A stretch of DNA of 64,000 bases, taken from contig CALVMU010000001.1 in assembly GCA_944348085.1 (NCBI GenBank), positions 1,703 to 65,702 of the forward strand. Reading direction: 5' to 3'. Below the pieces are notes generated by a model. It saw nothing but the letters and a program-made list of their open reading frames with translations. It ran no database searches and was not told where the DNA came from. Shown here one piece after another: positions 1 through 64,000 of this stretch. The DNA comes from an uncultured Clostridia bacterium (GTDB lineage: Bacteria > Bacillota > Clostridia > Christensenellales > UBA1242). How positions within the stretch are numbered: position 1 is the first letter of the stretch; each line of letters opens with the position of its first letter. The position numbers were made by a program, and so were the translations under genes.

Positions 1-106
1 CTGGATTAGTGTTTTCACCATTACCACTTTTGCCAATAAAATACCCTCCAATGCCAGCGCCGACAATAAGCACTAAAACTAACAATGCCAATAATATTTT
101 TTTCAT
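1..106 (-). CDS. N-terminal fragment of a small membrane-anchored protein (gene runs off the left edge)
   Basis: ATG at 106-104 (rc) follows a GGAGAG SD (rc of 111-116). It translates MKKILLALLVLVLIVGAGIGGYFIGKSGNGENTNP with one hydrophobic helix. It is absent from the ORF track because it is truncated. Confidence 0.5.
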   Translation of the reverse strand, partial: MKKILLALLVLVLIVGAGIGGYFIGKSGNGENTNP

Positions 107-136
107 CCTTCTCTCCTTTCTTTCAATGATACTTCT

Positions 137-164
137 ATTTTACCCCCCCCCGCAATTTTGTCAA
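137..164 (-). promoter_or_regulatory. Putative sigma-A promoter with a G9 tract (C9 on + strand, 143-151) inside the spacer
   Basis: The rc reads TTGACA (164-159), then aaattgcGGGGGGGGG (16 nt), then TAAAAT (142-137). It lies about 30 nt upstream of the ATG at 106. Confidence 0.45.
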
Positions 165-236
165 GGATTTTTGCAAATTTAATTAAAAAATATTTAGAAT
201 AAGAAAATGAGATAAAGAAAAGATTGAAAAAGTTTT

Positions 237-683
237 TTATATAAACAGATAAATCACACCGACTATAAAGCTAGCCACAACGCCTGTCACAATAACCGGT
301 CCCGCAATTGTAAACATTTTGACAAAAACTCCATAGACAATGCCCTCATGCTTAAACTCAAGCGCTGGTGAGGTTATTGAATTTGAAAAGCCTGTGATTG
401 GCACAATTGAGCCACCACCAGCAAATTTTCCAATCTTATCATAGACGCCAATACCCGTCAAAAATGATGCCAAAAAGATAAGCACAATAAGCGTGTAAGC
501 CCAAGCCGTTTGTTCTGCCATGGAGGGAAACCAAAGCAAAATAAGGTCGTTGATACCCTGCCCAAGACAGCAAATAAGACCACCCACCCAAAAAGAATTG
601 AAAAGGCTTGGCCATGGTTTTGTTTTTGGAATTTTGGCTTTAACATAGCGGTTATAAGCCTCATTGCGCTTTTTTTCGTCCAT
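237..683 (-). CDS. spoVAC: Stage V sporulation protein AC (SpoVAC/SpoVAEB family membrane protein)
   Basis: 148-aa polytopic protein. The motifs VGGLICCLGQG, GGGSIVPITGFSN and AGPV are typical of the family. The sporulation gene neighbourhood supports the call. Confidence 0.85.
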   Translation of the reverse strand: MDEKKRNEAYNRYVKAKIPKTKPWPSLFNSFWVGGLICCLGQGINDLILLWFPSMAEQTAWAYTLIVLIFLASFLTGIGVYDKIGKFAGGGSIVPITGFSNSITSPALEFKHEGIVYGVFVKMFTIAGPVIVTGVVASFIVGVIYLFI

Positions 684-854
684 AAATTCACCTCTAAATG
701 CTATAACCCAAAGCTCTTGCTTTAGGCGCAGCTTTTGATAACTAATTTATAGACACAACAAAAAAGATTTAAACAAATTTTTATCTAAACTAATCAATCT
801 TTTTTTTTGCATAAATCAAAGTTTTTTATACAAACTAACTGCAGGAGGAAAATT

Positions 855-2420
855 ATGAAAAAACTTATTTTAGCTTCTGTTTGCCTTTTGTCTTGTCTGA
901 CGCTTGTTGGTTGTGGAGGTGTAAGCGACACCGATGCCAACAAAACTTTAAACAACCAGCTCCGTCGCGTTGAAAATGTTTTGTCATCATCAGTTGTTGA
1001 AGGTGTCGGCACGGTAACCCCAAGCGACTTTATCGACAACGAAAGTGGTTCAAAAATTATCGACCAAAAAAACTTATCGCTCTATAACAGCCAAACTGAA
1101 AAAATGCTTAGAGAGCAAATTCTTGACACCACCTCACAAATAAAATCTTATGACCAAAGCTCAATAAAACTTGGCAACGACAAAGCAAGCGCAATCAAGA
1201 ACCTTTCTGAAAACATAAGCAAATATCTGACCTATCTCAACAACTCTAAGAGTGAGCTTAAAAACAGTGTAAGCAAAATCAATCGCAACAACAAAATCAC
1301 AAACACAAACCTTGAAGAATTAAATTCAAATTTCGTCGAGCTCAACAGCAACCTGAAAGAACGCGAGGCATACCTTACAAATCTTTTGGAAGCTCTGCAA
1401 GAGGTTGAAAATATTTATGCTTCATCAAAGACAAGCACTGCTGAAAACACAACATCTGAAAATGCATCAGCAAGCCAAACTGAAAAACAGGCACAAAATG
1501 GGCAAACCAATCGATTTGCACCAAACATTGACACCTACCGCACCAATCCGCCAATATACAACGGCTACAACAACTATGCACGCGGTTATAACAATGCCGC
1601 TGGAAATGGTTATAACTTCGGATACAATTCAAACAACTATAACCGCGCTTATGGATACCGCCCTTATGGCGCAGGATATGGCATGAATGGTTACAATGGC
1701 TATGGTTACGGCTATGGCGCTTATGGTGGCTACGGCTATGGAAATGAAGCGTTTAACCCTGGCAGAAACACCGACACTTACGCACCAATTGAGCGAAATG
1801 TTGACACATACCGCAGTGGTTATCAAGGCACTGACTATTCACCACAAGTTCTTCCTGCAAAACAAAATGAAAACACTTTAAACGAAACCATTGAAAACAA
1901 AACAATGCAAAATGAAAATCAGACAAATGTTGAAAAAAGAGAAAATATGATTCACAAGCAACGAGTCGGCACCCTTCCAAGAAGAAATACAAACCGCAAT
2001 TTTAGAAACCGTTACAATAGAGAAAACGCGCAAAACAACATTGTGATAAATGATGGCGAAAGCGCAGTTGTAACATTGCAAGAAACAGAGACAAATCAAA
2101 GCGCGCAAAGTGCTCAAGAAAATAATTTAAACACAATCTCAAGCGAGACAAAAGATTTAAAACAAAACACAAAAGAGAGTAAAAAAATAAAACAGCAAAA
2201 GAAAATCAAAGACAACAAACAAAGCACTGCTATAAACAAAAATAACAAAAACAAAGAAGAAAAAATTGCAAAAGAAACCTCGTCACCTACAAAAGAAGTG
2301 AGAGAAACCAGCCTTGTTTTCAATTTTCAAAAGCCACCTAGAGCCACAAAAAAAGAGCTAAGCGCACCAAAAATCATTGACAAACCAAATAGTTCAAGCG
2401 AAGGCTCAAAAGTCATGTAG
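855..2420 (+). CDS. Lipoprotein with a coiled-coil N-terminal half, a Gly/Tyr/Asn-rich low-complexity core and a Lys-rich tail
   Basis: AGGAGG SD at 843-848 and ATG at 855. The signal peptide is MKKLILASVCLLSCLTLVGC with an LVGC lipobox. The start at 807 in the ORF track is probably too early. Confidence 0.7.
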   Translation: MKKLILASVCLLSCLTLVGCGGVSDTDANKTLNNQLRRVENVLSSSVVEGVGTVTPSDFIDNESGSKIIDQKNLSLYNSQTEKMLREQILDTTSQIKSYDQSSIKLGNDKASAIKNLSENISKYLTYLNNSKSELKNSVSKINRNNKITNTNLEELNSNFVELNSNLKEREAYLTNLLEALQEVENIYASSKTSTAENTTSENASASQTEKQAQNGQTNRFAPNIDTYRTNPPIYNGYNNYARGYNNAAGNGYNFGYNSNNYNRAYGYRPYGAGYGMNGYNGYGYGYGAYGGYGYGNEAFNPGRNTDTYAPIERNVDTYRSGYQGTDYSPQVLPAKQNENTLNETIENKTMQNENQTNVEKRENMIHKQRVGTLPRRNTNRNFRNRYNRENAQNNIVINDGESAVVTLQETETNQSAQSAQENNLNTISSETKDLKQNTKESKKIKQQKKIKDNKQSTAINKNNKNKEEKIAKETSSPTKEVRETSLVFNFQKPPRATKKELSAPKIIDKPNSSSEGSKVM

Positions 2421-2437
2421 AAATATAAACAAAGAAA

Positions 2438-2463
2438 AGAGCAAATTTTTCATGCTCTTTTTT
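2438..2463. terminator. Bidirectional intrinsic terminator between the lipoprotein gene and sigF
   Basis: AGAGCA-N9-TGCTCT hairpin flanked by an A run upstream and a T run downstream. Confidence 0.55.
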
Positions 2464-2531
2464 GCTTTTTTCAATTTAAAATTTTGCATACTAGCACAAG
2501 ATATTGTTGTTATGCATGCATACTAGCCACA

Positions 2532-3251
2532 TTATATCAGTTTTTTGCGCAAATTCTCTAAAATTTTATTTTCCAGTCTAGAAACCTGCACTTGTGAAAT
2601 TTTAAGCTCTTTTGCAATTTCAGATTGAGTCTTATCAAAATAGAAACGAAGCATCACAATCTTTTGTTCACGCTTATCAAGGTTGTGAATCAGCTCTTTC
2701 AAAGCAATATGGTCAAACATGTCTTCCGCTTGCCCTTCACCTTCCACGCGATCCATCACCAAAAGCCCATCTTCGCCATCTTCAAGTGGACTATAAAGAG
2801 AAACAGGCATTCTTGCAGAGTCCATTGCAAGCACCACTTCTTGTTCTTCAACACCAAAATGCTTTGCAATTTCTTCAATTGTTGGACTTCGTTGATTGTC
2901 AGAAAAAAACTTGTCCACAAATTTGTTTATCTGCAAATTTAAACTCTTCAGCACTCTAGAAACTTTTATCGCTCCGTCATCTCGCATAAATCGTTTTATC
3001 TCACCTATCACCATAGGCACAACATAGGTGGAAAATTTGACATTATAGTCAACTTGAAAATTATTAAGCGCTTTCAAAAAACCTAAGCAACCTATTTGAT
3101 AGAGATCATCATATTCAATGCCTTTGTCTTTAAAACGCTTTATAACACAACGAATGAGCGGAGCATTTTCCTTGAGTAGCACCTCTTTTGCGTCTTGGTC
3201 ACCCTGCTGGGCTTTTTCAACCAAGTTCAAAATCTGTGCATTATCAAGCAT
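2532..3251 (-). CDS. sigF: Sporulation sigma factor SigF
   Basis: Sigma-70 regions 2-4 are readable (DLYQIGCLGFLKA, STYVVPMVIGEIKRFMRD, C-terminal HTH SQVQVSRLE). It is the third gene after spoIIAA-spoIIAB and overlaps spoIIAB by 8 nt. Confidence 0.9.
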   Translation of the reverse strand: MLDNAQILNLVEKAQQGDQDAKEVLLKENAPLIRCVIKRFKDKGIEYDDLYQIGCLGFLKALNNFQVDYNVKFSTYVVPMVIGEIKRFMRDDGAIKVSRVLKSLNLQINKFVDKFFSDNQRSPTIEEIAKHFGVEEQEVVLAMDSARMPVSLYSPLEDGEDGLLVMDRVEGEGQAEDMFDHIALKELIHNLDKREQKIVMLRFYFDKTQSEIAKELKISQVQVSRLENKILENLRKKLI

Positions 3252-3693
3252 TGCTCACCTGCTCTTGCAAGCGATTTATGCGCTTATACATCGTCACACA
3301 AACCCCTTTATCTTCGTTTTGGTCAACATCAACCTTGTCCATAAAGCTTTCCATCACCGCAAAACCCATTCCGCTTCGCTCTTCACTCGGCTTGGTGGTA
3401 AAAAATGGCTCTCGCGCTTTGGCGATATCTTTTATGCCAACACCTTTGTCTAGAACAGTTATTTTCACAAGGTCGCCTTCAATCTCACAGCGCAAAGTTA
3501 TCATGCCATGCCCCTTTGGATAGGCATGCACAACACAGTTTGTCACCGCCTCAGAAACAGCGGTTTTGATATCATTTATCTCATCCAAGCTTGGATTGAG
3601 TTGCAAACAAAATCCAGCAACGCAAACTCTAGCAAACCCTTCATTGACAGAAAGAGCGCTGAAAGTCACTTCCATAAAATTACTTTTTTTCAT
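3244..3693 (-). CDS. spoIIAB: Anti-sigma F factor SpoIIAB (serine kinase)
   Basis: HATPase-type motifs (AVSEAVTNCVVHAY, DKGVGI, ERSGMGF). The start was moved to MKKSNF, which has a GGAGAG SD. Confidence 0.9.
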   Translation of the reverse strand: MKKSNFMEVTFSALSVNEGFARVCVAGFCLQLNPSLDEINDIKTAVSEAVTNCVVHAYPKGHGMITLRCEIEGDLVKITVLDKGVGIKDIAKAREPFFTTKPSEERSGMGFAVMESFMDKVDVDQNEDKGVCVTMYKRINRLQEQVSNA

Positions 3694-3703
3694 ATTCTCT
3701 CCT

Positions 3704-4012
3704 TTAAACAATTTTTGGCATAATGTCATAAAGCCCAGTCATTTTGAAAATTTTTTCCGCCTGTTTTGACGGATTGCAAATATAGATAGGAATATGCCTA
3801 TCTTTCATTTTTTTGTATCGCCCAATTAAAACTCCAATACCAGTGCTGTCCATAAATTCAAGCTCTGAAAGGTCAATTATGATTTGATTGAAATCACCAC
3901 CCGCAAACACATTGTCAAGCGTTATACGAGTGTGAGTGGCAGAATGCTCGTCAAGCTCGCCACACAAAAGCACATAAAGCGTGTTGTTGTAAACCTTGCT
4001 TTTTATTTGCAT
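3704..4012 (-). CDS. spoIIAA: Anti-sigma F factor antagonist SpoIIAA (STAS domain)
   Basis: STAS fold pattern with the phosphorylatable Ser context (DLSELEFMDSTGIGVL). The start was moved to MQIKSK, which has a GGAGAA SD. Confidence 0.9.
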   Translation of the reverse strand: MQIKSKVYNNTLYVLLCGELDEHSATHTRITLDNVFAGGDFNQIIIDLSELEFMDSTGIGVLIGRYKKMKDRHIPIYICNPSKQAEKIFKMTGLYDIMPKIV

Positions 4013-4039
4013 TGCTTTTTCTCCTTCTGTAGTAACGAT

Positions 4040-4087
4040 AACATATTCAGCCTTGCGAAAAATATCCACCTTTGTCAAAAATTGACA
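4040..4087 (-). promoter_or_regulatory. spoIIA promoter region: sigma-H-like elements plus a palindrome of two Spo0A-box-like half sites
   Basis: The sense strand reads TGTCAAtttTTGACA (4087-4073), then AAAGGTGGA, then N14, then GCTGAATAT. The palindrome resembles 0A boxes (TGTCGAA) and the rest resembles sigma-H -35 (AGGAwww) and -10 (GAAT) elements. Confidence 0.4.
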
Positions 4088-4118
4088 TAAAAAAAAGAAA
4101 GCACATTTTATGCTTTCT
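4088..4118 (-). terminator. Intrinsic terminator after the DUF5131 gene
   Basis: On the - strand, AGAAAGCA-N7-TGCTTTCT is followed by T8. Confidence 0.65.
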
Positions 4119-4156
4119 TCTAGTTTTGTGCGCTTATGGTTTGCGCTTAAAGCTTT

Positions 4157-4876
4157 TTATAACAAAAACTCTTTTTGAGCTTTCTGAGCCTGAATTTTGC
4201 CCAATCGGTGCGGAATTTGATAGCGCTTTCCATCTTTGACAAAATTGCTTCCAGTGTCGTAAAATTCAAAGTCAACACCATAACGCTTGCACTGCATTGC
4301 CAAATCTTTAACCCAATCAAAATTCAGTTCTCTTGCGTTTTTATAGTTTTCACCGCCTACTGCAACATGGCTGATTTTGCCAGTTTGAAGATATTTTTCA
4401 ATGTTTATTGCCTCAAGCATTGGCGAGACAATAAGCCCACGATAATCAAGGTCAAGACCAAGCAAAATCGGAATGCGCTCATCTGCGCGTTTTTGATTTT
4501 CAACCGTCACATTTAAATAAAAATTTTTGTAATCCTCTTTAAAATTTTCTGGCAAACTCACCCTTTCAATTCTTTTCGTAATAACCTCAAATTTGACATC
4601 TTGCCTTTGCAAAATCATTTGCCAAACCTTATCACGATAAAGGTCAGCCTCTTCCAAGAAAAAATCACTTGTAAGACACACCATCACATGCGAGCCACTT
4701 TCAAGTTTATATGAACCGTCTCTTTTCTTTTTTACCAGCAAATCAAAATCATTGTTTATGCGAAAAATATTGCTATCAATCCCCCTTTGTTTATCAAAAG
4801 AGAACATATAACAATTTTGACACCCTTCACTCTTTTTGTGACAGCCATGCCACGGATTATACATAAACGATTTCAT
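4157..4876 (-). CDS. Phage Gp37/Gp68-family protein (DUF5131)
   Basis: The N-terminal NPWHGCHKKSEGCQNCY three-Cys motif and the later SDFF / ITKR blocks match the family as I remember it. The start is uncertain (4876 or 4864) and there is no good SD. Confidence 0.7.
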   Translation of the reverse strand: MKSFMYNPWHGCHKKSEGCQNCYMFSFDKQRGIDSNIFRINNDFDLLVKKKRDGSYKLESGSHVMVCLTSDFFLEEADLYRDKVWQMILQRQDVKFEVITKRIERVSLPENFKEDYKNFYLNVTVENQKRADERIPILLGLDLDYRGLIVSPMLEAINIEKYLQTGKISHVAVGGENYKNARELNFDWVKDLAMQCKRYGVDFEFYDTGSNFVKDGKRYQIPHRLGKIQAQKAQKEFLL

Positions 4877-5024
4877 TATTCTTAGTTTATAAAACCAATC
4901 CGCAAAAGTCAATAAAATTCAGTTTCTATTCGACATTATTTGACAATAATAGCAAGAGGTCGGCCTATAATCAAAAAATTAAGATAAACATTTTTAATAA
5001 TTTCCCCTTCCCCCATCTCTTTAT

Positions 5025-5053
5025 TTGACTTTATCATGTTTTTTGTTTAAAAT
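5025..5053 (+). promoter_or_regulatory. Sigma-A promoter for the two small ORFs
   Basis: TTGACT (5025-5030), a 17-nt spacer, then TAAAAT (5048-5053). Confidence 0.5.
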
Positions 5054-5075
5054 TTAAATAATAAAGGAGGCGCCT

Positions 5076-5345
5076 ATGGATGAAAAACAGTTTGCGAGCC
5101 ACATGCTTAAAATTTTGCAAGAAAATATTCAAGATTTCATTTCTTCAAAGCCCGTAATATCTATCAAAAAACCCTTATCTGTTGCGGAATTTGAAAAATT
5201 AAATCTAAATTACAAGAATTTAAAAGCCGAATGCAAAAAACTAAGCATTAATGTTTCAAAAAGAACTTACAAAAAACAGCCCTATATCTTTTTTCAATAT
5301 TTTAACCCTCAATATATGTCTGAGAAAAATAAAATAATATTATAA
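5076..5345 (+). CDS. Hypothetical small Lys-rich protein
   Basis: 89-aa ORF with an AAGGAGG SD 7 nt upstream. No recognisable motif. Confidence 0.55.
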   Translation: MDEKQFASHMLKILQENIQDFISSKPVISIKKPLSVAEFEKLNLNYKNLKAECKKLSINVSKRTYKKQPYIFFQYFNPQYMSEKNKIIL

Positions 5346-5355
5346 AGGAGAAACT

Positions 5356-5550
5356 ATGAGAACATTATTTGATATTTTAGACGAACAGAAACAATTAATT
5401 GAAAAATGCTATGACATTCAACAAGAAGAGCTTAAAAACAACGCACCTTTAAAACAACAAAAACGAACATACAGAGAATTTCAAAAACAAATGAAAAAAC
5501 TTGAAAAAGAAGAAAAAACATGCCTAAAAAACATGAAAAATAACGCATAA
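5356..5550 (+). CDS. Hypothetical small coiled-coil protein
   Basis: 64-aa ORF with an AAGGAG SD. It is tightly coupled to the preceding ORF. Confidence 0.55.
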   Translation: MRTLFDILDEQKQLIEKCYDIQQEELKNNAPLKQQKRTYREFQKQMKKLEKEEKTCLKNMKNNA

Positions 5551-5689
5551 CTGATAGAAAAACATGACATACGAAGAACATATGCAAACAGACCTTTCCT
5601 ATTAATAGATAATAAAAAAAGAGTCCAAAAAGTCAATTCTATTAAAATCAAACCTAAACAAGATGAAATAATCATAAACAACATTGATA

Positions 5690-5733
5690 TAAAAAAATCG
5701 CTATATTCCTTTGTTTTAAAGGCTTACAGCGAT
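5690..5733 (-). terminator. Terminator of the tRNA operon
   Basis: On the - strand, AATCGCT...AGCGATT (with an inner CCTTT/AAAGG stem) is followed by T7. Confidence 0.5.
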
Positions 5734-5742
5734 TTTTCTTTA

Positions 5743-5827
5743 TGGTGGGCAGGGGTGGATTCGAACCACCGAAGACGTAGTCGACGGATTTACAGTCCGT
5801 TGCATTTGGCCGCTCTGCAACCTACCC
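5743..5827 (-). tRNA. tRNA-Tyr (GTA), class II, CCA encoded
   Basis: Cloverleaf read by hand. The anticodon loop is CTGTAAA, the variable arm is long, and the T arm is GGTGGTTCGAATCCACC. Confidence 0.95.
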
Positions 5828-5861
5828 ATAAAATTTAAGCACCTTTTTATAGGTGCTTTTT

Positions 5862-5936
5862 TGGAGCTGGTGAAAGGAATCGAACCTTCAACCTGCTGAT
5901 TACAAGTCAGCTGCTCTACCATTGAGCCACACCAGC
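5862..5936 (-). tRNA. tRNA-Thr (TGT)
   Basis: Acceptor GCTGGTG/CACCAGC, anticodon arm GCTGA-CTTGTAA-TCAGC, CCA encoded. Confidence 0.95.
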
Positions 5937-6022
5937 ATAAGATTTAAATGATTTTTTGTTTATATTATGGGGGTAATAGTGGAATGATTAAAAATGGGGG
6001 ATGTCATTCCACAGACCACCAG

Positions 6023-6098
6023 TGGTGCCCTAAGGTGGAATCGAACCACCGACACAAGGATTTTCAGTCCTTTGCTCTACCGACTGAGCTATCAGGGC
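6023..6098 (-). tRNA. tRNA-Phe (GAA)
   Basis: GCCCTGATAGCTCAGTCGGTAGAGCAAAGGACTGAAAATCCTTGTGTCGGTGGTTCGATTCCACCTTAGGGCACCA. Confidence 0.95.
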
Positions 6099-6113
6099 AA
6101 AATCTTTTTTCTG

Positions 6114-6296
6114 TCGATTCCACCTTAACGAAATCGAACCACCGACACAGCTCCGAAAACTACGCTCTCAGGCTACGGTTTGTCAAAGTCAAACCTCTCC
6201 GCCTTCTCTTGTTTCCTCCGCTCCCCAAAAGAACTTCCGTTCTTTCGTGGCCCCCTCTCTCAGTCCTTTGCTTTTGCCGAACTGAGCTATCAGGGC
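6114..6296 (-). repeat. tRNA-Phe-derived structured unit X1 (tRNA 5' half, ~125-nt insert, T-arm 5' part, fold-back); not a functional tRNA
   Basis: It begins with GCCCTGATAGCTCAG...AAAGGACTG, matching tRNA-Phe. The insert starts inside the anticodon loop. It ends with GTGTCGGTGGTTCGATT followed by TTAAGGTGGAATCGA, the rc of the T-loop/acceptor junction. There is no 3' acceptor strand. Confidence 0.75.
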
Positions 6297-6310
6297 ATCA
6301 ATAACATTTT

Positions 6311-6499
6311 TCGATTCATTTTTATAGTGTCATCAGAATCGAACCACCGACACTTGCTCCGAAAATTGTGCTCTAGGCTTTTTGCTTTCAGCAAATTAAG
6401 CCACTTTCGCTCATTTTCTTCGCTTCCCCAAAAGGCTTAACAGCCTTTCGTGGTCCCCCTTAGCAGTCCTTTGCTTTTGCCGACTTAAGCTATCAGGGC
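6311..6499 (-). repeat. tRNA-Phe-derived structured unit X2 (paralog of X1)
   Basis: Same architecture as X1. The long hairpin 6426-6453 differs from the X1 hairpin 6223-6250 by three compensatory base-pair changes. Confidence 0.75.
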
Positions 6500-6522
6500 G
6501 AAATTTTTGACCCTTTGGGTCT

Positions 6523-6599
6523 TGGCGACTCGGATGGGGCTCGAACCCACGACCTCCAGCGTGACAGGCTGGCGTTCTAACCAACTGAACTACCGAGCC
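6523..6599 (-). tRNA. tRNA-Asp (GTC)
   Basis: GGCTCGGTAGTTCAGTTGGTTAGAAC..CCTGTCACG..GGGTTCGAGCCCC..CCGAGTCGCCA. Confidence 0.95.
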
Positions 6600-6636
6600 A
6601 CATATCGTGACTTTGTTTCCTCGACATAGCTTGTCT

Positions 6637-6713
6637 TGGTGGGCCTTCAGGGACTCGAACCCCGGACCGACCGGTTATGAGCCGGTTGCTCTAACCAACT
6701 GAGCTAAAGGCCC
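6637..6713 (-). tRNA. tRNA with CAT anticodon (elongator Met or lysidine-dependent Ile2; not an initiator)
   Basis: The anticodon arm is ACCGG-CTCATAA-CCGGT. A G1-C72 pair is present and the three-G:C initiator signature is absent. Confidence 0.9.
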
Positions 6714-6740
6714 ATAAGAAGAGTCAAACTCATCAAGGAA

Positions 6741-6816
6741 TGGTCGGGGTGGAGAGGCTCGAACTCCCGACCTCATGGTCCCAAACCACGCGCGCTACCA
6801 ACTGCGCTACACCCCG
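6741..6816 (-). tRNA. tRNA-Pro (TGG)
   Basis: CGGGGTGTAGCGCAGTTGGTAGCGCGCGTGGTTTGGGACCATG... Confidence 0.95.
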
Positions 6817-6836
6817 ATGAATAAGTTTGCGAAGAT

Positions 6837-6865
6837 ATTTTAATATAAATAACAAAATATGTCAA
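6837..6865 (-). promoter_or_regulatory. Sigma-A promoter of the tRNA operon
   Basis: The rc reads TTGACA (6865-6860), a 17-nt spacer, then TAAAAT (6842-6837). It lies about 20 nt upstream of tRNA-Pro. Confidence 0.65.
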
Positions 6866-6965
6866 GAAAAATCGCAAAAATTTTTTATTTTTTTTAAGTT
6901 TATTCTTCCCCTTGCTTTAAGAGGAAGAAAAACTAATACATTTTATGCAAACTTACACCTCTGTG

Positions 6966-8378
6966 CTATTCAGAAAAAACATTGTCTTCGTCATCTCGTA
7001 TTCTATCGCTTACAAAATCTATGAAAAACTGCATGTCTTTTTTACTGATAGGTGTTCCTTTATGATAATTTGCTGCAACATTTATTCCCATTTTCTTTAA
7101 AGGTTTTAAAGAATGAACATGCCCAAAAAAGTTGATCATATCTGGTTTGGTTTTTGATGGAAAATGATTCATGTAAACATCAACGCCAAAAATCTTTTTA
7201 TCAAGCATCAAGCCTTCTTGATAAACATCTGCAAAACCAAGGTTTTTAAGTTTTTCTCTAAACTGCTCAAATGTCTCCCCTTTCGCAAGTTTTTCATGAT
7301 TTCCACAAATGAGGTAGATTTTTCCATTCAATCTTTTTACAACATTATAGTCGCCAAAATCGCCCAAGTGATAAACAATGTCCTTTTTCGAAACAACGCT
7401 GTTCCAATTTTTTACAAGATTTTCAGTCATTTCTTCTTTTGTTCTATAACCAAACTGACGAATTTTGTATTTTCGTGGATCATTGAAATGGGTGTCTGAA
7501 ATAAAGAAATAATTTCTTGGCGCAAAGTTGTTTGAAAGTTTGATAAGTTTTTTGGTAAAGTCTTTCCAAACGCCCTCAATTGATTTAAGGTCATAAATGT
7601 AATTGACCAGCTTGTTCATTGATGTTTTTGAAAAATCTTTCAAAAGCATGTTGACTGGCAATTGCTTTACATAACAAAAGTCAGAATTGATTAAATAAGC
7701 AATTGGAATAAGGCTATACATTCTGCAAAATTCCTGTGTAAAATCAATATTTTCAGTCAGTCTTTTATAAAGATAGTTGCCAAGTTGATTTACAGCAACA
7801 TCCTCTTTGATCTTTTCATAAGAAATTGCAAAAAGCTTGCCAATATAGCTTGGGAAAATTGTCAGCGATGCAGTTGACTTTGCCACAATTTCAAAAGCTC
7901 GTTTGTCGGCTTGATAGTTGATGTCAGTAAATTCTTGATGAAAAACATGTCTAAGTCCAAGCCACAAAACCTCCAAATTTTTGGCAATTGATGGCTTTTT
8001 CTCAATCGCCAAGGCAACATTTGTAAGAGAACCAAAACAAACGATGGTTGTTTTTGATCTGCTTGCAAGCTCGATTATCTTTTTGACCGCTGGTGAAGTT
8101 TGACTATAAAGTTCGTCACAAAAACCTTCACTGCCTTCAAGACAAATTTCATAATCCTTAAAACCAACATAACGCAAAATTCTGTGCGCTTCAAGCTCAT
8201 TTTCAAGCTGAGTGTCTCGCATGCTTAAACCTTTAAATTTGAATGGTGCAAGAGTGATTGCTTGAACCTCTATGCTAGGCTCAGCAAAAGCATAACAAAG
8301 CGCCAAATCATCTTCAACTGTATTGCCACAGTCGAGATCTATAACAATCTTTTTCGTCTTTAATTTTTCTTTTTTCAT
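6966..8378 (-). CDS. Fusion protein: inosine-uridine nucleoside hydrolase-like N-domain plus calcineurin-type metallophosphoesterase C-domain
   Basis: The N-domain has DLDCGNTVEDD (a DxDxxxDD-like motif with an insert) and FGSLTNVALAIEKKPSIAKNL (compare TGPLTNIALA). The C-domain has ISDTHF, HLGDFGD, CGNHE and GHVH metal-ligand motifs. Confidence 0.65.
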   Translation of the reverse strand: MKKEKLKTKKIVIDLDCGNTVEDDLALCYAFAEPSIEVQAITLAPFKFKGLSMRDTQLENELEAHRILRYVGFKDYEICLEGSEGFCDELYSQTSPAVKKIIELASRSKTTIVCFGSLTNVALAIEKKPSIAKNLEVLWLGLRHVFHQEFTDINYQADKRAFEIVAKSTASLTIFPSYIGKLFAISYEKIKEDVAVNQLGNYLYKRLTENIDFTQEFCRMYSLIPIAYLINSDFCYVKQLPVNMLLKDFSKTSMNKLVNYIYDLKSIEGVWKDFTKKLIKLSNNFAPRNYFFISDTHFNDPRKYKIRQFGYRTKEEMTENLVKNWNSVVSKKDIVYHLGDFGDYNVVKRLNGKIYLICGNHEKLAKGETFEQFREKLKNLGFADVYQEGLMLDKKIFGVDVYMNHFPSKTKPDMINFFGHVHSLKPLKKMGINVAANYHKGTPISKKDMQFFIDFVSDRIRDDEDNVFSE

Positions 8379-8501
8379 TATGTTTCCTCAAAAAGATTAT
8401 AACATAAAGATAAGGCAAAACAAAATATTTGACAAATTTTTCAAAAGATTTTGCTCTCGCGCTTTGATGTGATATAATTATAAAAATCAGTGAGGAGTAT
8501 T

Positions 8502-9239
8502 ATGATAAGAAAAACAGCGTTTATTACAGGTGGCTCTGGCGGAATTGGCAGCGCAACCGCTATTAAATTTGCAAAAGAAGGCTTCAATGTTGCAACAACT
8601 TTTTTGACAGGAGATGTTGAAAAATTAAAAAAAGAGTGCGAAAGCTTCGGCGTTGAATTTGAGGCTTACAAAATGGATCTTAGAGACGAGGTTTCAGTCC
8701 GCCAAACATTTGATAAAGTTTTTAAGAGATTTGACTATATTGACGCAGTTGTTTGCAACGCTGGCAAGGCTGACAAAGAAATGCTGTTCTCAGATGTGGA
8801 AACTGAAAACATCGATGAACTTTTAAACACCAATTTGAGAGGAACAATACTTTGCAATCAAGAGGCGTTTAAGCGTTTTATCAAACAAAAACATGGTTCG
8901 ATTGTCAATGTGACTTCTATTTTCGGCATCAATGGAGGGCCTTGCGAAGCTGTGTATTCTGCAACTAAGGGTGGAATTATTGGACTGACTAAGGCTGTTG
9001 CCATGGAAGGCGCACCTTACAAAATCAGAGTAAACGCGGTTGCGCCAGGCTATATCGACACCAAAATGACCGCTCATTTTACAGATGAAGAAAAAGCTCA
9101 TGCCGTGTCAGCAACTCCCCTTTCTCGCATTGGACAAGGTGATGATGTTGCTGAAACAATATTTTTCCTTGCTTCTGATAAGGCTTCTTTTATTACAGGT
9201 GAAGTTGTAACAGTTTCAGGTGGAGTGTTGAGGTTTTAG
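8502..9239 (+). CDS. Short-chain dehydrogenase/reductase (FabG-like 3-oxoacyl reductase)
   Basis: TGGSGGIGSA cofactor motif, YSATKGG catalytic motif, and NAVAPGYIDT. GAGGAG SD before the ATG at 8502. Confidence 0.8.
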   Translation: MIRKTAFITGGSGGIGSATAIKFAKEGFNVATTFLTGDVEKLKKECESFGVEFEAYKMDLRDEVSVRQTFDKVFKRFDYIDAVVCNAGKADKEMLFSDVETENIDELLNTNLRGTILCNQEAFKRFIKQKHGSIVNVTSIFGINGGPCEAVYSATKGGIIGLTKAVAMEGAPYKIRVNAVAPGYIDTKMTAHFTDEEKAHAVSATPLSRIGQGDDVAETIFFLASDKASFITGEVVTVSGGVLRF

Positions 9240-9240
9240 T

Positions 9241-9349
9241 GGGCGCCCGTCAGCCTTCTTTTGACAAGAAGGCTTTTTTTGCGCTCTTAAAAAGGCGCAA
9301 AAAAACAAACCCGCTTTCTTTTTGAAAGCGGGTTTGTCAACGGGCGCCC
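9241..9349. terminator. Convergent terminator pair plus a third hairpin, all enclosed by a 10-bp GC-rich inverted repeat
   Basis: GGGCGCCCGT (9241-9250) is complementary to ACGGGCGCCC (9340-9349). Inside are GCCTTCTT/AAGAAGGC followed by T7 (+ strand terminator), TGCGC..GCGCA, and AAACCCGCTTTC/GAAAGCGGGTTT (- strand terminator). Confidence 0.6.
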
Positions 9350-9351
9350 TT

Positions 9352-10083
9352 TCACTCACCACTATCATCGCCAAAGAAATCAAAAGCTTTCATAATCTCT
9401 TCAAGACTCTGCGTTGGACTGATTGCTTCTTTAAGGTCAAAACCGCTCGATTGAATCTTCATTGTTCTTTCATTTTCTTCAGGTCGCGTGCTTAAGAATT
9501 TATCAACCAAAGTGTCAAACTTATCATCTTCATTCAGCTCCATTTCGGTGACAGGCTTAATCATATTTTTTCCACTGCGCTCAATATGCACCTCTCTTGC
9601 ACTTTCAGGCTTATCTTTTTTGTATTGTTGCATTTTGCTAAGAAGAATTCGCATGCTGTCATTGTCAGAGACCGTGTTTGCAGAAACGACCTCTGCCTTT
9701 TTATCTTGATTTAAGATTTTTGAAATATCTTTCAAAAGCTGTTTGTATGAGGTGTTGTGTTCAATGCCAGGATATTTATTTTTCAACTCATCAAAAAAAG
9801 CTAAGATATGTTGATAGACAAGTTTAAACTGCTCGCCTCGCAAATTTTCAAGGTTTTTTGCGCCCTCGTCTTGAAATTTTTTGTAAGATTCAAGCACTGC
9901 AATAATGTTCTTTTGACGGTTTTCCACTTCTGCAGTATGGTTTTTAACCTCCAAAAGTTTGCGTTCTGATGCAATAACCTTGAGTTTTTCTTCCATAATA
10001 GTGGCTTCATATTCTCTTTTCAAATTTGCGATAAACTTATCAACTTCGCTTTTATTATAGCCATTGATTTCACTTGAAAACAT
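9352..10083 (-). CDS. DivIVA-domain coiled-coil protein
   Basis: The N-terminal GYNKSEVDKFIANL matches the DivIVA N-domain pattern (GYd..EVD.FL). The remainder is predicted coiled coil. Confidence 0.6.
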   Translation of the reverse strand: MFSSEINGYNKSEVDKFIANLKREYEATIMEEKLKVIASERKLLEVKNHTAEVENRQKNIIAVLESYKKFQDEGAKNLENLRGEQFKLVYQHILAFFDELKNKYPGIEHNTSYKQLLKDISKILNQDKKAEVVSANTVSDNDSMRILLSKMQQYKKDKPESAREVHIERSGKNMIKPVTEMELNEDDKFDTLVDKFLSTRPEENERTMKIQSSGFDLKEAISPTQSLEEIMKAFDFFGDDSGE

Positions 10084-10099
10084 AAATCTCCTCGCTTTT

Positions 10100-10609
10100 T
10101 TAAATCATATTGCTTAATATAAATATTAGCACAGAAAAGCAAATAATTGCAACAAAAAATGCGAGCGGAAGCACATTTATTTGAAAGAAAAAAGTAAATA
10201 GCGCACAAAAAATGAAGAAAACAAAAGATTTTGCGTGCAATCTGTTGTGAAAAAAAGCATAACTAAAAAGAGAAGCCAGTGCAAAGCCCATAAGAATAAA
10301 AGCTGGAAAAACATAGAAAATATTCATAAAAAAACAATAGAAATAAAGCGCGCCAATTGAAAGCATTAAAGCGCCAAAATAATATGAGCTGTCAATCCTT
10401 AAAAAAGCACCTCGAAGAAGAACGCAAAAGCCAGCTTCTATCAAAAAAGCAAAAAACCAAAAGTCTTTAAACTTTGAAAAAAAGATGAAATAAATGCTGG
10501 TAAAGCAAAACAGAATAAAGGCAAACGCAAAACTCGCTTGCAAAATGATGGATTTTTTGATTTTAAATATTCGCGACCTCATAAAAATATTTTGCCCACT
10601 TTTTTGCAA
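10100..10609 (-). CDS. Hypothetical polytopic membrane protein (Phe-rich)
   Basis: 169-aa ORF with 5-6 hydrophobic segments. No known motif. Confidence 0.5.
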   Translation of the reverse strand: MQKSGQNIFMRSRIFKIKKSIILQASFAFAFILFCFTSIYFIFFSKFKDFWFFAFLIEAGFCVLLRGAFLRIDSSYYFGALMLSIGALYFYCFFMNIFYVFPAFILMGFALASLFSYAFFHNRLHAKSFVFFIFCALFTFFFQINVLPLAFFVAIICFSVLIFILSNMI

Positions 10610-10630
10610 ATTAAAAAAAGAAATAGCGTT

Positions 10631-11620
10631 CTATTTCTTTTTCTCGTCATCTTTCGAAACTTCATCCGTCTCGCTTTTTTTATTGTCGGCAACCTCCTGC
10701 TTCTTGCTTGCAAGCTTTTTTTGTTTCTCTTCCTCTCTTTGCTGTTTTTTGAGTGCCTTCTTCTCTTTTCGCTGTTGCTCCTTCTCGCGCTCTTTTTGCT
10801 CATAATTTGCAATGCGCTCTGCCCAAATAGGTTTAAGCTCTGCCACAGACTTTGCTTTTTTGTATTTCACAAGCATAAAACTTGTAAAAATCAAAATAAC
10901 ACCACCAATGATAAGCAAAATGCTTAAAAGTTGTGAGACTTTGATTGAACCGAGATATAAGCTGTCCCCTCTCAGCGCTTCAATCCAAGCCCTGCCAATG
11001 CCGTAAAGAATAAAATACATCGCAATTGACGATCCACGATAGCGATATTTATCTTTGCGAAGCAGAACCATCAAAATGGCAAAGACAATAAAGTTCCAAA
11101 TGCTTTCATAGAAGAAGGTTGACAAATGCCACTCTCCATTGATCACAGTTGAAAGCGGAAACCACATAAGGTTTGGATCGGTCACCTCAATTCCATAACA
11201 GCAACCAGCAAAATAGCAACCTATTCGGCCAATCGCCTGCCCTAAAATAAGACTCGGAGCAATCACATCGGCAACATCCAGAAAATTTTTCTTATGGATA
11301 AGGCAGAATAATGCAACGCCTATTGCGCCACCAATGACACCACCATAAACGGCAAGTCCGCCATCCCAAATGCGAAAGATTTCGCCAAACGAATAGCTAT
11401 GGTCACTAAAAATCACATAATAAAGGCGCGCACCTATGATTGCGAGCGGAAGAACATAGCAAGCGGCGATAATAAAATCATCAGAAGTAAGCCCTCGAAG
11501 TTTTGCATTTTTGCAGGCAACATAAACGCCGAGTGCCATGCCAATAGCAATCAAAAGTCCATAATAAGTTATTTCTGCGCCAAACAGAAAAAAAGAATGA
11601 TCAGTAAAACCAAATAACAT
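10631..11620 (-). CDS. lgt: Prolipoprotein diacylglyceryl transferase with a ~70-aa Lys/Glu-rich C-terminal tail
   Basis: YYGLLIAIG, GGLAVYGGVIGG and GRIGCYFAGCCYG motifs. Confidence 0.85.
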   Translation of the reverse strand: MLFGFTDHSFFLFGAEITYYGLLIAIGMALGVYVACKNAKLRGLTSDDFIIAACYVLPLAIIGARLYYVIFSDHSYSFGEIFRIWDGGLAVYGGVIGGAIGVALFCLIHKKNFLDVADVIAPSLILGQAIGRIGCYFAGCCYGIEVTDPNLMWFPLSTVINGEWHLSTFFYESIWNFIVFAILMVLLRKDKYRYRGSSIAMYFILYGIGRAWIEALRGDSLYLGSIKVSQLLSILLIIGGVILIFTSFMLVKYKKAKSVAELKPIWAERIANYEQKEREKEQQRKEKKALKKQQREEEKQKKLASKKQEVADNKKSETDEVSKDDEKKK

Positions 11621-11698
11621 ACATATATTTTATGCTTCAAACAGACAAAAGTCAAACAAATTTAAAAAAAAACATCCCATGGCAACGCCATAGAATGT

Positions 11699-14600
11699 TT
11701 AAGCCACCCACTCAGTCCAATCAGAGCTTGACGTGATTTGACTTGTGATGTCCTCCGTCCAGAACTGCCCCATCCAAGACAAACCTTTTGGAATTGGACA
11801 GCTGTCAGTATTGAGCCATGCAAAACCTGAGAAATCGGTGCCAAGATAATACTTTACACCACCAGCAATCCACAGACAATTGGTGACTGTGCCAGAATTT
11901 GAACCATAAGGCGACAGCGCCTCATCCACAATTGCATAGCAGTTTTGAATGGTTGTAGAAGAATTAGTGATACGTCCAACAAAGATACCGACATCTGACG
12001 AACCGCTTATCACAGCCCCCTCAACTCCGCAGTTAGTCATGATTGAGCTAGAAGCGCTCCCCACAATTCCGCCAACATTAGAATTTCCACTGACATTTCC
12101 AAAATTTAAACAATTTTGAATGGTACTAGTTTGTATCTGTCCACAAATTCCGCCAACACTATTTCCACCACTAACAATGCCCGTAGTATAGCAATTAATT
12201 ATCGTGACACTGTTATAAGCATACCCAGCAATTCCGCCAACATATTCTGTTCCTTCAACAAAGCCGGTGTTGAAGCAATTGGATATGGTGGAATCGCTAT
12301 AAGCCTGTCCCACAACTCCGCCTACATAACTATGACCACTAACAGAGCTAGTATTAAAGCAATTGGTTATAGTTGCATTATAATTAATATACCCTGCAAT
12401 TCCACTAACATAACTATCACCCTGAATAAATGAATCAATCAATCCGACATTAGCTATCCTATTAGTTAAACTTTGACTGTTTACATACCCAAACAAACCT
12501 TGATAGTAATAACCATTGCCTGAGCCTGCTGGTGTATAGACACCTGAAACTGTGTGACCGCCTCCGTCATAATTACCTGAAAAATATCTCCTTGTAGCAA
12601 CCCCTTCTCGAGTGTAAGCCAAACCAATCGGTTGCCAGTAGTAGTCCGATAAATCTAAATCTTTTGTTTGCCTGAAAGTTACACCTTGGTAAAAATAGAA
12701 AATATTTACATAATTGTTAAAAGGTTTGTTATTATATATTGTCCACGAAAGAAATGCCAAGTCGGTTTCCGACTGGATAAGATATGTGGTTATGCTGGCT
12801 GAGGTGTCCTCTGCTAAAGTATAGTTATCAAAATCAACGCCGAGTGCTTCTTGAGCCGCTTCGTCTGTCCAATAAATGATTTCATGCTTAGTCATACCAA
12901 GACTTTGCAAATATGGATAGCCTCCACCACCAACATAATTGGGTACGCCATCTCCAATTTCCCACACAGTTTTAAAGTCCCATGAATAAGAGCTGTCCCA
13001 ATTGGAAGAGTCAAGATACCACTCTTCATTTTTTGCCCACTCATCAACTGGCGCGTCAATCTTGGTTGCACTGCCACTGCCATAGCCAATACCCTTGTTT
13101 AAAGTGCAATCTCCGCCATAATAAGTGCTTGTTATGGTTGTTGAGCCACTGGAGCTACGATAAGAATACCCCGCAACTCCGCCTTTATAGCTACCACTTC
13201 CACTTACAGAGCCGGTGTTATAGCAATTGGTTATGGTTGCACCATTAGCACGTCCCACAACTCCACCTACCCAATTATCTCCACTAACAGAGCTGGTATT
13301 AAAGCAATTGGTTATGGTTGCATCATCAGCACGTCCCACAACTCCACCTACAGCATCTCCTGTCTCGCTAAACCTTACTAGTGCTTCCACTGAGCCAGTA
13401 TTATAGCAATTGGATACTATGGCTGAATCAGCCTCCCCCACAACTCCGCCTACATCAGAATTTCCATTAACTGAGCCTGTGTTATATACATTTATTACCC
13501 TTGTATTATCATAAGCGTATCCCACAACTCCGCCAACATTAGAAGAACCACTAACTGAACCTGTGTTATATACATTACTTATAGTTAAATAAGAAGTATC
13601 CCCCACAACTCCACCAACATAATCTCCTGTTCCACTGACAGAACCTGTGTTATATGCATTACTTACAGTTGCATAACGAGCCTCCCCCACAACTCCGCCA
13701 ACATATTGATACCCCCGAATAAAAGAGTCAATCACTCCGAGATTTGAAATGTTTGCCTGCTGAGTTGAACTCCTGCCCAAGACATAACCAAACAAACCTT
13801 GATAAGAATAGCCCACTGGTGTATAGACGCCTGAAACTGTGTGACTGTCTCCATCATAATTGCCTGAAAAATATCTCTTTGCAGTTGCCCCATCTCGAGT
13901 ATAAAATATCCCAATCGGCTGCCAGTAATAGGCTGATAAATCTAAGTTTCTTGTTTGCTTAAAGGTTATGCCTGAGTAAAAATAGCGACCATTAAAGACA
14001 TGATTATTATAAGCTTTGTTATTATATATCGTCCACGAAAGAAATGCCAGGTCAGTTTCTGACTGGATAAGGTATGTAGTGGTGCTAGCTGAGGTGTCTT
14101 GTGCTAAACTGTAATTATCAAAATCTACACCAAGTATGTTTTGGGCGCTCTCGTCTATCCAATAATAAGGTCTATTATCCTCTGTGAACAAAACTGGATA
14201 GCCACTATTTTGTTCTGAATCAATATACCATGTCAAATCAAAATCCCATGAATAAGCGCCATCCCAATTGTCAGAGTCAAAATACCATTCTTCATTTTTT
14301 GCCCACTCCTCAACTGGTGCGTCAATCTTAATTGCTCTGCCACTGCCAGAGCCAATACCTTTGTTTAAAGTGCAATCTCCACCATAATATGTGTTGGTTA
14401 TATCTGCTCCACTAGCTGCTTGTCCAACAACTCCACCAACAGACTCTCCTGTCCCTTCAACAGAGCCAGTGTTGTAGCAATTGGTTATGGGCGCACGATA
14501 ACCATAACCAGTGCTACTACAGCCACTATATCCTGCAATTCCACCAATAGAGGTCATTCCACTTACAGAGCCAGTGTTGTAGCAATTTGTTATGGGCGCA

Positions 14601-15787
14601 TTCTTAATGTTGGACGTACCACCACAGCCACCATACCCTGCAATTCCGCCAATAGAGGTCATTCCACTTACAGAGCCAGTGTTGTAGCAATTTGTTATAG
14701 TACCATTATAAGCTCTCCCAGCGACTCCGCCAACCTCTTTATTTCCACTAACAGAGCCAGTGTTATAGCAATTGGTTATGGTTGCCGGAATCATTCCACC
14801 AACTCCGCCAACACCATCTTCTCCACTAACAGTGCCTGTGTTATATGCATTGCTTATAGTTGTATTAGAATGTGCACTCCCCACAACTCCGCCAACACCA
14901 TCTTCTCCACTAACAGTGCCTGTGTTATAGCAGTTGGTTATAGTTGTACTACTAGCAGTCCCTACAACTCCGCCAACATAAGAATAATACTCACCACTGG
15001 CACTAACAGAGCCAGTGTTATAGCAATTGGTTATGGTTGCGCTTTGAGCATACCCCACAACTCCGCCAACATAAGAAGAACCACTAACCGAACCTGTGTT
15101 GTATACATTGCTTATAGTTGCATTAGAATATGCATACCCCACAACTCCACCAACATCGTTATCACCTTGCACAAAAGAATCAATTACTCCAAAATTTGCA
15201 ATGCTCGCCTGCAGTGTCAAGCTTCTGCCCGCGACATAACCAAACAAACCTTGATAAGAATAACCATTGCTTGAGCCTGCTGGGGTAAACACTCCTGAAA
15301 CTGTGTGTCCTCCGCCATTATAGTTGCCTGAAAAATAGCGACTTGCACTTGTTCCGTCTCGTGTATAACCTATACCTATAGGTTGCCAATAGTATGCCGA
15401 AAGATCAAGATTTTTTGTTTGTTTGAAATATATATCTGAGTAATAATAATTGCCAGATACATGGTTATTGTAAGCATTGCCAGTATATATCGTCCAAGAA
15501 AGAAAAGCAAGGTCGGTTTTTGATTGGATAAGGTATGGATCTTCTCCAGAGCCTGAGCCTGAGAGTGTGTAGCTTGTAAAGTCAACGCCTTGCTCGGTTT
15601 GGGCTTCTGTGTCAGTCCAGTAATAATTTTTGTTGGTTGGCTGGTCAGCCGCGACTGCTATGTTTGAAAGGTCGGAGTCTCCACTGTCCGCAAAATTTAA
15701 GCCAACATTGACTGCGGTGCAAACAAAAAGGAGTGTTAAAAGAAGATAGATAAAATTGTTAAATTTGCTTTTTAACTCAAATTTCAT
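11699..15787 (-). CDS. Giant secreted GLUG-type repeat surface protein (1362 aa) made of three ~430-aa super-repeats
   Basis: The start was moved to MKFELK (AAAGGAG SD) and the N-terminus has a TM/signal segment. Each super-repeat has YLIQS.TDLAFLSWTI...YYWQPIG...FSGNY.G.GHTVSGV...GLFGYV followed by many ITNCYNTGSVSG..VGGVVG units. Confidence 0.85.
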   Translation of the reverse strand: MKFELKSKFNNFIYLLLTLLFVCTAVNVGLNFADSGDSDLSNIAVAADQPTNKNYYWTDTEAQTEQGVDFTSYTLSGSGSGEDPYLIQSKTDLAFLSWTIYTGNAYNNHVSGNYYYSDIYFKQTKNLDLSAYYWQPIGIGYTRDGTSASRYFSGNYNGGGHTVSGVFTPAGSSNGYSYQGLFGYVAGRSLTLQASIANFGVIDSFVQGDNDVGGVVGYAYSNATISNVYNTGSVSGSSYVGGVVGYAQSATITNCYNTGSVSASGEYYSYVGGVVGTASSTTITNCYNTGTVSGEDGVGGVVGSAHSNTTISNAYNTGTVSGEDGVGGVGGMIPATITNCYNTGSVSGNKEVGGVAGRAYNGTITNCYNTGSVSGMTSIGGIAGYGGCGGTSNIKNAPITNCYNTGSVSGMTSIGGIAGYSGCSSTGYGYRAPITNCYNTGSVEGTGESVGGVVGQAASGADITNTYYGGDCTLNKGIGSGSGRAIKIDAPVEEWAKNEEWYFDSDNWDGAYSWDFDLTWYIDSEQNSGYPVLFTEDNRPYYWIDESAQNILGVDFDNYSLAQDTSASTTTYLIQSETDLAFLSWTIYNNKAYNNHVFNGRYFYSGITFKQTRNLDLSAYYWQPIGIFYTRDGATAKRYFSGNYDGDSHTVSGVYTPVGYSYQGLFGYVLGRSSTQQANISNLGVIDSFIRGYQYVGGVVGEARYATVSNAYNTGSVSGTGDYVGGVVGDTSYLTISNVYNTGSVSGSSNVGGVVGYAYDNTRVINVYNTGSVNGNSDVGGVVGEADSAIVSNCYNTGSVEALVRFSETGDAVGGVVGRADDATITNCFNTSSVSGDNWVGGVVGRANGATITNCYNTGSVSGSGSYKGGVAGYSYRSSSGSTTITSTYYGGDCTLNKGIGYGSGSATKIDAPVDEWAKNEEWYLDSSNWDSSYSWDFKTVWEIGDGVPNYVGGGGYPYLQSLGMTKHEIIYWTDEAAQEALGVDFDNYTLAEDTSASITTYLIQSETDLAFLSWTIYNNKPFNNYVNIFYFYQGVTFRQTKDLDLSDYYWQPIGLAYTREGVATRRYFSGNYDGGGHTVSGVYTPAGSGNGYYYQGLFGYVNSQSLTNRIANVGLIDSFIQGDSYVSGIAGYINYNATITNCFNTSSVSGHSYVGGVVGQAYSDSTISNCFNTGFVEGTEYVGGIAGYAYNSVTIINCYTTGIVSGGNSVGGICGQIQTSTIQNCLNFGNVSGNSNVGGIVGSASSSIMTNCGVEGAVISGSSDVGIFVGRITNSSTTIQNCYAIVDEALSPYGSNSGTVTNCLWIAGGVKYYLGTDFSGFAWLNTDSCPIPKGLSWMGQFWTEDITSQITSSSDWTEWVA

Positions 15788-15808
15788 TGGTTGCTCCTTT
15801 TGACGAGG

Positions 15809-15898
15809 CGGAAACTGCCAACGCGCTAACCTTGCGCGTGGGTTTTGCCGAGAGGCAAAACGGAAAAAATTGCGGTGGCAATTTTTTGGCAGTTTCCG
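15809..15898 (-). promoter_or_regulatory. Structured 5' leader (four-way junction) of the giant surface protein gene; candidate cis-regulatory RNA
   Basis: On the sense strand, an 11-bp closing stem CGGAAACTGCC/GGCAGTTTCCG encloses three hairpins: AAAAAATTGC-cacc-GCAATTTTTT, GTTTTGCC-tctc-GGCAAAAC and CGCGC-aaggtta-GCGCG. It ends 14 nt before the SD. Confidence 0.5.
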
Positions 15899-15915
15899 AC
15901 CAGATTTCAATATAT

Positions 15916-15944
15916 ATTATAACTATTTTTTCAAATTTTTACAA
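15916..15944 (-). promoter_or_regulatory. Sigma-A promoter for the leader and giant gene
   Basis: The rc reads TTGTAA (15944-15939), a 17-nt spacer, then TATAAT (15921-15916). Confidence 0.55.
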
Positions 15945-15973
15945 ACAAATTACATAAAAATATATTTTTACAA

Positions 15974-15998
15974 CAAAAAAACTGCTAAAAAAGCAGTT
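15974..15998 (-). terminator. Intrinsic terminator after the Rho-like gene
   Basis: On the - strand, AAAACTGCT-ttttt-AGCAGTTTT is followed by a T run. Confidence 0.65.
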
Positions 15999-17141
15999 TT
16001 AAACAATTTTGCATATTTTTATCAGTTGTTCTGTGATAAATGCGTCATCTTTGTCAAATGTCGCACAACCAAACAGAGCGGTTATGTTTGCTCCAGAGCT
16101 GAAAGCTTTGCCAAGTGACAAGATTTTTTGAGCAATTATAATACTTTGAGAAGAATGGTTATACATTTTGTTTTCGTCAACAAAGCAATAATCTAAAACC
16201 CGTATGATATTCATTATATCAGGCACAATCAAAAACACTTTCTGTCCGCGTTCAAGCAAATTTTCGCAAAGATTGATGCAGTCCAGCGCTTTGTTTAAGC
16301 TTTTTGTGCAAGCATCGTCAAATTTGCTTGAAAAGATGTAGCCTTTGGCGTGTTTAAGTTTGATGTCGTCTTCAATTGACGAGTTGAGAGAAAGATAAAC
16401 AATTTTGTAACCGTTTTTTATCGCCTGCTCTTCAAGTCTGTCGAAGGTTGAATTTTCATAAAAATTTTCTTCAACAAACAAGAGGTTTCTTCTTCCAACA
16501 AAGATTTTTTTATTGTCAAAGTCAATCGTTTGATTTGAAATAATTGGCTCACCCAAAACTGCTTTTTTAGGTGAATAAATTGACACCTCTATTCCATTGA
16601 TTTTTGTGATTTGAGATGCAAAAAATTGATTTGAATTGACTTTTTTTGCCTTGCATTCAATTTCGTCACCATTTTGAATAAGCTGAGCAAACTTAAGTTC
16701 TATCGGCAGAAAAATTGCGTTTGAAGAAGAAAAATCATAAAACATATAGAAATCATTGTTTGCACTTTTTCGAGCTATGCCACTAAACATGCCTTCTTCA
16801 TTTGTCGCTTTGCCCATCACTGGCATAACTTGAGCGAAAGCCAAAATTTCGTCATAAGAAACAGGTTTTGCTTGACTTGCAAAATTTTCTTGCATTGTCA
16901 TATTGCTCAAAATGTTGTCAACAACTGCAAGCTTTTTGTATGGTCTGCCCTTTTTGGTAACCACAACATCATCAAGCTCTCCTCTGTATATTCTCTCCAA
17001 AATTCCGTCAATCAGCTCGTCTCGCTTTTTGGTTGTTGGAGATGGCACCCCCACCTCTCTAGCAAGCCCTCTAAGTTCAAAGATGCCAAGTTTTTTGACT
17101 TCAAGTTCAATTCTTTTGTTTTGATTTAAATTTGCAATCAT
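15999..17141 (-). CDS. Rho-like protein: Rho_N and an OB/RNA-binding-like region, with a RecA-like domain lacking the Walker A P-loop
   Basis: LGIFELRGLAREVGVPSPTTKKRDELIDGIL matches Rho_N. GMFSGIARKS..FYMFYD...IFLPIELKFAQLIQNGDEI resembles the Rho cold-shock-like domain. No GxxxxGK[TS] motif occurs anywhere. The start was moved to MIANL (AGGAGAG SD). Confidence 0.55.
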   Translation of the reverse strand: MIANLNQNKRIELEVKKLGIFELRGLAREVGVPSPTTKKRDELIDGILERIYRGELDDVVVTKKGRPYKKLAVVDNILSNMTMQENFASQAKPVSYDEILAFAQVMPVMGKATNEEGMFSGIARKSANNDFYMFYDFSSSNAIFLPIELKFAQLIQNGDEIECKAKKVNSNQFFASQITKINGIEVSIYSPKKAVLGEPIISNQTIDFDNKKIFVGRRNLLFVEENFYENSTFDRLEEQAIKNGYKIVYLSLNSSIEDDIKLKHAKGYIFSSKFDDACTKSLNKALDCINLCENLLERGQKVFLIVPDIMNIIRVLDYCFVDENKMYNHSSQSIIIAQKILSLGKAFSSGANITALFGCATFDKDDAFITEQLIKICKIV

Positions 17142-17312
17142 TTTATCTCTCCTGTAGAAAACTTTTGACAAATTACATAGACATAATAAAACATTTTTGT
17201 AAATTAGTCAAGATTTTTTGTAAAAAATTGCAATATTCGTGCATGTTCGACAAAATTTTTGCTATTTTTGTTGAAAAAATGGCTATTTTTGTAGTTTTTT
17301 TGAAAAAACAAC

Positions 17313-18380
17313 TTAAATGATAAACAAACTTGTCAGCATTCCGCCTGCAACAGCAAACACATAGAGAGCAAGTGTTATCAAAATATTATGCCAAGTTTTC
17401 TTATAGTTTGATGTGAAAAGCACGATAAGTCCAACACCTGCTCCTGCGCAAAGTCCGCCAACAAGTGCCGGAAAATAAAGCACACCGCTCATAAACAGTT
17501 CAACCAAAAAGACTGACGCTGCGCAGTTTGGAATAAGTCCGACAAGGCAAGCAATCAAAACCTGCAAATAGACATTGTTTGTAAACAATACAGACAATGG
17601 TTCAAGCCCACCTGCATAGCCTTCTATCAAATTTATGATAAGGGTTGCAACAAAAACATAGGCAACGATTATTGCGGTATGTTTGAGCGCGTCAAGAAAG
17701 ATGTTTGTGGCACAACAATGACCATGAGCGTGGTTATGTTTATGCTTTTTGCTTTTTTTGTCAGTTTTGCCATGTTCATGTTCTTTTTCATCAGTCACAT
17801 GACTTTCAACCGTCTCGTGAATTTCCTTCTCGTCTGCCCCACAGTCACAATGGTCGCAATCGCAATGTTCGGTATCAGAAGGTGCAGTCTCGATTTTATC
17901 TTCAATTTCCTCTTTTTCGTTTTCAATTTGTTTGTCAAATTTGTCGTGATACTCGTTGAGTTTAATCTTCTTTCTTGAAAAGAGCTTAATCATGCCGTCG
18001 ACAAAATAACCAATTATGATAGCGTATACAAACTTGATAAGAATAAGCCAAAGCATGTCCGGAATAAATTCTGGGTTTGCAATCATAAGTGGAATTGCCT
18101 CGTCGCTTGTTGCAATAAAAACAGCAAAAAGTGTGCCAAGAGTGACAATGCGCTTTGAATAAAGGTCACTCATAACCGACGAAAATCCACATTGAGGAAT
18201 GCAACCTAAAAAAGCACCAACAACAGGACCCGCCTTATTTGTGTGGTGCAAAATTTTTGAATATCTTTGATTGTCGTTATGCGAGAAATAGCTGACTAGA
18301 AGATAGGCAAGATAAAGAATAGGAATCACTATTGCGGTATCTTCTAGCGCATGCAACAAAGAGTGCCAAAAAATTTCCAT
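17313..18380 (-). CDS. Putative 10-TM metal exporter (ArsP_2-like permease) with a His/Cys-rich central loop
   Basis: GCIPQCGFS and LIPNCAAS half-repeat motifs. The loop reads HCDCDHCDCG...HEHGKTDKKSKKHKHNHAHGHCC. Confidence 0.55.
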   Translation of the reverse strand: MEIFWHSLLHALEDTAIVIPILYLAYLLVSYFSHNDNQRYSKILHHTNKAGPVVGAFLGCIPQCGFSSVMSDLYSKRIVTLGTLFAVFIATSDEAIPLMIANPEFIPDMLWLILIKFVYAIIIGYFVDGMIKLFSRKKIKLNEYHDKFDKQIENEKEEIEDKIETAPSDTEHCDCDHCDCGADEKEIHETVESHVTDEKEHEHGKTDKKSKKHKHNHAHGHCCATNIFLDALKHTAIIVAYVFVATLIINLIEGYAGGLEPLSVLFTNNVYLQVLIACLVGLIPNCAASVFLVELFMSGVLYFPALVGGLCAGAGVGLIVLFTSNYKKTWHNILITLALYVFAVAGGMLTSLFII

Positions 18381-18396
18381 TTACATTCCTTTTAGT

Positions 18397-19323
18397 CTAG
18401 TTTGTGATGTCGTCAATTTTCATTTGTTTTGATTTTGCCTTTTTCTTTGGCTTTGCAGGTTCTTCTTCCACCCTCTCAGTCAAGCTTTCGTTGTATTCCT
18501 TTTCCTCTTCTCTCTTCTCTTGAGGCTGGTCTGAAGTGATCACAGGATTTTCTTCAGCACTTTGTTTTGCCTCCTCTTTCACCTGCTTATACTCAGCCAT
18601 GCGTTTTGCGCTTTCCTGTGGTGAATAAAGAATGATGGTTTGCTTGTCTTGATAGTCAATTTCCCCTGCCATGTTTGCAGAAATCAAACTTTTGCCTATC
18701 ATCTCATGAATTTTGCCCTTGTTTAAGGTTGAAATTTCACTGCTGTCAGCAATAAGGTCAATGTTTCCATTGTTGATTGTGCCAATTTTGCCCTCATTTA
18801 AAAGATAGGTTATTTTTCCACTAAGCATTGAAACAAGTTTTGCATTGTTGAAAATTCCAGTGATTTGTCCGTCAATCATTGTGACAACTCTTGCCTTGTT
18901 TCGCACAAACATAACCTCGCCCTCTGTCATAGTTGCAAGTTCTGCCTTTTCGTCAACAAAGCGAATAAATCCACCATTCATCGTTCCAATGGTGCTTTTT
19001 CCACGCACATAGTCAATTGTGCAAGAATTTATTGTTGTTATCGAGCTTTTCCCTTCAACAGTTGTGATTTTTCCACTTTTGAAAAGACCAATCTTGGCTT
19101 TTCCACAAAGCCTGGTGATTTGCCCATTTTCAACCATTTGAACTTTTGCCTTTCCACCAATTTCGCTGAAAGAGCAGTCAAAACTTTCAAGCACAATGGC
19201 ATTTCCACTAAGAGAAACATTTTGACATTTGTTTAAAATATGCACTCCACTTGAGAGTGAAAAGTTTGACTCTTCATCATGAATAATTGGATCAACAACC
19301 TTTTCTTTTCGTTTAAACCACAT
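18397..19323 (-). CDS. Hypothetical protein with ~17-aa beta-helix-like repeats (bactofilin-like periodicity) and an acidic/Lys-rich tail
   Basis: GK(A/S)xI...G.I repeats occur about ten times. The start was moved to MWFKRK (GGAGG SD). Confidence 0.5.
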   Translation of the reverse strand: MWFKRKEKVVDPIIHDEESNFSLSSGVHILNKCQNVSLSGNAIVLESFDCSFSEIGGKAKVQMVENGQITRLCGKAKIGLFKSGKITTVEGKSSITTINSCTIDYVRGKSTIGTMNGGFIRFVDEKAELATMTEGEVMFVRNKARVVTMIDGQITGIFNNAKLVSMLSGKITYLLNEGKIGTINNGNIDLIADSSEISTLNKGKIHEMIGKSLISANMAGEIDYQDKQTIILYSPQESAKRMAEYKQVKEEAKQSAEENPVITSDQPQEKREEEKEYNESLTERVEEEPAKPKKKAKSKQMKIDDITN

Positions 19324-19483
19324 AAAAACCTCCAAAAATGTAAATATACATTATTATATTGCCAAAAATTAAGAAGAAGCAACATAAAACAAGTTTACAT
19401 TTTTCTTTTTACAGTAATAATATATCACAAGTTGAGGCTCTATGCAAACGATTTGAAAAAATTTTAAAAAAGATTGTTAAAAC

Positions 19484-19514
19484 AGTTGACTTGTCAACTA
19501 TGACTGCATATACT
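19484..19514 (+). promoter_or_regulatory. Promoter with an overlapping perfect palindromic operator (likely the MarR autoregulatory site)
   Basis: The palindrome AGTTGAC-TT-GTCAACT (19484-19499) contains the -35 TTGACT. A 17-nt spacer then leads to TATACT (19509-19514). Confidence 0.6.
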
Positions 19515-19534
19515 TAAAAATGCGAGGAAAAACT

Positions 19535-19969
19535 ATGAAAAAAATTTGTTTTCCGCTTAAAAGCGAAATCTTTTCACTTAAAAAATCGTTTGAAAGTTAT
19601 ATGAACGACAAGCTCAAAGCGTTTGAAGTCACAGCTGGACAAACTCAATTTCTGCACATTCTTTACAAAGAAGGCGCGCTCAAACAATCTGCCCTTTCAA
19701 AAATTGCAGAATGCGACAAAAGCTATACTCACCGAATGGTCAGAGAGCTTATGGACAAAAACCTCGTTCAAACTTCTGACGATTTGGTAAATTTGACAGA
19801 ACAGGGAAAAGTTATTGCCAAAGAATTTGATAAGTACTCTTTGTCTTGGCATCAACTTTTGCTGGAAGAAGTTGACAAAGAAGACCTTGAAACCATCAAA
19901 AGAGTTTTAGAAAAAATTTCACAAAAAGCACAAAGAATAATCAATAATATGGAGAAAAAAGATGTTTAA
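19535..19969 (+). CDS. MarR-family transcriptional regulator
   Basis: Winged-HTH pattern (TAGQTQFLHILYKEGALKQSALSKIAECDKSYTHRMVRELMDKNLV). It is the first gene of the ABC exporter operon. Confidence 0.8.
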   Translation: MKKICFPLKSEIFSLKKSFESYMNDKLKAFEVTAGQTQFLHILYKEGALKQSALSKIAECDKSYTHRMVRELMDKNLVQTSDDLVNLTEQGKVIAKEFDKYSLSWHQLLLEEVDKEDLETIKRVLEKISQKAQRIINNMEKKDV

Positions 19970-21713
19970 ACTTTTAAAATACTTAAAAGCAAAAGAATGG
20001 TTTTTGCTCGTTATCACTCTTGCCTTTTTGGCTGTTCAAGTTTGGTGCAACATCACCATTCCTGAATATACTTCACAAATTAGTTTTTACCTAACAATGC
20101 CTGACATATCAGCCTATTGGTCTGAAATCGTTTGGTCGTGCGTGCAAATGCTTTTATTTGTCGTTGGCGTTGTAATTTCCGCATTAATCGCTCAATATCT
20201 TGCTTCAATCGTCGTTTCTTCACTGCTTGCGCGTGTAAGAAGCAAAATTTTTGCTCGCGTCAACGATTTTTCAGCAACTGAAATCAACAAATTTTCAATT
20301 CCATCACTTATCACCCGCTCAACAAACGACATCACTCAGCTTCAACAAGTTTACACTTCAACCATAACCCTTGGACTTACCGCTCCAATGACGGCGATTT
20401 TTGCGATCATAAAAATTGTCGACCTTTCACGCGACTATGGCGCTGGAACACTTTCTTGGGTTAACATTGTTTCTGTGCTTGCAATCATTTTGGTTGTATT
20501 TTTAATCACAATCTTGGTTTTGCCAAAGTTTAAGAAAATTCAAGCAGGAACCGACAGACTCAACATGGTCACTCGTGAAAACTTGACTGGTCTTAAAGTT
20601 GTTCGCGCGGTTGGCGCTGAAAAAGAACAAGAGGCAAAATTTGAGAAAGTCAATTCTCGCTTTGCAAAACTTGAGTTTTTTGTTGATAAAGTTTTGATGA
20701 TTATTGAACCTGCCCTTTCCATTATCATGCAAGGCACATCACTTGCAATTGTTTGGATTATTGGTCTGCTTGCAGGAGAAAACCCACAACTTTTACCAAC
20801 CATTACTGAGTTTACTCAATATTCTATGTTCATCATCATGTCATTCACCTCTCTTTCAATCTTGTTTATGCTTGTTCCTCGAGGCATCGTCTGCGCAAAG
20901 CGTATCAACGAAGTGCTTGACACAAAAACAAGTTTGCAAGATGGAAGCCTTGCAAACGAAAACCCAAGCAAAGGCACAATTGAATTTAAAGATGTTTCAT
21001 TCCGCTATCCTGATGCAGATGCTGATGTGCTTGAAAACATTTCTTTCTCTGTAAAACCAGGTCAAACTGTGGCATTTATCGGTTCGACTGGCAGCGGAAA
21101 AAGCACACTTATCAATCTTATACCGCGTTTTTATGACTGCTCTGACGGCGAAATTTTGGTCAATGGTCAAAATGTGAAAGATTTCACTCAGCATCAACTT
21201 CATGACATCATTGGTTATGTGCCACAAAAAGGTGTGCTTTTCAGCGGAACAGTCAAATCCAACCTTAAATATGGCAAAGAAGACGCAACGGACGAAGAAA
21301 TTGCAAAAGTGATTGACATTTCAGAAGCAGATTTTGTTTACGATTTGCCAGACGGCCTTGACTATCATGTTTCACAAGGTGGCAAAAATGTTTCAGGCGG
21401 ACAGAAACAGCGTTTGTCAATTGCAAGAGCGCTTATCAAAGACCCTGACATTTTGATTTTTGACGACAGTTTTTCAGCTCTTGACTATAAAACAGACAAA
21501 CTTGTAAGGCAAAAATTGAATGAAGAATACAAAAACACAACAAAAGTGATTGTCGCTCAAAGAATTGGAACAATCATGAATGCCGACCAAATCATCGTGC
21601 TTGACCAAGGCAAAATGGTTGGCAAAGGAACGCATAAACAACTGCTTAAAAAATGCAAAGTTTATCGTGAAATTGCCCTTTCACAACTTTCTGAGGAGGA
21701 ACTTGAAAAATGA
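19962..21713 (+). CDS. ABC exporter, fused permease/ATPase (heterodimer partner A)
   Basis: Six-TM domain followed by GSTGSGKST, LSGGQKQRLSIARA and ILIFDDSFSALD. Confidence 0.9.
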   Translation: MFKLLKYLKAKEWFLLVITLAFLAVQVWCNITIPEYTSQISFYLTMPDISAYWSEIVWSCVQMLLFVVGVVISALIAQYLASIVVSSLLARVRSKIFARVNDFSATEINKFSIPSLITRSTNDITQLQQVYTSTITLGLTAPMTAIFAIIKIVDLSRDYGAGTLSWVNIVSVLAIILVVFLITILVLPKFKKIQAGTDRLNMVTRENLTGLKVVRAVGAEKEQEAKFEKVNSRFAKLEFFVDKVLMIIEPALSIIMQGTSLAIVWIIGLLAGENPQLLPTITEFTQYSMFIIMSFTSLSILFMLVPRGIVCAKRINEVLDTKTSLQDGSLANENPSKGTIEFKDVSFRYPDADADVLENISFSVKPGQTVAFIGSTGSGKSTLINLIPRFYDCSDGEILVNGQNVKDFTQHQLHDIIGYVPQKGVLFSGTVKSNLKYGKEDATDEEIAKVIDISEADFVYDLPDGLDYHVSQGGKNVSGGQKQRLSIARALIKDPDILIFDDSFSALDYKTDKLVRQKLNEEYKNTTKVIVAQRIGTIMNADQIIVLDQGKMVGKGTHKQLLKKCKVYREIALSQLSEEELEK

Positions 21714-23557
21714 AAAAGTCAAAAACAACTTTAAATCAAGAGGTTGTGACAAAAGAAAAATCAAAGAAAACCAAACAAAAAACGGCAGTCCACTCTGCCC
21801 ATAAAGCAAAAGATTTTCGCGGAACAACCAAAATGTTATTTAAAAACCTTGGCAGATACAAAGCACTTTTGATTGTTGCTGTCATTTTTGCGATTTTGGC
21901 AACCGTTTTAAACATTGTTGGCCCAAGAATTTTAAATGAACTTATGACGCTTATCTTTGGACAAAACTATCAGCTTTCAGAAATCACGAGATTTGGACTT
22001 TTGATTGTTGGAATATACATTCTTGCCGCCATTTTGAATTATTTTCAAGGTTATTGCATGTCAAAAGTTTCTGTTCAGCTTTCAAAAAAGCTGAGAAGCG
22101 ACATTATAAAGAAAATCAACCGCCTTCCACTCAACTACTTTGACAGACACAGCTATGGCGATGTTTTGTCAAGAGTGACAAACGATGTCGACACTGTTGG
22201 CAACACTTTGCAAAGAACACTGTCATCACTTATCACTTCAACTGTCACAATCATCGGCATTCCAATCATCATGTTCACATTAAACTGGCAACTTACTCTT
22301 GTTGCTCTTCTTCAAATTCCAATCGCGCTTATAACAATTTTTGTGGTTGTAAAAAACAATCAAAAATATTTTGTAAGACAGCAAAAATATCTTGCTGATG
22401 TTGATGGCTATGTCGAAGAAAACTTCTCAGCTCACAATGTTGTAAAAGCTTTCAACGCAGAGGCAAAATCACAAAACGAATTTGACAAAATCAACAACGA
22501 GCTTCGTGTTTCATCCAAAAAAGCACAGTTCTTCTCAGGCATTGTGCATCCACTTGTTGTCTTCTCAAGCAACTTTGTTTATGTTCTGATTTGCCTTGTT
22601 GGTGGCTATATTGCCCTGCAATCAAATGATGGAACTTTTCTTGCAACAATTATCACCTTTATGACATATACAAAATTGTTTAACCAACCAATTCAACAGA
22701 TTGCTTCAGTCTCATCCACACTTCAATCAACCGTTGCCGCTGCTGAGCGAGTTTTTGAGTTTATAAACGAAAAAGATGAGCCAGATGAAAGCGAAAAATG
22801 CTTGACAATTGACAAAATAAAGGGTAAAGTAGAATTTAGAGATGTATCTTTTGGATACACCCCTGACAAAGAGATAATTCACAACTTCAATTTCACTGCC
22901 CTGCCAGGACAAAAGATTGCCATTGTCGGTCAAACTGGTGCTGGAAAAACCACGATCGTCAACCTTTTGATGCGCTTTTATGAGGTTAATAGCGGTCAAA
23001 TTTTGATTGATGGCATTCCAACTGACCAAATGAACAGAACTTATGTTCGTTCGCTGTTTGGAATGGTTCTTCAAGACACTTGGCTGTTTGAAGGCACAAT
23101 ACGAGAAAATATTGCTTTTGGCAATCCAAACGCAACAGATGAAGAGATTGTTAAAGCTTGTCAAATGGCAAATGTTGACCACTTTATCAGAACAGAGCCA
23201 AAGGGCTATGATATGGTTCTCAGCGAAGACACAAGCATTTCAGCAGGTCAAAAACAGCTTATGACAATTGCAAGAGCGATGGTTCAAAATGCACCTATGC
23301 TTATCTTGGACGAAGCTACAAGCTCGGTTGACACAAGAACAGAAATTTTGATTCAAACAGCAATGGACAGACTGACAAAGGTAAGAACAAGTTTCGTTAT
23401 TGCTCACCGCCTTTCAACCATCAAAAATGCAGACCAAATCATTGTTATGAAAGATGGAAACATTGTTGAAATTGGAAAGCATGACGAACTTCTTAAGAAA
23501 AATGGCGCATACAAAGAACTTTATACAAGTCAATTTGAAACTGGCGAAAGTTTCTAA
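21710..23557 (+). CDS. ABC exporter, fused permease/ATPase (heterodimer partner B)
   Basis: GQTGAGKTT, SAGQKQLMTIARA and LILDEATSSVD. It overlaps the upstream gene through ATGA. Confidence 0.9.
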   Translation: MKKSKTTLNQEVVTKEKSKKTKQKTAVHSAHKAKDFRGTTKMLFKNLGRYKALLIVAVIFAILATVLNIVGPRILNELMTLIFGQNYQLSEITRFGLLIVGIYILAAILNYFQGYCMSKVSVQLSKKLRSDIIKKINRLPLNYFDRHSYGDVLSRVTNDVDTVGNTLQRTLSSLITSTVTIIGIPIIMFTLNWQLTLVALLQIPIALITIFVVVKNNQKYFVRQQKYLADVDGYVEENFSAHNVVKAFNAEAKSQNEFDKINNELRVSSKKAQFFSGIVHPLVVFSSNFVYVLICLVGGYIALQSNDGTFLATIITFMTYTKLFNQPIQQIASVSSTLQSTVAAAERVFEFINEKDEPDESEKCLTIDKIKGKVEFRDVSFGYTPDKEIIHNFNFTALPGQKIAIVGQTGAGKTTIVNLLMRFYEVNSGQILIDGIPTDQMNRTYVRSLFGMVLQDTWLFEGTIRENIAFGNPNATDEEIVKACQMANVDHFIRTEPKGYDMVLSEDTSISAGQKQLMTIARAMVQNAPMLILDEATSSVDTRTEILIQTAMDRLTKVRTSFVIAHRLSTIKNADQIIVMKDGNIVEIGKHDELLKKNGAYKELYTSQFETGESF

Positions 23558-23584
23558 AACATAAGGAAAATAAGGAGGGAAAAG

Positions 23585-25711
23585 ATGAGCGAACTTGAAA
23601 TTAATCATGTCTATAAAGACTACAAACTGGGCAACAAATCAAAATTCAATGCACTCAATGACATCAACATTTCATTTGAAAAAGGTGAACTGGTTTCAAT
23701 CATTGGTGAAAGCGGAAGCGGAAAAAGCACATTGATGAATTTGATTGGTGGGCTTGATTCTGACTATACTGGCGAAATCAAAATTGGAGGAATTGACCTT
23801 AAAACTTTCAAAGAAAAACAACTAGACGATTATCGAAAGAAGAAAATCGGCTTCGTTTTTCAATCTTTCAACCTTATCCCTCACCTTTCCATCCTTGACA
23901 ATGTCACAATCGCCCTCACTTTAAGTGATGTAAAAGAAAGCGTAAAACTTGAAAAGGCAAAAACAATTCTTGCAAAACTTGGACTTGAAAATCAGCTGAA
24001 GAAAAAGCCAACACAGCTTTCTGGTGGTCAAAAACAACGCGTTGCCATTGCAAGAGCGCTTATCAACGACCCTGACATCATTTTGGCAGACGAACCAACT
24101 GGCTCGCTTGACAGTGCCACAACATTGCAAATTCTTGACATTATGAAAGAAATTGCAGATGACGGCAAACTGGTTATCATGGTCACACACTCAGAAAAAG
24201 TGGCAAGCATCTCTTCTCGCGTTGTAGAACTTGCAGACGGCAAAATTATTCGAGACGAAATCAAGCCGGATTATCAGAAGAATGAACATAAAGATAAATT
24301 AGTTGAAGAAAAAGCTGAAGAGACAACTGAAGAAAAAGGTGGCAACAAACCTAAAAAAGAAAAACACCTATCAGTTTACTCAGCCGTAAGGCTCTCGTTA
24401 CATAACATGTGGGCAAGCAGAACCAAAAACTTTTTAATGGCTCTCGGCGTAACAATTTCGCTTATCTCAATGATTTTGATGCTGGCTTTTGGCTCTGGAC
24501 TTACTGGCTACATCGACTCGCTTGCGCAGTCATATTCAAACCCAACGATTGTGACTGTCAATAAAGTTGATGAAATGGCAGACGACCCTTCAGGCGGTAT
24601 GGGCGGACTTGGCGGAGAAATAATGAGTCTATTAAATCCAACACCATTTACCGATGAAGAAATCCCACAAATTATAGAAAATATAAACAGTGCTCTTGAA
24701 GAAAAATATCCAAACATAGAATATCGTGTTTCACAAGATGACATAAAATATGGTTTTTCTGCAGCAACTGGTATTACAAAATCTGCATCAATCAACTTTA
24801 CTGTTGATGGCGAAGAAAAATCTTCAAACATCTTCTATCTCTACACCACTCCTCCATATTACACAGAAGAGCAAATGCTTGCTGGTGAGCTTGCTGGTCA
24901 ACCAAAACTTGATGAAGAAAGTGGTGAAATGCTTGGCGAAATCATGGTATCAGCAAAAATTGCAAGCGAAATGGGACTAGAAAATTATGAAGATGCAATC
25001 GGTCAAATAGTGACTGTGAAAGCGTCTTATGGTCAATTTCCAAATGCAATTAGCATCGAACAAAAATGCAAAATCACGGGCATTGTTGATGTAAGTATGT
25101 TTGAAACTATGCTTGTTGCCTATCTTGATTATGACTATTTTGACAGCATGGTAACAGCAAATGGCGGAACGCTAAGTCCAACTTCACTCTACATTCAAAC
25201 AGACAGCGAAGCCACAACCGACACAATAAACCTTATCTTATCAGGCATGCAAGGCTACACAGGTTCGGTGGAAAATCAGATGGCAAGCATGTTTACTGAA
25301 ATGTTGTCGACCTTCTCAATCGCACTTGCAATCATCGCAGGAATTTCACTTATCGTGGCAATGATTATGATTTTGGTTGTTCTCTATATGAGCGTTTCAG
25401 AGAGGACTCGCGAAATTGGCGTTCTCAAATCAATTGGTGCAAGAAAGCGCGACATAAAGAAAATCTTTACAACAGAAAGCTTCTTGATTGGTCTGTTTAG
25501 CGGACTTGTCGGAATTGTGTTTGCTGGCGTTGTTGGCGGACTTCTCGTGCTCTTGTTCAACTCAATCTTAGGCTTTGCACCGCTCTCGTTCCACTGGTAT
25601 TACTTCTTGCTTGCACTTGGGCTCAGCGTTGTGATAAGCGTGCTTGCTGGGCTCTACCCTGCATCCAAAGCTGCAAAACTTGACCCAGTTGAATCACTCA
25701 GACATGAATAA
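23585..25711 (+). CDS. MacB-type ABC transporter, fused ATPase and FtsX-like permease
   Basis: The N-terminus has GESGSGKST, LSGGQKQRVAIARA and ILADEPTGSLD. A large extracytoplasmic domain follows, and the C-terminus is an FtsX 4-TM domain (RTREIGVLKSIGA). Confidence 0.85.
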   Translation: MSELEINHVYKDYKLGNKSKFNALNDINISFEKGELVSIIGESGSGKSTLMNLIGGLDSDYTGEIKIGGIDLKTFKEKQLDDYRKKKIGFVFQSFNLIPHLSILDNVTIALTLSDVKESVKLEKAKTILAKLGLENQLKKKPTQLSGGQKQRVAIARALINDPDIILADEPTGSLDSATTLQILDIMKEIADDGKLVIMVTHSEKVASISSRVVELADGKIIRDEIKPDYQKNEHKDKLVEEKAEETTEEKGGNKPKKEKHLSVYSAVRLSLHNMWASRTKNFLMALGVTISLISMILMLAFGSGLTGYIDSLAQSYSNPTIVTVNKVDEMADDPSGGMGGLGGEIMSLLNPTPFTDEEIPQIIENINSALEEKYPNIEYRVSQDDIKYGFSAATGITKSASINFTVDGEEKSSNIFYLYTTPPYYTEEQMLAGELAGQPKLDEESGEMLGEIMVSAKIASEMGLENYEDAIGQIVTVKASYGQFPNAISIEQKCKITGIVDVSMFETMLVAYLDYDYFDSMVTANGGTLSPTSLYIQTDSEATTDTINLILSGMQGYTGSVENQMASMFTEMLSTFSIALAIIAGISLIVAMIMILVVLYMSVSERTREIGVLKSIGARKRDIKKIFTTESFLIGLFSGLVGIVFAGVVGGLLVLLFNSILGFAPLSFHWYYFLLALGLSVVISVLAGLYPASKAAKLDPVESLRHE

Positions 25712-25761
25712 AAACAAAAAGCAAAAAAGCATTAACCTTTCGTTAATGCTTTTTTTAATAT

Positions 25762-26679
25762 TTATTTTTCAGCTGTTTTGGTTTTGCTTTTGGTTTGCTT
25801 TGGTTTTGCAACACTACTACTCGCTCTTTTTACTTTTTGCGATTTTTTAACAGTGCTTTTAGCCTCTATAACTTTGTTTTCTTCAAATTCTTGAGGCATT
25901 TCTTCAACTTTTTCGATTTGTTTTAATTCATCGATTTGTTCTGTTTTTGGCTCGTTTGATTGTTCTTTAATTTGTTCTTGCTGATCGACAATCATCAAAG
26001 CCTCTTCCTTTGTCAGTTGCTTTTCAATAAAGTTTATACCCAAAGATTTTTTAGAAAACTTGCCAATCAAAAAGTGGAAGAAAAATATTGCTGCACCAGT
26101 TGTGTTGCAAACAAGGTCAAGCATTGTGTCGCCAACAAGTGGCTGATTGACGCCAGGCAATTTTTCGCCTTGCATAGTTTGGTTAAACAAATTGTCTGCA
26201 CCCCACTCAAAGATTTCCCAAAGCACTTCAATGGCAAGTGAGAAACAAAGGCAGAAAAAGGCGACCAAAACAACATTCATTTTTTTGTAGTTGCCAAGCC
26301 TTGAAATCACAAAAATTCCACACATTGCAACCAAATAGCCCATCAGGATATGGATGACGATGTCATACCAGCTTACAAGATAGTAAACATTCAGCACCGA
26401 GCCAATAAGCCCTGCAAAGATAAGATAAATTTCGATTGAAAGAAAGACAACATTGTTAAATCTTCGTCCAAAAATCATTTCAATCACCAGCGGAACAAGA
26501 GCAAGAAGTGCTATGCAAATGGCTGGCACAATTCGATTGTTTGGGTCATAGACAAAGCCATAATAGAAAGCAAGTGCAACGCATGTGAGGCAAAGCGCAC
26601 CCATAACAACAAGATTGACAATTCTAAAAATTTGGTTTTGTTTGTGAAGGCTTTTAAAAGCCGTCCAATTTTTTCTCAT
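25762..26679 (-). CDS. Polytopic membrane protein with a Lys/Glu-rich C-terminal tail
   Basis: About 7 hydrophobic segments. No confidently recognised family. Confidence 0.5.
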   Translation of the reverse strand: MRKNWTAFKSLHKQNQIFRIVNLVVMGALCLTCVALAFYYGFVYDPNNRIVPAICIALLALVPLVIEMIFGRRFNNVVFLSIEIYLIFAGLIGSVLNVYYLVSWYDIVIHILMGYLVAMCGIFVISRLGNYKKMNVVLVAFFCLCFSLAIEVLWEIFEWGADNLFNQTMQGEKLPGVNQPLVGDTMLDLVCNTTGAAIFFFHFLIGKFSKKSLGINFIEKQLTKEEALMIVDQQEQIKEQSNEPKTEQIDELKQIEKVEEMPQEFEENKVIEAKSTVKKSQKVKRASSSVAKPKQTKSKTKTAEK

Positions 26680-26680
26680 A

Positions 26681-29263
26681 TCATTCCCCTAAAATTTTTT
26701 TAAGTGCAAGTTTGTTTTTCTCAAGTTTTTGTTTTTCGTTTTCTATAAGGTTTTGTGGCGCTTTTTTTACAAAGCCCTCGTTTGCAAGCAGTTTTTCTGA
26801 GCGCTCGATTTCAAACTTAAGTTTTGCAACTTCCGCTTGAATTCTCTCCTTTTCCTTTTCGCTGTCAATAAGCTGACCAAGAGGAATATATACAAAGCTG
26901 TCGCGCGCAATTATTTTCACACATTTCTCTGTTGGCTCATTTTCTACAACTTTAACCTCGCTTCCAAAGGCAAGCTTGCAAATTGAAAGCAAATTGTCTT
27001 TGAAAATTTGGTCTTTTTCTGAAAGTTTGAAAAGCAGTTCTGTCTTTTTGTTGTCTGGCAAATTGTATTTTGCTCTTGCATTTCGGATTTCTTTTATAAG
27101 CGAAATCACTGCTTCAAAGTCATTTGCAGTATTAAGTTTCAATCTCTTTGGATAGTCACAAAGCATGATTGTCTCTTCATGTTCAGGCATATTTTGATAG
27201 ATATATTCTGTCACAAAAGGAATAAATGGATGGAAAAGCTTTAAAAGTGCGTCAAAAACATAATAAAGCACATTTTGAGTTACATTTTTTCTGCCCTCAT
27301 CTTCGCCATAAAGGTCAACTTTTGCAAGTTCGATATACCAGTCACAGAATTTTGCCACAGTAAATTCAATTAAATTGCTTGCACAAACACCAAGAGCATA
27401 GCGCTCCATGTTTTTGTCAACTGATTTTATAAGCTCGTTAAGCTCATTTAAAATCCACTTATCTTTCTCTTTAAGCTTAAGCTTTTTCAAATCTGTCTTT
27501 TTGAAATCTTTGAGGTTTAAAATCACAAACTTGCTTGCATTGTAAAGTTTGTTGATAAAGATTTTGGCTTCTTTGATTTTTTCTTCGCCGTATTTGATGT
27601 CTGAACCCATGCTCATGCCGTTGACAAGCGAAAGCCTTAAAGCATCAGCGCCATATTTTGCAATCATGTCGTTAGGGTCAACGCCATTGCCAAGGTGTTT
27701 TGACATTTTGACGCCTTTGATGTCGCGAACCATTCCATGAATTACAACATCTTTGAAAGGCACTTCTCCCATAAATTTGAGCCCTGAGAACACCATCTTT
27801 GAAACCCAGAAGGTTATGATGTCATAAGCCGTTACAAGAACTGAAGTTGGATAATAATATTTAAGGTCTTCAGTTTGCTCAGGATATCCAAGTGTTGAGA
27901 AAGGCCACAAAGCCGACGAGAACCAAGTGTCAAGCACATCTTCTTCTTGTTCAAGGTGGTGGCTTTTGCAATGTGGGCAAACTGTTGGTTCTTCTTCGCT
28001 TGCAAACACATGACCATTTGAGCAAGTGTAAACAGGAATGCGATGTCCCAGCCAAATTTGACGAGAAATGCACCAATCTTGAATGTTTTCAAGCCAGTTT
28101 AGATATTTTTTTTCAAATCTTTTTGGATGGAATTTGAGTTCACCCTTTTTGACCGCTTCGACTGCAGGTTTTGCAAGGTCTTTCATCTTGACAAACCATT
28201 GTGTTGAAATTTTTGGCTCGGTAAAATTGTGGCAACGATCGCAAGTTCCCACTTGATTTTTGTATTTTTCCTTTTTAACAAGATAGCCACCCTCTTCGAG
28301 CGCTTTTTCAATTTGTGGTCTTGCCTTTATTCTGTCAAGTCCAGCAAACTGACCTGCATTTTCGTTAAGTTTGCCTTCATCATCAATGCAAGTGACAACC
28401 TCAAGGTTATGACGCAGTCCAACCTCATAGTCATTTGGGTCATGCGCTGGTGTGATTTTAACAGCGCCCGTTCCAAAGCCCATTTCGCAATAGTCATCAC
28501 CAATAAGTTTGATTTTTTTGTTTACCAGAGGCAAGATAAGGTCTTTGCCAATTTGGTCTTTATATTTTGGGTCTTTTGGATTGACTGCAACGGCAGTATC
28601 ACCAAAAATTGTTTCAGGTCTTGTTGTTGCCACTGTCACATAACCGCTTCCGTCAGCAAATGGATAGCGAATATACCACAAGAATGTGTTTTGCTCAACA
28701 TAGACATTTTCGTTGTCAGAGATTGTCGTTTTGCAACTTGGGCAATAATTTACCACCCTCTTGCCTTTATAGATCAGCCCTTCACCAAAATATTGACAGA
28801 AAACATGACGAACAGCTTTGTTTAAATTTTCGTCCATGGTAAAGGCAAGTCTTGACCAATCGCAAGAAATGCCGAGCGCTTTAAACTGGTCAACAATGAT
28901 GTTGCCATATTTTTTATACCAATCCCAGCCCATTTCGAGAAATTTTTCTCGGCCGATATCTTCTTTTTTAAGCCCATCATGGCGAAGTTGACGAGCAATA
29001 ACCTCTTCAGTTGCAATGGCAGCGTGGTCTGTGCCTGGGATCCAAAGAGTGTTAAAGCCCTTCATGCGTTTTGTGCGCACCAAGATGTCTTGAATTGTGT
29101 TGTTTAAGGCATGTCCAACATGGGCTTTGCCAGTAACATTTGGTGGCGGCATAACGACAGAAAAATGTTCTCTTCCGTCAGGCTGAGAAGTGAAATAATT
29201 TTTCTCAAGCCAATTTTTGTATATATCTTTTTCAAAAAACTCAGGTGTATAAGATTTTTCCAT
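26681..29263 (-). CDS. valS: Valine--tRNA ligase
   Basis: PPPNVTGKAHVGH (HIGH motif), KMSKHLGN (KMSKS motif), an editing domain and a C-terminal coiled coil. Confidence 0.95.
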   Translation of the reverse strand: MEKSYTPEFFEKDIYKNWLEKNYFTSQPDGREHFSVVMPPPNVTGKAHVGHALNNTIQDILVRTKRMKGFNTLWIPGTDHAAIATEEVIARQLRHDGLKKEDIGREKFLEMGWDWYKKYGNIIVDQFKALGISCDWSRLAFTMDENLNKAVRHVFCQYFGEGLIYKGKRVVNYCPSCKTTISDNENVYVEQNTFLWYIRYPFADGSGYVTVATTRPETIFGDTAVAVNPKDPKYKDQIGKDLILPLVNKKIKLIGDDYCEMGFGTGAVKITPAHDPNDYEVGLRHNLEVVTCIDDEGKLNENAGQFAGLDRIKARPQIEKALEEGGYLVKKEKYKNQVGTCDRCHNFTEPKISTQWFVKMKDLAKPAVEAVKKGELKFHPKRFEKKYLNWLENIQDWCISRQIWLGHRIPVYTCSNGHVFASEEEPTVCPHCKSHHLEQEEDVLDTWFSSALWPFSTLGYPEQTEDLKYYYPTSVLVTAYDIITFWVSKMVFSGLKFMGEVPFKDVVIHGMVRDIKGVKMSKHLGNGVDPNDMIAKYGADALRLSLVNGMSMGSDIKYGEEKIKEAKIFINKLYNASKFVILNLKDFKKTDLKKLKLKEKDKWILNELNELIKSVDKNMERYALGVCASNLIEFTVAKFCDWYIELAKVDLYGEDEGRKNVTQNVLYYVFDALLKLFHPFIPFVTEYIYQNMPEHEETIMLCDYPKRLKLNTANDFEAVISLIKEIRNARAKYNLPDNKKTELLFKLSEKDQIFKDNLLSICKLAFGSEVKVVENEPTEKCVKIIARDSFVYIPLGQLIDSEKEKERIQAEVAKLKFEIERSEKLLANEGFVKKAPQNLIENEKQKLEKNKLALKKILGE

Positions 29264-29289
29264 AACTTTTTCCTTTTTGTTTAAAATTT

Positions 29290-30648
29290 TTACGCTTTTT
29301 CTATCACAAATCCATCTTTGCTGTCTTTGACGACATAGCCTTTTGCAAGAATTTCTGCTCGAATGGCATCAGCTTTTGCATAGTCTTTGTTTTGTTTTGC
29401 CTGCCACCTTTCATTTGCAAGAGAAGTCACATCTTCAGGAACCGAACTCTCGTCAAAGCTAAAGCCAAGCACTTTGTTAAATTCTTCAATAAGAGAGTAA
29501 ACTTGACTGCTCTTTTCTTCTTTTAAAAGTTTTTGACAAACAGCGAGTGCTTTTGGCATGTTGAGGTCGTCATTTATCGCCTCTAAAAATGCCTTTCGGT
29601 ATTCCTCTAAAGCACTCTCTTCAAGTTTGTTTTGACCGTTTTTGTGAGATAAAACTGCCGTTTTAAAGGCTTTTAAGCTGTTTTGAGCACCTTTTATCGC
29701 CTCAAAAGTGAAATTTTGCTGTTTTGCATAGTGCGCCATAAAATAGAAATATCTGAAATCTTCTGGCTCAAATCCGCGCGCTTTCAAATCGTCAAGTGTG
29801 TAGATATTTCCAAGGCTTTTGCTCATTTTTCCGCCGTCAACTTGCAAAAATTCAACATGCATCCAAAACTTGACCACTTGATGTCCGCACAAGCTGTCGC
29901 TTTGTGCAATCTCATTTTCGTGATGTATGGTTTTATGGTCAACACCGCCTGTGTGAATGTCGATATATTCGCCTAAAAATTTGTTGCCAATAACTGAGCA
30001 TTCAATGTGCCAGCCTGGATAGCCCATTCCCCAAGGGCTGTTCCACTGCATGATATGCTCTTTTGGCGCCTTTACCCAAAGCACAAAGTCATAAGGATTG
30101 TGTTTTTCATCGTCAACTTCAATTCTTGCGCCTGCCATTTTTTGATCAACCGCGCCACCAAGTTTTCCATAACCTGGAAGCTTGTTGATGTCAAAATAGA
30201 TGCCCTTGCTGGTCTCATAGGCATAACCCTTTTCAAGAAGCCCTTCAACAAACTTGATAATGTCTTCAATCACGCTTGTTGCTGGCGCAATATGCTCTGG
30301 CATATCGATGTTGAGCCTTTTGACTTCCTTCATAAAAACATCGGTATAAAATTTTGCAATTTCCCAAGGGCTTTTATGCTCTCGCTCGCTTGCCACAAGC
30401 ATTTTGTCTTCACCCTCATCTGCGTCGCTTGTAAGATGTCCAACATCGGTGATGTTGATAACACCGTCCATCTGATAGCCGTTATATTTGAGCACTCTTC
30501 TTATGTTGTCCATAAAAAGATAAGCTCTCATGTTGCCAATGTGTGGATAATAATAAACAGTTGGACCGCATGAATACATTTTCACCTTATCGCCATGTGG
30601 CGCAAACTCTTCTTTTCTTTTAGTTAACGAATTATAAAATTTTATCAT
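29290..30648 (-). CDS. cysS: Cysteine--tRNA ligase
   Basis: CGPTVYYYPHIGN, GWHIECS and KMSKSLGN. Confidence 0.95.
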   Translation of the reverse strand: MIKFYNSLTKRKEEFAPHGDKVKMYSCGPTVYYYPHIGNMRAYLFMDNIRRVLKYNGYQMDGVINITDVGHLTSDADEGEDKMLVASEREHKSPWEIAKFYTDVFMKEVKRLNIDMPEHIAPATSVIEDIIKFVEGLLEKGYAYETSKGIYFDINKLPGYGKLGGAVDQKMAGARIEVDDEKHNPYDFVLWVKAPKEHIMQWNSPWGMGYPGWHIECSVIGNKFLGEYIDIHTGGVDHKTIHHENEIAQSDSLCGHQVVKFWMHVEFLQVDGGKMSKSLGNIYTLDDLKARGFEPEDFRYFYFMAHYAKQQNFTFEAIKGAQNSLKAFKTAVLSHKNGQNKLEESALEEYRKAFLEAINDDLNMPKALAVCQKLLKEEKSSQVYSLIEEFNKVLGFSFDESSVPEDVTSLANERWQAKQNKDYAKADAIRAEILAKGYVVKDSKDGFVIEKA

Positions 30649-30721
30649 AATCTTTCCTTTATTTTTAATATGAAATTTCCAGCAAAAAAGTCAAAATTTT
30701 GGCAAAACGAAAGCAAAAAGA

Positions 30722-31108
30722 CTAAACTATTTTATTGAAATAGTCGCTAAGCTTTTTTGTTGCATCTTGAATGGAGTCGTCAATATTTCCCACAATCTCG
30801 CCGATTGAAGAGACATATTTATAAAGACTGTTCATGCCCTCAACTGTAAGGTTTAAAACATGACAGCGTTTGTCAATAGTTGACTTGCCAATTGTGACAA
30901 GCCCTTCTTTTTGAAGTTCTCTTGTGATAAGAGCAAAATTTGTCTTTTTGATGCCCAATTTTTCCACAATCATGCCAATTGAAAGATTTTCGTAAAGATA
31001 GGCAAAATACAAAATTTTATGTTTTAAAAATGAGCCGTCGCTTTTCTTTTTTAAGATGTTTTCAAGCAGTGCTTCAAGTTCGATAAGCCCACCAATTTTA
31101 TTCATCAT
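30722..31108 (-). CDS. Small MarR-like winged-helix regulator
   Basis: LSIGMIVEKLGIKKTNFALITRELQKEGLVT...DKRCHVLNLTVEG. Confidence 0.6.
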   Translation of the reverse strand: MMNKIGGLIELEALLENILKKKSDGSFLKHKILYFAYLYENLSIGMIVEKLGIKKTNFALITRELQKEGLVTIGKSTIDKRCHVLNLTVEGMNSLYKYVSSIGEIVGNIDDSIQDATKKLSDYFNKIV

Positions 31109-31204
31109 AGATTTTCACCTCTTAAACACAAGTATAATGCAATTTTTTTTTCAAAGCAAGTGTTTTTACTTGTTTTTTTGAATTTTAGATATTAAAATAT
31201 ATCT

Positions 31205-33439
31205 ATGACAATTGAAGGCCCAATTGAAGAAATTATCTTCCGTAACGACGAAAATGGTTACACTGTTTTTTTGCTTGATTTTAAAGGGGCACTGACCACT
31301 TGTGTTGGCAAACTTGTAAGCGCAAACATCGGCGAAAACCTCTCGCTTGAAGGCGAATTTGTTAACAATTCAAAATATGGCTTTCAGTTTGCTTTTACAA
31401 GTTATGAGGTGGTTTTGCCAACCTCTCTCGCTGGCATTGAAAGATATCTCTCGTCTGGGCTTATCAAAGGCGTTGGACCAGTCACTGCCAAAAACATTGT
31501 GCAAACATTTAAAGAACAAACCTTTGACATAATCGAAATGAGTCCATCTTCACTTGCCCAAATCAAAAACATTTCAATGAAAAAGGCGCTTGAAATTGGT
31601 GAAAAATTTAAAGAACTCAAAAAAATGCAAAATTCAATCATGTTTTTGCAAAAATACAACATTTCAACCAACATGGCGATGAAAATCTATGAAGTTTATG
31701 GCTCAAACACCATAAATGTGGTCAAGGCAAACCCATACAAACTTGTTGAAGACATTGACGGCATAGGCTTTCTCTCAGCCGACCGCATTGCAAAAAGCAT
31801 TGGCATTCCTGCCTATAGCGAATTTAGAGTCAGGGCTGGAATTTTACACACCATGCTTTCTGCTGTTGAAAAAACAGGCAACACTTTTTTGCCTAAAAAT
31901 GCACTTGCCACGCAAAGCCTTGCCCTGCTTGAGATTGATGAAGAGGTTTTTGGCGAGCTGTTTGAAGAGGCGCTTGACGGACTTGTCCTTGACAAAACAA
32001 TGATGAAATTTTGGAAGGACAACCTTGAAGTTGTGATTTTTAGCAAATATTATTTCTATGAAAATTCAGTCGCGCAAAAACTTGCCGTTCTTTCGTCAAC
32101 TCAAAACATTGAAAAGCTTGACTTTGAAGATGAAATTGACCACTTTCAAGCAAAAAACAAAATCCTTTTTCATGATGAACAAAAAAATGCAATCACCACC
32201 GCGCTAAACAGTGGCGTTTCAGTTATCACAGGCGGACCAGGAACTGGAAAGACAACAATCATCAAATGCGTGATAGAACTTTTGAAGCAACAAAATCAAA
32301 AGTTTATTCTTATGGCGCCAACTGGCAGAGCAAGCAAACGCCTTTCTGACAGCACAGGTGAAGAGGCCAAAACAATTCACAGAGCGCTTGAGGTTGCTCC
32401 AAATGCCACAACCGCAAACAGATTTGTTTACAACGAAAATAACCCTCTCAAAACCGATGTTGTGATTGTTGACGAAATGTCAATGGTTGATGTTGCACTT
32501 ATGAGCAGTCTTTGTAAAGCCCTTCCTCGCCAATGCAAACTGATAATGGTTGGCGACAAAGACCAGCTTCCAAGTGTAGGCGCCGGAAATGTGCTTGACG
32601 ATGTTATAAAAAGCGGTTGCGTTCCAGTTTGCACGCTGACAAAAATTTTCCGTCAAAGCGATGACAGCCTTATAATCACAAACGCACACCTTATCAACGA
32701 TGGCAAAATGCCGGTTATTGACAATCACTCAAAAGACTTTTTCTTTGAAGAAAAAAACGACCTTGAAGAGATAAAAAGGTCTGTGATTGACCTTGTCACA
32801 AAAAGGCTTCCTTATTTTACCAAAGAAGACAGCACTCAAATTCAGGTGCTTGCACCACTCAAGGCGGGCGTCTGCGGAATAACCAATCTCAACACCACCC
32901 TTCAAGAAGTTATCAATCCGCCTTCAATCAAAAAGATGGAATTTGTTGTCGGGCAGACTATTTTCAGAGAAGGCGACAAAGTGATGCAAACTGCAAACAA
33001 CTATAACCTTGTTTGGAGCCGAACTGTCGGCTTTATTGACGAGCAAGGCGAAGGCGTTTTTAATGGAGACATTGGCTATATTGTTAAAATAGACTACCAA
33101 ACTGGTGAAACTGTCGTTGAGTTTGAAGATGGCAGAATTTGCGCCTATCCGCGAACTGAAATCTCTCAGCTCAGCCTTGCCTATGCCATCACAATTCACA
33201 AAAGCCAAGGCTCAGAATTTGACACAGTTGTCATTCCTGTGATTGCAGGCGCGCCAATGATTTTGACGCGAAACCTTATCTACACTGCCGTGACTCGTGC
33301 AAAAAAGATGGTTGTGCTTGTCGGCGAAAAGAAAAATCTTCGACGCATGGTTTCAAACAACTATACATTGCAGCGCTACACCCTTTTGAAAGGCCTATTG
33401 AAAGACGCACAAAAGAAAATAAAGGAGCTTTATGAATAA
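31205..33439 (+). CDS. recD2: ATP-dependent RecD2-like SF1 DNA helicase
   Basis: GGPGTGKTT, VIVDEMSMV, GDKDQLPSVGAG and AITIHKSQGSEF. N-terminal HhH region. Confidence 0.9.
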   Translation: MTIEGPIEEIIFRNDENGYTVFLLDFKGALTTCVGKLVSANIGENLSLEGEFVNNSKYGFQFAFTSYEVVLPTSLAGIERYLSSGLIKGVGPVTAKNIVQTFKEQTFDIIEMSPSSLAQIKNISMKKALEIGEKFKELKKMQNSIMFLQKYNISTNMAMKIYEVYGSNTINVVKANPYKLVEDIDGIGFLSADRIAKSIGIPAYSEFRVRAGILHTMLSAVEKTGNTFLPKNALATQSLALLEIDEEVFGELFEEALDGLVLDKTMMKFWKDNLEVVIFSKYYFYENSVAQKLAVLSSTQNIEKLDFEDEIDHFQAKNKILFHDEQKNAITTALNSGVSVITGGPGTGKTTIIKCVIELLKQQNQKFILMAPTGRASKRLSDSTGEEAKTIHRALEVAPNATTANRFVYNENNPLKTDVVIVDEMSMVDVALMSSLCKALPRQCKLIMVGDKDQLPSVGAGNVLDDVIKSGCVPVCTLTKIFRQSDDSLIITNAHLINDGKMPVIDNHSKDFFFEEKNDLEEIKRSVIDLVTKRLPYFTKEDSTQIQVLAPLKAGVCGITNLNTTLQEVINPPSIKKMEFVVGQTIFREGDKVMQTANNYNLVWSRTVGFIDEQGEGVFNGDIGYIVKIDYQTGETVVEFEDGRICAYPRTEISQLSLAYAITIHKSQGSEFDTVVIPVIAGAPMILTRNLIYTAVTRAKKMVVLVGEKKNLRRMVSNNYTLQRYTLLKGLLKDAQKKIKELYE

Positions 33440-34178
33440 ATTTTTATCCTTTTGCAAGAAAGTTGGCAACAAATTTTTGGACTTAGTCTTTCCGCTCAAC
33501 ACAAAATGCATCTTTTGCAACAACGAAATTGTCGATTTTGATAAAAAGCCATATTGTGACGAATGTGAAAAATATGCCTTCAACAAAGGTGCAAAATGCA
33601 TAAAGTGTGACACACGCATAAAAGAAGGCAACAAAATTTGTGACCATTGCAAATCACACAAGCGCTATTTTGAAAAATGTTTTTGTCCACTAAATTATGA
33701 AAAGGCAGTGCGCTCAAGCATTTTGTCTTTCAAAGACAGCAATGCAAGATACCTGGCAAAAAGCTATGCAAAGATTATTTTTGATTATATCAAAGATGAA
33801 AATTTGCATTTTGACATTATAACTTTTGTGCCTTCTCATAAAACTTCTATAAAAAGGCGTGGCTATAACCCTGCCAAACTGCTTGCAGATGAAATTGCCC
33901 TTCTGTTTGACAAACCTCGCCTTGAGACACTGCTTAAAATCACCCATACCAAAGCGCAAAAGAATTTGAGCTACAGTGAAAGAGCGAAAAATCTTGAAAA
34001 TTCAATGATGGTGACAAACGCAAAGCTTATAAAAGGCAAAACGATCTTGCTCGTTGATGATGTTGTCACAACCTGCGCCACTTCCAATCAATGTGCAAAA
34101 CTTCTTAAAAATTTTGCTGACAAAATCTATGTCACTGCAATTGCCAGAAATCATTTAAAGCCAGAAAAACAAAGTTGA
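33432..34178 (+). CDS. comF: ComF-family protein (zinc ribbon plus phosphoribosyltransferase domain)
   Basis: N-terminal CxxC pairs and the PRTase motif ILLVDDVVTTCAT. It overlaps recD2 by 8 nt and uses a TGA stop. Confidence 0.8.
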   Translation: MNKFLSFCKKVGNKFLDLVFPLNTKCIFCNNEIVDFDKKPYCDECEKYAFNKGAKCIKCDTRIKEGNKICDHCKSHKRYFEKCFCPLNYEKAVRSSILSFKDSNARYLAKSYAKIIFDYIKDENLHFDIITFVPSHKTSIKRRGYNPAKLLADEIALLFDKPRLETLLKITHTKAQKNLSYSERAKNLENSMMVTNAKLIKGKTILLVDDVVTTCATSNQCAKLLKNFADKIYVTAIARNHLKPEKQS

Positions 34179-34239
34179 AAATTATCTTTTTATAAATCTG
34201 TCAATATATTTGCCAAAACTATATAAAATAGGAACGCTT

Positions 34240-34518
34240 ATGTTTGTTGGACTTGCAGTGGCTGGCTCATTCTGCGCGCAAAACATGCTCAGCGCAAGTG
34301 AAGTTGGAGATTTTCCAATCTTGTCACTTATCTGAGCAATTGCCTTCTATGGACTTGCAGCTTTCGGCTTTGTTATGCAACTTATCGGTTTAAATTTTGC
34401 GATTGTTCAGAAAAGGCTTAACAAACAGACGATTGGAAAAGTTGCTTCAATCATGTCTTATGTTCTTATTCCACTTTCAATAATCGCAGTTGTTGTCACA
34501 ATTGTTTTAGTTTTATAA
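34240..34518 (+). pseudogene. Small two-TM membrane protein ORF interrupted by an in-frame TGA at 34333-34335
   Basis: It reads MFVGLAVAGSFCAQNMLSASEVGDFPILSLI-TGA-AIAFYGLAAFGFVMQLIGLNFAIVQKRL...VVVTIVLVL. A hydrophobic helix runs straight across the stop. Confidence 0.45.
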
Positions 34519-34601
34519 GCACAAAAAATGAAAGCAAATGTTTCTGCTTGCTTTTTTATTTTGAAGAAATTTAAAAAGTTCGACAAATTTTATAAAAACG
34601 C

Positions 34602-34630
34602 TTGACTTGTGGTCTAAAAACAAGTATAAT
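34602..34630 (+). promoter_or_regulatory. Consensus sigma-A promoter of tRNA-Glu
   Basis: TTGACT (34602-34607), a 17-nt spacer, then TATAAT (34625-34630). Confidence 0.75.
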
Positions 34631-34648
34631 AAACAAGTATCATGTTGT

Positions 34649-34723
34649 GGCCTCATGGTCAAGCGGTTAAGACACCGCCCTTTCACGGCGGAATCAGGGG
34701 TTCGATTCCCCTTGAGGCTACCA
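34649..34723 (+). tRNA. tRNA-Glu (TTC)
   Basis: GGCCTCATGGTCAAGCGGTTAAGACACCGCCCTTTCACGGCGGAATCAGGGGTTCGATTCCCCTTGAGGCTACCA. Confidence 0.95.
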
Positions 34724-34734
34724 AAAAAAATTGC

Positions 34735-34758
34735 GCGAAGAAATCTCTTCGCTTTTTT
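34735..34758 (+). terminator. Intrinsic terminator after tRNA-Glu (duplicated at 35051-35074)
   Basis: GCGAAGA-aatc-TCTTCGC followed by T6. Confidence 0.7.
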
Positions 34759-34929
34759 GTTACTTTATTTATTAAAAGGAATCGAACCCCGTCTTGTTAG
34801 GGCTCCCGAAAATCGAAAGATTTTTGGGAAGAGGAGCAAACGAGCGCAAGAGCAAGAGTTTTGATAAAAACTTTGCATAAGCGAAGTTTGTGACGAGATT
34901 CCCCTTGAGGCTACCAAAAAAAATTGCGC
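34759..34929 (+). repeat. tRNA-Glu 3' module: anti-T-arm box, conserved hairpin, and a second copy of the tRNA 3' end
   Basis: GGAATCGAACCCC (34777-34789) is the rc of the Glu T arm. The hairpin is CCCGAAAATC-GAAA-GATTTTTGGG (34804-34827). The 33-bp block gattccccttgaggctaccaaaaaaaattgcgc at 34897-34929 is identical to 34704-34736. Confidence 0.8.
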
Positions 34930-35074
34930 TTTTGCCTAGCTACTTCGTAGCGTATGGCACTGGCGCTTATTTTTTTTTGTTGTTTCGCGCCAAACGAAAA
35001 TCGCACAGCGAATTTTGCGCGAACTTGCATAAAGTTTGATAAAAAATTGAGCGAAGAAATCTCTTCGCTTTTTT
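34930..35074 (+). repeat. Second repeat block: more hairpins plus a third copy of the tRNA-Glu downstream flank and terminator
   Basis: It contains GCTAC-ttc-GTAGC and CGAAAATCGC-aca-GCGAATTTTGCG (same hairpin family). The sequence aaaaaattgAgcgaagaaatctcttcgcttttttgtt at 35041-35077 matches 34725-34761 with one mismatch. Confidence 0.7.
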
Positions 35075-35150
35075 GTTTGTTTCTAAAATAAATCTCCAAC
35101 AAAAAACCACCCTTTTTGGAGTTTTCCCCATCAAGAGTGGTTTTAGCTTT

Positions 35151-35675
35151 TTATCTCTTTGCGTTTTTAAGTTTGCTTCCACATACAATGCCAAGTGCTG
35201 AACCAATAAGACCAAACACAAGAAATAGCCATGCTCCAACTGCAGGGATATAAGAATGAGACACTCCAAGACCTTCTGTATGCATTTGGAGACAGCCAGC
35301 AAGCAAAAGAACAAATGCGATAAGAACTGCTATAAATGCAACAATAGATAAAACTCTTACTGTGATTTGAAGCCAATTCTTTTTAATAAAGAATTGAAGC
35401 ACAATTGCGATGATCAAAAGGCTTAGCATAATGATGCTGATAATGAAGAAGGCTTCGCTACCCTTCCAAGTGCCTTCAGCTTCAATCAAGCCACTAAAGT
35501 CGCTATTGAGACTTTCAAACCAATCGCCGAAAGAGACAGAGGCGCTCTCTCCAGACAAGCTTCCTCCACTCGTTTGAGTGAAATAAGCACCTCCAGCCAT
35601 GCTAATCATGGCGCCTAGCGACAATAAGATTGCCAGAACTCGCAAAACTATTGTTTTTACCGATTTTACTTTCAT
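35151..35675 (-). CDS. Hypothetical 4-TM membrane protein
   Basis: 174-aa ORF with an N-terminal signal/TM segment plus three hydrophobic helices. Confidence 0.55.
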   Translation of the reverse strand: MKVKSVKTIVLRVLAILLSLGAMISMAGGAYFTQTSGGSLSGESASVSFGDWFESLNSDFSGLIEAEGTWKGSEAFFIISIIMLSLLIIAIVLQFFIKKNWLQITVRVLSIVAFIAVLIAFVLLLAGCLQMHTEGLGVSHSYIPAVGAWLFLVFGLIGSALGIVCGSKLKNAKR

Positions 35676-35728
35676 TTCCCCCTCCTTTCTTATATATTAC
35701 AATTTTTCTTTGTTTTGTGTCAAGCAAA

Positions 35729-36460
35729 TTATTCTTCATCATCAAATTTTTTTTCTACAACGACTGGCTCTGGAAATAGCAACCTTTTTGCAATTTCAAA
35801 TCTGGTTTGTTTGTAAGGAACAAGTTCTGTGCAATATTTATCAATCACTTCCAAAACCTCTTGATTGTATTGTTGATTTTCTTCACCTGTTGGCGCGTTG
35901 AAAGTCAATCCATATTTTACAACTTTCTTTCCTCCAATCAAATCTTTATATTCAGTTTTTTCAAAAAACATTTTCGCCTTATATCCAAATCCGCCAACAA
36001 TTTGATATTTTTTGCCATAAACTTTTATTTCAATCTTTGGAATAGTTTGCCTTACAACTGAAACAAGGTCAATGGTAAAAGGCTCGGTAAAAGATGACTG
36101 AATGGCATTTGCAATTTGAATAGGAAAGTCTTTTGGCTCTTCTGAACCTGTGCATTCAGCAAGATAAAACTTTTTGCTTTTTCGCCTTACATTTGCAGGC
36201 AGAAAGCTTATTTTTCTTACCTTAAAGAAAATTCCGTCATTTTCTTCATACTGTTTGGACAAAACAAGACCTGCATTTGAAAGCATGTTGTTTGAAACAT
36301 CGTAAATTATTTCTCTTCCAACAAAGTTTTCTACAAAACGCAAAGTATAAAATTTTAAAAGCTTATCAAGCTTGCTTGTAATTTTTTTCTCATCTTTGCC
36401 GATGATGTAGTAATGGTATTTTTCTACATTTTCATTTTCAAGTTTAGAAAAATCTCTCAT
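35729..36460 (-). CDS. Hypothetical protein, possibly CYTH-like (triphosphate tunnel fold)
   Basis: There is a weak pattern only: VEKYHYYI near the N-terminus, IYDVSNNMLSNAGLVLS...FFKVRK, and C-terminal TRFEIAKRLL. Confidence 0.3.
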   Translation of the reverse strand: MRDFSKLENENVEKYHYYIIGKDEKKITSKLDKLLKFYTLRFVENFVGREIIYDVSNNMLSNAGLVLSKQYEENDGIFFKVRKISFLPANVRRKSKKFYLAECTGSEEPKDFPIQIANAIQSSFTEPFTIDLVSVVRQTIPKIEIKVYGKKYQIVGGFGYKAKMFFEKTEYKDLIGGKKVVKYGLTFNAPTGEENQQYNQEVLEVIDKYCTELVPYKQTRFEIAKRLLFPEPVVVEKKFDDEE

Positions 36461-36558
36461 TTGACACCTCTTTGGTTATAGTTTACTAAAAAAAGCAAAA
36501 AAAATCAAATGTTTAGCGCTTATTAAAATGGAAATACTTGATTTACAAGGAGAAAATT

Positions 36559-37158
36559 ATGCAGTTTAATCAAAGTCAAACAAAAATCAGCATTGCAAGA
36601 GCTTTTGCGGGGCTTTGTCAAGATGCAGCAAGATATCAATTTATGGCAAAGGATGCGCGCGATGACGGCATGGAATATTTATCAACCCTCTTAGAAGGAA
36701 TGGGCAAGCACAAAATTGGTCAAAGCCAAAGACTTTATAGCCTTATGCTTGAACTTTCGGAAAACAAAAAAGATAATGTTGTGATTGAGGCTGGTTATCC
36801 ATTTGAAGACAACAAAATCACTATTTCACTTGAACGCGCTGGAATTATCGAAGAATATGAAGGCAAAAATCTTTTTGCGCAATTTGTAAGAGTGGCAACT
36901 GATGAAGGGTTCAAAGAGATTGCTGGAGTGTTTGAGCTTATTGGCAAAGTCTCACACAAGCACAGCAGAATTTTAAAAACGCTTGCACAAAATTACAACA
37001 AGCGTCAGCTTTACAAAAACAGCAAGCCTCTCACCTGGACATGTTCAAATTGCGGTCACAGCATTGAAGACAAGAGCGCATGGCTTGTCTGCCCTCTTTG
37101 CAAAAAACCAAAAGGCTATGTGATGATTCCTGAAGAAAAACTGACAAGTGGAGAATAA
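36559..37158 (+). CDS. Rubrerythrin-like protein (ferritin-like domain plus C-terminal rubredoxin) with apparently degenerate di-iron ligands
   Basis: The C-terminus is WTCSNCGH...CPLCKKPKGY. The N-terminus has AFAGLCQDAARYQF where canonical proteins have AFAGESQARNRY. AAGGAG SD before the ATG at 36559. Confidence 0.6.
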   Translation: MQFNQSQTKISIARAFAGLCQDAARYQFMAKDARDDGMEYLSTLLEGMGKHKIGQSQRLYSLMLELSENKKDNVVIEAGYPFEDNKITISLERAGIIEEYEGKNLFAQFVRVATDEGFKEIAGVFELIGKVSHKHSRILKTLAQNYNKRQLYKNSKPLTWTCSNCGHSIEDKSAWLVCPLCKKPKGYVMIPEEKLTSGE

Positions 37159-37211
37159 ACTTAAAGCGCAAAAGAGCATAAAAGCATTTTGCAAAACATA
37201 ACAATAGTTTT

Positions 37212-38642
37212 GTGAAAACAAATTTAAAGTTTCGCAATAAATTTTTGTATGGAATAGGCGGACTTGGTTATAGTTCAATGTCACAAACATTGAACAATTT
37301 TATTATGTTTTTTGGCACTTCAGTGATGGGAATTTCTGGCTCGCTTGTTGGCATTGCTGTCGCAATTTCTTCCCTTTGGGATGGTGTCAGCGACCCATTG
37401 ATTGGGCACCTTTCAGACAACACAAACAACAAATTTTTTGGCAAACGACTGGGTTTTATGTTTTTTGGCATTTTTATCATCGCCCTTCTCAACATCTGCA
37501 TTTGGTCAATGCCTGCCTCTCTGCCAGAAATTGGAAAATTTTTGTGGCTTCTTGTTGGAATGCTTGCAATAGAGAGCGCCAACACCTGCTTTGGCACGCC
37601 ATACGCAGCTCTTGCCATCGACCTTGCGCCTGACTATAACGAGCAATCAAAAATTCAAGGTTTTAAAACGGTTTTTTCAATCATGGGCATGGTGCTTCCA
37701 AGCATTTTGATGTATTTCTTTATGCCGTCAATTTCAATTTCAATTCAAGCCTCACACAGCCAAAGCGGTTACATCAAAATTGCCCTTATAAATTCTGGCA
37801 TGCTTTTGTTTTTCGGGCTTATTATGATTGCCTCTTGCCTTAGTTACACCAGAAAAAACAAAATTTACAGTCAAAAAACCGAAAAGCAAAAATTTAAGTT
37901 TTCCGCTCTCGTCAATGGCTATTTTGACATTTTGAAGAAAAAAGATTTCCGAAATGTCATCTTGGGCTATTCTTTTGCCACAATCGCCTCTGCCTTTCTC
38001 ACTTCTGTGGGACTTCACCTTTTCACCTATTGCTATCATTTTTCAAGTCCGCAAATCTCTATAGTTCTCATCTGTCTTTTTGGTGGCGCAATTTTGTCTC
38101 AACCACTTTGGGTTTACATTTCAAAGCGCCTTGACAAGAAAAAGGCCCTCATCTACTCGCTCAGCACTATCATTTTTGGCATATTTTTGATTGTTTTAAC
38201 CTTTTTATTCCGAGAATATATTCCAGTTCAAACAATGTTTTATATAGCCATGCCATGCCTTGTCTTTTGTGGAATTGGCGCTGGTGCGATGTATAGCTTG
38301 CCCTTTTCTATGTATGCCGATGTCGTCACTCTTGAAATTTACAAGACAAGCAACAACAATGCAGGCTCTTACACAGGTTTTTTCACCTTCACATACAACC
38401 TTGCCAACTCAATTGCACTGCTTATCATAGGATTTTTGCTTGACATAATCAAATTTGACTCTTCCGAGCCACTTCAAGCACTTTCGGTGCAAAACGGACT
38501 TGGAATGATTGTCTTCTTTGGTTGCACAATTTTTCTTTCACTTGCAATCATGATGTTTTCAAAATATTCGCTCAGGCGCTCTGATGTTTTAAAGATGCAA
38601 CTGACCACCGAGCGAGAGCAAAAAGAAAAAGCCAAAAGCTGA
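37212..38642 (+). CDS. MFS transporter (glycoside-pentoside-hexuronide-like)
   Basis: About 12 TM segments. DGVSDPLIGHLSDN is typical of the GPH family. GTG start. Confidence 0.7.
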   Translation: MKTNLKFRNKFLYGIGGLGYSSMSQTLNNFIMFFGTSVMGISGSLVGIAVAISSLWDGVSDPLIGHLSDNTNNKFFGKRLGFMFFGIFIIALLNICIWSMPASLPEIGKFLWLLVGMLAIESANTCFGTPYAALAIDLAPDYNEQSKIQGFKTVFSIMGMVLPSILMYFFMPSISISIQASHSQSGYIKIALINSGMLLFFGLIMIASCLSYTRKNKIYSQKTEKQKFKFSALVNGYFDILKKKDFRNVILGYSFATIASAFLTSVGLHLFTYCYHFSSPQISIVLICLFGGAILSQPLWVYISKRLDKKKALIYSLSTIIFGIFLIVLTFLFREYIPVQTMFYIAMPCLVFCGIGAGAMYSLPFSMYADVVTLEIYKTSNNNAGSYTGFFTFTYNLANSIALLIIGFLLDIIKFDSSEPLQALSVQNGLGMIVFFGCTIFLSLAIMMFSKYSLRRSDVLKMQLTTEREQKEKAKS

Positions 38643-38683
38643 AAAACTTAAATAAAAAGCAATTTTTTGATAAAAATAAATCT

Positions 38684-39178
38684 ATGAAAAAGTTGTTTTT
38701 GATTTTTGCAATAATTTTGATTTTGCCTTTTTGCAGTGGTTGTGACAAAACCTTTGAAATGGCAGAGGTTTCACGCAATAATGAGCAGACTGGCGGTGCG
38801 CTTTCATTTGAATACAATAAGGACACTGGAAAAATAACCTTTGGTGGCGAAGGCGAAGTTGTGCAATTTTATGAGGCAAACCTGGCAAAAGGCTGGACTG
38901 AAGAAGGCGCAAGAGTTGGAATAAAAATAAAAGCGCCAGAAGGGCTTGACAATTATGAAGCAATCAAAGTTTGGGTTGACGGCACTGAAAATCCACCATA
39001 TTTTAAGCATAGCTATGTGGTTGGGCAAAAAACTGGAGAGATTGAGCTTACGCCAAAAGTTGAAGATGTTGAAAAAGAAATTGAAGTAAAAATAAGCTGG
39101 CAAAGCGGAAGCAACGAGCAAAAATATGTGATAAATTTTGCAAAAGGCACCCTTTTGATGAAAAAACAAAGCACTTAA
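38684..39178 (+). CDS. Small hypothetical lipoprotein
   Basis: The signal peptide MKKLFLIFAIILILPFCSGC has a lipobox-like SGC. Confidence 0.55.
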   Translation: MKKLFLIFAIILILPFCSGCDKTFEMAEVSRNNEQTGGALSFEYNKDTGKITFGGEGEVVQFYEANLAKGWTEEGARVGIKIKAPEGLDNYEAIKVWVDGTENPPYFKHSYVVGQKTGEIELTPKVEDVEKEIEVKISWQSGSNEQKYVINFAKGTLLMKKQST

Positions 39179-39218
39179 AGGCTTATTTCCTCATAAACTG
39201 ATTTTGTGAGGAGGAAAA

Positions 39219-40235
39219 ATGCAAACAATAAAAAAATTATCACTCATGGCTTGTTCGCTGGTGCTGTGTCTGACAGCCTGCCTTATCTTTGTCGGCTGTG
39301 GAAGCTCAGACCCAAACCGAATAAGACTTAATGAGGTGACAAGAAGCATATTCTATGCACCACTTTATGTTGCATACAATATGGGCTTCTTTGAAGATGA
39401 AGGTTTGAGCGTCACAATTGAAACAGCAACTGGCTCTGATGCCTCTATGACCGCCCTTTTGAGCGGAAGTGCTGACATCATTCTTGCAGGCCCTGAAACC
39501 GTTATCTATTCATCAACTTCATCTGACCACCCTGTTGTTTTTGGACAATTGACTCAAAAAGATGGCTCTTTCATTGTTTCTCGCGACCCAATTGAAGATG
39601 AGTTTTCACTTGATATGCTTAAAGGCAAAACCATCATCGGCGGAAGAGCTGGCGGACTGCCTGCAATGACGCTTGAATATGTCATCAAAAATGCTGGGCT
39701 TACAATCGGAACCAACCTTGAAGCTGGCGAGGTAAATCTTCGAACTGATGTTGCTTTCAACAACATTGCAAGCGAATTTCAAGTTTCAGGAAATGAGTTC
39801 TGCACACTTTTCGAGCCAAATGCAACCACTCTTGAAAATGAAGGCATGGGCTATGTTGTCTCTGCTGTCGGAACAGTTTCTGGTGAAATCCCATACACCT
39901 GCTTTGCTACAAAATCAAGCTATCTTGAAAATAACAGCGAGCAAGCAGAGAAGTTTTTGAAAGCTGTAAAAAATGGCTATCAATACATTGTTGAAAATGA
40001 CTCAGCTGTTGTTGTCAAAGCACTTACTGCAAGCTTTGCTGGCATGAGTGAGGCAGAACTTCAGATTGCAATTGAACAATATCTTTCAATTGACGCTTGG
40101 AGCCATGACATGATTTTCAGTGAAGAGTCTTTCAACAAACTTCTTGACATCATAAATTCAACTCAAGGCACATCTTATGCTCCAGACTATTCTGCTTTGA
40201 TTGACAACTCAATTGCAGAAAAACTTGCCGCTTAA
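39219..40235 (+). CDS. Lipoprotein, ABC-type substrate-binding protein (NMT1/THI5, nitrate/sulfonate/bicarbonate-like); orphan
   Basis: FVGC lipobox. YAPLYVAYNMGFFEDEGL..V is typical of the family. No permease or ATPase gene is adjacent. Confidence 0.65.
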   Translation: MQTIKKLSLMACSLVLCLTACLIFVGCGSSDPNRIRLNEVTRSIFYAPLYVAYNMGFFEDEGLSVTIETATGSDASMTALLSGSADIILAGPETVIYSSTSSDHPVVFGQLTQKDGSFIVSRDPIEDEFSLDMLKGKTIIGGRAGGLPAMTLEYVIKNAGLTIGTNLEAGEVNLRTDVAFNNIASEFQVSGNEFCTLFEPNATTLENEGMGYVVSAVGTVSGEIPYTCFATKSSYLENNSEQAEKFLKAVKNGYQYIVENDSAVVVKALTASFAGMSEAELQIAIEQYLSIDAWSHDMIFSEESFNKLLDIINSTQGTSYAPDYSALIDNSIAEKLAA

Positions 40236-40277
40236 AATTTGAGGTCAAACAAAAAAGGGAACTAAAAATTCCCTTTT

Positions 40278-42590
40278 TTATAAGTAATAATCTTTATAAC
40301 TAACCTCTTTTTCTTTTTCGCGCTTTTGAACATTTGCCTTTGCTTGACCGCGTTTTTTTAAGTAAATGATAAGGAAAATTCCAACACCAAGCACAACAAC
40401 CACGCAAGGCAAAGTTATCCAAAGCCATAAAAGCCCATTTCCATCGCCACCATCTTCAACAATGGTCGGAACAGAAAGAGTTATCGACTGACCTTGAGTG
40501 TTTTCATAAATTTTTGCCACATTGATTGACAGTGTGTAAGTGTTTAGACCATCAGAATTTACTGCGCTGTTTCTGACAACATCCTCTTGTGCCACATTTT
40601 CATTGTAAAGCGACCTTATAACAGTCAAGAAGTTGGCGCTGTCAAAGTCGTAACCCTCATTCATAGTCACAACAACGCTAAGGTTTGTCAGCGTTCTAAG
40701 CACTGTGATAGGGCTTCCTTCATAAGTTGTTCCAGAAACAGTTATAGAGTTTATTCTGTCAGTGTTTAAATTTGAAAAATCAATTGCAATTCCGTTTTCA
40801 CTTGAAAAAACTGCAACAAGCCTAAACGCTTGGTCAAATGGAGCAACACCAAAATTTATTGGAAGGCTTTGCATGCTCGGCGAAACGCTGTCGCTTTCTC
40901 CCGCCCATGTTGTTTCAGGATTGGTATTCCAATCGCCATTTCCGTTTTGATAATAAAGCTCCCAATGCGAGAAGGTGTAATAGCTTTGCGCAACTGCCCT
41001 GATTGTTACTTGAGCGCTCTGAATTGTGTAAGACTGAACAATTGATTCAATAGGGTTCTCACCTGAGAAAGTAACTCCACCTGGCAATATGTCGCCGTCA
41101 CGAGCAACTCTATATTCTGCTCGATAAGCTTTTGCTTGGAAAGTGAAAGAATAAGAACCACTTGTATAGCCATTTGCGCTAAAAGCTATGGTGAAAGAAT
41201 TTGTGTCTTCATTTGCTGTGACAGTATAGTCACCTTCGCCAATTTTTGATGTTCCATTCACGCGTATGTCTGTCAAGTTGTAAAACTGAACCACATTGGT
41301 GATTGTGGCTCCACCTTTTTCTTGTGGTCTAAGAGCCAAAGTGATTGTCAAATCTTTGTTGTATGCAATGTCTCTGATTGAAGTTTCTTCACCTTCCGAT
41401 GAAAAGCTTGCAGAAGAGACAATATTGTCAAGGTTGCTGTCTATTGAGAAAGAAAAGGTTTGAAACTGTTGCAAAACAATATTGCCAGAGCTTGTGCCAA
41501 ACACTGTTTTGAAATTGAAACCTGCACTAACAGGATTGAAATTTGCGCTGTTTGAAATAAATGAATATGTCAAAGAACTTTCAGACCTTAGAGTTTCTGA
41601 AGTGATAAAACTGTCACCATTTTTTCCAACAGGCTGCAAAAGTGCATCAGACCAATAGCAATAGTTTAGAGCAGAATTTAAAATCGAACTGTTTGCAGAG
41701 TTTTGTCCAATTATAGCGCCTGCTGTTATGTCTGACGAAGAAATTGTGCATGAGGCAACATTGTCTTTTACTATAGTTGTGTCACCTTGTGCAAAACCGA
41801 TAAGCCCGCCAAGAGCCACTCCATCAAATGTAGCGCTAGAGCCCTGCGCTGCTTGAGCTGTTATCGCTCCAAAACAAAGAGTTCTCTCAATCACGCTTGA
41901 CGAAAGCACGCCCACAGCTCCACCAATGTTGTATTGATAATTTGCAGGCAAGGTGATGTTCATCTGCCCTTTTAAAACAACATCGCTTATTGAAGAGCCT
42001 TCTCGCAAGTTGCCCACGATAAGCCCAATGTTTGCCGAAGTTGATGGCAAGCTATAAGCAATTGCCGTGCTATTGCCTTCAACTTGAACGCCTGTCACAT
42101 CGATTTCACAATTTGAAATTGAAACGCCGTCACCTCTTCCAAGCAAAACGCCAATTGACAGCACTCCAGCGCTGTTTGCAGAAAAGTTGTATGTCACAGA
42201 GCCTGTGATTTTTAAGTTTTCAATAGTCGCATTTTGAGCCACACCAATAAGCCCAAAATTGTTGCCACCATTTTCATTTGAGAAAGATAAATTTGAAATG
42301 GTGTGTCCATCACCATTTAATGTGCCTTTAAAAACTTGAGAATTGTCACTTGAGGCTGAGGCATTTAAAGTTATTCCAAGCTCAGCAAAATCAAGGTCAG
42401 AAGAAAGTGTGATAGATGAGTATTGCCAAGGCGCGCTGAAAACTTCAGCCGCATTCGATTCATTGACTGTGACCTCTTTAAGGTTTGCCTCATCTGCCAA
42501 AGTGTTATTAAAAGAAAGGGAGCCTAAAGCAAGTCCCCCAACAGCAAGTGCAAAAACCAAAAAAATCGATAAAGATTTAAAAAATTTCAT
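40278..42590 (-). CDS. Large surface protein (770 aa) with a GLUG-like N-terminal module, Ig-like middle region and C-terminal TM anchor
   Basis: Signal peptide, then FKGTLNGDGHTISNL..GLIG as in the giant protein. The C-terminus is LLWLWITLPCVVVVLGVGIFLIIYLKKRG. Confidence 0.75.
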   Translation of the reverse strand: MKFFKSLSIFLVFALAVGGLALGSLSFNNTLADEANLKEVTVNESNAAEVFSAPWQYSSITLSSDLDFAELGITLNASASSDNSQVFKGTLNGDGHTISNLSFSNENGGNNFGLIGVAQNATIENLKITGSVTYNFSANSAGVLSIGVLLGRGDGVSISNCEIDVTGVQVEGNSTAIAYSLPSTSANIGLIVGNLREGSSISDVVLKGQMNITLPANYQYNIGGAVGVLSSSVIERTLCFGAITAQAAQGSSATFDGVALGGLIGFAQGDTTIVKDNVASCTISSSDITAGAIIGQNSANSSILNSALNYCYWSDALLQPVGKNGDSFITSETLRSESSLTYSFISNSANFNPVSAGFNFKTVFGTSSGNIVLQQFQTFSFSIDSNLDNIVSSASFSSEGEETSIRDIAYNKDLTITLALRPQEKGGATITNVVQFYNLTDIRVNGTSKIGEGDYTVTANEDTNSFTIAFSANGYTSGSYSFTFQAKAYRAEYRVARDGDILPGGVTFSGENPIESIVQSYTIQSAQVTIRAVAQSYYTFSHWELYYQNGNGDWNTNPETTWAGESDSVSPSMQSLPINFGVAPFDQAFRLVAVFSSENGIAIDFSNLNTDRINSITVSGTTYEGSPITVLRTLTNLSVVVTMNEGYDFDSANFLTVIRSLYNENVAQEDVVRNSAVNSDGLNTYTLSINVAKIYENTQGQSITLSVPTIVEDGGDGNGLLWLWITLPCVVVVLGVGIFLIIYLKKRGQAKANVQKREKEKEVSYKDYYL

Positions 42591-42684
42591 TTCTCACCTT
42601 TTTCATAGATAATCTTATCATACAAATGTTATTTTTTCCAAATAAATATCGAAATATTTTGCTTTTTGCCGAATTTTTTGAATT

Positions 42685-44106
42685 TTAATGTTTTTTATTC
42701 AATTTTTTTATAAGCCTTTCCTTATCTTTCTGCACCTCTGTCTTTTTTGTCGTGAAAGCCTTGTCCTGATTTAAACTGACAAGATAATATCTCATTTCGT
42801 CAAGGCAGTGGTCATCTTTTTTTATAGGAAGGTCGTCGTCACCCCACCAATATGATTTGATTTCACGAATAAGATTGACGCAATTTTTGAAAATATACAG
42901 ATGCGTTTTTCCATTTGCATCACAAAGATAACGCTTTACAATGTTGATGCCAGTAAACATATCTTTATTCACTCGCGGATTTGTCAAAATGCCATTTTCA
43001 TAGAAAAGTTCCACCACGTTTTTGGTGCTGGCAAGCGTTTTTTGAGTTGCCGCACTGTCAATAAGCGCCTCCAAAAAGCCATTTCGGTTGGTTTTCCAGC
43101 CAAGACGCGAGGCAATCTCTTTGATCTTTTGAGCATGCCAGTCAACCTCTTTGCCTTTTTCATAATGCTCAGCAATCACATAGACATTGCCGTCATAGTC
43201 GCGCGCATAAAAGTGAGCAGAAAGCGGATTGTTGAGTCCTGGGTCGATTGAGATGTTGTCTTGCCAATCTTTTGGAATTTCAAATGGCTCTATCACATGT
43301 TTGTTTTCATCAAAACTGTTATACACAAGTCCGCCACATTGCATAAATTTTCCATAACGCCTGCTTTCCAGCTCTTCCGCCGAAATGGAAGCGCTCATCT
43401 CTTCAATTTCCTTTTGAGAAAGATATGGGTTGTCCGCCCATTCCATTTGAATGGTCCAAACATTTTCGTCATTATGCTCGTTGAGATAGATTTCGTTATA
43501 CACCCAAGTAAGCCCTTTAAGCGGAGTCATTGTTCCAAAAATTTCGCCACTCCGATCAAGAACTCTCATTTTGCATTCCAAATATATGTCATAAGGCGGT
43601 TCTTCATCAAACCAAACAAAATCGAGCGAAGTGCCTTGAAATTTTTCTCTGCCCTGATCGCAACTTTTGAAGCCAATTTTGCTCAGCGAGCCAAAAACAT
43701 TGCGCACCAAAATAAAATCAATCACGCCACTTTCGGCGCTGTCTTGCCTGCCTTTTGCCATCACAATTTTTTCAATCCACTGCTTTTTTAAGTAGTGAAG
43801 CACTTTGGCCTGCGCGACATCGCGTTGAACTTGTTTTGACAAACTGACAACCCAGCAAGAAATTGGCTTGTTTTTTCGATATGGATGAATGCCACGCGCA
43901 AGATAAACTGTTTCCACAGCACCACACTCAGTTTTTCCAGAGCGATTTCCACCAAAAACCCAGCGGTTTTTCTTCTGGCATTTGTGAAATTCAAGTTGTT
44001 TTTTATGGATTTTTTCACCGCTGTTATATTGCGATAAAAAATCATCTTTTTTTCTTTCTTTGATTTCTTCTTTAACTAGTTTAAGTTTATATTTCAATTC
44101 ATTCAT
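42685..44106 (-). CDS. Phage terminase large subunit (apparently intact, orphan)
   Basis: Walker A GGNRSGKTECG, Walker B LDFVWFDEEP, coupling motif GTMTP, and nuclease Asp motifs ISIDPG / DDHCLDEMRYY. The start was moved to MNELKY (AGGTGA SD). Confidence 0.8.
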   Translation of the reverse strand: MNELKYKLKLVKEEIKERKKDDFLSQYNSGEKIHKKQLEFHKCQKKNRWVFGGNRSGKTECGAVETVYLARGIHPYRKNKPISCWVVSLSKQVQRDVAQAKVLHYLKKQWIEKIVMAKGRQDSAESGVIDFILVRNVFGSLSKIGFKSCDQGREKFQGTSLDFVWFDEEPPYDIYLECKMRVLDRSGEIFGTMTPLKGLTWVYNEIYLNEHNDENVWTIQMEWADNPYLSQKEIEEMSASISAEELESRRYGKFMQCGGLVYNSFDENKHVIEPFEIPKDWQDNISIDPGLNNPLSAHFYARDYDGNVYVIAEHYEKGKEVDWHAQKIKEIASRLGWKTNRNGFLEALIDSAATQKTLASTKNVVELFYENGILTNPRVNKDMFTGINIVKRYLCDANGKTHLYIFKNCVNLIREIKSYWWGDDDLPIKKDDHCLDEMRYYLVSLNQDKAFTTKKTEVQKDKERLIKKLNKKH

Positions 44107-44194
44107 TTTTTCACCTGTCAAAATAAGATATTTAGCTTGTTTTTTCGACAAAAAATGGTTAACAATAAAAAATTTTAAAATTTAAAATAAAATC

Positions 44195-44995
44195 ATGATT
44201 AAAAAAATGTGTTTTATAGTTTTAGGTTTATCTCTATTTTGTGCATTTTTTGGCTTCTTCCAGCCTGCAAATGCAAGCGAAAGCATAAGCTATTATGCAA
44301 AAGTTGAAGAAAGCGGAGTCTATTTCTATTCAAATCCAATAGATGACGAAACCAGCAAGCTTTTTATTTTGCCTCAGACATATTTTGTCTATCTGACCGA
44401 CGAGGAAAATGAAAACTTTTATGTCGCACAATATAAAGATGTCTATGGCTATGTGCGAAAACAAGATGTGGTCGTCATGAACGGAACTCCGTCTGTGCCT
44501 TTCGCCAGCCGAAATTTTACAATCAAAGATTTAGATGGACTTTCTCTTTACCCTTCCCCTAGTTTTTCAAACAACACAAGCCTTGCAAAAATTGATTATC
44601 TGACCATCGTCTCGTCATATTATGGCGACATGCCTGGTGAAAATATTCCTGACCTAAACAGCCCATGGTTTTATTGCAAAGTTGTTCAAGATGATGCAAC
44701 TTTGTTTGGCTATGTTTATTCTGACTCATGCTATCGAATCAGCACCATTTCGCCAAATACCGAAAGCTTTGAAATTGTCTCTTCGCCAAGTTTTGATGTT
44801 TCGCAAGGTCAAGAGGCCTCGCTGAGCGAAGTTGCAATGGCATTTATTGTGATTGGCGTTTCTTTGCCTTGCATTCTTATAATCTATCTGCTTATAAAAC
44901 CAAGCCTGCAAAAATCAAAACCTTCACCTTCCAAAAAGAAAGTGCGCAAACGCCACGGTGACTATTTTGAATTTGATGAAAACGACTTAAACTAA
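44195..44995 (+). CDS. Secreted protein with two SH3b-like domains and a C-terminal TM anchor
   Basis: Signal peptide, then YAKV..SGVYFYSNP..YV.KQDV patterns repeated twice. Hydrophobic helix AMAFIVIGVSLPCILIIYLLI. Confidence 0.55.
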   Translation: MIKKMCFIVLGLSLFCAFFGFFQPANASESISYYAKVEESGVYFYSNPIDDETSKLFILPQTYFVYLTDEENENFYVAQYKDVYGYVRKQDVVVMNGTPSVPFASRNFTIKDLDGLSLYPSPSFSNNTSLAKIDYLTIVSSYYGDMPGENIPDLNSPWFYCKVVQDDATLFGYVYSDSCYRISTISPNTESFEIVSSPSFDVSQGQEASLSEVAMAFIVIGVSLPCILIIYLLIKPSLQKSKPSPSKKKVRKRHGDYFEFDENDLN

Positions 44996-44996
44996 G

Positions 44997-45524
44997 CTAG
45001 CCAGCAACAAGTTTTCCCAGTCTGTTTTCGTCAATTTGCACGCTGTCGTCACTCTTTGCAGAAATAAGGCGATTGTAAACTTCCATAATCCACTTTTCCG
45101 ACGAAATATAATCAAACAACCTTTTTTCAGAAAAACCCAGTTTGCTCATTTCAACCGAAAAATGCTCAAGCGCTTCATTCAATCTGCGAAAATATGTTCG
45201 TTCTGAAAGATTATGCCTTTTTGCAATGTCAAAACTCTTTTCATTGTCCATATAGCGTTCAATCAAAATTTGTGCCGACAAAATAGGACATGCCTCAAGT
45301 GCCATATCAATCAAAATCTTAAGGTTTATAAGTTTAACCTTGCGCTCCGACAAATTTATAATGTAATCTGCAACTGATGTTATGCTGTTTTCACTTCCTC
45401 CAGAAAGTCCAACATAAAAAGAATTCAAAGCTCGCCTTTCAATCAACCTATCAATTGCATCGGTAATTCTTTCCAAATACCTATCGACCATCAAAACTGT
45501 TTTTGCACATAAATTAAACTTCAT
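44997..45524 (-). CDS. Sigma-70 region-4-like HTH protein (ArpU/RinA-like phage late-gene activator type)
   Basis: ILIERYMDNEKSFDIAKRHNLSERTYFRRLNEALEHF reads as a region-4 HTH. The start was moved to MKFNL (AGGGGGA SD). Confidence 0.5.
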   Translation of the reverse strand: MKFNLCAKTVLMVDRYLERITDAIDRLIERRALNSFYVGLSGGSENSITSVADYIINLSERKVKLINLKILIDMALEACPILSAQILIERYMDNEKSFDIAKRHNLSERTYFRRLNEALEHFSVEMSKLGFSEKRLFDYISSEKWIMEVYNRLISAKSDDSVQIDENRLGKLVAG

Positions 45525-45602
45525 ATTTCCCCCTTTAATACGAAAAAAATTATAAAATTTAAAACAACAATAGTCAATGTTAACTGCCATAAATTTTTAT
45601 AG

Positions 45603-45626
45603 TTTTTTACAATATTTTACAAAATT
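45603..45626 (-). promoter_or_regulatory. Shared upstream motif (copy 1), tandem TTGTAAAA on the sense strand
   Basis: ttttttacaatattttacaaaatt lies about 80 nt upstream of the sigma-like gene. A near-identical sequence occurs at 48440-48463, upstream of the Spo0A-C-like gene. Confidence 0.45.
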
Positions 45627-45881
45627 CTACAAAAATGCCGTCAATTTGGCGTCAAAATTATGTCAAAAAGGTAAAAAATTCGACATTTTTCGCACAATTT
45701 TAAAATTTTCAAAATTTCACATCAATTTTTTCAATAAAATTATCGAAATTTTGTTTAAATTGAATATAAAAACTTGTCAAAACAAAAAATTTGTGATAGA
45801 ATAAAAGAGCAATCTCAAAGTTTGCATACAAAATCAGCAAACAAACCGAGTGCAAAAAAACAAGTGCTAAACGCACTTAGC

Positions 45882-46013
45882 ACTGCCCTACAAATAAATA
45901 TGCTGGTGTGGCGGCTCGGGGTCCCCAAAAGCTTATAAAGATTTTGGGGTGATCAGTGGCAGACGCACAGACTTAAAGTCCTGTGCGTAAACTAAATAAA
46001 AAGTTTAGTTATT
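45882..46013 (+). repeat. tRNA-Leu(UAA) 5'-half unit with a D-loop hairpin insert (132-bp unit, tandem to the real gene)
   Basis: The head actgccctacaaataaatatGCTGGTGTGGCGG is identical to 46014-46046. The insert hairpin is at 45923-45949. It is followed by ACGCACAG-ACTTAAAGTC-CTGTGCGT, which still displays TAA. There is no T arm and no 3' acceptor strand. Confidence 0.8.
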
Positions 46014-46033
46014 ACTGCCCTACAAATAAATAT

Positions 46034-46119
46034 GCTGGTGTGGCGGAATGGCAGACGCACAGGACTTAAAATCCTGAGGTGGCAACACCGTGTGGGTTCG
46101 ACTCCCACCACCAGCACCA
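46034..46119 (+). tRNA. tRNA-Leu (TAA), class II
   Basis: GCTGGTGTGGCGGAATGGCAGACGCACAGGACTTAAAATCCTGAGGTGGCAACACCGTGTGGGTTCGACTCCCACCACCAGCACCA. Confidence 0.95.
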
Positions 46120-46256
46120 AAGAAAAATCTGCGTGTGAAATGCAGTTTTTTATTCAAATCAAGTGCGCATAAAAGTGGGAGGTGACCCCTTGGGTGAGAC
46201 GGGTTCCCTGAAAATCGTCAGATTTTTAGGGTAAGGCTTCCACCACCAGCACCAAG
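46120..46256 (+). repeat. tRNA-Leu 3' module L1: weak terminator hairpin, degenerate anti-T-arm box, conserved hairpin, second tRNA 3' end
   Basis: GTGGGAGGTGACCCC (46175-46189). Hairpin CCCTGAAAATC-GTCA-GATTTTTAGGG (46206-46231). ccaccaccagcaccaa at 46240-46255 is identical to 46105-46120. L1 is about 90% identical to 50367-50508. Confidence 0.8.
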
Positions 46257-46496
46257 TATACTATACAAAAAGTCTTTTTTTGAAAAGGACTTGACACACT
46301 GCATACAGTGGCTTTGATTGATTTTTGCACTGTATACAGAGTTGGAAGTGACAACATGGCGAAAGATTGGAAGAAAAACAGAAAAAAGTGTCTTATTTAG
46401 GAAAATGAATTTTGATTTTTTTACTTAAAAATTAAATTAAATCAAAAATAATCAAAAATCAAAATAGGTGGTATAATTTTCGTTGAGGTTAAGAAA

Positions 46497-47087
46497 ATGA
46501 TTATTGAAACTGATAGATTGATTTTAAGAGAATGGAAAATGTCTGACATTGAAGATAATGTTGAAGGATTGAATAATTTTAATGTTACAAAAAACTTAAC
46601 TGTCAAGTTTCCGTATACAAAACAAGATGCAATATGCTTTATTGAAAAACATAGAAATAATGATGAAGAGAATTATTATTTTGCAATTCAATTAAAAAAT
46701 GAAAACAAGGTTATTGGTGGAACTGCTATATTAGTTGATAAACATAATATGATTGGAAAGGGTGGAATTTGGATAAATGAAAAATATTTGGGAAAAGGAT
46801 ATGGGACGGAGGTTTGGATAGCGAGAGCAAAGTTTGCTTTTGAAAATTTGTCTTTGAAAAAATTGCAGAATGGTTATTTCGAATTTAACGAAATCTCTTG
46901 GAAAATGCAAAAAAAAGTAGGCTATAAAATTGTAGGAGAAAAAACTAATTTTAGCAAAGCCCTTAATCAAAAAGTTAAAGAGATTGTAACAGAATTGACA
47001 AAAAGTGAATTCAATAAAGCATTAGAAAAAAACTTTAAACAAATAAATTTTACATTTAAAGTTTTAGAAGATAACAAGTATTCGTGA
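46497..47087 (+). CDS. GNAT N-acetyltransferase (RimJ/RimL-like)
   Basis: TDRLILREW at the N-terminus and the acetyl-CoA motif NEKYLGKGYGTE. Confidence 0.8.
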   Translation: MIIETDRLILREWKMSDIEDNVEGLNNFNVTKNLTVKFPYTKQDAICFIEKHRNNDEENYYFAIQLKNENKVIGGTAILVDKHNMIGKGGIWINEKYLGKGYGTEVWIARAKFAFENLSLKKLQNGYFEFNEISWKMQKKVGYKIVGEKTNFSKALNQKVKEIVTELTKSEFNKALEKNFKQINFTFKVLEDNKYS

Positions 47088-47157
47088 TCAATTATGTAAT
47101 GTCGCGAAATCAATGTTGAGAAATCAAAAAATCGACTTTGTTGTTAGTCGACACACA

Positions 47158-47242
47158 GAAAAATCTGCGTGTGAAATGCAGTTTTTTATTCAAATCAAAT
47201 GCGCATAAAAGAGGGAGGCAAATCTTTGGGTGAGACGGGTTG
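47158..47242 (+). repeat. L3: partial third copy of the tRNA-Leu downstream module, not next to a tRNA
   Basis: 78 of 85 nt are identical to 46121-46205, including TTGGGTGAGACGGGTT. After that it diverges into a different hairpin, GGTTGCAA..TTGCGACC. Confidence 0.75.
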
Positions 47243-47388
47243 CAACTTACAAAAATCAAGCATGTTTCTTCTTGCGACCTAGCGAATAACTTGAACTGCA
47301 ATCTTCCATTCCCCTTTATTTTTCACTTTTTGCTTAAATTGTTTGTTTTTGAAAAGAAAAAAGTGTAACATTTTTTAAAGAGGGCAAA

Positions 47389-47859
47389 ATGATTAAAAAC
47401 TTTATTCAACCACCAAAAATTATAATCAATGAAAATCTTGAACTTGTTAAGTATTATCCAAATTACAACTTGACAATAAATTGGTATAGCAGTCCAAAGC
47501 TATGCAAGCAAGTCGATGGCAAAGAAGAGGCTTACAGCAAAGAAAGACTCAAAAACATGTATAAATTTTTGTGCAAAAATGGAGAATGTTATTATATCAA
47601 ATACAAGGACAATGGAAAATGGATGCTTGTTGGAGACATTTCGCTATATCTCGGGCAAATTGCAATAGTTATCGCACAGCAGTGGCAAAACAAGCATATT
47701 GGAAGAGAATGTGTGAAAGCTTTGCTTAAAAGAGCCAAACAAGTTGGTTATACAGAAATTAAAGCAAACATTTTTTCTTTCAATAGCCAAAGCAAAAACA
47801 TGTTTCAAGCAGTTGGATTTAAACAAGTTTCAAATGAAGAATATATTTACAAATTATGA
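47389..47859 (+). CDS. GNAT N-acetyltransferase
   Basis: The QQWQNKHIGRECVKALL acetyl-CoA-binding pattern (Q/R-x-x-G-x-G/A-like) and a 156-aa size. Confidence 0.7.
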   Translation: MIKNFIQPPKIIINENLELVKYYPNYNLTINWYSSPKLCKQVDGKEEAYSKERLKNMYKFLCKNGECYYIKYKDNGKWMLVGDISLYLGQIAIVIAQQWQNKHIGRECVKALLKRAKQVGYTEIKANIFSFNSQSKNMFQAVGFKQVSNEEYIYKL

Positions 47860-47994
47860 TAAACTAAAAAAGACTAGCTACGCGCTAGTCATTTTTATAT
47901 TTTAAATATTTTTCAAAATCAATAAAGTAACAAATTTAACAAATATAATAAAAAAAATCAAACACTAAAAGTTTGATAATTTTAAAAAGTCTTT

Positions 47995-48387
47995 CTATGC
48001 CATCTGATTTCTATAAATCATTGCGCGACATTCAAGTTTCAATCTTTCAGCAAGTGAGCAGATAACTTGTTTAGCAGATATCGTTTCAACATTTTGACAG
48101 CCAAACAAATTTTCGCAAGCGGATTGATTTAATCCTCTTTTACAAGCTTCACACATGGTCTTTAGCCGTCTTTCAATTTGACTTACTGAAATATTATAGT
48201 TTTCAGCTAGCGCAGGATATAGTTTTTTGTTCATATTAAGCTTTTTTGAAGCATCCAAAGCAATCTGCATCACAACATCTTTTAAAAGACTATAACCTTT
48301 TGCATTTGGAAGCACTCTGATTTTCATAAGCATCAAACTGAGCCTTTCTTCAATAAAAACTCTTTTCTTCTCATCGACTTCCCCCAT
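47995..48387 (-). CDS. Stand-alone Spo0A C-terminal-domain-like DNA-binding protein (no receiver domain)
   Basis: NAKGYSLLKDVV...NKKLYPALAENYNISVSQIERRLKTMCEA parallels the Spo0A effector domain (KGYxYLreAI...KeLYP.IA..f.tT.S.VERaIRhaIe). GGAGGTG SD. Confidence 0.65.
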   Translation of the reverse strand: MGEVDEKKRVFIEERLSLMLMKIRVLPNAKGYSLLKDVVMQIALDASKKLNMNKKLYPALAENYNISVSQIERRLKTMCEACKRGLNQSACENLFGCQNVETISAKQVICSLAERLKLECRAMIYRNQMA

Positions 48388-48439
48388 ATTTTCACCTCCC
48401 GCTTTCGATTATAATACACTTTTTGATAAACGCCAAATA

Positions 48440-48463
48440 TTTTTTACAATTTTTTACAAAATT
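48440..48463 (-). promoter_or_regulatory. Shared upstream motif (copy 2)
   Basis: ttttttacaattttttacaaaatt lies about 55 nt upstream of the Spo0A-C-like gene start. Confidence 0.45.
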
Positions 48464-48579
48464 TTAAATATTTTTTTATTTTTTCTTCAAATTTATAAAA
48501 GTTCTTTGCAAATGCTTCAATTTGTTTGTAATTTTTTCTGATTTATAGTATCATAAACTTAATAGAAAAGGAGAAAAAT

Positions 48580-49413
48580 ATGAAATTCAAAATTGTTGCT
48601 GATGCTTCTTGCGATATCCCTGAAGAGTATCTTGAAAAATATGATATTTCAATCATTCCTATTGAGGTTGCCTTTGGTGAAGAAATCTATCCTGAAGGTT
48701 TAAGCAAAAAAGAGTTTTACGATAAAATTGAAAACACAACTCTGATTCCAAAAACAGCAATGCCAAACGCTTACAAATTTGAGCAGTTCTATAAAGACTA
48801 TGCAAACAAAGAAGATGTGTTTGTGTTTACAATTGTCATTTCAATGGAATTAAGTCAAACAAAAATCCAAGCTCAAAATGCAGCCGACTCACTTGGCATG
48901 AAAAATGTGTTTATTGAAGAAAGTGGTTGCACAACAGTTGCTCAAGGTGCCATTATTTGCGAACTTTGCAAGTATATGGAAAAAGAGCAATCTGTTGAAA
49001 AGATAATAAAAGAGTTTTACAGGCTTAAATCAAAATGCAAACTCTATGCAGCCATCAACGACCTTAAGTATTTGAAAAATAGCGGTCGCCTCTCCTCTTC
49101 TTCAGCAGTGATTGGCTCAATGCTCAATGTAAAGCCAATTGTCAGCATTGTTGATGGCAAAGTTGTCAACATCAAAAAATGTATGGGCGCAAATCAAGCT
49201 GACCAATTTATGTTTAGCCAAATCAAACAAATTGACCCAAAACATGATTTTTACTACATACACTCTGACAACATTCCAGCTGTTGATAAACTAAGAGAAA
49301 AATATAATTCAAAACTTCCAAAAGGTCAAAAAATCACAACTTGCGAAATCGGCTGCGTAGTCGGCTCACATGTTGGACCTCGTTGCTACGGCTTTGTTTA
49401 TTTTGAAAAATAG
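48580..49413 (+). CDS. DegV-family fatty-acid-binding protein
   Basis: MKFKIVADASCDIPEE...ISIIPIEV start and the LKYLKNSGRLS motif. Confidence 0.85.
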   Translation: MKFKIVADASCDIPEEYLEKYDISIIPIEVAFGEEIYPEGLSKKEFYDKIENTTLIPKTAMPNAYKFEQFYKDYANKEDVFVFTIVISMELSQTKIQAQNAADSLGMKNVFIEESGCTTVAQGAIICELCKYMEKEQSVEKIIKEFYRLKSKCKLYAAINDLKYLKNSGRLSSSSAVIGSMLNVKPIVSIVDGKVVNIKKCMGANQADQFMFSQIKQIDPKHDFYYIHSDNIPAVDKLREKYNSKLPKGQKITTCEIGCVVGSHVGPRCYGFVYFEK

Positions 49414-49438
49414 TGCTTAATCTTAAGCACTTTTTTTT
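49413..49438 (+). terminator. Intrinsic terminator after degV
   Basis: GTGCTTAA-tc-TTAAGCAC followed by T8. Confidence 0.75.
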
Positions 49439-49675
49439 GTGGCTAATATAAAAATTTTGGAATATATACTTTATGTAAAGCGTTTTACATAAACATTTTT
49501 CTATGCTTTTTTATCGATTTCTATAATATTTTGAAAATAATTTCATGAATTTGCCAAAAACAGTTGATTTTTTATGTGAAATTTGATATATTATAGGAGC
49601 AAACCTTGAAAAGCATGGCAAATGCTTGGCACGATAAGTTTGCTTAACTTAAAAAAGGTGCCAAAAACAATTTTT

Positions 49676-49750
49676 GCGGGAGTGGCTCAGTGGTAGAGCG
49701 TTGCCTTGCCAAGGCAAATGTCGCGGGTTCGAATCCCGTCTTCCGCTCCA
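49676..49750 (+). tRNA. tRNA-Gly (GCC)
   Basis: GCGGGAGTGGCTCAGTGGTAGAGCGTTGCCTTGCCAAGGCAAATGTCGCGGGTTCGAATCCCGTCTTCCGCTCCA. Confidence 0.95.
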
Positions 49751-49755
49751 TAAAT

Positions 49756-49830
49756 GGTACCATCGCCAAGCGGTAAGGCAAAGGTCTGCAAAACCTTTAT
49801 TCCCCGGTTCAAATCCGGGTGGTACCTCCA
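49756..49830 (+). tRNA. tRNA-Cys (GCA)
   Basis: GGTACCATCGCCAAGCGGTAAGGCAAAGGTCTGCAAAACCTTTATTCCCCGGTTCAAATCCGGGTGGTACCTCCA. Confidence 0.95.
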
Positions 49831-49833
49831 AAA

Positions 49834-49862
49834 GCGACTTCTTTTAGAGGTCGCCATTTTTA
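49834..49862 (+). terminator. Terminator after tRNA-Gly/Cys
   Basis: GCGAC-N11-GTCGC followed by cattttt. Confidence 0.55.
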
Positions 49863-49990
49863 TAAAGAAACCTTTGCCCAAATTGCTAAAACAGAATGCC
49901 CCACCCTTTGACTTAACATTCCAAAATATTTACATGTTTTGCGATAAAACACAAACAAAAATCAGGTGCGCAAAATTGATAACTTGATTT

Positions 49991-50124
49991 CTACTGCCCT
50001 ACAATTTAATATGCTGGTGTGGCGGCTCGGGGTCCCCAAAAACTTATAAAGATTTTGGGGTGATCAGTGGCAGACCGACGGCTCAAGAGTCCGTCGCGAA
50101 AACGAAATTGACTTACTTAGTTTT
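49991..50124 (+). repeat. tRNA-Leu(CAA) 5'-half unit, copy 1 (134 bp)
   Basis: Head ctactgccctacaatttaatatGCTGGTGTGGCGG, D-loop insert hairpin at 50034-50060, anticodon-like hairpin CGACGG-CTCAAGAGT-CCGTCG, and tail hairpin GAAAAC..GTTTTC. Confidence 0.8.
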
Positions 50125-50258
50125 CTACTGCCCTACAATTTTATATGCTGGTGTGGCGGTTCGGGGTCCCCAAAAGCTTATAAAGGTTTTGGGGTGATCA
50201 GTGGCAGACCGACGGCTCAAGAGTCCGTCGCGAAAACGAAATTGACTTACTTAGTTTT
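50125..50258 (+). repeat. tRNA-Leu(CAA) 5'-half unit, copy 2 (134 bp)
   Basis: Near-identical to copy 1, with a handful of substitutions. Its hairpin is at 50168-50194. Confidence 0.8.
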
Positions 50259-50280
50259 CTACTGCCCTACAATTTTATAT

Positions 50281-50366
50281 GCTGGTGTGGCGGAATGGCA
50301 GACGCGACGGACTCAAAATCCGTTGAGGGCAACTTCATGTGGGTTCGACTCCCACCACCAGCACCA
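50281..50366 (+). tRNA. tRNA-Leu (CAA), class II
   Basis: GCTGGTGTGGCGGAATGGCAGACGCGACGGACTCAAAATCCGTTGAGGGCAACTTCATGTGGGTTCGACTCCCACCACCAGCACCA. Confidence 0.95.
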
Positions 50367-50508
50367 AGAAAAAATCTGCGTGTAAAATGCAGTTTTTTTA
50401 TTTAAATCAAATGCACATAAAATGTGGGAGTCGAACCCTTGGGTGAGACGGGTTCCCTGAAAATCGCCAGATTTTTAGGGTAAGGCTTCCACCACCAGCA
50501 CCAAGAAA
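50367..50508 (+). repeat. tRNA-Leu 3' module L2: exact anti-T-arm box, conserved hairpins, second tRNA 3' end
   Basis: GTGGGAGTCGAACCC (50424-50438) is the rc of the T arm GGGTTCGACTCCCAC. The hairpin is at 50455-50480. The 20-bp block ccaccaccagcaccaagaaa at 50489-50508 is identical to 50352-50371. Confidence 0.85.
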
Positions 50509-50718
50509 GAATAATCCAAACTAACGGATTGTTTTTTTATTATGAAAATTTAAAGCAACCAAGATATTTGCGCTATTTTATTTCTTTTTTCCAAAAATTA
50601 TAGTAAAATATCAATATAAAATTGATATTGACAATTAATCATAAAAATTGGCAAAATAAAAAACTTAGCAGAATTGAAGACGACTGGCACGCATCACTTC
50701 AAATGCTAAGTTTTTTGT

Positions 50719-52383
50719 TTATTTTATCTTTCGGCTTTCACTGCAAGAAAAATATGCCACTTGGTATGATTTTGCAAGTTCTTCTAAAATCGGCACAGCC
50801 ATTGCAAAATTTTGATCATCTAGATTGACAAAACTGTCATCTAGAATAACGCAAGGCTTTTCTTTTTTATAAACTTTGTCAAGAAGGCTAAAACGCTGGC
50901 AAATCACCACCAAATCGCGATAACCTTGGCTTAAATATTCCACATTTTTTGCGCCTTGACTTGTGATAATCCAAGGATTGAGTGAGCTGTCAATCGAAAT
51001 CTTTTCAGAACCATTAAAGCCATCGAAAAAGCTTTGAAATTTTTCGTTCAAAGGAGTAACAAACCTTTCACTAACATTTTCTCTTGCCAATTTTAAAAAG
51101 TTCATTGTCTTTTTCAGAAGCTCGATTTTTTCAAGCCCGCCCTTTCGCTCGGCTGCAAGCGCGCTCTCATTTGTCAGCAAAATGGAAAGCTCTTCCTGCT
51201 TGCTTTCAATTTCACTGGTCAGGTTTGCCACTTTTGCGCTGGCATGTGCATAGCCTTGTTCAATTTCCAATTTTTTCTGATAAAGCGCTTCACTGTCAAT
51301 TTCTTCAGCTTCAGGTAGCGCCTCAATCTCAACCTTCAATTTGTCGATTTCACCTCTTAAAGCCATAATCTCTTCGTTTGCAAAAGTGTCTCTAGGTTTG
51401 TTTTTAAAAATTAAAAGCGCTCCGCCCAAAAGCAAAAATATTGCACCAACTGTAAGACCAATTTCTATCGCCAAAACATCAAAGGCAAAAAGCAAAACAA
51501 AAATTGCACCGACTGAAAACAACAAAATTGAAAGAGGCAAGAATTTTGGTTTTGTCTTTTCAATTGGTTTTTGATTTGCAAGCTCATTTAAGCGCAAATT
51601 TTTGCTGTTAAACTGCTCTTGCAACGCTCTTTTTTCATCAGCAAGTTTTCTTTGCTCTTTTGCCTTTTCTCTTTCTTCTTCAAAAATCTTGTCAAATTCA
51701 TGTTTTTCAAAAGTCTGTTTTTGCAAATCGGCAGTCTCATTTTTCAAAAGTTGTTCAGCCTCTGAAATATCCTTTTTTAGTCTCTCGATATTTCTTTCAA
51801 TTTGCTTAAGCTCGACCTCTTTTGGAAGAAGAGATACCAGCTCTTTACGATTTTTCTCTAGCAATTTGATTGCAAATTCTGTTTTTTCGCCATCATTTTT
51901 GTATTTTTCAATGCCTGCAAGGTTGGAAACAACCTCGTCTGTTGAAGAAGATGACAAATCATTTTGACCAAAAAATGCAGAAATGGCAAAAGTTTCTTTG
52001 CCAACGCCAAAAAGCTCTTCGCCAATATTTTCAGAATAATCACCGCTTATTTTATTAGCATTTAAGTCAAAAAGCTGAAAACTGTCTTCCTCTGGCGTTT
52101 TGCCAAAAGTTCTGAAAATTTGATAGTTTTTTCCTCTGGCTTCAATTGTCATGTTTCCGCCAAATTTGCCACCCTGCCAAGGTTCATATTTTGAGCGCTC
52201 TGACTGATAATCTTTTTTTCTTCCCTTTGCCTCAAGTCCATAAAACATTGCTTTGATAAATGCGCAAAGTGTGCTTTTTCCCCAGCCATTTTCGTGGATA
52301 AACTGATTGAGCTCGCTGGAAAAAGAAAGGTCAAAGTTTGACAGTTTGCCAAAATTTTCGATATGAAGTTTTACAATTTTCAT
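50719..52383 (-). CDS. SbcC/Rad50-like (YhaN-type) AAA ATPase with two predicted TM helices in the middle of the coiled coil
   Basis: N-terminal ENGWGKST P-loop. C-terminal LSQGYRDL signature-like motif and the Walker B motif CVILDDSFVNLD. Residues 281-326 (FLPLSILLFSVGAIFVLLFAFDVLAIEIGLTVGAIFLLLGGALLIF) are hydrophobic. Confidence 0.7.
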   Translation of the reverse strand: MKIVKLHIENFGKLSNFDLSFSSELNQFIHENGWGKSTLCAFIKAMFYGLEAKGRKKDYQSERSKYEPWQGGKFGGNMTIEARGKNYQIFRTFGKTPEEDSFQLFDLNANKISGDYSENIGEELFGVGKETFAISAFFGQNDLSSSSTDEVVSNLAGIEKYKNDGEKTEFAIKLLEKNRKELVSLLPKEVELKQIERNIERLKKDISEAEQLLKNETADLQKQTFEKHEFDKIFEEEREKAKEQRKLADEKRALQEQFNSKNLRLNELANQKPIEKTKPKFLPLSILLFSVGAIFVLLFAFDVLAIEIGLTVGAIFLLLGGALLIFKNKPRDTFANEEIMALRGEIDKLKVEIEALPEAEEIDSEALYQKKLEIEQGYAHASAKVANLTSEIESKQEELSILLTNESALAAERKGGLEKIELLKKTMNFLKLARENVSERFVTPLNEKFQSFFDGFNGSEKISIDSSLNPWIITSQGAKNVEYLSQGYRDLVVICQRFSLLDKVYKKEKPCVILDDSFVNLDDQNFAMAVPILEELAKSYQVAYFSCSESRKIK

Positions 52384-53390
52384 AATGACAAATCATCTCC
52401 TTTTAGCGCTTCAATTCCAATAGTCAAAATTTTGTTTTTTTCTTCCTCACCAAGCTCTGCCTCTTCAACCAACCTTATAAACTCCGCCTTAAAAGAAAGA
52501 GGCTCGTTTTTATATCTCTCAATGTCAATTTCAACCTTTGTTTTGTCAACAAATTCAACATAAAAAGCATTTGCTCCTCTGATGATAGAAGCAAAATCTG
52601 GCTTTTCGCCTTCGGCATAATAGCCTGTGAAAACAAGCCTTAGAAGATTGTTTTTGTTTTCTTCGATAACTTTTTTAAGCTCATTTGAAAGATTTTCCTG
52701 CCCTGGCGTTAAAGCAAATTCAACAATTTTAAATTGGCGCTGAGGCAGTGGCTTAAACTCCGCCTTAACCTCATCTTTCACATCAACCAGCACAAAACCT
52801 TTCTCACCACACTCATCAAAGCCGTTTGCAAAAAGAGCACCACTATAGCAAATCAGGCTTTTCTGAAAAGTGCCCTTCCAAAAACTATGCTCATGCCCAA
52901 GTGCAATATAGTCAAAAGGTTTGGTAACATATTTTTTTAAATCAACAAAGTCATAATCGCTTTTATTTGAAATTTCGCCGTGCAAAAGAAGAACATTTTT
53001 CTTGCTGTAATCAAAATTTTGATATTCTTCACAAGCAGACCAGAAGTCAACATTTTCAGTGCGAAAAACATTGTTTTTCTCGTCCAAAACTATAAAATTG
53101 CTTGGAGCAAATTCAAACTCCATTTTCTCGTCATGATTTCCATTGATATACAAAACTGGTCTGCCAAATTTTTCAACCTCTTTGAAAAATGCTTTTTTGA
53201 TTTTTTGCGTGACAAAATTTGTGTGAAAAAGGTCGCCACACACAAGCATAACATCAGAGTCTTCTTGAAAAAGCGTGGAAAGGCTGTCGATATGCTCTTG
53301 CAGAAGTTGTTTTTGTTTGATAAGAGGCAACTTGACATTTTTTGCGCCAAGATGCAAATCAGCAGTATGTAAAATTTTTTCAACTCTCAT
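52380..53390 (-). CDS. SbcD/Mre11-like (YhaO-type) metallophosphoesterase nuclease subunit
   Basis: HTADLHLG, VCGDLFH, INGNHD, LLLHGE and ALGHEH motifs. It overlaps the ATPase gene by 4 nt. Confidence 0.8.
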   Translation of the reverse strand: MRVEKILHTADLHLGAKNVKLPLIKQKQLLQEHIDSLSTLFQEDSDVMLVCGDLFHTNFVTQKIKKAFFKEVEKFGRPVLYINGNHDEKMEFEFAPSNFIVLDEKNNVFRTENVDFWSACEEYQNFDYSKKNVLLLHGEISNKSDYDFVDLKKYVTKPFDYIALGHEHSFWKGTFQKSLICYSGALFANGFDECGEKGFVLVDVKDEVKAEFKPLPQRQFKIVEFALTPGQENLSNELKKVIEENKNNLLRLVFTGYYAEGEKPDFASIIRGANAFYVEFVDKTKVEIDIERYKNEPLSFKAEFIRLVEEAELGEEEKNKILTIGIEALKGDDLSL

Positions 53391-53482
53391 AATTTAATTA
53401 TATCATAACAATTTTAAAAACCCAAAACTTTTAAGCAAATAAAAAGAGGCATCTTTTTGAAGCCTCAAAATTTATAATTAAA

Positions 53483-54886
53483 TTAGCTTGCAATTCTTAA
53501 ATTAATGTTGCCGTTGGTTGAGATCTTTGTTGTTGCGCCTCCACCATTGATATACATTGGATTTGAAATTGTGTCATACCCTTCAACTGAAACATTTTCT
53601 CTAGCCTCGCCATCAGCATTAAGGAAACTTACTGTAAAGCGAGAGGTTTGGTAATAATCAAAATTTACTGCACCGCTTATTGAGGTGACAGCCAAATTTG
53701 CATTCAAATTTTGGTTTCCTGTCACATTTATTGCTGCTGTTTCGCTGACAAGATAGATGTTTCCTTCTTGAGCAGTCAACGAAACATCTATTGAACCGCT
53801 TTCAGTTTCAATCCAGCTTGTGCTTCCAAGATTGCCAATGTTGATGTGAGCGTTGTTTGAATTGACAAAAATATCGCAATTTTCAGCATTTGAAATGGTG
53901 ATATTGCTGTTGTTTGCAAAAGGAAGACTGATTTCACCTTCTGCAGTTCCTATTGTAAGGTTCATGCCGTCTGTTTCATTGACAAGATTGTTTGATTCGA
54001 GATTTCCAGAATAAGTATCAATGTTGATAGTTGCGTTTATTGTTTTAAGAGCCATGTCAGCATCAACTTTTCCTGCACTCAAGTTTCCTCTTTCAATGTT
54101 GTTTTGAATAGAAAAACTGCTAGAGTCATTTGTTGGCACAATATCGCCAAATTCAAAGCTTCCATTGCCTGAAAGAGCAAGAACTCCACCATTAACAAAT
54201 TTCATTTCTTGTTGATAAGTATGGAAAGAGCCGTTTTCGTTGTTTATTGCAAGTGAAGTGTAAGTGGAATCAAAATTTACGCCAATTTGAATTGAACCTG
54301 TTGTGGTTGCAAGGCTTAAATTATCAATATCCATTGCAACACCTTCTTCGGTTGCATTTCCAAGATTAATGCTTCCAGCACCACAGGAAACATTTAAGGT
54401 GTTAAGAGGATTGAAAGTCGCACTTTCTGGCACAAGAATTCTTACATAGCAATGGCTGTTAAAATACAAGAAGCCTTCAGGATTTGTGATGTTAACCTCT
54501 ATCGTTGATAAATCTTCGTCGGCTGAAAGAGAATAATCATAAGTTGTGCTTTGGTCAGAAGTGGCAAAACCAGTCTGATAGTTTTCAATTTCAAAAGTCA
54601 CTTTCTCGACATTTTGGTCAACTTCAATGCCAAAATCAATGCGGTTTCCAGAAATGTAGATGTCAGTTCGGTTGCTTAAATCAAAATCATGACTTATTCC
54701 ACTTCCATCAACATAGCTGTCAATCCGTTGCGTCTGGACAGCTGAAAAATATTTTAAACCCAAAATGTTCATGCCAGGGTTAAATATCATAATCACAACC
54801 AAAATTAAAAAGATTGCAATGATAAAAAGCAGTAACATCATCACATAGAAGAAAAACCCTTTTCTTACTTTATCACCTTTTGGCAT
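53483..54886 (-). CDS. Membrane-anchored beta-helix protein (DUF4097 putative-adhesin-like)
   Basis: N-terminal TM segment (FFFYVMMLLLFIIAIFLILVVIMIF) followed by repetitive G.I.. beta-strand units. Confidence 0.5.
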   Translation of the reverse strand: MPKGDKVRKGFFFYVMMLLLFIIAIFLILVVIMIFNPGMNILGLKYFSAVQTQRIDSYVDGSGISHDFDLSNRTDIYISGNRIDFGIEVDQNVEKVTFEIENYQTGFATSDQSTTYDYSLSADEDLSTIEVNITNPEGFLYFNSHCYVRILVPESATFNPLNTLNVSCGAGSINLGNATEEGVAMDIDNLSLATTTGSIQIGVNFDSTYTSLAINNENGSFHTYQQEMKFVNGGVLALSGNGSFEFGDIVPTNDSSSFSIQNNIERGNLSAGKVDADMALKTINATINIDTYSGNLESNNLVNETDGMNLTIGTAEGEISLPFANNSNITISNAENCDIFVNSNNAHINIGNLGSTSWIETESGSIDVSLTAQEGNIYLVSETAAINVTGNQNLNANLAVTSISGAVNFDYYQTSRFTVSFLNADGEARENVSVEGYDTISNPMYINGGGATTKISTNGNINLRIAS

Positions 54887-54946
54887 ACGCCCTCCACTCT
54901 TTAATTATATCACAACTTTAAATTTAAATCAATAGCTAGAGCGCAT

Positions 54947-56761
54947 TTAGTCCAAAATCGCCTTAATTCTTCTTATACCGCTTGAAGAAGACTCTTCTTT
55001 GATAATCTTAAAATGGTGAAGTTGCTCGGTGTTTTCAGCATGTGGTCCACCACAAATTTCTTTGCTGACATCGCCAATTGAATAAACTTTGACCTCGTCA
55101 CCATATTTGTTTGTGAATGTGCCATGAGCTCCACTTTTCTTTGCCTCCTCAAGAGTCATAACCTCACACTTTACAGGAAGCTTGCGCGCAATTGCATTGT
55201 TGACAAAATCTTCAACCTCTTTAAGCTCTTCCGCCGTCATCTTGTGGTCAAGATTAAAGTCAAAACGAAGACGCTCTGGTGTTATGTTTGAACCCTTTTG
55301 CACAACGCCTTTGCCAAACATCTTTTGAAGACCAGCAAGCAAAAGGTGTGTTGCTGTGTGAAGATATGCTGATTGTTTTGAAGTGTCAGCAAGTCCGCCT
55401 TTAAACATTCCTGCTGTTGCCTGACGAGATTTTTCTTGATGAATTTTAAACATCTCTTCAAAGCCTGCCTTGTCAACTGAGTAGCCTCGTTCTTTTGCCA
55501 GCTCCTCGGTAAGTTCAAGTGGAAAACCAAAGGTGTCATAAAGTCTGAAAGCGCTTTTTCCGCTTATAATATTTTCAACCTTTTCACCTGTTTTTGATGC
55601 AAATTCTTTATGTCTTTCAATGCCTGCAATCACCTTGTTAAATTCGCGATGACCTTCTTCAAGCGCTTTTGAAAATTTCTCAACCTCTTTTAAAAGCTCA
55701 GTTTTAACAAAATCGCGGTTTTCTTTTATGTCTTGATAGTCTTGACCATATTCATTGACATAAATGTCAACAATGTCAGCAAAAAGACTGCTGTCAAAAC
55801 CAATGTTTCGACTGCAATTAACAGCCCTTCTGATAAATCTACGCAAAATATATCCTTGACCAACATTTGAAGGAACAACCCCTCTTGCGTCACCCAAAAT
55901 AAAGGTTGAAGAACGAAGGTGATCGGTTATAATTCGATAAGCCCTGGTTGCGATTTCACTTTCTTCATATTTAACTTTTGCATGCTCGCCAATAAAATCG
56001 ATAACTCTCTTCAAGCATCCACTGTCATAAACGCTTTTTGCTCCATTTAATGTTGCAACAGTTCGCTCAAGTCCCATTCCTGTGTCAATGTTTGGTCTTT
56101 CAAGCTTTTGAGCCTTTTCGCCTGAATTTTTTACAACATATTGCATGAAAACATCATTCCAAATTTCAAGATATTTTCCGCAGTCGCAAGATGGCGAGCA
56201 AGAATCTGAACATTTTGGCTTGCCTGTGTCATAAAACATTTCACTGTCTGGTCCGCAAGGTCCAACACCGCCACCAAGCGCCCACCAGTTATCTTCACTG
56301 GTGAAGAATATTTCTTTTATTCCGCATTCTTTCCAAGCCTGATAAGCCTCATCGTCACGAGGAGCAACATCATTGCCTGCAAAAACAGTCACTGCCAGTC
56401 TATCTTTGTCAAGTCCCAAATATTTTGGACTTGTCAAAAACTCAAAGCTAAGTTTTATCATTTCTTTTTTGTTGCATTGTCCAAGAGTCCAGTTGCCAAG
56501 CATTTCAAAAAAAGTAAGGTGGCTGTTGTCACCAACTGAATCAATGTCGCTGGTTCTTATGCATCTTTGAACATCATAAATTTTGTCACCTGCTGGATGT
56601 TTTTCGCCAAGCAGATATGGCACAAGCGGATGCATTCCTGCAGTGGTAAAAAGCACCGTTGGGTCATTTTCTGGGATGATTGAAAATCCTTCAATCTTTT
56701 TAAATCCATGTTCTTCAAAAAATTTAAACCATTTTTCTTTAAGTTGTCTGTCTGTAATCAT
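54947..56761 (-). CDS. alaS: Alanine--tRNA ligase, short form (catalytic, tRNA-recognition and editing domains; no C-terminal coiled coil or C-Ala domain)
   Basis: FTTAGMHPL, QRCIRTSDID and FFEMLGNW are class II motifs. The editing HxxxH motif is HTATHLL and CGGPH follows. The protein ends about 30 aa after the editing core, at 604 aa. Confidence 0.8.
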   Translation of the reverse strand: MITDRQLKEKWFKFFEEHGFKKIEGFSIIPENDPTVLFTTAGMHPLVPYLLGEKHPAGDKIYDVQRCIRTSDIDSVGDNSHLTFFEMLGNWTLGQCNKKEMIKLSFEFLTSPKYLGLDKDRLAVTVFAGNDVAPRDDEAYQAWKECGIKEIFFTSEDNWWALGGGVGPCGPDSEMFYDTGKPKCSDSCSPSCDCGKYLEIWNDVFMQYVVKNSGEKAQKLERPNIDTGMGLERTVATLNGAKSVYDSGCLKRVIDFIGEHAKVKYEESEIATRAYRIITDHLRSSTFILGDARGVVPSNVGQGYILRRFIRRAVNCSRNIGFDSSLFADIVDIYVNEYGQDYQDIKENRDFVKTELLKEVEKFSKALEEGHREFNKVIAGIERHKEFASKTGEKVENIISGKSAFRLYDTFGFPLELTEELAKERGYSVDKAGFEEMFKIHQEKSRQATAGMFKGGLADTSKQSAYLHTATHLLLAGLQKMFGKGVVQKGSNITPERLRFDFNLDHKMTAEELKEVEDFVNNAIARKLPVKCEVMTLEEAKKSGAHGTFTNKYGDEVKVYSIGDVSKEICGGPHAENTEQLHHFKIIKEESSSSGIRRIKAILD

Positions 56762-56823
56762 ATTTATTCCTTTTTTCAAGCAAGATTTTATCACAAATGC
56801 GCAGTTTTAGCAAGCAAAAAAGC

Positions 56824-57555
56824 TCAATAAAAAACTTTTTTAAGATAAAGTCCTTGAGGTGGCATTGTTCTGCCTGCACATGAGCGCTCGCCACTCTCAA
56901 GCGCTTTCAAAATGCGTTTCTTGTCAAGCTTGCCGAGCGAGTAGTCAACCATTGTTCCAACAAGAATTCGAACCATATTCATCAAAAAGCCGTTTCCAGT
57001 CACCTCAACCACAATGTTGTGACGCGATTTTTTGTAAAGCTTTATATCATAAACTGTTCGCACAAAGTCTTTTGCCGAAGTTTGTGACGAGCAAAAGGCT
57101 TTAAAGTCATGCTCGCCTGTCAGGAGCAATGCACACTCCTGCATTTTGCTTAGGTCAAGCTCTTCAGTGTATGCCTTTCTGTTTGCCTCAAACACATTTT
57201 TTTTGCCAGTGCATAACAGATACTGATAAGTTTTCTTTTTGGCGCTAAACCTTGCATGAAAGTTTTCAGAGACCTTTTTTGCCGACAAAATTTGAACATC
57301 TGGTGGCAAAATTCTGTTGAGCACAAGCTTTATTTTGTTTGTTGGAACGGCATCGTCGATGTCAAAATGTGCCATTTGAGCAAGAGCATGCACGCCAGCA
57401 TCTGTTCTTCCGCTTGCAAAAAGATTGCAAGAAAATTTGAACGCCCTTTCAATTGCCTGTTCAATTTCTCCTTGCACAGAACGCAGTCCTTCTTGCTTTT
57501 GCCAGCCATGAAAATTTGTGCCGTCGTATGCAATTTTAAGTAAAATTCTTTTCAT
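56824..57555 (-). CDS. truA: tRNA pseudouridine(38-40) synthase
   Basis: YDGTNFHGWQKQ and GRTDAGVHA catalytic Asp motif. Confidence 0.9.
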   Translation of the reverse strand: MKRILLKIAYDGTNFHGWQKQEGLRSVQGEIEQAIERAFKFSCNLFASGRTDAGVHALAQMAHFDIDDAVPTNKIKLVLNRILPPDVQILSAKKVSENFHARFSAKKKTYQYLLCTGKKNVFEANRKAYTEELDLSKMQECALLLTGEHDFKAFCSSQTSAKDFVRTVYDIKLYKKSRHNIVVEVTGNGFLMNMVRILVGTMVDYSLGKLDKKRILKALESGERSCAGRTMPPQGLYLKKVFY

Positions 57556-57750
57556 GGTTTTATTATATAAAATTTAAGAGTGAGAGGCAAACAAAAATGC
57601 TTTTTACTACAAAAAATCTTTATTTTTTAAGAAATTTTATCGATTTTTTATCAATTTTTCGCAAAAAAACAAAATCTTGGGTGTTTTATTTAACCTATAA
57701 ATTATTTGACTTTTATTCTAAAAAAATAATATACTAAAAACGAGGTAAAT

Positions 57751-60700
57751 ATGAAGAAAAAAATTTTAGACGGTGCTGAAAGCACTGCTCTCATCGCATA
57801 TAAACTTAGTCAAATCATTCCTATCTATCCAATCACTCCTTCAACTCCTATGGCTGAAAAAGCTTCCCTTTTAAATTCAAAAGGCGAAAAAAACATTTTT
57901 GGAGATGATGTCAAAGTGATTGAAATGCAGTCTGAAGGCGGTGTAAGCGGAACGCTTCATGGCGCGCTTTTGTCAAACGCACTTGGCTCAACCTTCACCT
58001 CTTCTCAAGGGCTTTTGTTGATGCTTCCAAACCTTTACAAACTGGCAGGCGAAAATTTGCCAGCTGTGATTCATGTAAGTGCAAGAGCCGTTGCCTCGCA
58101 CGCGCTGTCAATTTTTGGCGACCACAGCGATGTTATGGCAGTCAGGTCAAGTGGCGTGATTATTCTTGCAAGCGACTGTGTGCAGTCAAGTCACGATTTG
58201 GCTCTTGCCTCGCACATGCTTGCCCTTCGCTCAAGATTGCCTGTCCTTCATTTTATGGACGGTTTTCGCACTTCGCACGAGCTTCAAAAAATTGACATCT
58301 TTGAAGATGGTGAAATAAAAAAACTTGCTGAAAATGATGTAAAAAATTTTCAAAAACGCTCTTTAAACAAACAATTTGGCACAGCTCAAAATCCTGACAC
58401 TTTCTTCCAAAACAGAATGGCAAGAGAAAAGCTTTACCAAAATGTCGGCAAAAACTTGAAAGATATTTTCGGTGAAATTGAAATCATTTCTGGTCGCAAA
58501 TATAGTGCATTTGAATATTACGGACATCCTGAAGCTGAAAAAGTGGTTGTGGCAATGGGTTCGGCATGCCAAGCAATTGAAGAATATATTGACAATCACA
58601 GTCGGGAAAAAATTGGACTTGTCAAAGTGGTTTTGTATCGACCATTTTTGAATGATGAGTTTTTGTCCATTTTGCCAAAATCTGTGAGAAAGGTGACCGT
58701 GCTTGACAGAACAAAAGAAAGCGGATGCGCTCAGCCACTGGCGCTTGATGTTTCTGCCTGCCTGAATAGACAAAACATTGAAATCCTATCTGGCATTTAT
58801 GGGCTTGGCGGAAAAGAATTTTCGCCTGCTTGCGTCAAAGCGGTTTTCAAAAATATGGAACAAGAAAAGAAAAACAACTTTACTGTCGGCATTGAAGATG
58901 ATGTAAACTTCTCTTCACTGAAACTGAATAAAGATGAAAAAGCAGAAAACTCGTTCAACATAAAAGTTTTCGGGCTTGGCTCTGACGGCTCAGTTTCTGC
59001 CAGCAAGTCGATAATAAAAATTTTGGGCAACAACAGCCAAAATTTTGTGCAGGGATATTTTGAATATGACTCCAAAAAGTCAGGAAGCTTGACACAAAGC
59101 CATATCAGAATTTCTTCTTCACCAATCAAATCTGCCTATCTTCTCAAGCATGCCGATGTGATTGCAATCAACAACTTCTCTTTTGTCCATCGCTATGATT
59201 GCCTTAAAGGGCTTAAAAAAGGCGGAACAGTTCTCATTAACTCTATTTTTAGTGGCAAAGAACTTGATAAAGTTTTGCCTGAGGGTTATGTGCGCAAATT
59301 AAAAGAGAAAAAAGCAAAGCTTTTTGTGATAAACGCACAAAAAATTGCAAGCGAAAGCGGACTTGGCAACAAAATCAACATGATTATGGAAACTGCAATG
59401 TTTATCGCTTGTGCATTTCTCGACGAAAAGACCATTGTAAAAGAAATTGTAAAAGAAATTGAAACCACATTTTCTTCAAAAGGCAAAGCGGTTGTTGAAA
59501 AAAATATAAGCGCTATCAAAAAAGTTTTCGGTCAAATTGGAAATGTTGATTATTCATCTTTCACTGGAAAAAAGACGCTCTTCACCAAAAAAGGAAATGA
59601 TTTTTACAATCAAATCATGTCTAAAATCGAAAGGCTTGAAGGCGACAGCATTCCAGTCAGCGCTTTTAATAGTGACGGCTCTGCTCCGCTTGACACAAGC
59701 AAGTTTGAAAAGCGAGGCATTGCGCTCAACCTTCCAAAATATATCAAAGAAAACTGCATTCAATGCGGTCAATGCACTCTTGCCTGTCCTCACTCCGCAC
59801 TGAGCAGTTTGTTGATTGACGAAAAAAATGTAAGCGAAGAAGACCGAAAAGACTTTTCAAAGGCAATCGGCTTTGAAGACAAACTTTTCAGAATTTTGCT
59901 TTCGCCTGAAGACTGCACTGGTTGTGGAGTTTGCGCGCGAACCTGTCCTGCCCTCAAAAAAGCGCTTGAACTTGTTGGCGCTGAAAACTTGCTTGAGGAG
60001 TATAAAAGCAAATATGAAAAATATTCTGTTTTGCCACAAGAAAAACAAGCCAAGTTTTCAACTGACATGGCAAAAGGACTGCAGTTTTCACCTTCATACT
60101 TCAAATTTTCTGGTGCTTGCGCTGGGTGCGGACAAACTGCTTACATCAAAATTTTGACAATGATAAACGGCACAAACATGATGATTGCAAACGCAACAGG
60201 TTGCTCATCAATCTATGGCGGAACTTATGGCTCTTGTCCATACGGAGCAGATGAAAGTGGAAATGGCATAACCTGGGCAAACAGTCTGTTTGAAGACAAT
60301 GCCGAGTTTGGTCTTGGAATGAGCCTTGCTTTAAAATACAACAAACAAAACAAAAAAGTTTGGATAATTGGTGGCGATGGCTGGGCTTATGATATTGGCT
60401 ATGGCGGACTTGACCATGTTCTTGCAAGTGGTGAAGATGTCAACATTTTGGTGCTTGACAATCAATCTTATTCAAACACTGGCGGTCAAACAAGCAAAGC
60501 CACACCAACTGGCGCAAGCATCAAGTTCAGCGAAAATGGCAAAGCTTTGCGTAAGAAAAATTTGGGTCTTTTGGCGCTTAACTATAAAGATGTTTTTGTC
60601 GGACAAATCGCACTTGGAAAGGACATGACGCAAACAATAAAAACTTTGAAGGCTGCTCAAAACTATAAAGGCCCAAGCATTGTGTTTGCTTACTCCCCTT

Positions 60701-60975
60701 GCGTAAACCAAGGCTATGACCTTTCTCGCTCGCTTGAAGAAGAAAGGCAAGCTGTTGATTGTGGTTTTTGGCCGTTGTTCACTTATGACCCAGAAAAAAA
60801 CACCCTCACTCTTCAAAGCCAAATGGATGAAAATCTTTATAAACAATTTTTGCATAATGAAAGAAGGTTTACTCTTACCATTGATAACGGAAAAGAAGAA
60901 CTGCTTGTCAAACAGCAAGAGCAGGCAAAAGAAGAATTTGAAATTTTAAAACAAAAAGCAAAAAAGAATAAATGA
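57751..60975 (+). CDS. nifJ: Pyruvate:ferredoxin (flavodoxin) oxidoreductase
   Basis: DGAESTALIAY..IYPITPSTPM start, 2x[4Fe-4S] CIQCGQCTLACPH / CTGCGVCARTCP, and TPP motif GGDGWAYDIG. Confidence 0.9.
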   Translation: MKKKILDGAESTALIAYKLSQIIPIYPITPSTPMAEKASLLNSKGEKNIFGDDVKVIEMQSEGGVSGTLHGALLSNALGSTFTSSQGLLLMLPNLYKLAGENLPAVIHVSARAVASHALSIFGDHSDVMAVRSSGVIILASDCVQSSHDLALASHMLALRSRLPVLHFMDGFRTSHELQKIDIFEDGEIKKLAENDVKNFQKRSLNKQFGTAQNPDTFFQNRMAREKLYQNVGKNLKDIFGEIEIISGRKYSAFEYYGHPEAEKVVVAMGSACQAIEEYIDNHSREKIGLVKVVLYRPFLNDEFLSILPKSVRKVTVLDRTKESGCAQPLALDVSACLNRQNIEILSGIYGLGGKEFSPACVKAVFKNMEQEKKNNFTVGIEDDVNFSSLKLNKDEKAENSFNIKVFGLGSDGSVSASKSIIKILGNNSQNFVQGYFEYDSKKSGSLTQSHIRISSSPIKSAYLLKHADVIAINNFSFVHRYDCLKGLKKGGTVLINSIFSGKELDKVLPEGYVRKLKEKKAKLFVINAQKIASESGLGNKINMIMETAMFIACAFLDEKTIVKEIVKEIETTFSSKGKAVVEKNISAIKKVFGQIGNVDYSSFTGKKTLFTKKGNDFYNQIMSKIERLEGDSIPVSAFNSDGSAPLDTSKFEKRGIALNLPKYIKENCIQCGQCTLACPHSALSSLLIDEKNVSEEDRKDFSKAIGFEDKLFRILLSPEDCTGCGVCARTCPALKKALELVGAENLLEEYKSKYEKYSVLPQEKQAKFSTDMAKGLQFSPSYFKFSGACAGCGQTAYIKILTMINGTNMMIANATGCSSIYGGTYGSCPYGADESGNGITWANSLFEDNAEFGLGMSLALKYNKQNKKVWIIGGDGWAYDIGYGGLDHVLASGEDVNILVLDNQSYSNTGGQTSKATPTGASIKFSENGKALRKKNLGLLALNYKDVFVGQIALGKDMTQTIKTLKAAQNYKGPSIVFAYSPCVNQGYDLSRSLEEERQAVDCGFWPLFTYDPEKNTLTLQSQMDENLYKQFLHNERRFTLTIDNGKEELLVKQQEQAKEEFEILKQKAKKNK

Positions 60976-61073
60976 ATTTTTGAAATTGATTGTTGATTTT
61001 AAGTGCTAAAACACACTAAAATTATGCTTTTTGCTTGAAAAAACAAAAAAGTGCGCAATTTTTGCGCAATTTT

Positions 61074-61994
61074 TTAACAAATATGCTCTTTATCCAAAAA
61101 TTTGTTTATCACTTTGATGTATTTTTTTTTATCGACATCATAGCTTTCTGTGTGCTTGGCGCCACTTGCAATATAGAGGTTTCGCCTTCGCTCATCAAGG
61201 TTGTTATAAATGTTGTAAGCCATTTCTGTAGGCACAAAATCGTCGTCACTGCCATGAATGATAAGAATTGGCAGTGATGTTTTTTTGAGCTGTCTTATCG
61301 CATCCGCTTGCCTCATATCATAACCGTTTTTTCGATTGGCGTAAGATGTGAAAAGATTGAGAAAAAACTTGGTGTGAAGTTTGCCTTTTTGATAGATATA
61401 ACTCACCTCTTTGAAAGTGTTGTCAAATCCGCAGTCTTCAATTATGCCCACAACATGACAATCCAGTTTTTCGCAACTTGCCATGCAAACTGCGCTTGCA
61501 CCCATTGACTGACCAAACAAAAGCACTTTAGAGTATGGTTTTTCTTGTGCGAGAAATTCGCACCATTTGATAACATCAAGTCTGTCAATCCAGCCCATTC
61601 CCACATAGTCGCCTTCGCTTGTGCCATGTGCACGATTGTCAACAGCAAGCACATCAAGTCCGCGCTTCAAAAAAATGTCGGCATATTTTGCCATGTCAAC
61701 ATAATTTCCACCATAACCATGCACCAAAAAGACAACACATTGCGAGCCATTGTTTAAAAATTTGCCTCTAAGTTTCAGTCCATCAAAAGAGGTTATCATA
61801 ACATCTTTAAAATCGTGCTTAGACCAAAAATCAATCTCTTCTTGACTGTTTTTCTTTCTTTCAATCGCTCTTTTTATTTTCCCTTTTCGCGCAAAAATTG
61901 TATGATAAATGCAAGCTCCTATCACAACATAAAGTCCAAGCCCGACCAGCAGACCAATCATAAATGAAAGCAAAACCCACGCCAAAATCGTCAT
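61074..61994 (-). CDS. Membrane-anchored alpha/beta hydrolase
   Basis: N-terminal TM segment, HGYGG oxyanion region, GQSMGA nucleophile elbow, and a late GSDDDFV / H triad. Confidence 0.75.
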   Translation of the reverse strand: MTILAWVLLSFMIGLLVGLGLYVVIGACIYHTIFARKGKIKRAIERKKNSQEEIDFWSKHDFKDVMITSFDGLKLRGKFLNNGSQCVVFLVHGYGGNYVDMAKYADIFLKRGLDVLAVDNRAHGTSEGDYVGMGWIDRLDVIKWCEFLAQEKPYSKVLLFGQSMGASAVCMASCEKLDCHVVGIIEDCGFDNTFKEVSYIYQKGKLHTKFFLNLFTSYANRKNGYDMRQADAIRQLKKTSLPILIIHGSDDDFVPTEMAYNIYNNLDERRRNLYIASGAKHTESYDVDKKKYIKVINKFLDKEHIC

Positions 61995-62087
61995 CTCAAC
62001 CTCTTCTAAAATTTTAAAGCAAAGCTTTGTATATTTTTATGAGAGATAAGATAAAAATAAAACAAAAAATGGCTTAAACTTAAGCCA

Positions 62088-62993
62088 TTATTCAACAATC
62101 GCCTTGACGCTTTCGCCATTTTCTGCATCTTGATAAGTCAGCCAATAGCCAAAACCTTCTTCATTTCCCTCATCAAGTGCAAGCCAAGAGGGCTGACCTG
62201 AAAGCTGGCGAGGCGGATTTTTTTGATAGACGCCAGGCACGCCATAACAAATATATCTGACCTTGCCCTCTTCCATAAGCAAACCAAAAACATAATAGTC
62301 ATCGCCGTCAAGGCTGACCTTCACCCACTTGGAACCAGGAAAAATGCTCTCAAGATAGCCCTCTTCTTTGTTTTCTGCGAAAAGTTTGTCAATTTGCGGT
62401 TTAAGCTCTTCATAAAAGGTCTGTTCTTTCTTTTGTGGTGGTTCAATCGTTATCTCTTCATCAGAATTTGAAAGAGTGGAAGAGTAAAAATATTGCTTAT
62501 ATTTGCAGTTTTCACATTTCGAGCAAAATTCGTCATCAAGCGCTTTTTCAATCTCCGCCTTTTCTTCATCGTCATAGTCAAGTCCATATTCATCCAAAAT
62601 TTCTTCAACTTCTTTCACATTCTCAGCGCCTTTCACAGCCTTCACCACCGCGTCAAGCCCTTCACTTTTGCCTTCAGATGAGCCAAATAAAATTGGTTTT
62701 GCCTCGCCATTAAAAACATTGACAACAGCGCAAGAAAAATCACCGTCAAACGCTCGCTCTTCAGAAAGGAATGTGTAAAGCGCGCCTTCCTTATGTGTCA
62801 AGCCTGCTTTATAGACCTTGTCGTTTGAATAAATCCCAAGTGTCAAAATGCCCTTTGGTGGAGTTGAAAAATTGTAAAGTCTGACTCTTCCAAAAACATC
62901 ACCGCCTTTGCCTTCAATGGAAAGAACTGCCTTCTTGCTTGTTCTTTCAGGGTCAGAAAGCACCAAACTTTTTTTGATATTATTTGTTGACAT
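62088..62993 (-). CDS. Hypothetical protein
   Basis: 301-aa ORF. The start was moved to MSTNN (AGAGGTG SD). It has an acidic middle region with a CSKCENC motif. No family was recognised. Confidence 0.5.
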   Translation of the reverse strand: MSTNNIKKSLVLSDPERTSKKAVLSIEGKGGDVFGRVRLYNFSTPPKGILTLGIYSNDKVYKAGLTHKEGALYTFLSEERAFDGDFSCAVVNVFNGEAKPILFGSSEGKSEGLDAVVKAVKGAENVKEVEEILDEYGLDYDDEEKAEIEKALDDEFCSKCENCKYKQYFYSSTLSNSDEEITIEPPQKKEQTFYEELKPQIDKLFAENKEEGYLESIFPGSKWVKVSLDGDDYYVFGLLMEEGKVRYICYGVPGVYQKNPPRQLSGQPSWLALDEGNEEGFGYWLTYQDAENGESVKAIVE

Positions 62994-63086
62994 AAAAAAC
63001 ACCTCTATATATATTTTATTACATTACATATATGAGGTGATTTTATATTTTTGTTAATTTTTGTTTTTTAATGGCGAAAGTTGTCG

Positions 63087-64000
63087 TTATTTTCCAAGTT
63101 TTCTCAAAATGGTTCTAGCGATTGCCTTTGCGTCAAAGCCTGCTTCTTTATAGATTTTTTCACCATTTCCACTGCCTTGATAGTCGTTTACGCCAACAAA
63201 CAATCCGTTTTCGCCAATGTATTTGTGCCAAATTGAGTCGTTTGATGCCTCAATTGCAACCTTAAGCGACCCGCTTAACACCTTTGATTTGTAAGCTGGA
63301 GATTGTTTGTCAAAAATCTGAGTGCAAGGCATTGAAACAACCGTTGTTGCAACTTTCTTTTCAAGCTCTTGTTGAACTTTAAGTGCAAGTGCCACCTCTG
63401 TTCCAGAGGCAATAATGGTCACTTTTGGCTCTTTTTTGCCAGATTTTAAAATATAACCGCCAGAAAGCGCCCCTTTAAATTTGCCTTCAACAGCTTCCAT
63501 TTGATTTTTTGCTAAGATGATGGCAATAGGGCCAGCATTACTCAGCGCATATTGATAGCAAGCAAGAAGCTCGCTTGCGTCGCTTGGTCTAAACACAGTC
63601 AGTCCTTCAATTGCACGAAGCTGAGCAATTTGTTCAATTGGCTGATGAGTTGGTCCGTCCTCTCCAATCAAAATGCTGTCGTGAGTGAAGAAATATATCA
63701 CGCTAAGCTTCATCATAGCGCTAAGGCGAATGCTTGGAAGCATATAGTTTGAAAATGCAAACAGTGTTGAGCAGAATGGAATATAGTCTTCATAAAGAGC
63801 AATTCCGTTGCAGATGCCAGCCATAGCATGTTCGCGCACTCCAAAATGGATGTTTCTTCCCCTTCTGTTTGCCGATGAGAAATAGCCTCCATTTTCAATA
63901 AATGCCCTAGTTGACGAAACCACATCAGCGCTTCCACCAATCATTTGCAGATATTTTTCAGCAATTTCGTTTAAGATGACTTTGTTTAAATCTCTTCCGC
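63087..64000 (-). CDS. tkt: Transketolase, C-terminal ~300 aa (the gene continues beyond the right edge)
   Basis: The reading frame stays open to position 64000 (..NEIAEKYLQMIGGSADV..). GRNIHFGVREHAM and GEDGPTHQPIEQ motifs belong to full-length transketolase. Confidence 0.85.
   Translation of the reverse strand, partial: GRDLNKVILNEIAEKYLQMIGGSADVVSSTRAFIENGGYFSSANRRGRNIHFGVREHAMAGICNGIALYEDYIPFCSTLFAFSNYMLPSIRLSAMMKLSVIYFFTHDSILIGEDGPTHQPIEQIAQLRAIEGLTVFRPSDASELLACYQYALSNAGPIAIILAKNQMEAVEGKFKGALSGGYILKSGKKEPKVTIIASGTEVALALKVQQELEKKVATTVVSMPCTQIFDKQSPAYKSKVLSGSLKVAIEASNDSIWHKYIGENGLFVGVNDYQGSGNGEKIYKEAGFDAKAIARTILRKLGK

Follow-up and report, generated by a model that had tools for sequence, protein, structure and literature searches.

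Tandem pseudo-tRNA units with a phage-type RNA module in a clostridial tRNA operon

Introduction

GOLLD and ROOL are RNAs of about 500-800 nt. ROOL is described (PMC5737381) as a structured non-coding RNA of phages that also lies beside bacterial tRNA genes and is possibly co-transcribed with them. The RNA considered here resembles GOLLD and ROOL in being structured, phage-borne and also found adjoining chromosomal tRNA genes. On the other hand, GOLLD and ROOL are several-fold larger than the present motif of ~107 nt and are not fused to tRNA fragments, whereas the motif is multi-copy and strictly intercistronic in phages and lacks Rfam matches to either family. A functional RNA cut from a tRNA precursor, the 3'ETS of leuZ in E. 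coli, has reportedly been found by Lalaouna et al. in 2015; by analogy, it offers a model for how the units described below might be released by the tRNA-processing machinery and act in trans, but it is a short unstructured small-RNA sponge, without relatives in phages, and not a chimera of a tRNA pseudogene.

Prophages also carry intergenic RNA motifs, such as self-cleaving ribozymes and RAGATH candidates, which are compact, have highly conserved junctions and covarying stems, and lie between phage genes. The present motif shares the conserved junctions, covarying stems and intergenic phage position but has no significant Rfam match, the best being RAGATH-24 (15 bits vs a gathering score of 45, E 1.7). 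Mobile elements classically integrate at tRNA genes, and Williams is said to have placed, in 2002, the sublocations of integration within them at the anticodon loop and the T loop. Finally, tRNA-Other of Bacillus cereus is presented as a pseudo-tRNA with a non-translational role, hence tRNA-derived, unfit for translation and still retained (PMC3399842). Its cloverleaf is kept, whereas in the units X1 and X2 described here three of the eight stem strands are missing and a foreign module of 110 nt is present. These units lie in a stretch of 64 kb from an uncultured Clostridia bacterium, referred to below as the window. To our knowledge, natural tRNA-scaffolded RNAs of this kind are undescribed in bacteria, and the architecture of tRNA fragments joined to a module was not found described in the literature searched.

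Results

Two chimeric units between tRNA-Asp and tRNA-Phe

The tRNA operon on the minus strand runs in the order Pro, Met, Asp, X2, X1, Phe, Thr, Tyr (Table 1). The initial annotation had placed two tandem units between tRNA-Asp and tRNA-Phe, each consisting of a tRNA-Phe start, an insert, a block from the variable and T loops and a fold-back, and it was right in both respects. Both units begin alike (GCCCTGATAGCT) and share the 18-mer GGCAAAAGCAAAGGACTG, for which the window has these two occurrences and no others (0.17 matches expected by chance at up to three mismatches); GTGTCGGTGGTTCGATT, also present in both, corresponds to nucleotides 44-60 of tRNA-Phe. Between these blocks an RNA module of 110-112 nt replaces the last part of the anticodon loop along with the 3' strand of the anticodon stem (about nucleotides 35/38-43), and an inverted copy of the T-loop region stands in place of the 3' strands of the T stem and the acceptor, the other two of the three missing stem strands. 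This inverted copy forms a terminal hairpin, in X1 of 8 bp (UCGAUUUC/GGAAUCGA) and in X2 of 7 bp with an 18-nt loop (UCGAUUC/GAAUCGA), the latter in competition with a GUGUC/GACAC hairpin. X1 and X2 are chimeric pseudo-tRNAs arranged in tandem, each copied from the adjoining tRNA-Phe gene, and the intact tRNA-Phe(GAA) is the source of their tRNA-derived blocks. Neither unit was called a tRNA by ARAGORN or by Rfam RF00005 (cmscan, E up to 10), while the six true tRNAs of the operon were.

Table 1. Coordinates of the tRNA genes, chimeric units and related elements in the window
Feature	Position	Strand	Basis or remark
tRNA-Pro	6816-6741	-	
tRNA-Met	6713-6637	-	
tRNA-Asp, neighbour upstream of X2	6523..6599	-	ARAGORN
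X2 unit	6297..6499	-	model R1 188 bits; phage-only R2 23.6 bits, E 7e-4
X2 5' block, tRNA-Phe 1-~35, D arm altered	6499-6464	-	
X2 module	6463-6354	-	hairpin A 6453-6425
X2 tRNA-Phe 44-60 block	6353-6337	-	
X2 tail with fold-back	6336-6297	-	UCGAUUC/GAAUCGA
X1 unit	6099..6296	-	model R1 229 bits; phage-only R2 27.4 bits, E 8e-5
X1 5' block, tRNA-Phe 1-~35	6296-6261	-	
X1 module	6260-6149	-	hairpin A 6250-6222
X1 tRNA-Phe 44-60 block	6148-6132	-	
X1 fold-back hairpin	6137-6114	-	
X1 A-rich spacer	ending at 6099	-	
tRNA-Phe(GAA), intact	6023..6098	-	ARAGORN; Rfam tRNA 72.3 bits
tRNA-Thr	5936-5862	-	
tRNA-Tyr	5827-5743	-	
Z element, downstream of tRNA-Glu (34649-34723)	34778..34929	+	R1 27.3 bits; R2 29.9 bits, E 1.9e-5
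Z, reverse complement of Glu T arm	34778-34790	+	
Z, full module	34799-34896	+	R2 aligned along whole model
Z, tRNA-Glu 3' end and 14 nt trailer	34897-34929	+	perfect 33-nt direct repeat of 34704-34736
Pseudo-5'-unit upstream of tRNA-Leu(UAA)	45902..46033	+	fold z -4.37; regex; R2 19.5 bits
Mini 3'-unit after tRNA-Leu(UAA)	46175..46254	+	fold; regex; R2 14.5 bits
Two tandem pseudo-5'-units upstream of tRNA-Leu(CAA)	50013-50146, 50147-50280	+	regex; R2 20.6, 20.3 bits
Mini 3'-unit after tRNA-Leu(CAA) and its terminator	50424..50503	+	fold z -3.35; regex; R2 14 bits

Since a promoter scan found a single promoter-like site in the operon (TTGACA-17-TAAAAT, upstream of tRNA-Pro) and a terminator scan placed terminator-like hairpins after Thr and Tyr only, X1 and X2 are probably co-transcribed with the tRNAs, in line with the transcription surmised earlier. 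Pfam scans of neighbouring ORFs identified nucleoside hydrolase/metallophosphatase, SDR, DUF5131 and sigma-F genes near the X units; among the ORFs scanned near the elements, a subset of those in the window, there was no recombinase or integrase, transposase or reverse transcriptase. Searched against Rfam at E values up to 10, the region 5000-7500 returned only tRNAs and chance-level matches. No T-box leader, tmRNA, YrlA, GOLLD or ROOL was found there, in the whole window at gathering scores or in the tRNA-Leu loci (45800-50600, E up to 5), the one related signal being a chance-level match to tmRNA_permuted (21 bits vs a gathering score of 47) at the tRNA-Leu loci.

Helices of the module

The module consists of a G-run with a CC flank, hairpin A, a purine block (AGCGGA) and a 6-bp helix with purine-purine mismatches on its flanks that encloses a second hairpin. 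Hairpin A has 9-11 bp and, in X1-type copies, a GNRA tetraloop cap; the pattern CCACGAAAG-N10-CTTTTGGGGA occurs in the window only at 6222-6250 and 6425-6453, against 0.01 matches expected. Compensatory replacement of three of its pairs had been proposed, and indeed both sides differ at the three top pairs (A-U, A-U and C-G in X1; G-C, C-G and U-A in X2). The enclosing helix reads GGAAAC/GUUUUC in X1 and GAAAAU/AUUUUC in X2. Hairpin B had been taken to be unrelated in sequence between the two copies, which is not so, a UUUG...CAAA core being common to both. Of the flanking blocks said to be conserved, the one 3' of hairpin A carries a 1-nt indel (GGGGAGCGGAGG vs GGGGAAGCGAAG). Hairpin B and the enclosing helix are found in the minimum-free-energy folds of both units, and in the folding check suggested in the initial annotation none of 200 shuffles folded equally well (z-scores of -2.87 for X1 and -3.07 for X2).

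Conservation at the tRNA-Phe locus

Further homologues, which had been called for as a check, were found at the same locus in related uncultured Clostridia, in L003 and L064 (MAG BRZ_BP__bin16); the loci L094, L095, L096 and L113 were reached via the flanking nucleoside-hydrolase gene. An alignment of seven X units, drawn from five related genomes, has 92.7% of its cells paired and nine doubly changed pairs, as compared with 4.3 +/- 1.4 in shuffles (0 of 500 reach nine) and 0-4 in slid controls. Helix 1, in which the G-run would pair with the 5' strand of the acceptor, shows no variation among the seven units, the tRNA-derived blocks are invariant across all of them, and the hairpin-A loops of X1 type read GGAA, GGGA or GAAA. 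The helices being kept through compensatory changes among homologues, the proposed selection on the fold holds, and the module helices are, on this comparative evidence, under purifying selection in the bacterial lineage.

The X1 insert of the window is identical to that of L095 at 112/112 positions, although between the same two genomes 32/39 positions of the Met-Asp spacer match and the flanking proteins share 88% identity; inserts are 0.78-0.82 identical where flanking proteins are 71-76% identical to those of the window (0.55 for shuffled sequences). Exchange between species, by recombination through the identical flanking tRNA genes, might account for such high identity. X is dispensable, given that close relatives have 0, 1 or 2 units: none in L098, L099, L105 and L108, only the X2 type in L094 and only the X1 type in L095. 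Homologous units differ by 1-, 2- and 3-nt indels, and additional repeats of the tRNA-Phe 3' end (Y units) follow tRNA-Phe in L095, L003 and L094. The pattern CCACGAAAG-N8-14-CTTTTGGGG, too specific to X, gave 82 loci in a genome collection, of which the real ones are two contigs of one MAG; all 58 loci matching GCAAAGGACTG-N6-16-CACGAAAG in a metagenome scan were due to chance, and no real match came from scanning viral sequences with patterns for X or for the mini-units.

A phage intercistronic RNA motif and its relation to the X inserts

Pattern scans of IMG/VR (4 + 36 loci) revealed a three-helix motif of ~107 nt, present in 1-4 copies per contig on contigs of uncultured, gut-type tailed phages. 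It is an intercistronic element of late operons, placed in the order stop codon, motif, start codon, many copies starting 1-2 nt past the stop codon and abutting the RBS or start codon. The consensus comprises a GGGG-N-CC flank, a hairpin A whose base is C-G and whose middle is rich in A/U, and a GGGG-AGRGGA purine block, followed by the helix P3, which encloses a second hairpin, is flanked by purine-purine mismatches (G.A type) and has a single bulged pyrimidine in its 3' strand. The junctions G(G/A)AAUGAGCGAG and CGAGNGAUAUGGA are near-invariant, as are the junction nucleotides AAUGAGCGAG and CGAGGGAUAUGGA. The GA(G/C)GACGA block of the motif is at the same time a Shine-Dalgarno sequence. 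RNAalifold found compensatory changes in 18/34 pairs of phage copies; over 44 copies, 96.6% of cells are paired, 27/34 pairs show double changes and the covariation score is 0.507 vs 0.185 for shuffles (slid controls at most 0.106). The phage copies are not recent transpositions, because stem sequences differ strongly within one phage; L220 contains a tandem array of three copies. The motif has no match in Rfam 15, and blastn found none in GenBank phages; taken together, the Rfam scans of the window and of the phage loci gave only tRNAs, one DUF2800 RNA elsewhere in L190 and chance-level matches. Judging from these alignments, the phage motif is a previously uncatalogued structured RNA family, and a well-supported one. 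Because it sits exactly between cistrons, direct tests can ask whether it is a ribozyme, a translational operator or a binding site for a protein.

Two covariance models were built, R1 from the X units only and R2 from the phage copies only. With filters off and over both strands of the 64 kb, the top eight matches of R2 are Z, X1 and X2, in this order, together with three Leu 5' units and two Leu 3' units, and a strict hairpin regex returned the same eight elements, all on the tRNA strand. Reciprocally, R1, a covariance model of the kind suggested in the initial annotation, scores phage copies at 17-22 bits and matches Z (27 bits). X1 can be read as GGGGGCC-A-CGAAAGAAC-GGAA-GUUCUUUUG-GGG-AGCGGA and X2 as GGGGGACC-A-CGAAAGGCU-GUUA-AGCCUUUUG-GGG-A-AGCGAA, both fitting the phage succession of flank, hairpin and purine block; their P3 also has the phage features, with GGA/GGA or GAA/GGA mismatches and outer GC/GC pairs. 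The X insert is, according to both models, a diverged member of the phage three-helix RNA family. The description of the units as tRNA-Phe-derived thus holds for their ends but not for the ~110-nt insert, which is an RNA motif abundant in uncultured phages. The bulged pyrimidine is absent in X, and the phage junctions are not found there (X1 has AAGAGAAGG and CCUGAGAGCGUA at these positions), with remnants GAGCG in X2 and Z and AAUGA in L113. Moreover, R2 aligns only the 5' half of X convincingly and the 3' half poorly. The original activity of the motif may be lost in X because junctions and bulge are poorly kept and the convincing alignment is confined to the 5' half. X1 and X2 lie between tRNA genes and not at the stop-codon/RBS position of the phage copies.

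Other tRNA-linked elements in the window

The arrangement had been regarded as peculiar to the Asp-Phe spacer, yet the motif or its first hairpin is also fused to fragments of tRNA-Glu and two tRNA-Leu. All eight elements adjoin tRNA genes, are fused to fragments of the local tRNA and have the orientation of the tRNA strand; in this unusual genome architecture, four of the 11 tRNA genes in the window (Phe, Glu, Leu-CAA and Leu-UAA) are flanked by their own pseudo-halves and the module. Each Leu(CAA) 5' unit comprises the tRNA-Leu 5' end, a hairpin of hairpin-A type in the D loop (GGGGUCCCCAAAA...UUUUGGGG), the local anticodon arm and a leader, and a promoter scan placed a promoter-like site (49976-50005) before the first unit. 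The Leu(UAA) 5' unit has the same architecture but a UAA-type anticodon arm. In the Leu(CAA) mini 3'-unit, the reverse complement of the T arm is followed by a linker, hairpin A only, the 3' strands of T stem and acceptor, and CCA; after it, a second hairpin with a T-run is a terminator by eye, not called in the terminator scan. Insertion points are found in all three tRNA loops (D, anticodon and T). Direct repeats of the tRNA 3' end and trailer flank Z and the Leu 3' units (16-33 nt; ~50 nt in L181). Z has an orthologue in L177, and truncated versions occur in L177 (near 4005-4040) and in L181.

Discussion

We favour, with about half confidence, the reading that X1 and X2 form a co-transcribed chimeric pseudo-tRNA RNA in which the phage-type module is the selected part and functional payload. 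The units would be transcribed from the promoter of the Pro-Met-Asp-...-Tyr operon and released by the RNase P cut at the tRNA-Phe 5' end and maturation of the tRNA-Asp 3' end. The tRNA-derived 5' block is modelled to pair with the G-run of the module (GCCCU with GGGG, then the NCCA-like CCAC) and, together with the 3' fold-back hairpin, may serve as an end-protecting or processing handle. The module would most likely be bound by the same factor that recognises the phage motif, candidates being the ribosome or SD-binding site, or an RNA-binding protein, and if so the chromosomal copies might act as cis-stabilising or decoy RNAs.

An explanation that we consider possible though doubtful is that the units are non-functional scars, left after recombination of tRNA genes with DNA of a phage or island, by integrase or microhomology at the tRNA loops, and then reduced by deletions and unequal crossing-over, the helices persisting since the phage module was already a stable fold. 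The module is indeed of phage type, tRNA genes are known targets of integration, and as in attL/attR scars partial tRNA copies lie by an intact gene: Z (33 nt), the Leu 3' (mini) units and the Y units show direct repeats of the tRNA 3' end. The variation between 0 and 2 copies among close relatives, the truncated versions in L177 and L181 and the decay of the phage junction nucleotides in X also speak for scars. Integrating elements, however, carry the 3' part of a tRNA, whereas it is the 5' part that is duplicated in X1, X2 and the Leu 5' units, with the intact gene downstream of X, and each Leu 5' unit bears the anticodon arm belonging to its locus. The units, among which inverted T-arm copies occur, measure only 80-200 nt with no island between repeats, integrase and phage genes are absent among the ORFs scanned beside X, and 334 kb of motif-bearing phage loci held 0 tRNAs and 0 T-arm-like 11-mers. 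Against scars stand, moreover, the compensatory changes, which arose among orthologous chromosomal copies, the identity of the X1 insert to that of L095 beside a diverged spacer, and the orientation of 8/8 copies with transcription. tRNA-gene instability and phage-tRNA recombination are here tied to a conserved RNA fold.

A broader proposal, which we regard as unlikely, is that phage elements of a new class were naturally grafted on tRNA scaffolds in a Clostridia lineage and that the chimeric RNAs are processed by the tRNA-maturation machinery. They would then be regulators of tRNA maturation or host decoys for a phage-encoded or phage-exploited factor that reads the motif, in which case a host RNA would interfere with phage late gene expression. 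Otherwise the module might be a novel hairpin- or RNA-guided mobile element directed at the three tRNA loops.

Quite improbable in our judgement is a non-autonomous mobile element, in which the hairpin-A module inserts, now or formerly, into tRNA-gene loops and phage intergenic DNA via ssDNA hairpins or an RNA intermediate, the stems being kept for mobility and not for a cellular RNA function. It would account for the many copies per phage contig and the eight in 64 kb of chromosome, the tandem arrays (L220, X2-X1, two Leu 5' units), the insertion in D, anticodon and T loops, the variable presence in relatives and the coexistence of hairpin-only short versions with long ones. But the Pfam scans of neighbouring genes found no transposase, reverse transcriptase or integrase, and a constant target sequence, terminal inverted repeat and target-site duplication are lacking; the stems of copies within one phage differ strongly, the phage copies are in register with stop and start codons, which fits a cis-acting RNA role, and the tRNA fragments match the local tRNA.

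That a structured RNA evolved locally from a duplicated tRNA-Phe, with an insert of local origin, is very improbable: the ends are tRNA-Phe-derived and the X-specific genome and metagenome scans matched no X-type unit outside this locus of one related MAG, but independent models tie the insert to Z at tRNA-Glu and to the phage copies, and two tRNA-Leu genes are flanked by hairpin-A elements. A tRNA-Phe with an intron, of group I or another kind, or a plus-strand protein (ORFs 5948-6304 and 6180-6440, of 118 and 86 aa, overlap the X units) has a negligible probability. Though located at the anticodon loop, the insert reaches only half the length of even the smallest group I introns known, which need ~200 nt or more and a P1-P9 core, and Rfam gives no intron match, Intron_gpI included, up to E 10. 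Splicing could not yield a tRNA because the 3' strands of anticodon stem, T stem and acceptor are absent, leaving the 3' exon incomplete, and the indels among homologues would break any frame.

Several narrower ideas were also rejected. A T-box-like Stem I has variable candidate specifier triplets (AGC, UGC, CAC) and no Rfam match. A split tRNA made of a 5' unit and a 3' unit is at odds with X in the window having no Y and Z having no 5' partner, and cDNA of mature tRNAs halted at modified bases with repeats that contain leader, promoter -10 box and trailer DNA. The constant upstream sequence of an IS200/IS605-type target rule is absent, and the frame of a small peptide (MSE...) in the phage motif is shifted by indels. 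As to a CsrA sponge, GGA is enriched in phage copies (6.2 vs 2.6 per 107 nt), an enrichment lost in X2 and Z.

The two covariance models and the sequence patterns allow surveys of genomes and metatranscriptomes. A further small covarying hairpin, GACCC-AAA-GGGUC, lies between tRNA-Asp and X2.

Organization of the X units and of related units in the window

The tRNA operon that contains the tRNA-Phe-derived units X1 and X2 runs on the minus strand in the order Pro, Met, Asp, X2, X1, Phe, Thr, Tyr, and both units are oriented like the tRNA genes. Each opens with the first ~35 nt of tRNA-Phe, in which the D stem is weakened, and continues with an insert of 110–112 nt, tRNA-Phe positions 44–60 (GUGUCGGUGGUUCGAUU) and a terminal hairpin formed by an inverted copy of the T-loop region. 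The initial annotation had described both units correctly, including the three compensatory pairs atop hairpin A of the insert. The diagnostic X blocks occur at no other site in the window; by chance, 0.01 matches would be expected for the hairpin-A pattern and 0.17 for the 18-mer when up to three mismatches are allowed. Folding of X1 and X2 beats 200/200 shuffles (z-scores −2.9 and −3.1). Neither ARAGORN nor Rfam calls them as tRNA, and no other Rfam family matched.

The same annotation took the insert for a local feature of the Asp–Phe spacer. This view has to be abandoned: R1, the covariance model built from X units, also matches a third site near tRNA-Glu, the element Z, and sequence comparison thus assigns the insert a non-local origin. 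Z consists of the reverse complement of the tRNA-Glu T arm and a linker, a full module (CCCGAAAAUC-GAAA-GAUUUUUGGG, AAGAGGA, GCAAAC...GUUUGU around a long hairpin, GACGAG), and the tRNA-Glu 3' end with 14 nt of trailer, a perfect 33-nt direct repeat. It is found in a 96% relative (L177), and a 74% relative (L181) carries a shorter version whose only module part is hairpin A. Z is followed by W, a hairpin-rich repeat of ~125 nt (including GCUAC-UUCG-GUAGC and GGCGC...GCGCC). The window has one copy of W and L177 a tandem pair, beyond which come a truncated second start of Z and a terminator. The tRNA-Glu trailer and terminator (GCGAAGAAATCTCTTCGCTTTTTTG) are duplicated 316 nt downstream with 87% identity, the two copies bracketing Z and W.

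Looking for inverted T arms and then reading the tRNA-Leu loci revealed the same short 3' unit after the terminator of both tRNA-Leu genes, and one or two 5' units upstream of each. A 5' unit comprises a leader, the tRNA-Leu 5' end, a D-loop hairpin (GGGGUCCCCAAAA...UUUUGGGG) and the anticodon arm of its own locus. A strict regular expression for flank and hairpin retrieves eight sites in 64 kb, each adjoining a tRNA gene and sharing its strand. The first Leu 5' unit is directly preceded by a strong promoter-like site; the leader CTGCCCTACAAT recurs in each Leu repeat unit and brings with it a further copy of the −10 box. The permuted-tmRNA model gives weak matches (21 bits against a gathering score of 47, E ~0.25) that span the tRNA-Leu T arm, terminator and inverted T arm, and are probably just the tRNA 3' end.

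Coordinates of the units and neighbouring features (window positions unless a relative's or phage locus is named)
Feature	Position	Strand
X2	6499..6297	minus
X1	6296..6099	minus
Hairpin directly 3' of tRNA-Asp	6500-6522	
Small-ORF block and DUF5131 gene	~4150-5740; L095:5772-7700	
Z (R1 match), just downstream of tRNA-Glu	34786-34925	
W	34917-35045; L177:3760-4000	
tRNA-Glu trailer and terminator copies	34725-34776; 35041-35092	
Promoter-like site TTGATA-18-TACAAT	49976-50005	
Permuted-tmRNA matches	46092-46206; 50339-50455	
Y units	L095:6150-6290; L094:6165-6300	
Y units	L003:506-395	minus
AT-rich insert, 234 nt	L099:6063-6296	
Three tandem phage motif copies	L220:6613-6938	minus
Four phage motif copies within 3 kb	L217:5616-8721	
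DUF2800 RNA	L190:1733-1892	

A phage RNA family and its diverged members

Scanning IMG/VR with the Leu-unit hairpin flank yielded four phage contigs with a complete module and no tRNA nearby; a second scan with two conserved blocks yielded 36 loci. The consensus reads GGGG-N-CCCC, hairpin A, GGGG-AGAGGA-(C/G)-GA, a 5-bp P3 helix with one bulged pyrimidine, G(G/A)AAUGAGCGAG, hairpin B, CGAG-N-GAUAUGGA, the P3 3' strand and GA-(G/C)-GACGA. With RNAalifold, 18 of the 34 pairs show compensatory changes. Among 44 copies (35 distinct), 96.6% of cells are paired and 27 of the 34 pairs show double changes; one of these, flanked by two tandem G.A blocks, is an isolated pair that switches from C-G to G-C. 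The score for covariation is 0.507 versus 0.185 in shuffles (0/500) and at most 0.106 in slid controls. Covariation in the aligned phage sequences is thus strong.

Phage contigs carry one to four copies, always on the coding strand and in some cases in tandem (L220), with the first of the tandem copies cut short at the 3' end. On L191, one copy separates the head-tail adaptor gene from the head-closure gene, and another separates the tape-measure gene from a tail assembly-chaperone-like gene (phrog_2115, annotated 'tail protein'). The motif typically starts 1–2 nt past a stop codon and runs up to the RBS or start codon of the following gene, its conserved 3' GAGGACGA being the sole Shine-Dalgarno-like sequence in several copies. 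An encoded peptide was rejected, since hairpin B contains indels that throw any reading frame out of register and the conserved AUG is therefore no evidence for one. A DUF2800 RNA (Rfam RF02960, 120 bits) shares a contig with one motif copy.

A search of the whole window, filters off, with R2, the covariance model built from phage copies only, ranked Z first (29.9 bits, E = 1.9e-5), then X1 (27.4 bits, 8e-5), X2 (23.6 bits, 7e-4), three Leu 5' units (~20 bits, 0.004–0.007) and two Leu 3' units (~14 bits, ~0.1), which together make up the top eight matches. Conversely, R1 matches phage copies at 17–22 bits. X and the phage motif have in common the flank, hairpin A, the purine block and a hairpin-enclosing P3 helix with purine-purine mismatches; X is without the P3 bulge and most near-invariant junction nucleotides. 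The kept helices and blocks, together with these losses, identify X1 and X2 as diverged members of the phage family, in which the chemistry or binding given by the phage junctions may have been lost.

The phage motif has no match in Rfam 15 or, by blastn, in GenBank phages, and is a new RNA family, familiar in kind. GOLLD and ROOL, phage-associated structured RNAs frequently located beside tRNAs (PMC5737381), are the nearest analogues in behaviour. On the defining features that were tested, X1 and X2 do not qualify as tRNA, group I intron, T-box, tmRNA, YrlA, GOLLD or ROOL, and our literature search found no description of the motif being fused, at several loci, to halves of a neighbouring tRNA.

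Distribution and conservation of the X units

A pattern scan covering one genome per species recovered true X homologues in a single MAG, uncultured Clostridia bacterium BRZ_BP__bin16, whose contigs break within at least two near-identical X units. Further relatives were reached via the flanking gene (470-aa nucleoside hydrolase/metallophosphatase), which led to the same operon in genomes with 96 to 69% protein identity to the window. One X2-type unit is present at 96% (L094), one X1-type unit at 88% (L095, L096), none at 83% (L098, L099), one distinct unit at 76% (L113), at least two at 71% (L003, L064) and none at 69% (L105, L108). X is thus dispensable and variable in copy number.

The X1 insert is identical to that of L095 at 112/112 positions, the Met–Asp spacer of the same operon at 32/39. 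Insert identity is 0.78–0.82 between genomes with flanking proteins 71–76% identical to that of the window, and 0.55 ± 0.03 for shuffled sequences; the tRNA-derived blocks are unchanged in every unit. In a model-based alignment of seven X units, 92.7% of cells are paired and nine pairs are changed on both sides, compared with 4.3 ± 1.4 in shuffles (0/500 reach the observed value) and 0–4 in slid controls. Hairpin-A loops of X1-type copies (GGAA, GGGA, GAAA) are all GNRA tetraloops. The selection on the fold first proposed from two copies is therefore borne out by homologues that keep the helices, and these comparisons show the helices and tRNA-derived blocks to be under purifying selection.

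Some relatives carry Y units 3' of tRNA-Phe, in tandem pairs in L095 and L003 and degenerate in L094, composed of a GGUGGUCGAACCACC hairpin (T arm, inverted loop), CAAAU, a CUCUC-GUAA-GAGAG hairpin and the tRNA-Phe 3' end GGUUCGAUUCCACCUUAGGGCACCA; the window has none.

Possible function and origin

X1 and X2 are chimeric in anatomy and homologous to the phage family, and this descriptive core is far more secure than what follows on function. Upstream of X the operon has one promoter-like site and no terminator-like one; the units would be transcribed with it and could be freed by the enzymes maturing tRNA-Asp and tRNA-Phe, for which 3'ETS-leuZ, a tRNA-spacer RNA, may be the nearest model. The 5' tRNA block is predicted to pair with the G-run of the module in a helix invariant among units, after which CCAC or ACCAC resembles an NCCA end, and the 3' fold-back may protect the ends. 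The module would be the selected payload, probably a binding site for a putative reader of the phage motif. We consider the chances of this whole package, a co-transcribed and released chimeric RNA with the module as payload, to be about even.

Alternatively, X and kindred units might be recombination scars of phage DNA at tRNA genes, with tRNA att-site scars as the nearest DNA-level model. This would account well for Z, the short 3' units and the Y units, but poorly for the 5' units and their locus-specific anticodon arms; it also fits poorly with continued covariation, and 334 kb of motif-bearing phage DNA contain no tRNA-like sequence. We regard it as a live rival, though less probable than the package above. 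Still less probable, but also a live rival, is a non-autonomous mobile element aimed at tRNA loops, which would fit the variable copy number, the occurrence in tandem arrays and the junctions in the D, anticodon and T loops but comes without any target rule, recent copies or an enzyme among the neighbouring genes scanned.

Other features of the operon

In L099, an unrelated AT-rich insert replaces X between tRNA-Asp and tRNA-Phe; its flanking protein is identical to that of L098. The Asp–Phe spacer is an insertion hot spot. The window and L095 carry, between tRNA-Tyr and the spoIIAA-spoIIAB-sigF operon, a small-ORF block with a DUF5131 (phage Gp37/Gp68-like) gene, probably an island inserted beside the tRNA operon, because it is missing from L098 and L105. 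A small hairpin lies directly 3' of tRNA-Asp in every genome, including the equivalent spacers of L098, L105, L108 and L113, with differing sequences (GACCC-AAA-GGGUC, GACC-GUUA-AGGUC, AAUCCUUAUUUUAGGAUUU, AACCU-UAU-AGGUU); structure is also kept in the short spacers of the operon.

Follow-up and report, generated by a model that had tools for sequence, protein, structure and literature searches.

Repeated tRNA 3' ends behind a tRNA-Glu gene in an uncultured Clostridia bacterium: candidate gene-less pseudo-tRNA modules in place of a classic integrase footprint

Mobile DNA classically lands in tRNA genes, and where a tRNA end is duplicated, an integrase footprint is the routine reading. In the window analyzed here (a stretch of 64,000 nucleotides, to which all coordinates refer) the 3' end of a tRNA-Glu gene recurs downstream of the gene, and an initial annotation read these copies as nested att-like repeats left by integrase-mediated insertion. 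Does the locus carry the footprint of an integrase, or something else that only looks like one? We compared it with related loci, strains and assemblies, which carry labels such as L001. The parts of the locus are as follows.

34602..34630, + strand: promoter of tRNA-Glu, TTGACT-17-TATAAT, 11/12 consensus matches
34649..34723, + strand: tRNA-Glu(UUC), CCA encoded, 67 bits; the anti-box has its T arm AGGGGTTCGATTCCCCT as template
34704..34776, + strand: unit S, proximal copy, from repeat comparison; terminator 34735-34752 predicted on both strands
34778..34790, + strand: anti-box GGAATCGAACCCC, exact antisense of tRNA positions 49-61 (13/13)
34791..34803, + strand: degenerate linker GTCTTGTTAGGGC, from comparison with L031, L090 and L064
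34804..34828, + strand: hairpin element with stem CCCGAAAATC / GATTTTTGGG, GAAA loop and one G.U-type pair
34829..34896, + strand: tail of 68 nt, AAGAGGAGCAAACGAGCG, a variable hairpin and GCGAAGTTTGTGACGA; hairpin and tail form a repeat family of ~100 nt
34897..34929, + strand: distal copy of the tRNA 3' end (P, with CCA ending at 34916) and Q, 33/33 repeat
34926..34978, + strand: "GCGC motif" hairpin GCGC-TTTTGCC-TAG-stem-CGTAT-GGC-ACT-GGCGC, then T9; recurrent, part 1 of layer 2
34984..35023, + strand: "CGCGCC motif" TTCGCGC-CAAAC-stem-GCGCGAA; recurrent, part 2 of layer 2
35041..35092, + strand: rest of the distal S copy (Q'-R' and spacer), 87% identity over 52 nt; terminator 35049-35070 predicted on both strands

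The tRNA-Glu gene has its own promoter and a bidirectional terminator (stem 34735-34752, predicted on both strands), and therefore the sequence behind it is probably dispensable for making tRNA-Glu. No promoter was predicted 3' of this terminator, nor for any of the modules described below. The inserted DNA is gene-less, as had been noted, with no ORF in 34724-35150. An in-frame TGA at 34333 had hinted at genetic code 4 or 25; this was rejected, as all long genes are free of in-frame TGA. Two independent metagenome assemblies (L001 and L011) carry the identical region, which excludes an assembly artefact. The Glu-site assemblies that we recovered include no module-free allele, and other assemblies break inside the region.

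Chance cannot account for any of the main elements of the repeat region. Unit S consists of P (the tRNA 3' end from the T loop), Q (A7-TTGCGC), R (the bidirectional terminator GCGAAGAaatcTCTTCGC-T6) and a spacer of ~15 nt. The two copies that the initial annotation had described were both recovered: P-Q recurs perfectly (34704-34736 equals 34897-34929, 33/33), and Q-R recurs at 35041-35077 with one mismatch, within a longer repeat of 52 nt at 87% identity (34725-34776 and 35041-35092). The anti-T-arm box and the GAAA-capped hairpin are also present, each one base downstream of where they had been placed (34778-34790, not 34777-34789, and 34805-34828, not 34804-34827). The anti-box GGAATCGAACCCC is the exact reverse complement of GGGGTTCGATTCC at 34697-34709 (13/13); in tRNA numbering it covers positions 49-61 and thus spans position 56, the start of the distal direct copy (positions 56-75). 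At the position of the degenerate linker, the relatives L031, L090 and L064 carry a short direct T-arm piece, GGGTTCG, and a GGGT hairpin prefix.

Two features had been understood differently. The "second imperfect hairpin" CGAAAATCGC-aca-GCGAATTTTGCG (34996-35020), previously assigned to the same hairpin family, is the inner stem of a different recurrent element, the CGCGCC motif, which also occurs in L066, L062, L101 and in the "module X" of other strains, and whose inner stem covaries between loci (TGAATTC/GAATTCA versus GAAAAT/ATTTT). The GCGC motif before it is terminator-like in both directions and also follows the outer tRNA copy in L079, L101, L129 and L066. Nor do the repeats form an att pair within an att pair; they belong to two separate layers. 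The block of two motifs splits Q from R of the distal S, and this is why a second, overlapping repeat is seen. We read 34724-35092 as small structured repeat modules without genes, nested in two layers. Layer 1 is a 3' pseudo-tRNA module in which S is present twice, joined via the anti-box, the hairpin and the 68-nt structured tail; layer 2, 111 nt long, is placed between Q and R of the distal S and consists of two further recurrent hairpin motifs, of which one is a terminator. The predicted bidirectional terminator at 35049-35070 also serves the convergent gene at 35151-35675 on the minus strand.

Similar modules are found at other tRNA genes of the window.

6113..6499, - strand: two pseudo-tRNA-Phe copies upstream of tRNA-Phe
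45878-46033: one 5' pseudo-half module before tRNA-Leu(UAA)
46120..46259, + strand: 3' module behind tRNA-Leu(UAA), called "module A"; identity with the Leu(CAA) copy 93%
49995..50280, + strand: two tandem 5' pseudo-half modules of tRNA-Leu(CAA), each a leader and a 5' half whose D loop holds a hairpin
50367..50508, + strand: module A after tRNA-Leu(CAA)

The order of parts at the Glu site is that of the two tRNA-Leu modules (46120-46259 and 50367-50508), in agreement with the initial annotation. At both Leu loci module A is bounded exactly by CACCAAG on either side, while the flanks beyond are unrelated; the proximal trailers are module-borne and the distal ones locus-specific. Each pseudo-tRNA-Phe carries a hairpin-and-tail element in its anticodon loop and an inverted T-arm piece after its T loop. 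All hairpins of the window lie on the tRNA sense strand and are confined to pseudo-tRNA pieces, where their insertion sites are found only in the loops of the D, anticodon and T arms.

The same architecture was observed in ~25 modules from ~20 MAG species, next to tRNA-Leu, Met, Glu, Arg and Thr; the locus set was gathered via the hairpin pattern, and these counts cover hairpin-bearing modules. It is a conserved family matched to the neighboring tRNA. The proposal that the anti-T-arm box is tailored to its tRNA held well beyond Glu: boxes of 9-19 nt that are exactly antisense to the adjacent tRNA occur next to tRNA-Met, five isoacceptors of tRNA-Leu, and tRNA-Glu, -Arg and -Thr. Among the fetched loci an exact 3'-end copy follows 27 of 70 tRNAs, and 24 of these 27 have an anti-box; the box spans the 5' start of the direct tRNA copy in 26/39 cases, and the loops between box and direct piece measure 0-5 nt. 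Since the anti-box holds tRNA bases that are missing from the adjacent copy, it must have been copied from an intact tRNA gene. An inverted pseudo-tRNA was rejected as its source, as the sequence on either side of the box is not antisense tRNA. The duplication often takes in host sequence as well: the repeated trailer is 47 nt identical in L090 and at least 120 nt in L025, and is also seen in L134 and L136.

The family recurs in distant relatives and varies between close ones. L031 and L090 have a canonical module at the orthologous RecD2-ComF-tRNA-Glu site, where ComF is only ~50% identical, and for Met and Arg the breakpoints of the modules are the same in several species. The Arg and Thr modules are without the direct "a" piece. 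Strains of this species whose DegV is 100% identical have 0, 1 or 2 of the 5' modules at the Leu loci, where the alleles on the 3' side are A, X, X+A, or A with a decayed A. Module X occurs at both Leu loci and adds ~200 nt of non-local sequence; in L019 the modules are in tandem and the outer copy is decayed. The modules thus vary in number and kind between strains and are always bounded by tRNA-end copies. They constitute a family of small gene-less "pseudo-tRNA" modules in uncultured gut Clostridia that is widespread and strain-variable and, it seems, undescribed. We found nothing relevant in the literature on the hairpin sequence or on tRNA-flanking palindromic repeats.

The hairpin pattern is present at more than 116 loci in genome contigs, with several copies per MAG, and occurs in two phyla, Paludibacteraceae being among the groups that share it; other stem variants share the same base. 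A search of viral contigs gave 0 matches. Downstream of a tRNA on the same strand (up to 500 nt) there are 39 hairpins, while only 3 lie near a tRNA on the opposite strand. With respect to protein genes there is no orientation bias (30 same versus 21 opposite), and a role as plain 3'-UTR elements was rejected on this ground. The tetraloops are of the GNRA or CUUG type. Among family members that the search pattern had not selected, the non-Watson-Crick stem positions comprise 26 G.T and 0 A.C; judging from the sequences, the folding constraint acts on only one strand of the elements. Folded single-stranded DNA would also be compatible with G.T pairs and GNRA loops. For hairpin plus tail, 15 of the 24 predicted pairs have compensatory changes, and in strain L002 the differences in the tail keep the inner hairpin paired, as judged by eye. 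For the predicted three-way junctions the z-scores range from -2.8 to -5.1. A search of Rfam 15 (including T-box, tmRNA and ROOL/GOLLD) with the window and 34 related loci, at gathering and E-value thresholds, returned nothing except tRNAs and one L10 leader. The latter, the only non-tRNA match, is the L10 ribosomal-protein leader in L102, away from the hairpins.

We then considered whether an enzyme is linked to the modules. The recombinases whose presence the integrase reading predicts were absent from the scanned ORFs of the window (the eight closest to the Glu and Leu modules and ~30 of the other longer ones, a set that omits a 1403-aa ORF at 11699-15910 and four ORFs beyond 57.7 kb) and from the surroundings of ~30 modules, L025 excepted. 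No protein family is shared near the hairpins, as determined by clustering 535 ORFs within 1.5 kb at 116 loci. The footprint interpretation of the initial annotation needs to be divided. The repeats are of the insertion or duplication type, with direct repeats of the tRNA 3' segment flanking inserted DNA at Glu (33/33) and likewise at the Leu loci. A classic integrase footprint is not supported: we found no recombinase within or beside the insert and no occupied allele with matching ends, and trailer and terminator are duplicated too. Phage or plasmid origin was rejected, as the tRNA itself was the sole blastn match when a 540-nt unit of L066 was compared with phages and the Glu region with plasmids. 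The modules also differ from MITEs, which have terminal inverted repeats and a short target-site duplication; module ends are a tRNA copy and an anti-box.

tRNA-targeting integrative elements are known to include tandem accretion and gene-poor cis-mobilizable elements (CIMEs). Like such elements, the modules are flanked by direct repeats of the tRNA 3' end, leave the tRNA gene intact, and form serial arrays that are older outward and strain-variable in content. Unlike them, they measure 100-300 bp, have no gene or linked integrase, and often have a repeat that takes in host trailer and terminator; the conserved anti-box and hairpin also set them apart from classical attL/attR (att sites of tRNA-targeting integrative elements are reviewed in PMC5704250).

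A real island is nevertheless present at an analogous site and allows the idea of a decayed scar to be judged. According to this idea, a large element such as a phage or island once lay between the tRNA-end copies and was deleted down to ~160-300 bp, and the initial annotation held that finding such an element with ends matching the module would reduce the observation to its remnant. In L025 and L131-L138 a 4-kb large-serine-recombinase element lies at tRNA-Leu(cag), inserted at the CCA end. It has its own boundaries, between CACCA and AGTGAGAGCAATCCGAACCG on one side and after CGGTTCGGATACTTTATCACTTGTCGCACCA on the other, which are unrelated to the module, and it sits between tRNA-Leu and a module that was already present. 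In L142-L144, gene cassettes likewise lie between tRNA-Leu(CAA) and module A. Such occupants, together with the duplicated tRNA 3' ends typical of integrated islands, are what a scar would lead one to expect. However, the cassettes interrupt the terminator loop and bring inverted repeats of their own, neither coding-sequence remnants nor phage or plasmid similarity was found, and independent deletions would not yield one compact architecture with the same breakpoints in ~25 modules. Because the serine-recombinase island entered a pre-existing module, the scar reading fails, and we regard it as highly improbable. The island ends and the duplicated host trailers also led us to reject the serine recombinase as the maker of modules. 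The attP of this later arrival includes an inverted repeat with a T-arm-like GGTTCG and its complement CGAACC.

Could the modules instead be functional RNAs? Read-through from the tRNA promoter (for 5' modules, from the leader) would yield putative structured tRNA-half mimics, in which a T-stem-like helix of the 5' part of the anti-box and the copy closes the hairpin-bearing junction and leaves the acceptor-strand-NCCA tail single-stranded and free. Possible roles of such an RNA are those of a sponge or a decoy; it might also partner the 5' modules in the manner of an RNase P external guide, or offer a hairpin-binding protein a handle. The conserved three-way-junction architecture across tRNA types and species, the tetraloops with a strand-specific G.U pair, the compensatory changes between strains and species, the restriction of hairpins to pseudo-tRNA arm loops and to the sense strand in the window, and the retention of modules at the orthologous Glu site all suggest such a role. 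Structured RNAs encoded beside tRNA genes have precedents, as tRNA 3' external transcribed spacers (e.g. 3'ETS-leuZ) have regulatory roles and the bacterial YrlA is a tRNA-like Y RNA; the putative module RNAs would likewise derive from or mimic tRNA parts. Unlike these precedents, the modules lie behind a strong terminator with no predicted promoter of their own, and near-identical strains have anywhere from 0 to 2 of them, with decaying outer copies; they have no Rfam family match, and the pairing and loop features would suit folded DNA equally. We consider a functional RNA unlikely.

Folded DNA is the basis of another proposal, by analogy with known systems: the modules might be single-strand att cassettes in which the anti-box and the split T-arm copy mimic the double-stranded T-arm of the tRNA gene. 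A trans-acting recombinase would exchange one strand with the tRNA gene and replication would resolve the product. The result would begin with the tRNA and continue with a 3' end and terminator brought by the element, the cargo, the anti-box, a loop, the 5' piece of the T arm and, last, the old 3' end. The modules at Leu, Glu and Met show this order, down to the short direct GGGTTCG that follows the anti-box, and the Leu trailers (module-borne proximally, locus-specific distally), the cassette-like differences between strain arrays and the constraint on a single strand also agree with it. Integron attC and CTX phage attP(+) are folded single-stranded recombination sites, and for folded attC, recombination with replicative resolution is established (PMC3458562, PMC5027507). 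As in those sites, the module strand folds into an imperfect hairpin that would mimic a double-stranded target, with strand-specific constraints (26 G.T versus 0 A.C, z to -5.1), and arrays lie beside a fixed site. Unlike integrons, which have an integrase, an attI platform and ORF-bearing cassettes, the modules target a tRNA gene and carry no ORF; no integron integrase or Xer-type enzyme has been tied to them, and the window ORFs scanned and the neighboring loci yielded no integrase. Moreover, both trailers are identical host sequence in several loci, resembling local duplication, the hairpin occupies the exact place of the expected seamless junction, and the Arg and Thr modules miss the direct "a" piece, which makes these cassettes decidedly unlikely. 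Local replication errors are a further candidate, with which the copying of trailers along with the tRNA end would agree. Fold-back or template switching at the tRNA hairpins of a highly transcribed gene ("tandem inversion duplication") would give a direct copy, a short inverted piece and a direct copy, with hairpin elements settling later in the single-stranded loop; the breakpoint-straddling anti-box (26/39) would be the fold-back residue, with b' at the stem base and a' in the loop, and the loops of just 0-5 nt are in keeping with this. Set against it are the identical Met and Arg breakpoints in several species, the ~200 nt of non-local sequence in module X, the presence of module A at two loci with unrelated flanks, and the anti-box bases that require an intact tRNA gene as template, and we give replication errors little credence.

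The explanation that we prefer, with confidence that reaches about the halfway mark, is that the modules are accreting non-coding DNA spread by recombination at repeated tRNA ends. They would be selfish or neutral, and would be gained, duplicated, lost and moved between tRNA genes sharing a 3' end, by recombination of either a site-specific type, carried out by a trans-acting enzyme, or a homologous/unequal one. Next to the tRNA one would find the newest module, with the older ones pushed outward and decaying. This reading has its own difficulties. RecA-dependent exchange would have to work on direct repeats of only 15-33 nt, which is short, and neutral DNA between direct repeats should vanish quickly. 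The orthologous Glu site has nevertheless kept its module through deep divergence, and the Met and Arg breakpoints are kept, which argues for selection or active re-insertion. Furthermore, simple integration or simple tandem duplication leaves the origin of the anti-box unexplained.

We also put forward, as a speculative and on balance doubtful proposal, that the modules are a programmable structure-based system, either of integron-like cassettes or of putative hairpin-tagged half-tRNA RNAs. In the former version the folded single strand may mimic the double-stranded T-arm of a chosen tRNA gene, with the anti-box as the "bottom strand" of the target, by analogy with attC. In the latter, there may be 5' halves with a hairpin in the D loop and 3' halves with a hairpin in the T loop and a free acceptor-NCCA tail; these putative halves may assemble, or pair with a real tRNA, via anti-box and acceptor strand, with a hairpin-binding protein in control. 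Were either version true, gut Clostridia would have a tRNA-directed mode of nucleic-acid recognition of a new kind; should a dedicated recombinase or an RNA function exist, tRNA genes or tRNAs would be recognized in a new way, through a folded nucleic-acid mimic.

At these loci a signature like that of an integrase comes from tiny gene-less structured units, which follow one rule (an antisense box over the breakpoint, then a hairpin, then a tRNA end, matched to each tRNA) and are conserved across many uncultured gut and rumen Clostridia yet strain-variable. The modules break metagenome assemblies at tRNA loci and can mislead island-prediction tools.

Within the modules, the hairpin is an independently inserting unit of ~39 nt: L146 carries a clean 39-nt hairpin insertion, without target duplication, that is missing from otherwise near-identical modules. 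REP/BIME, REPIN and Rickettsia palindromic elements are small hairpin repeats, some of which are mobilized by RAYT (Y1) transposases. The module hairpins resemble them as short imperfect palindromes in many intergenic copies (>116 loci), with units of ~35-40 nt present many times in each genome, mismatches that are strand-specific, insertions that differ between strains, and tolerance inside structured RNA-like sequence. Unlike REP-type elements, they have no GTAG-type tetranucleotide, lie in the window only inside pseudo-tRNA pieces, and occur as the same hairpin in two phyla. As to a RAYT as the mobilizer, a RAYT-like Y1_Tnp gene adjoins one hairpin (L047, at 150 nt), an adjacency that did not recur in three homologues (67-82% identity), which have no such hairpin nearby. 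If the 39-nt hairpin is still inserting in natural populations, it would be among the smallest active insertion units known. The largest cluster of ORFs near the hairpins corresponds to a repetitive surface protein.

The tRNA-Glu(UUC) gene is complete, with its own promoter and terminator, and is followed by a set of repeated 3'-end segments. In describing them we denote the tRNA 3' end from the T loop to CCA as P, the segment A7-TTGCGC as Q, the terminator as R, and the unit comprising P, Q, R and approximately 15 further nucleotides as S; an anti-box is the reverse complement of a segment of the adjacent tRNA, and layers 1 and 2 are two separate nested parts of the repeat region.

Features of the tRNA-Glu site (window positions)
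34602-34630: near-consensus promoter of tRNA-Glu
34649-34723: tRNA-Glu(UUC)
34704-34776: proximal unit S
34735-34752: stem of the bidirectional tRNA-Glu terminator
34778-34790: anti-box GGAATCGAACCCC, exact reverse complement of the tRNA-Glu T arm
between 34778-34790 and 34804-34828: degenerate linker
34804-34828: hairpin element, with CCCGAAAATC-GAAA-GATTTTTGGG at 34805-34828
34829-34896: tail, 68 nt
34897-34929: P-Q part of the interrupted distal unit S (Q ends at 34929)
between 34929 and 35041: layer-2 insert, 111 nt, separating Q from Q'-R'
34926-34978: GCGC...GGCGC hairpin with T-run, inside the layer-2 block
34984-35023: TTCGCGC...GCGCGAA hairpin, inside the layer-2 block
35041-35092: Q'-R', the rest of the distal S

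The nested repeats reported in the initial annotation are real and out of the ordinary: a 33-bp block running from the T loop through CCA to A7-TTGCGC has a perfect second copy at 34897-34929, and the block from the A-run to the terminator recurs at 35041-35092, where the initial 37 nt hold a single mismatch and the full 52 nt are 87% identical. The region is identical in two independent assemblies. The anti-T-arm box specific for tRNA-Glu and the GAAA-capped hairpin were likewise recovered, each one base away from its annotated position. A second hairpin (34996-35020) had been assigned to the same family; it is part of a different recurrent motif, and both layer-2 motifs also follow the outer tRNA copy at related loci of other genomes (L079, L101, L129 and L066). 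Unit S was duplicated (layer 1), and a later insertion, flanked by Q and Q', entered the distal S (layer 2); therefore the repeats appear nested and att-like. The distal terminator also serves a convergent gene at 35151-35675.

The hairpin pattern recurs at more than 116 loci in contigs representing one genome per species, mostly from uncultured Clostridia but also from Paludibacteraceae and other Bacteroidales; a search of viral contigs gave zero matches. Thirty-nine of the hairpins lie at most 500 nt downstream of a tRNA on the same strand, six lie upstream on the same strand, and only three are near a tRNA on the opposite strand. Canonical modules carry an exact antisense box of 9-19 nt matching the adjacent tRNA (TGGGATCGAACCAGT for Met, GGGAGTTGAACCCAC for Leu-CAG, AGGAGTTGAACCTGC for Leu-UAG, GGAATCGAACCCCT for Glu) and, after the hairpin, a direct copy of the tRNA 3' end that terminates exactly at CCA. 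As a general rule the anti-box spans the 5' end of this copy (26 of 39 cases), and the rule is kept with other tRNA breakpoints, as in the Arg (anti-box 39-53, copy 47-77) and Thr (anti-box 40-48, copy 44-76) modules. Leu, Glu and Met modules have a short direct GGGTTCG after the anti-box; the module order is therefore inverted T arm, tiny loop, T-arm 5' piece, hairpin, T-arm 3' piece, acceptor strand and CCA. Among the 70 tRNAs in the fetched loci, a sample gathered via the hairpin pattern and hence biased, 27 have a downstream 3'-end copy, and an anti-box accompanies 24 of these.

Essentially the same hairpin, GGGGTCCCCGAAAATC-UGYU-GATTTTTGGGG, is present in MAGs of Paludibacteraceae and other Bacteroidales (L016, L024, L030, L032-L034, L038, L045, L058-L060, L065, L095 and others), which places it in two phyla; there an AGAGGAG... 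tail and a long stem often come after it. We also observed a non-coding unit of ~540 nt repeated in tandem downstream of tRNA-Glu (L066 330-1420; also L043, L125 and L056). In L066 it consists of the GCGC and CGCGCC motifs of layer 2, three hairpins and the tail, and it had no match in Rfam or phage searches.

Folded as a single strand, the module is predicted to form a three-way junction closed by pairing between the anti-box and the copy, with a free acceptor-NCCA tail of 12-14 nt (z-scores of -2.8 to -5.1 for Leu and Met modules and the window Glu module). The hairpin and tail together form a structured repeat of ~100 nt found in many loci, with compensatory changes at 15 of its 24 predicted pairs. 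Clostridial loops are of the GNRA/GNNA type and those in Bacteroidales of the UGYU/CUUG type. For family hairpins outside the search-pattern selection, with the GGG(N)CCC prefix used to set orientation, the single non-Watson-Crick position was G.T 26 times and A.C 0 times, so one strand, the tRNA-sense strand, is under folding constraint; these sequence patterns are compatible with folding as RNA and as single-stranded DNA alike.

Duplicated tRNA ends had been read as the footprint of integrase-mediated insertion, and the module would then be the scar of a large element whose ends match the insert. An island at an analogous site bears on this: in L025, 4 kb encoding a large serine recombinase (L025 700-4760) separate tRNA-Leu(CAG) from its module. 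The island ends are CACCA|AGTGAGAGCAATCCGAACCG and CGGTTCGGATACTTTATCACTTGTCGCACCA|. The host trailer starts directly outside the right end and appears again after the module's tRNA copy, and therefore the island entered at the CCA of the genuine tRNA, in a locus where a module was already present. The L025 module is host sequence rather than an island end, and a large-island scar is disfavoured as module origin. The simple integrase reading is correct only in part. Eight close relatives of the L025 recombinase (L131-L138; 92-98% identical) were recovered, and in the four contigs reaching far enough they adjoin tRNA-Leu(CAG) genes of different sequence; the island is integrated at the CCA end of this tRNA in several species. 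Its reconstructed attP is CGGTTCGGATACTTTATCACTtgtcgCACCAAGTGAgagcaATCCGAACCG, the outer arms of which resemble the tRNA T-arm and its complement.

Related elements are also found at other tRNA genes of the window. The two tRNA-Leu genes share one 3' module, module A (93% identical, CACCAAG on both sides, flanks beyond unrelated), and each has, upstream, tandem copies of a 22-nt leader plus tRNA 5' half (45878-46033 and 49995-50280), in which the D loop holds the hairpin GGGGTCCCCAAAAGCTTATAAAGATTTTGGGGTG and the anticodon-like hairpin is extended. Upstream of tRNA-Phe (6023-6098) are two pseudo-tRNA-Phe copies (6113-6499, minus strand), each with a ~105-nt element (hairpin plus AGCGGAGG.. tail) within the anticodon loop, and in each the T-arm 5' part leads, beyond the T loop, into an inverted T-arm piece (GGTGGTTCGATT tcgttaa GGTGGAATCGA). 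All family hairpins in the 64-kb window lie inside pseudo-tRNA pieces.

A canonical module is also present in L031 and L090 at the orthologous RecD2-ComF-tRNA-Glu site, with ComF ~50% and RecD2 72-73% identical. In L090 a terminator trailer of 28 nt is duplicated along with the 3' end, and the two copies are identical; in L031 the two trailers have diverged. L079 has the whole window arrangement at 79.5% identity beside tRNA-Glu(CUC). Among contigs of this species that share an identical DegV, tRNA-Leu(CAA) has 0, 1 or 2 5' modules, and the 3' alleles across the two tRNA-Leu loci are A, X (a different module of 238 nt, present at both), X+A, or A with a decayed A. In one strain (L146) a 39-nt hairpin (TCGGGGTTCCCCGAAAATTTGAAAAATTTTTGGGGTGAT) is cleanly inserted into a 5' module that is near-identical in all other respects. 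Strain L002 shows ~20 differences from the window in 34829-35010, several of which, in an alignment read by eye, preserve pairing of the inner tail hairpin; no difference occurs in the following 140 nt or in the adjacent gene.

The evidence best supports non-coding modules that accrete at tRNA ends. Modules would be gained, duplicated, exchanged and lost through recombination at repeated tRNA ends, and the hairpin, an independently inserting unit, would colonise loops of pseudo-tRNA arms. The anti-box rule fits a fold-back or template-switch event; it also fits a folded single-strand recombination site that would mimic the double-stranded tRNA target, by analogy with integron attC sites (PMC3458562, PMC5027507). 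Since the architecture persists over deep divergence despite flanking direct repeats expected to promote loss, there is room for a function, which might be that of a structured 3' trailer or half-tRNA mimic. We found no Rfam family, phage or plasmid record, or account in the literature searched, for the hairpin or modules. The nearest concepts are tRNA att duplication with tandem accretion and gene-poor cis-mobilizable elements (PMC5704250), folded attC sites, and hairpin repeats of the REP type. Each of these has features in common with the modules, which nevertheless lack a defining trait of each: they differ from tRNA-integrated elements in having no linked recombinase among the ORFs scanned, from REP-like repeats in having no consistent RAYT association at the loci compared, and from attC in having neither integrase nor ORF cassettes. 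We rate them as combining att-like accretion with REP-like hairpins, and consider a genuinely new tRNA-directed recognition system unlikely.

In one locus (L047 1936-2460) a distance of 150 nt separates a family hairpin from a gene for a RAYT-like Y1 transposase, which scores 23.1 bits against Pfam Y1_Tnp and whose relatives JGI calls RayT; no family hairpin was present near three homologues from other genomes. Gene cassettes occupy the loop of the tRNA-Leu(CAA) terminator at ctgcgtgtaaa|atgcag, as alleles of window 50367-50420 (L142 4500-6300, L143 5299-6188, L144 3234-3700). They end in inverted repeats CTTTGAAACTAGC ... GCTAGTTTCAAAG and have no recombinase; a PHP-domain gene (~1.4 kb) is present in one of them and a 79-aa ORF (~390 nt) in another.

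The surrounding chromosome (GC ~38%, standard genetic code, no in-frame TGA in real genes) encodes sporulation and housekeeping proteins including SigF, SpoIIAB, ValS, CysS, AlaS and RecD2, and identical proteins occur only in metagenome assemblies and MAGs labelled uncultured Clostridia from animal guts. A small hydrophobic ORF (34241-34518) contains an in-frame TGA at 34333 despite the otherwise standard code; possible explanations are a pseudogene, an error in the sequence, or a pair of small ORFs. A terminase-large-subunit-like gene (Terminase_6N; 42685-44151, minus strand) lies 2 kb upstream of tRNA-Leu(UAA), and the genes between them (44195-45590) are also kept beside tRNA-Leu in other species. 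Immediately downstream of the tRNA-Leu(CAA) module array is an SbcC/SbcD-like gene pair (AAA_23/SMC_N and Metallophos domains; 50719-53390, minus strand), SbcCD being a hairpin/palindrome nuclease. Assemblies from many samples (L002-L010, L012-L014) stop within 34677-35092 or at the tRNA; at tRNA loci, these repeats are a systematic cause of breaks in metagenome assemblies built from short reads.

Follow-up and report, generated by a model that had tools for sequence, protein, structure and literature searches.

The hairpins that recur beside the tRNA genes of the window (the whole stretch of DNA analyzed, 64,000 nt from an uncultured Clostridia bacterium) are a family of small folded repeat modules that had not been catalogued previously, and the tRNA sites at which they are found are places where strains gain and lose short non-coding elements and gene cassettes. 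The explanation that we favor, which seems to us about evenly poised between right and wrong, is that the hairpin (HP) is a strand-specific structured repeat that proliferates and resides in the tRNA fragments made by miniature tRNA-targeting insertions.

A first-pass annotation of this DNA had listed at least nine such hairpins. Eight of the nine are real and lie where it had placed them; the ninth, an “imperfect member” at about 35000–35027, is not HP and proved to be another recurrent hairpin, CGCGCCAAACG-stem-loop-GCGCGA(C/A)CUU, at 34986–35021. A strict HP pattern, TCCC(N)GAAAATC-N4-GATTTTT(N)GGG, matched the window at 34804–34828, 46205–46231, and 50454–50480, and a D-loop variant, CCCCAAAA-N11-TTTTGGGG, matched at 45923–45949, 50034–50060, and 50168–50194; each pattern gave 0 matches in 100 shuffles of the window. 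The Phe-type hairpins (6223–6250 and 6426–6453) read CCACGAAAG..CUUUUGGGG on the minus strand, which is the tRNA-sense strand. An exact-pattern scan recovered at least 136 HPs, distributed over at least 116 genome loci, from gut and rumen Clostridia and Bacteroidales MAGs, against a chance expectation of ~0.3 by our own calculation, and the 27-nt sequence is conserved in two phyla. The same kind of scan of 2.9 million viral contigs gave 0 matches, and there is therefore no sign of a phage origin. HP belongs to the class of imperfect palindromes of ~20–40 nt with many extragenic copies. It occurs either alone, as about 27 nt with a GGGK 5′ flank (variants GGGT, GGGG, and GGGC), or fused to a second conserved domain, and most loops in Clostridia are GNNA or GNRA. 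Dozens of copies, mutually nested and strain-variable, are present per genome. No description of the motif was found in the literature. With their A/U-rich stems and G/C clamps, and their intergenic position close to terminators, the hairpins might be taken for chance palindromes or for ordinary intrinsic terminators of tRNA genes, but this reading, already refuted by the shuffles and by more than 130 near-identical copies in other genomes, is scarcely credible: the HPs have no following U tract, genuine separate terminators stand directly after each tRNA, and the HPs are located within tRNA-derived sequence.

Each hairpin-bearing unit in the window copies part of the neighboring tRNA gene, is non-functional, and has an intact tRNA beside it (Table 1). 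The units (80–350 nt, without an ORF) are not functional tRNAs, being uncalled by ARAGORN and by the Rfam tRNA model; the 5′ units lack the 3′ half of the tRNA, the 3′ units lack the 5′ half, and the Phe units lack the 3′ acceptor strand. The loop in which the hairpin sits differs with the unit: it is the T loop for the 3′ units of Glu, Leu-UAA, and Leu-CAA, the D loop for the 5′ units of Leu-UAA and Leu-CAA, and the anticodon loop for the two pseudo-Phe units. In the 5′ unit of Leu(UAA) the hairpin lies in a 43-nt insert (45915–45957) that stands in place of 3 nt of the D loop. The Phe units run from the tRNA 5′ part to the anticodon loop, followed by an M-type module (described below), the T-arm 5′ half and loop, and a short anti-T-loop box. 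In the predicted fold of the Glu unit, the anti-T box pairs with 34897–34902, and the 3′ unit of Leu(CAA) is predicted to form a three-way junction (−32.5 kcal/mol, z = −3.6). The anti-T box had been reported to change with the tRNA, which is correct for Glu (GGAATCGAACCCC) and Leu-CAA (GTGGGAGTCGAACCC), where it is an exact reverse complement; the Leu-UAA box has drifted from the tRNA complement, with its internal pairing kept. Group I introns were rejected as an identity for the inserts, which at 27–115 nt are too small and match no intron family. Split tRNA halves, a CRISPR-like array, and a K-turn were also considered for the units and dropped.

Table 1. tRNA genes, partial tRNA copies, and hairpin modules in the window.
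Feature	Position	Strand	Description and basis
Two tandem pseudo-tRNA-Phe units	6099–6500	−	Between tRNA-Asp and tRNA-Phe; hairpins 6223–6250 and 6426–6453
tRNA-Glu(UUC)	34649–34723	+	Intact; T arm and 3′ end copied downstream; ARAGORN; Rfam tRNA 67 bits
Anti-T box of Glu 3′ unit, GGAATCGAACCCC	34778–34790	+	Exact reverse complement of tRNA-Glu T arm 34699–34711
HP of Glu unit	34804–34829	+	UCCCGAAAAUC-GAAA-GAUUUUUGGGA; G.U wobble on + strand only
M second domain of Glu unit	34830–34895	+	AGAGGAGCAAACGAGCG, variable hairpin, then AGCGAAGUUUGUGACG; alignment A1 and covariation
Direct repeat of tRNA-Glu 3′ end plus 14 nt of trailer	34897–34929	+	Original 34704–34736; sequence
Two further recurrent hairpin modules	34926–35021	+	Neither is an HP member
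Module (a), long terminator-like hairpin	34926–34979	+	
Module (b)	34986–35021	+	“Imperfect member” of the first-pass annotation
5′ unit of tRNA-Leu(UAA)	45883–46014	+	Copy of upstream region and tRNA 5′ half; 132-nt repeat; hairpin 45923–45949
tRNA-Leu(UAA)	46034–46119	+	Terminator 46129–46145 follows; ARAGORN, Rfam
3′ unit of tRNA-Leu(UAA)	46175–46254	+	Anti-T box 46175–46189, small stem, HP 46205–46232, 18-nt tail 46237–46254 (copy of tRNA 3′ end, CTTCCACCACCAGCACCA)
Truncated 3′-unit copy (terminator and anti-T part)	47154–47241	+	Borders strain-variable segment with GNAT gene 46497–47087
Two tandem 5′ units of tRNA-Leu(CAA)	49993–50260	+	Period 134 nt; D-loop hairpins 50034–50060 and 50168–50194
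tRNA-Leu(CAA)	50281–50366	+	Terminator 50376–50392 follows; ARAGORN, Rfam
3′ unit of tRNA-Leu(CAA)	50424–50503	+	Anti-T box 50424–50438, small stem, HP 50454–50481, 18-nt tail 50486–50503

Across the related loci, the tRNA parts of the units match the neighboring tRNA for seven identities (Leu, Glu, Met, Arg, Thr, Ser, and Phe), and the order of the short units is constant across tRNA identities: anti-T box, small stem, HP, U.G pair, and 18-nt tail. The earlier description of a modular element is upheld, and the tRNA-derived parts do switch with the neighboring tRNA. An A58-to-G change, near-universal in the short units (about 24 of 28), produces the U.G pair at the junction. The anti-T box still complements the genuine tRNA exactly, carrying U across from A58, although the unit's own partner has G58. 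Units are retained at the same tRNA loci in species that are only 70–76% identical in the neighboring DNA.

HP often carries the second conserved domain, and the two together form a ~105-nt module, M. In alignment A1 of this module, 95.7% of the cells were paired, vs. 35–47% when the partners were slid, and compensatory changes were found in 11 of the 23 pairs, vs. 5.7 in shuffles. G.U pairs are kept at three positions where the other strand would give A.C; by these wobble pairs, the fold works on the tRNA-sense strand only. The single-stranded joiners (AGGAG, GAGCG, GAGCGUAG, and UGACG) are invariant. A covariance model built from the longer module M, which we used to score the units, gave 95.6 bits for the Glu unit (34791–34895) and 49.6 and 32.1 bits for the Phe units (6357–6466 and 6151–6262, respectively). 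The inner pairs of the Phe-type hairpins covary as well, and the covariation in M supports the earlier suggestion of a structured domain. Together with the conserved wobbles and the near-identical sequence in two phyla, it points to a specific partner. Rfam 15 at the gathering score returned only tRNAs from the window and no family for the units, and at E-values up to 5 the window units gave only chance-level matches to permuted tmRNA (E about 3). The gathering-score search of 40 related loci returned tRNAs, one RNase P RNA, and one L10 leader, module M itself being unmatched.

The hairpins had also been said to occur only next to tRNA-derived sequence. This is true within the window, where the linkage is confounded because six of the seven gaps longer than 200 nt between long ORFs hold or flank tRNA genes (the seventh, 47088–47388, holds a unit remnant); outside the window it holds for one subtype only. 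In the loci recovered by the exact-pattern scan, HPs of the UA subtype in Clostridia are tRNA-linked in 41 of 51 cases (about 80%) and always co-oriented with the tRNA, and other subtypes lie in unrelated hairpin loops. All of the Clostridia hairpins within 400 nt of a tRNA (40 of 40) are on the tRNA strand. In the window, where GC skew hardly varies, HP keeps to the strand of the tRNA for tRNA genes on either DNA strand. HP (27 nt) and M are also present in non-tRNA hairpin loops of other repeats in both Clostridia and Bacteroidales, and one HP copy lies antisense within the P12 region of an RNase P RNA gene (L019). Independent insertion of the module is indicated by this antisense copy, by the presence of HP/M in some and its absence from other otherwise homologous repeats (L038/L108 vs. 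L047/L040), by a difference in its presence between the first and second copies of a tandem repeat (L016), and by sets of 2–4 hairpins in tandem inside one loop (L007, L037, and L084). The anti-T box and tRNA-3′-end architecture occurs without HP in L134 and L136; on this evidence HP appears to be a guest that the unit houses, and not what made the unit. Nothing shows that it recruits or copies tRNA sequence, as had been proposed.

The proposal of a tRNA-targeting miniature element gained direct support from element A, which is present at two tRNA-Leu genes in some strains. This non-coding element of ~245 nt is about 99% identical at tRNA-Leu-UAA (L118) and tRNA-Leu-CAA (L119), and both tRNA-Leu genes in the window lack it and represent empty sites. 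Its ends are the tRNA CCA end and the 18-nt repeat; it terminates in HP and 18 nt copied from the tRNA 3′ end, and the tRNA keeps C61 whereas the displaced copy has T61. The predicted excision or circle junction would be …HP-TAAGGCTTCCACCACCAGCACCA joined to TCGGCGAAAACGG…. Most of the anti-T box is gone from element A, which nevertheless seems to have moved recently. Homologues of modules (a) and (b) were found in L029 and in element A, the module (b) hairpin being part of element A in L118 and L119. Comparison across related genomes, which had been suggested as a check, showed that strains differ by element A, by the number of 5′ units, and by 3′ units and cassettes: L117 has a single 5′ unit at tRNA-Leu(CAA) vs. 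two in tandem in the window, L118 has other DNA than the window between 46119 and 47241, and one and the same locus has differing 3′ units and cassettes in different strains. At the Glu and Phe loci, strain comparison showed no differences or yielded only contigs whose ends lie in the tRNA cluster. Direct repeats of the tRNA 3′ end measure 18 nt at both Leu loci and 33 nt at Glu. Two hallmarks of integrative elements were thus found, namely borders formed by direct repeats of the tRNA 3′ end together with a regenerated, intact tRNA, and precise presence or absence between relatives. A snap-back or retro-copy origin of the units was dropped because the repeats run past the mature CCA.

Co-occurring RAYT/TnpA-like or integrase genes, also suggested earlier, were seen neither in the window nor in a crude motif scan of 930 neighboring ORFs. 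Pfam results for 40 of the 49 long ORFs in the window comprised sporulation and housekeeping genes, with no recombinase, transposase, or other mobile-element enzyme. When the 930 ORFs lying within 2.5 kb of hairpins were clustered, the only groups were syntenic housekeeping genes and a dockerin-domain artifact, with no conserved neighbor gene, and the motif scan of these ORFs found no tyrosine, serine, or HUH recombinase. A large serine recombinase located between tRNA-Leu and its 3′ unit in L011 looked like the missing enzyme, and every metagenomic relative lies directly at the 3′ end of a tRNA-Leu or tRNA-Ser gene. The island that carries it, however, has its own tRNA-like end (…TTGTCGCACCA) with a 6–7-nt core and was inserted between the tRNA and a pre-existing, older unit; the units beside such islands are host-specific and, in L134 and L136, without HP. 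The serine recombinase was therefore rejected as the maker of the units.

Under the favored explanation, HP would be the conserved stem-loop of small non-coding structured modules that proliferate in the genome, with a fold that works on one strand, and HP/M modules would settle in the loops of pre-existing, dispensable hairpins. Near tRNA genes, these host hairpins would be the partial, non-functional tRNA copies (T arm with anti-T, D arm, or anticodon arm), which may themselves be target sequence that miniature non-autonomous elements and small gene cassettes duplicated and left behind. Integration at a tRNA gene would leave an intact tRNA beside a displaced fragment, and repeated events would stack in tandem. 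Movement would proceed by conservative site-specific recombination within 15–18 nt of tRNA 3′-end identity, catalyzed by a recombinase encoded elsewhere, and HP/M would spread as a single-stranded fold (ssDNA or RNA) with no function for the cell. Several observations fit this explanation poorly. No recombinase or transposase was found in the window and none recurs near hairpins in the 116 loci, and the single recombinase island that turned up, that of L011 and relatives, has a core of its own. GNNA-rich tetraloops, invariant joiners, the A58-to-G change, and retention of units look selected, which is unexpected for junk; 5′-side partial copies with a promoter are unusual for integrase scars; and random insertion into loops does not explain the perfect co-orientation with tRNAs. 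The spread of element A between loci could also be homologous recombination between two similar Leu loci.

A second reading, which we consider doubtful, is a functional RNA domain (e.g., protein-binding or self-associating) on tRNA-like or terminator-like scaffolds, transcribed with or beside tRNAs. The units would then serve as small RNAs, or as spacers for the processing or regulation of tRNA transcripts, and what looks like mobility would reflect recombination between the numerous similar gene copies. Strong covariation with wobbles valid on the tRNA-sense strand only, the loop and joiner sequences, an orientation that is always that of the tRNA, the conserved U.G pair at the junction, and a 27-nt sequence kept across two phyla are all in keeping with such a domain, and the tandem hairpin arrays resemble protein-sponge RNAs. 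The Phe-type units lie inside a tRNA cluster where no terminator-like site was seen by eye between tRNA-Asp and tRNA-Phe, and are therefore probably transcribed. The 3′ units, on the other hand, are downstream of good intrinsic terminators and without a consistent promoter, and a functional RNA sits uneasily with dozens of nested copies per genome that differ between strains, with the antisense copy in the RNase P RNA gene, with modules present or absent within other repeats, and with the lack of any Rfam match at E-values up to 5 or of a conserved neighbor protein gene.

Rather unlikely, in our judgment, is that HP, anti-T box, and tRNA-3′-end tail make up a working attachment arm or nucleic-acid guide, with HP needed for targeting. 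As an attachment arm, the folded single strand would rebuild a duplex copy of the tRNA T-arm region (cf. integron attC and CTX phage attP); as a guide, the antisense anti-T box and the sense tail would pair with the two target strands (cf. IS110 bridge RNA). The constant unit architecture across tRNA identities, the exact complementarity of the anti-T box to the real tRNA despite G58 in its own partner, the travel of HP with element A, the predicted three-way junction, and a strand-specific fold such as that of folded-ssDNA recombination sites would all follow. Against this stand the HP-less units with anti-T box and tail, the abundance of HP/M away from tRNAs, the apparent recent mobility of element A after loss of most of its anti-T box, the drifted Leu-UAA box of the window, and the finding of neither integron-type core sites nor an integrase, IS110-type, or other recombinase nearby. 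Taken one step further, the units would be programmable targeting arms of a new miniature mobile element, which we regard as quite improbable: the fold would guide a trans-acting recombinase to the matching tRNA gene, base pairing would set the specificity, swapping of the tRNA-derived boxes would retarget the element, and M would be a cross-phylum scaffold recognized by that recombinase.

If the favored explanation of a proliferating repeat in insertion-made tRNA fragments is correct, a lineage of uncultured gut and rumen Clostridia (with another form in Bacteroidales) would carry an undescribed family of structured mini-repeats that settle in hairpin loops and flag tRNA genes as places of very active insertion without an integrase, which would help to explain assembly breaks at tRNA loci and the swapping of small cargo genes between strains. 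The constant pairing of antisense and sense target copies around the module makes it conceivable that targeting of tRNA genes is guided by structure or base pairing. Genome annotation, for its part, picks up tRNA pseudogene fragments and spurious intergenic “ncRNA” calls from these units.

The units share features with several known systems. Cis-mobilizable elements without an integrase are a further example of tRNA targeting. As in tRNA-targeting integrative elements, the elements found after an intact tRNA have a direct repeat of its 3′ end at their borders, insertions stack beside the tRNA where strain content is most variable, and small cargo genes lie between the repeats; unlike those, the elements here measure 130–350 nt and have no integrase, and the displaced fragment is preceded by an inverted T-arm copy and interrupted by a structured hairpin or module. 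Such elements leave partial-tRNA repeats in the form of integrase att duplications and, at tRNA-anchored islands such as the tycheposons of Prochlorococcus (bioRxiv 10.1101/2020.12.28.424599), of tandem arrays and degenerate remnants. That text does not describe an inverted T-arm copy or interrupting hairpin for those elements, nor 5′-side copies with a promoter and D-loop insert, nor anticodon-loop versions. Antisense and sense target segments that flank hairpins and pair with each other invite comparison with IS110 bridge RNA, a structured RNA whose guide segments address both target strands and whose gene adjoins that of a DEDD recombinase; no recombinase gene is adjacent here.

Integron attC and CTX phage attP are recombination sites formed by a folded single strand. 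Like these, the units conserve structure beyond sequence outside the core, are strand-specific with conserved non-Watson-Crick positions, have a variable terminal structure that can branch, and adjoin single-gene cassettes; in contrast to attC, the stem consists of tRNA sequence, no link to intI or Xer emerged, and inspection of the unit alignment gave none of the integron R″/R′ cores (RYYYAAC…GTTRRRY). ROOL and GOLLD are structured RNAs found near tRNAs, and tmRNA and bacterial Y RNAs (with a tRNA-like domain) are tRNA-like structured RNAs. The units resemble them as structured non-coding sequence beside or mimicking tRNA in rumen and gut Clostridia, but match none of their Rfam models, are far smaller, and occur nested and in multiple copies. 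Small repeats such as the Rickettsia palindromic elements insert into genes for RNAs and proteins, and here too a structured repeat is tolerated in a structural RNA gene (P12 of RNase P RNA in L019) and in other elements, although sequence and structure are unrelated, the host phylum is another, and the association with tRNA-derived hairpins is strong.

REP/BIME sequences with RAYT, and the hairpin ends of IS200/IS605, are short imperfect palindromes made strand-specific by conserved mismatches. HP is like them in its short conserved 5′ flank, its many copies and tandem clusters, and the lack of inverted terminal repeats and target duplications; it differs from REP/RAYT in a flank of GGGK and not GTAG, in pairs that are direct and not inverted, in its position inside the loops of other hairpins, and in the tie of one subtype to tRNA fragments, and no RAYT/TnpA gene was seen in the window or the neighboring ORFs. 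The units and element A have unlike ends and repeats of 12–33 nt of tRNA or trailer. They show no terminal inverted repeats and no fixed-length target duplications, which fits poorly with the insertions of the favored explanation and led us to reject a MITE identity. A separate insertion with a PHP gene in L119/L120 has 15-bp inverted ends.

Every hairpin (HP, ~27 nt) of the family in the window sits within a partial, non-functional copy of the adjacent tRNA gene, and three types of these copies (hereafter units) are present. None of the units was called as a tRNA gene by ARAGORN or Rfam in the window, in which both recovered 11 tRNA genes. The window has a G+C content of ~38% and encodes sporulation and housekeeping genes, indicating that it is part of the chromosome of a spore-forming member of the Clostridia; exact matches to its proteins came from gut metagenome assemblies only. 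All hairpins listed by the first-pass annotation were found in the sequence where it had placed them. The patterns TCCC(N)GAAAATC-N4-GATTTTT(N)GGG and CCCCAAAA-N11-TTTTGGGG each occur three times in the window and have 0 matches in 100 shuffles, and a generic CCC…GGG hairpin scan of the 64 kb revealed elsewhere just one hairpin, which is unrelated. The two Phe-type hairpins (CCACGAAAG-…-CUUUUGGGG on the minus strand, which is the tRNA-sense strand) differ in their inner pairs yet compensate (GAAC/GUUC vs GGCU/AGCC), and their proposed grouping with the other hairpins is supported by matches to the Phe units of R1, a covariance model of the ~105-nt module M (HP plus a second conserved domain). 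The "imperfect member" at 35000-35027, on the other hand, falls outside the family and represents another recurrent hairpin, CGCGCCAAACG-[stem-loop]-GCGCGA. Other intergenic regions of the window indeed lack the motif, but this carries little weight, as nearly all long gaps there are tRNA-associated: of the seven intervals >200 nt separating long ORFs, six contain or flank tRNA genes, and the seventh (47088-47388) has a truncated unit.

Units on the 3' side consist, in order, of an anti-T box (reverse complement of the T arm), a small stem, HP, and the tRNA 3' end copied in direct orientation (18 nt, tRNA positions 59-76, for Leu; 33 nt including the trailer for Glu). The RNA of one such unit (50422-50502) is predicted to fold into a three-way junction (-32.5 kcal/mol; z = -3.6). 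Short 3' units of various tRNAs (n = 28) follow a single common plan, in which nucleotide 57 of the tail (G or A) follows the unit's own tRNA and A58 is replaced by G in ~24/28. Across the 3' units of loci L003-L115 and the window, the anti-T box keeps a U opposite position 58, which gives a U.G pair inside the unit and, as a consequence, a perfect match to the real tRNA; the Leu-UAA anti-T box of the window has diverged from the tRNA complement with its internal pairing intact. In the 5' units, one before Leu-UAA and two in tandem before Leu-CAA, 3 nt of the D loop are replaced by a 43-nt insert bearing the hairpin. The pseudo-Phe units carry ~115 nt in place of the 3' half of the anticodon arm and a short complementary box after the T-loop region. 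Immediately upstream, all 5' units and the two tRNA-Leu genes share the motif ACTGCCCTACAAW followed by an AT-rich stretch; a promoter-like site (TTGATA-18-TACAAT) is formed by the motif at 49976-50005, and the spacer of the internal copies is 20 nt.

Locations of units and associated features (window coordinates unless a comparison locus, L, is named)
Feature	Location	Strand	Remarks
3' units	downstream of tRNA-Glu, Leu-UAA, Leu-CAA		beyond each tRNA's own terminator
Positions 57-58 in the window's 3' units	46235-46236, 50484-50485
5' units	upstream of both Leu genes		copy of upstream region and tRNA 5' half through anticodon arm
Pseudo-tRNA-Phe units, two in tandem	between tRNA-Asp and tRNA-Phe
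ACTGCCCTACAAW motif copies	45883-45904, 46015-46033, 49993-50013, 50127-50147, 50261-50280
Long terminator-like hairpin	34926-34979		GCGCUUUUGCCUAG…GGCACUGGCGC, then U run
CGCGCCAAACG-[stem-loop]-GCGCGA hairpin	34986-35021		recurs at these loci in several genomes
GNAT genes	46497-47087, 47389-47859		first replaced in L118 by unrelated 176-aa ORF
Large serine recombinase, 540 aa	L011:3237-4859	+	Resolvase, Recombinase, Zn_ribbon_recom domains
RNase P RNA gene, Paludibacteraceae MAG	L019:1804-2237	-	HP and AGAGCGGAG in P12 region, antisense
~250-nt Paludibacteraceae repeat	L016, L020, L024, L031, L044, L081, L089, L095

Many HP copies are followed by the second conserved domain, and 14 aligned examples yielded the M consensus GGGK-[HP]-WARAGGAR-[helix CAAAC/GUUUG]-GAGCG-variable hairpin-GAGCGUAG-…UGACG. 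In this alignment 95.7% of cells are paired, compared to 35-47% after sliding the partners by 1-3 columns, and two-sided changes occur in 11 of 23 pairs (5.7 ± 1.5 in shuffles), for example CAAAC/GUUUG to AAGGC/GCCUU. Conserved G.U pairs at three positions correspond to A.C on the opposite strand. This covariation and strand dependence indicate that the fold is selected in a single strand, as RNA or ssDNA of the tRNA-sense strand, and not as a duplex cruciform. In the sampled loci, R1 had ~40 matches close to full length (about 100-110 nt; 40-113 bits), with up to four high-scoring copies in a single 8-kb block and scores of 40-42 bits at several Bacteroidales loci; in the window, the Glu unit scored 95.6 bits and the Phe units 49.6 and 32.1 bits. 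No Rfam family matched HP or M in the window and related loci.

An exact-pattern scan of 185,579 species genomes revealed at least 116 loci with at least 136 hairpins (calculated chance expectation ~0.3); viral contigs yielded none. Hosts among the matches listed are nearly all MAGs, from uncultured gut or rumen Clostridia or from Paludibacteraceae and other Bacteroidales; several loci from Clostridia share synteny with the window (70-76% DNA identity). Among the matches listed, the Clostridia subtype UCCCUGAAAAUC-N4-GAUUUUUAGGG shows tRNA linkage in 41 of 51 (33 lying no more than 400 nt from a called tRNA, and 8 others bearing the 3'-unit signature); of the 40 Clostridia hairpins at this distance from a tRNA, every one is on the strand of that tRNA, 34 downstream and 6 upstream. 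The linked tRNAs are Leu (five anticodons), Met, Glu, Arg, Ser and Thr. Linkage was seen for just 11 of 51 hairpins of the CCCC-G…U-GGGG subtype and almost never for Bacteroidales copies, again among the matches listed. Thus, the claim that the family occurs only beside tRNA-derived sequence, set against genome-wide scattering, gave a mixed outcome: one branch is clearly tRNA-bound, but the family as a whole is not. In Paludibacteraceae MAGs, a dispersed ~250-nt repeat (…ACTTAAGATTAAGCGCACGAG…AAGATTTATAAGATTTCT…) hosts M in one loop.

The module is gained or lost independently as well: it is present in L038/L108 and missing from the homologous repeat of L047/L040, the difference being a 50-nt insert with AAGC on each side; likewise, a Paludibacteraceae repeat (L016) carries it in the first tandem copy and not in the second. 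Three loci (L007, L037 and L084) hold 2-4 tandem hairpins per loop. The RNase P RNA that contains a hairpin is still recognized by the bacterial class A model, at 151.6 bits.

For strain comparison we used four same-species contigs from other samples (L117-L120), found via an identical DegV protein. L117 has a single 5' unit at Leu-CAA, compared to two in the window. Element A, a non-coding element of ~245 nt, is present as near-identical copies at tRNA-Leu-UAA in L118 and tRNA-Leu-CAA in L119, and at neither gene in the window. It starts immediately 3' of the tRNA CCA with its own terminator and ends in …CCACTGGGTTCG-HP-TAAGG-CTTCCACCACCAGCACCA. Since the tRNA has C61 and the displaced repeat T61, the repeat was carried by element A, and any crossover fell within the last ~15 nt. 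In L009, L012 and L086, which are from other species, unit tails are followed by the conserved start of element A. At Leu-CAA, L118 has a different 3' unit, with a 223-aa ORF and another anti-T remnant downstream; at Leu-UAA, its 176-aa ORF replaces window segment 46120-47240, which comprises a GNAT gene and, at its end, a truncated unit (47154-47241). The region after tRNA-Leu-UAA (46260-47990) varies among the window and L118-L120 in a cassette-like pattern; L119 and L120 carry an extra 394-aa NT5C + GNAT gene at 47919-47924, and no common recombination site was seen at this junction. A PHP-domain gene (290 aa in L119, 4760-6210; 263 aa in L120, 4815 onward; window ~50386) lies in the terminator loop after tRNA-Leu-CAA. 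L119 shows both junctions, and here the gene lies between inverted repeats that share a perfect 15-bp core, AACTTTGAAACTAGC. This represents another, unrelated type of hairpin-loop insertion.

At L011, a 4-kb island, one of a family of ~4.3-kb islands, lies between tRNA-Leu(CAG) and its 3' unit, and its recombinase ORF extends into the tRNA, antisense. Using this protein as the query, we recovered 19 metagenome loci (related loci L131-L145); where ARAGORN called a tRNA (7/7 loci), a Leu or Ser gene adjoins the 3' end of the recombinase gene, an adjacency maintained over 57-98% protein identity. Insertion is invariably at the 3' end of a type-II tRNA gene (Leu-CAG, Leu-AAG, Ser-GCU, Ser-UGA), and tRNA-Leu genes occupied by recombinases 96-98% identical have 3' ends that diverge at numerous positions. 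At its far end the island has its own tRNA-like sequence mimicking a tRNA 3' end (…GGTTCGGATACTTTATCACTTGTCGCACCA), the host's native trailer follows both island and distal unit, and the distal units are host-specific, matching each host's tRNA, indicating that the island is a separate element inserting between the tRNA and a pre-existing unit. HP is missing from the distal units of L134 and L136, although an anti-T box and 18-nt tail are present. We therefore rejected the recombinase as the unit-making enzyme, given the island's own end, the host-specific units and those devoid of HP. The islands mark these tRNA ends as hot spots of integration and show that HP is dispensable for the anti-T and tail architecture.

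Integrase-borne elements characteristically show, beside tRNA genes, partial tRNA repeats, stacked insertions and strain-variable cargo (bioRxiv 10.1101/2020.12.28.424599); the units share the repeats and polymorphism, but not the integrase. Similar to REP or IS200-type hairpins and to folded attC or CTX sites, HP is an imperfect, strand-specific palindrome, but it is missing the defining sequence features of either, and no partner enzyme was found near the hairpins. Rfam and literature searches returned no description of the following in combination: a conserved ~105-nt two-domain module common to Clostridia and Bacteroidales and nested in hairpin loops, the anti-T box with tRNA tail, and the 5'-side and anticodon-loop versions.

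Chance palindromes and plain terminators are excluded as the identity of the hairpins. We give about even chances to HP/M being a proliferating strand-specific repeat in the loops of dispensable hairpins which, at tRNA loci, are integration-derived partial tRNA copies. HP/M would multiply as a structured repeat lodging in such loops; miniature non-autonomous elements and cassettes would integrate at the tRNA gene, presumably by recombination with an enzyme acting in trans, and leave a duplicated target, the partial tRNA copy whose hairpin hosts HP/M. HP/M itself would lack a cellular function. The sequences establish the repeats, their fold, the duplications and the polymorphisms. Of the competing readings, the foremost, HP/M as a functional RNA domain, appears rather unlikely to us; arguments in its favor are loops of GNNA type, the invariance of the joiners, the conservation of wobble pairs, perfect co-orientation with tRNAs, occupation of the same loci across species, and the Phe units, which lie inside a tRNA cluster and are likely transcribed. 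Less probable again is that anti-T box, HP and tail function together as a folded attachment arm, perhaps even as a guide.

Both other recurrent hairpin modules downstream of tRNA-Glu recur in L029 and element A, sometimes with HP/M in their loops. In six other assemblies (L125-L130; window ~6400-6966), contigs with an identical neighbor gene end less than 600 nt further on, inside the tRNA cluster; repeat-rich tRNA loci apparently break short-read assemblies. Lastly, a 130-aa stand-alone ORF (47995-48387, minus strand) matches only the C-terminal DNA-binding domain of Spo0A, without a receiver domain, and is kept in all strains examined.
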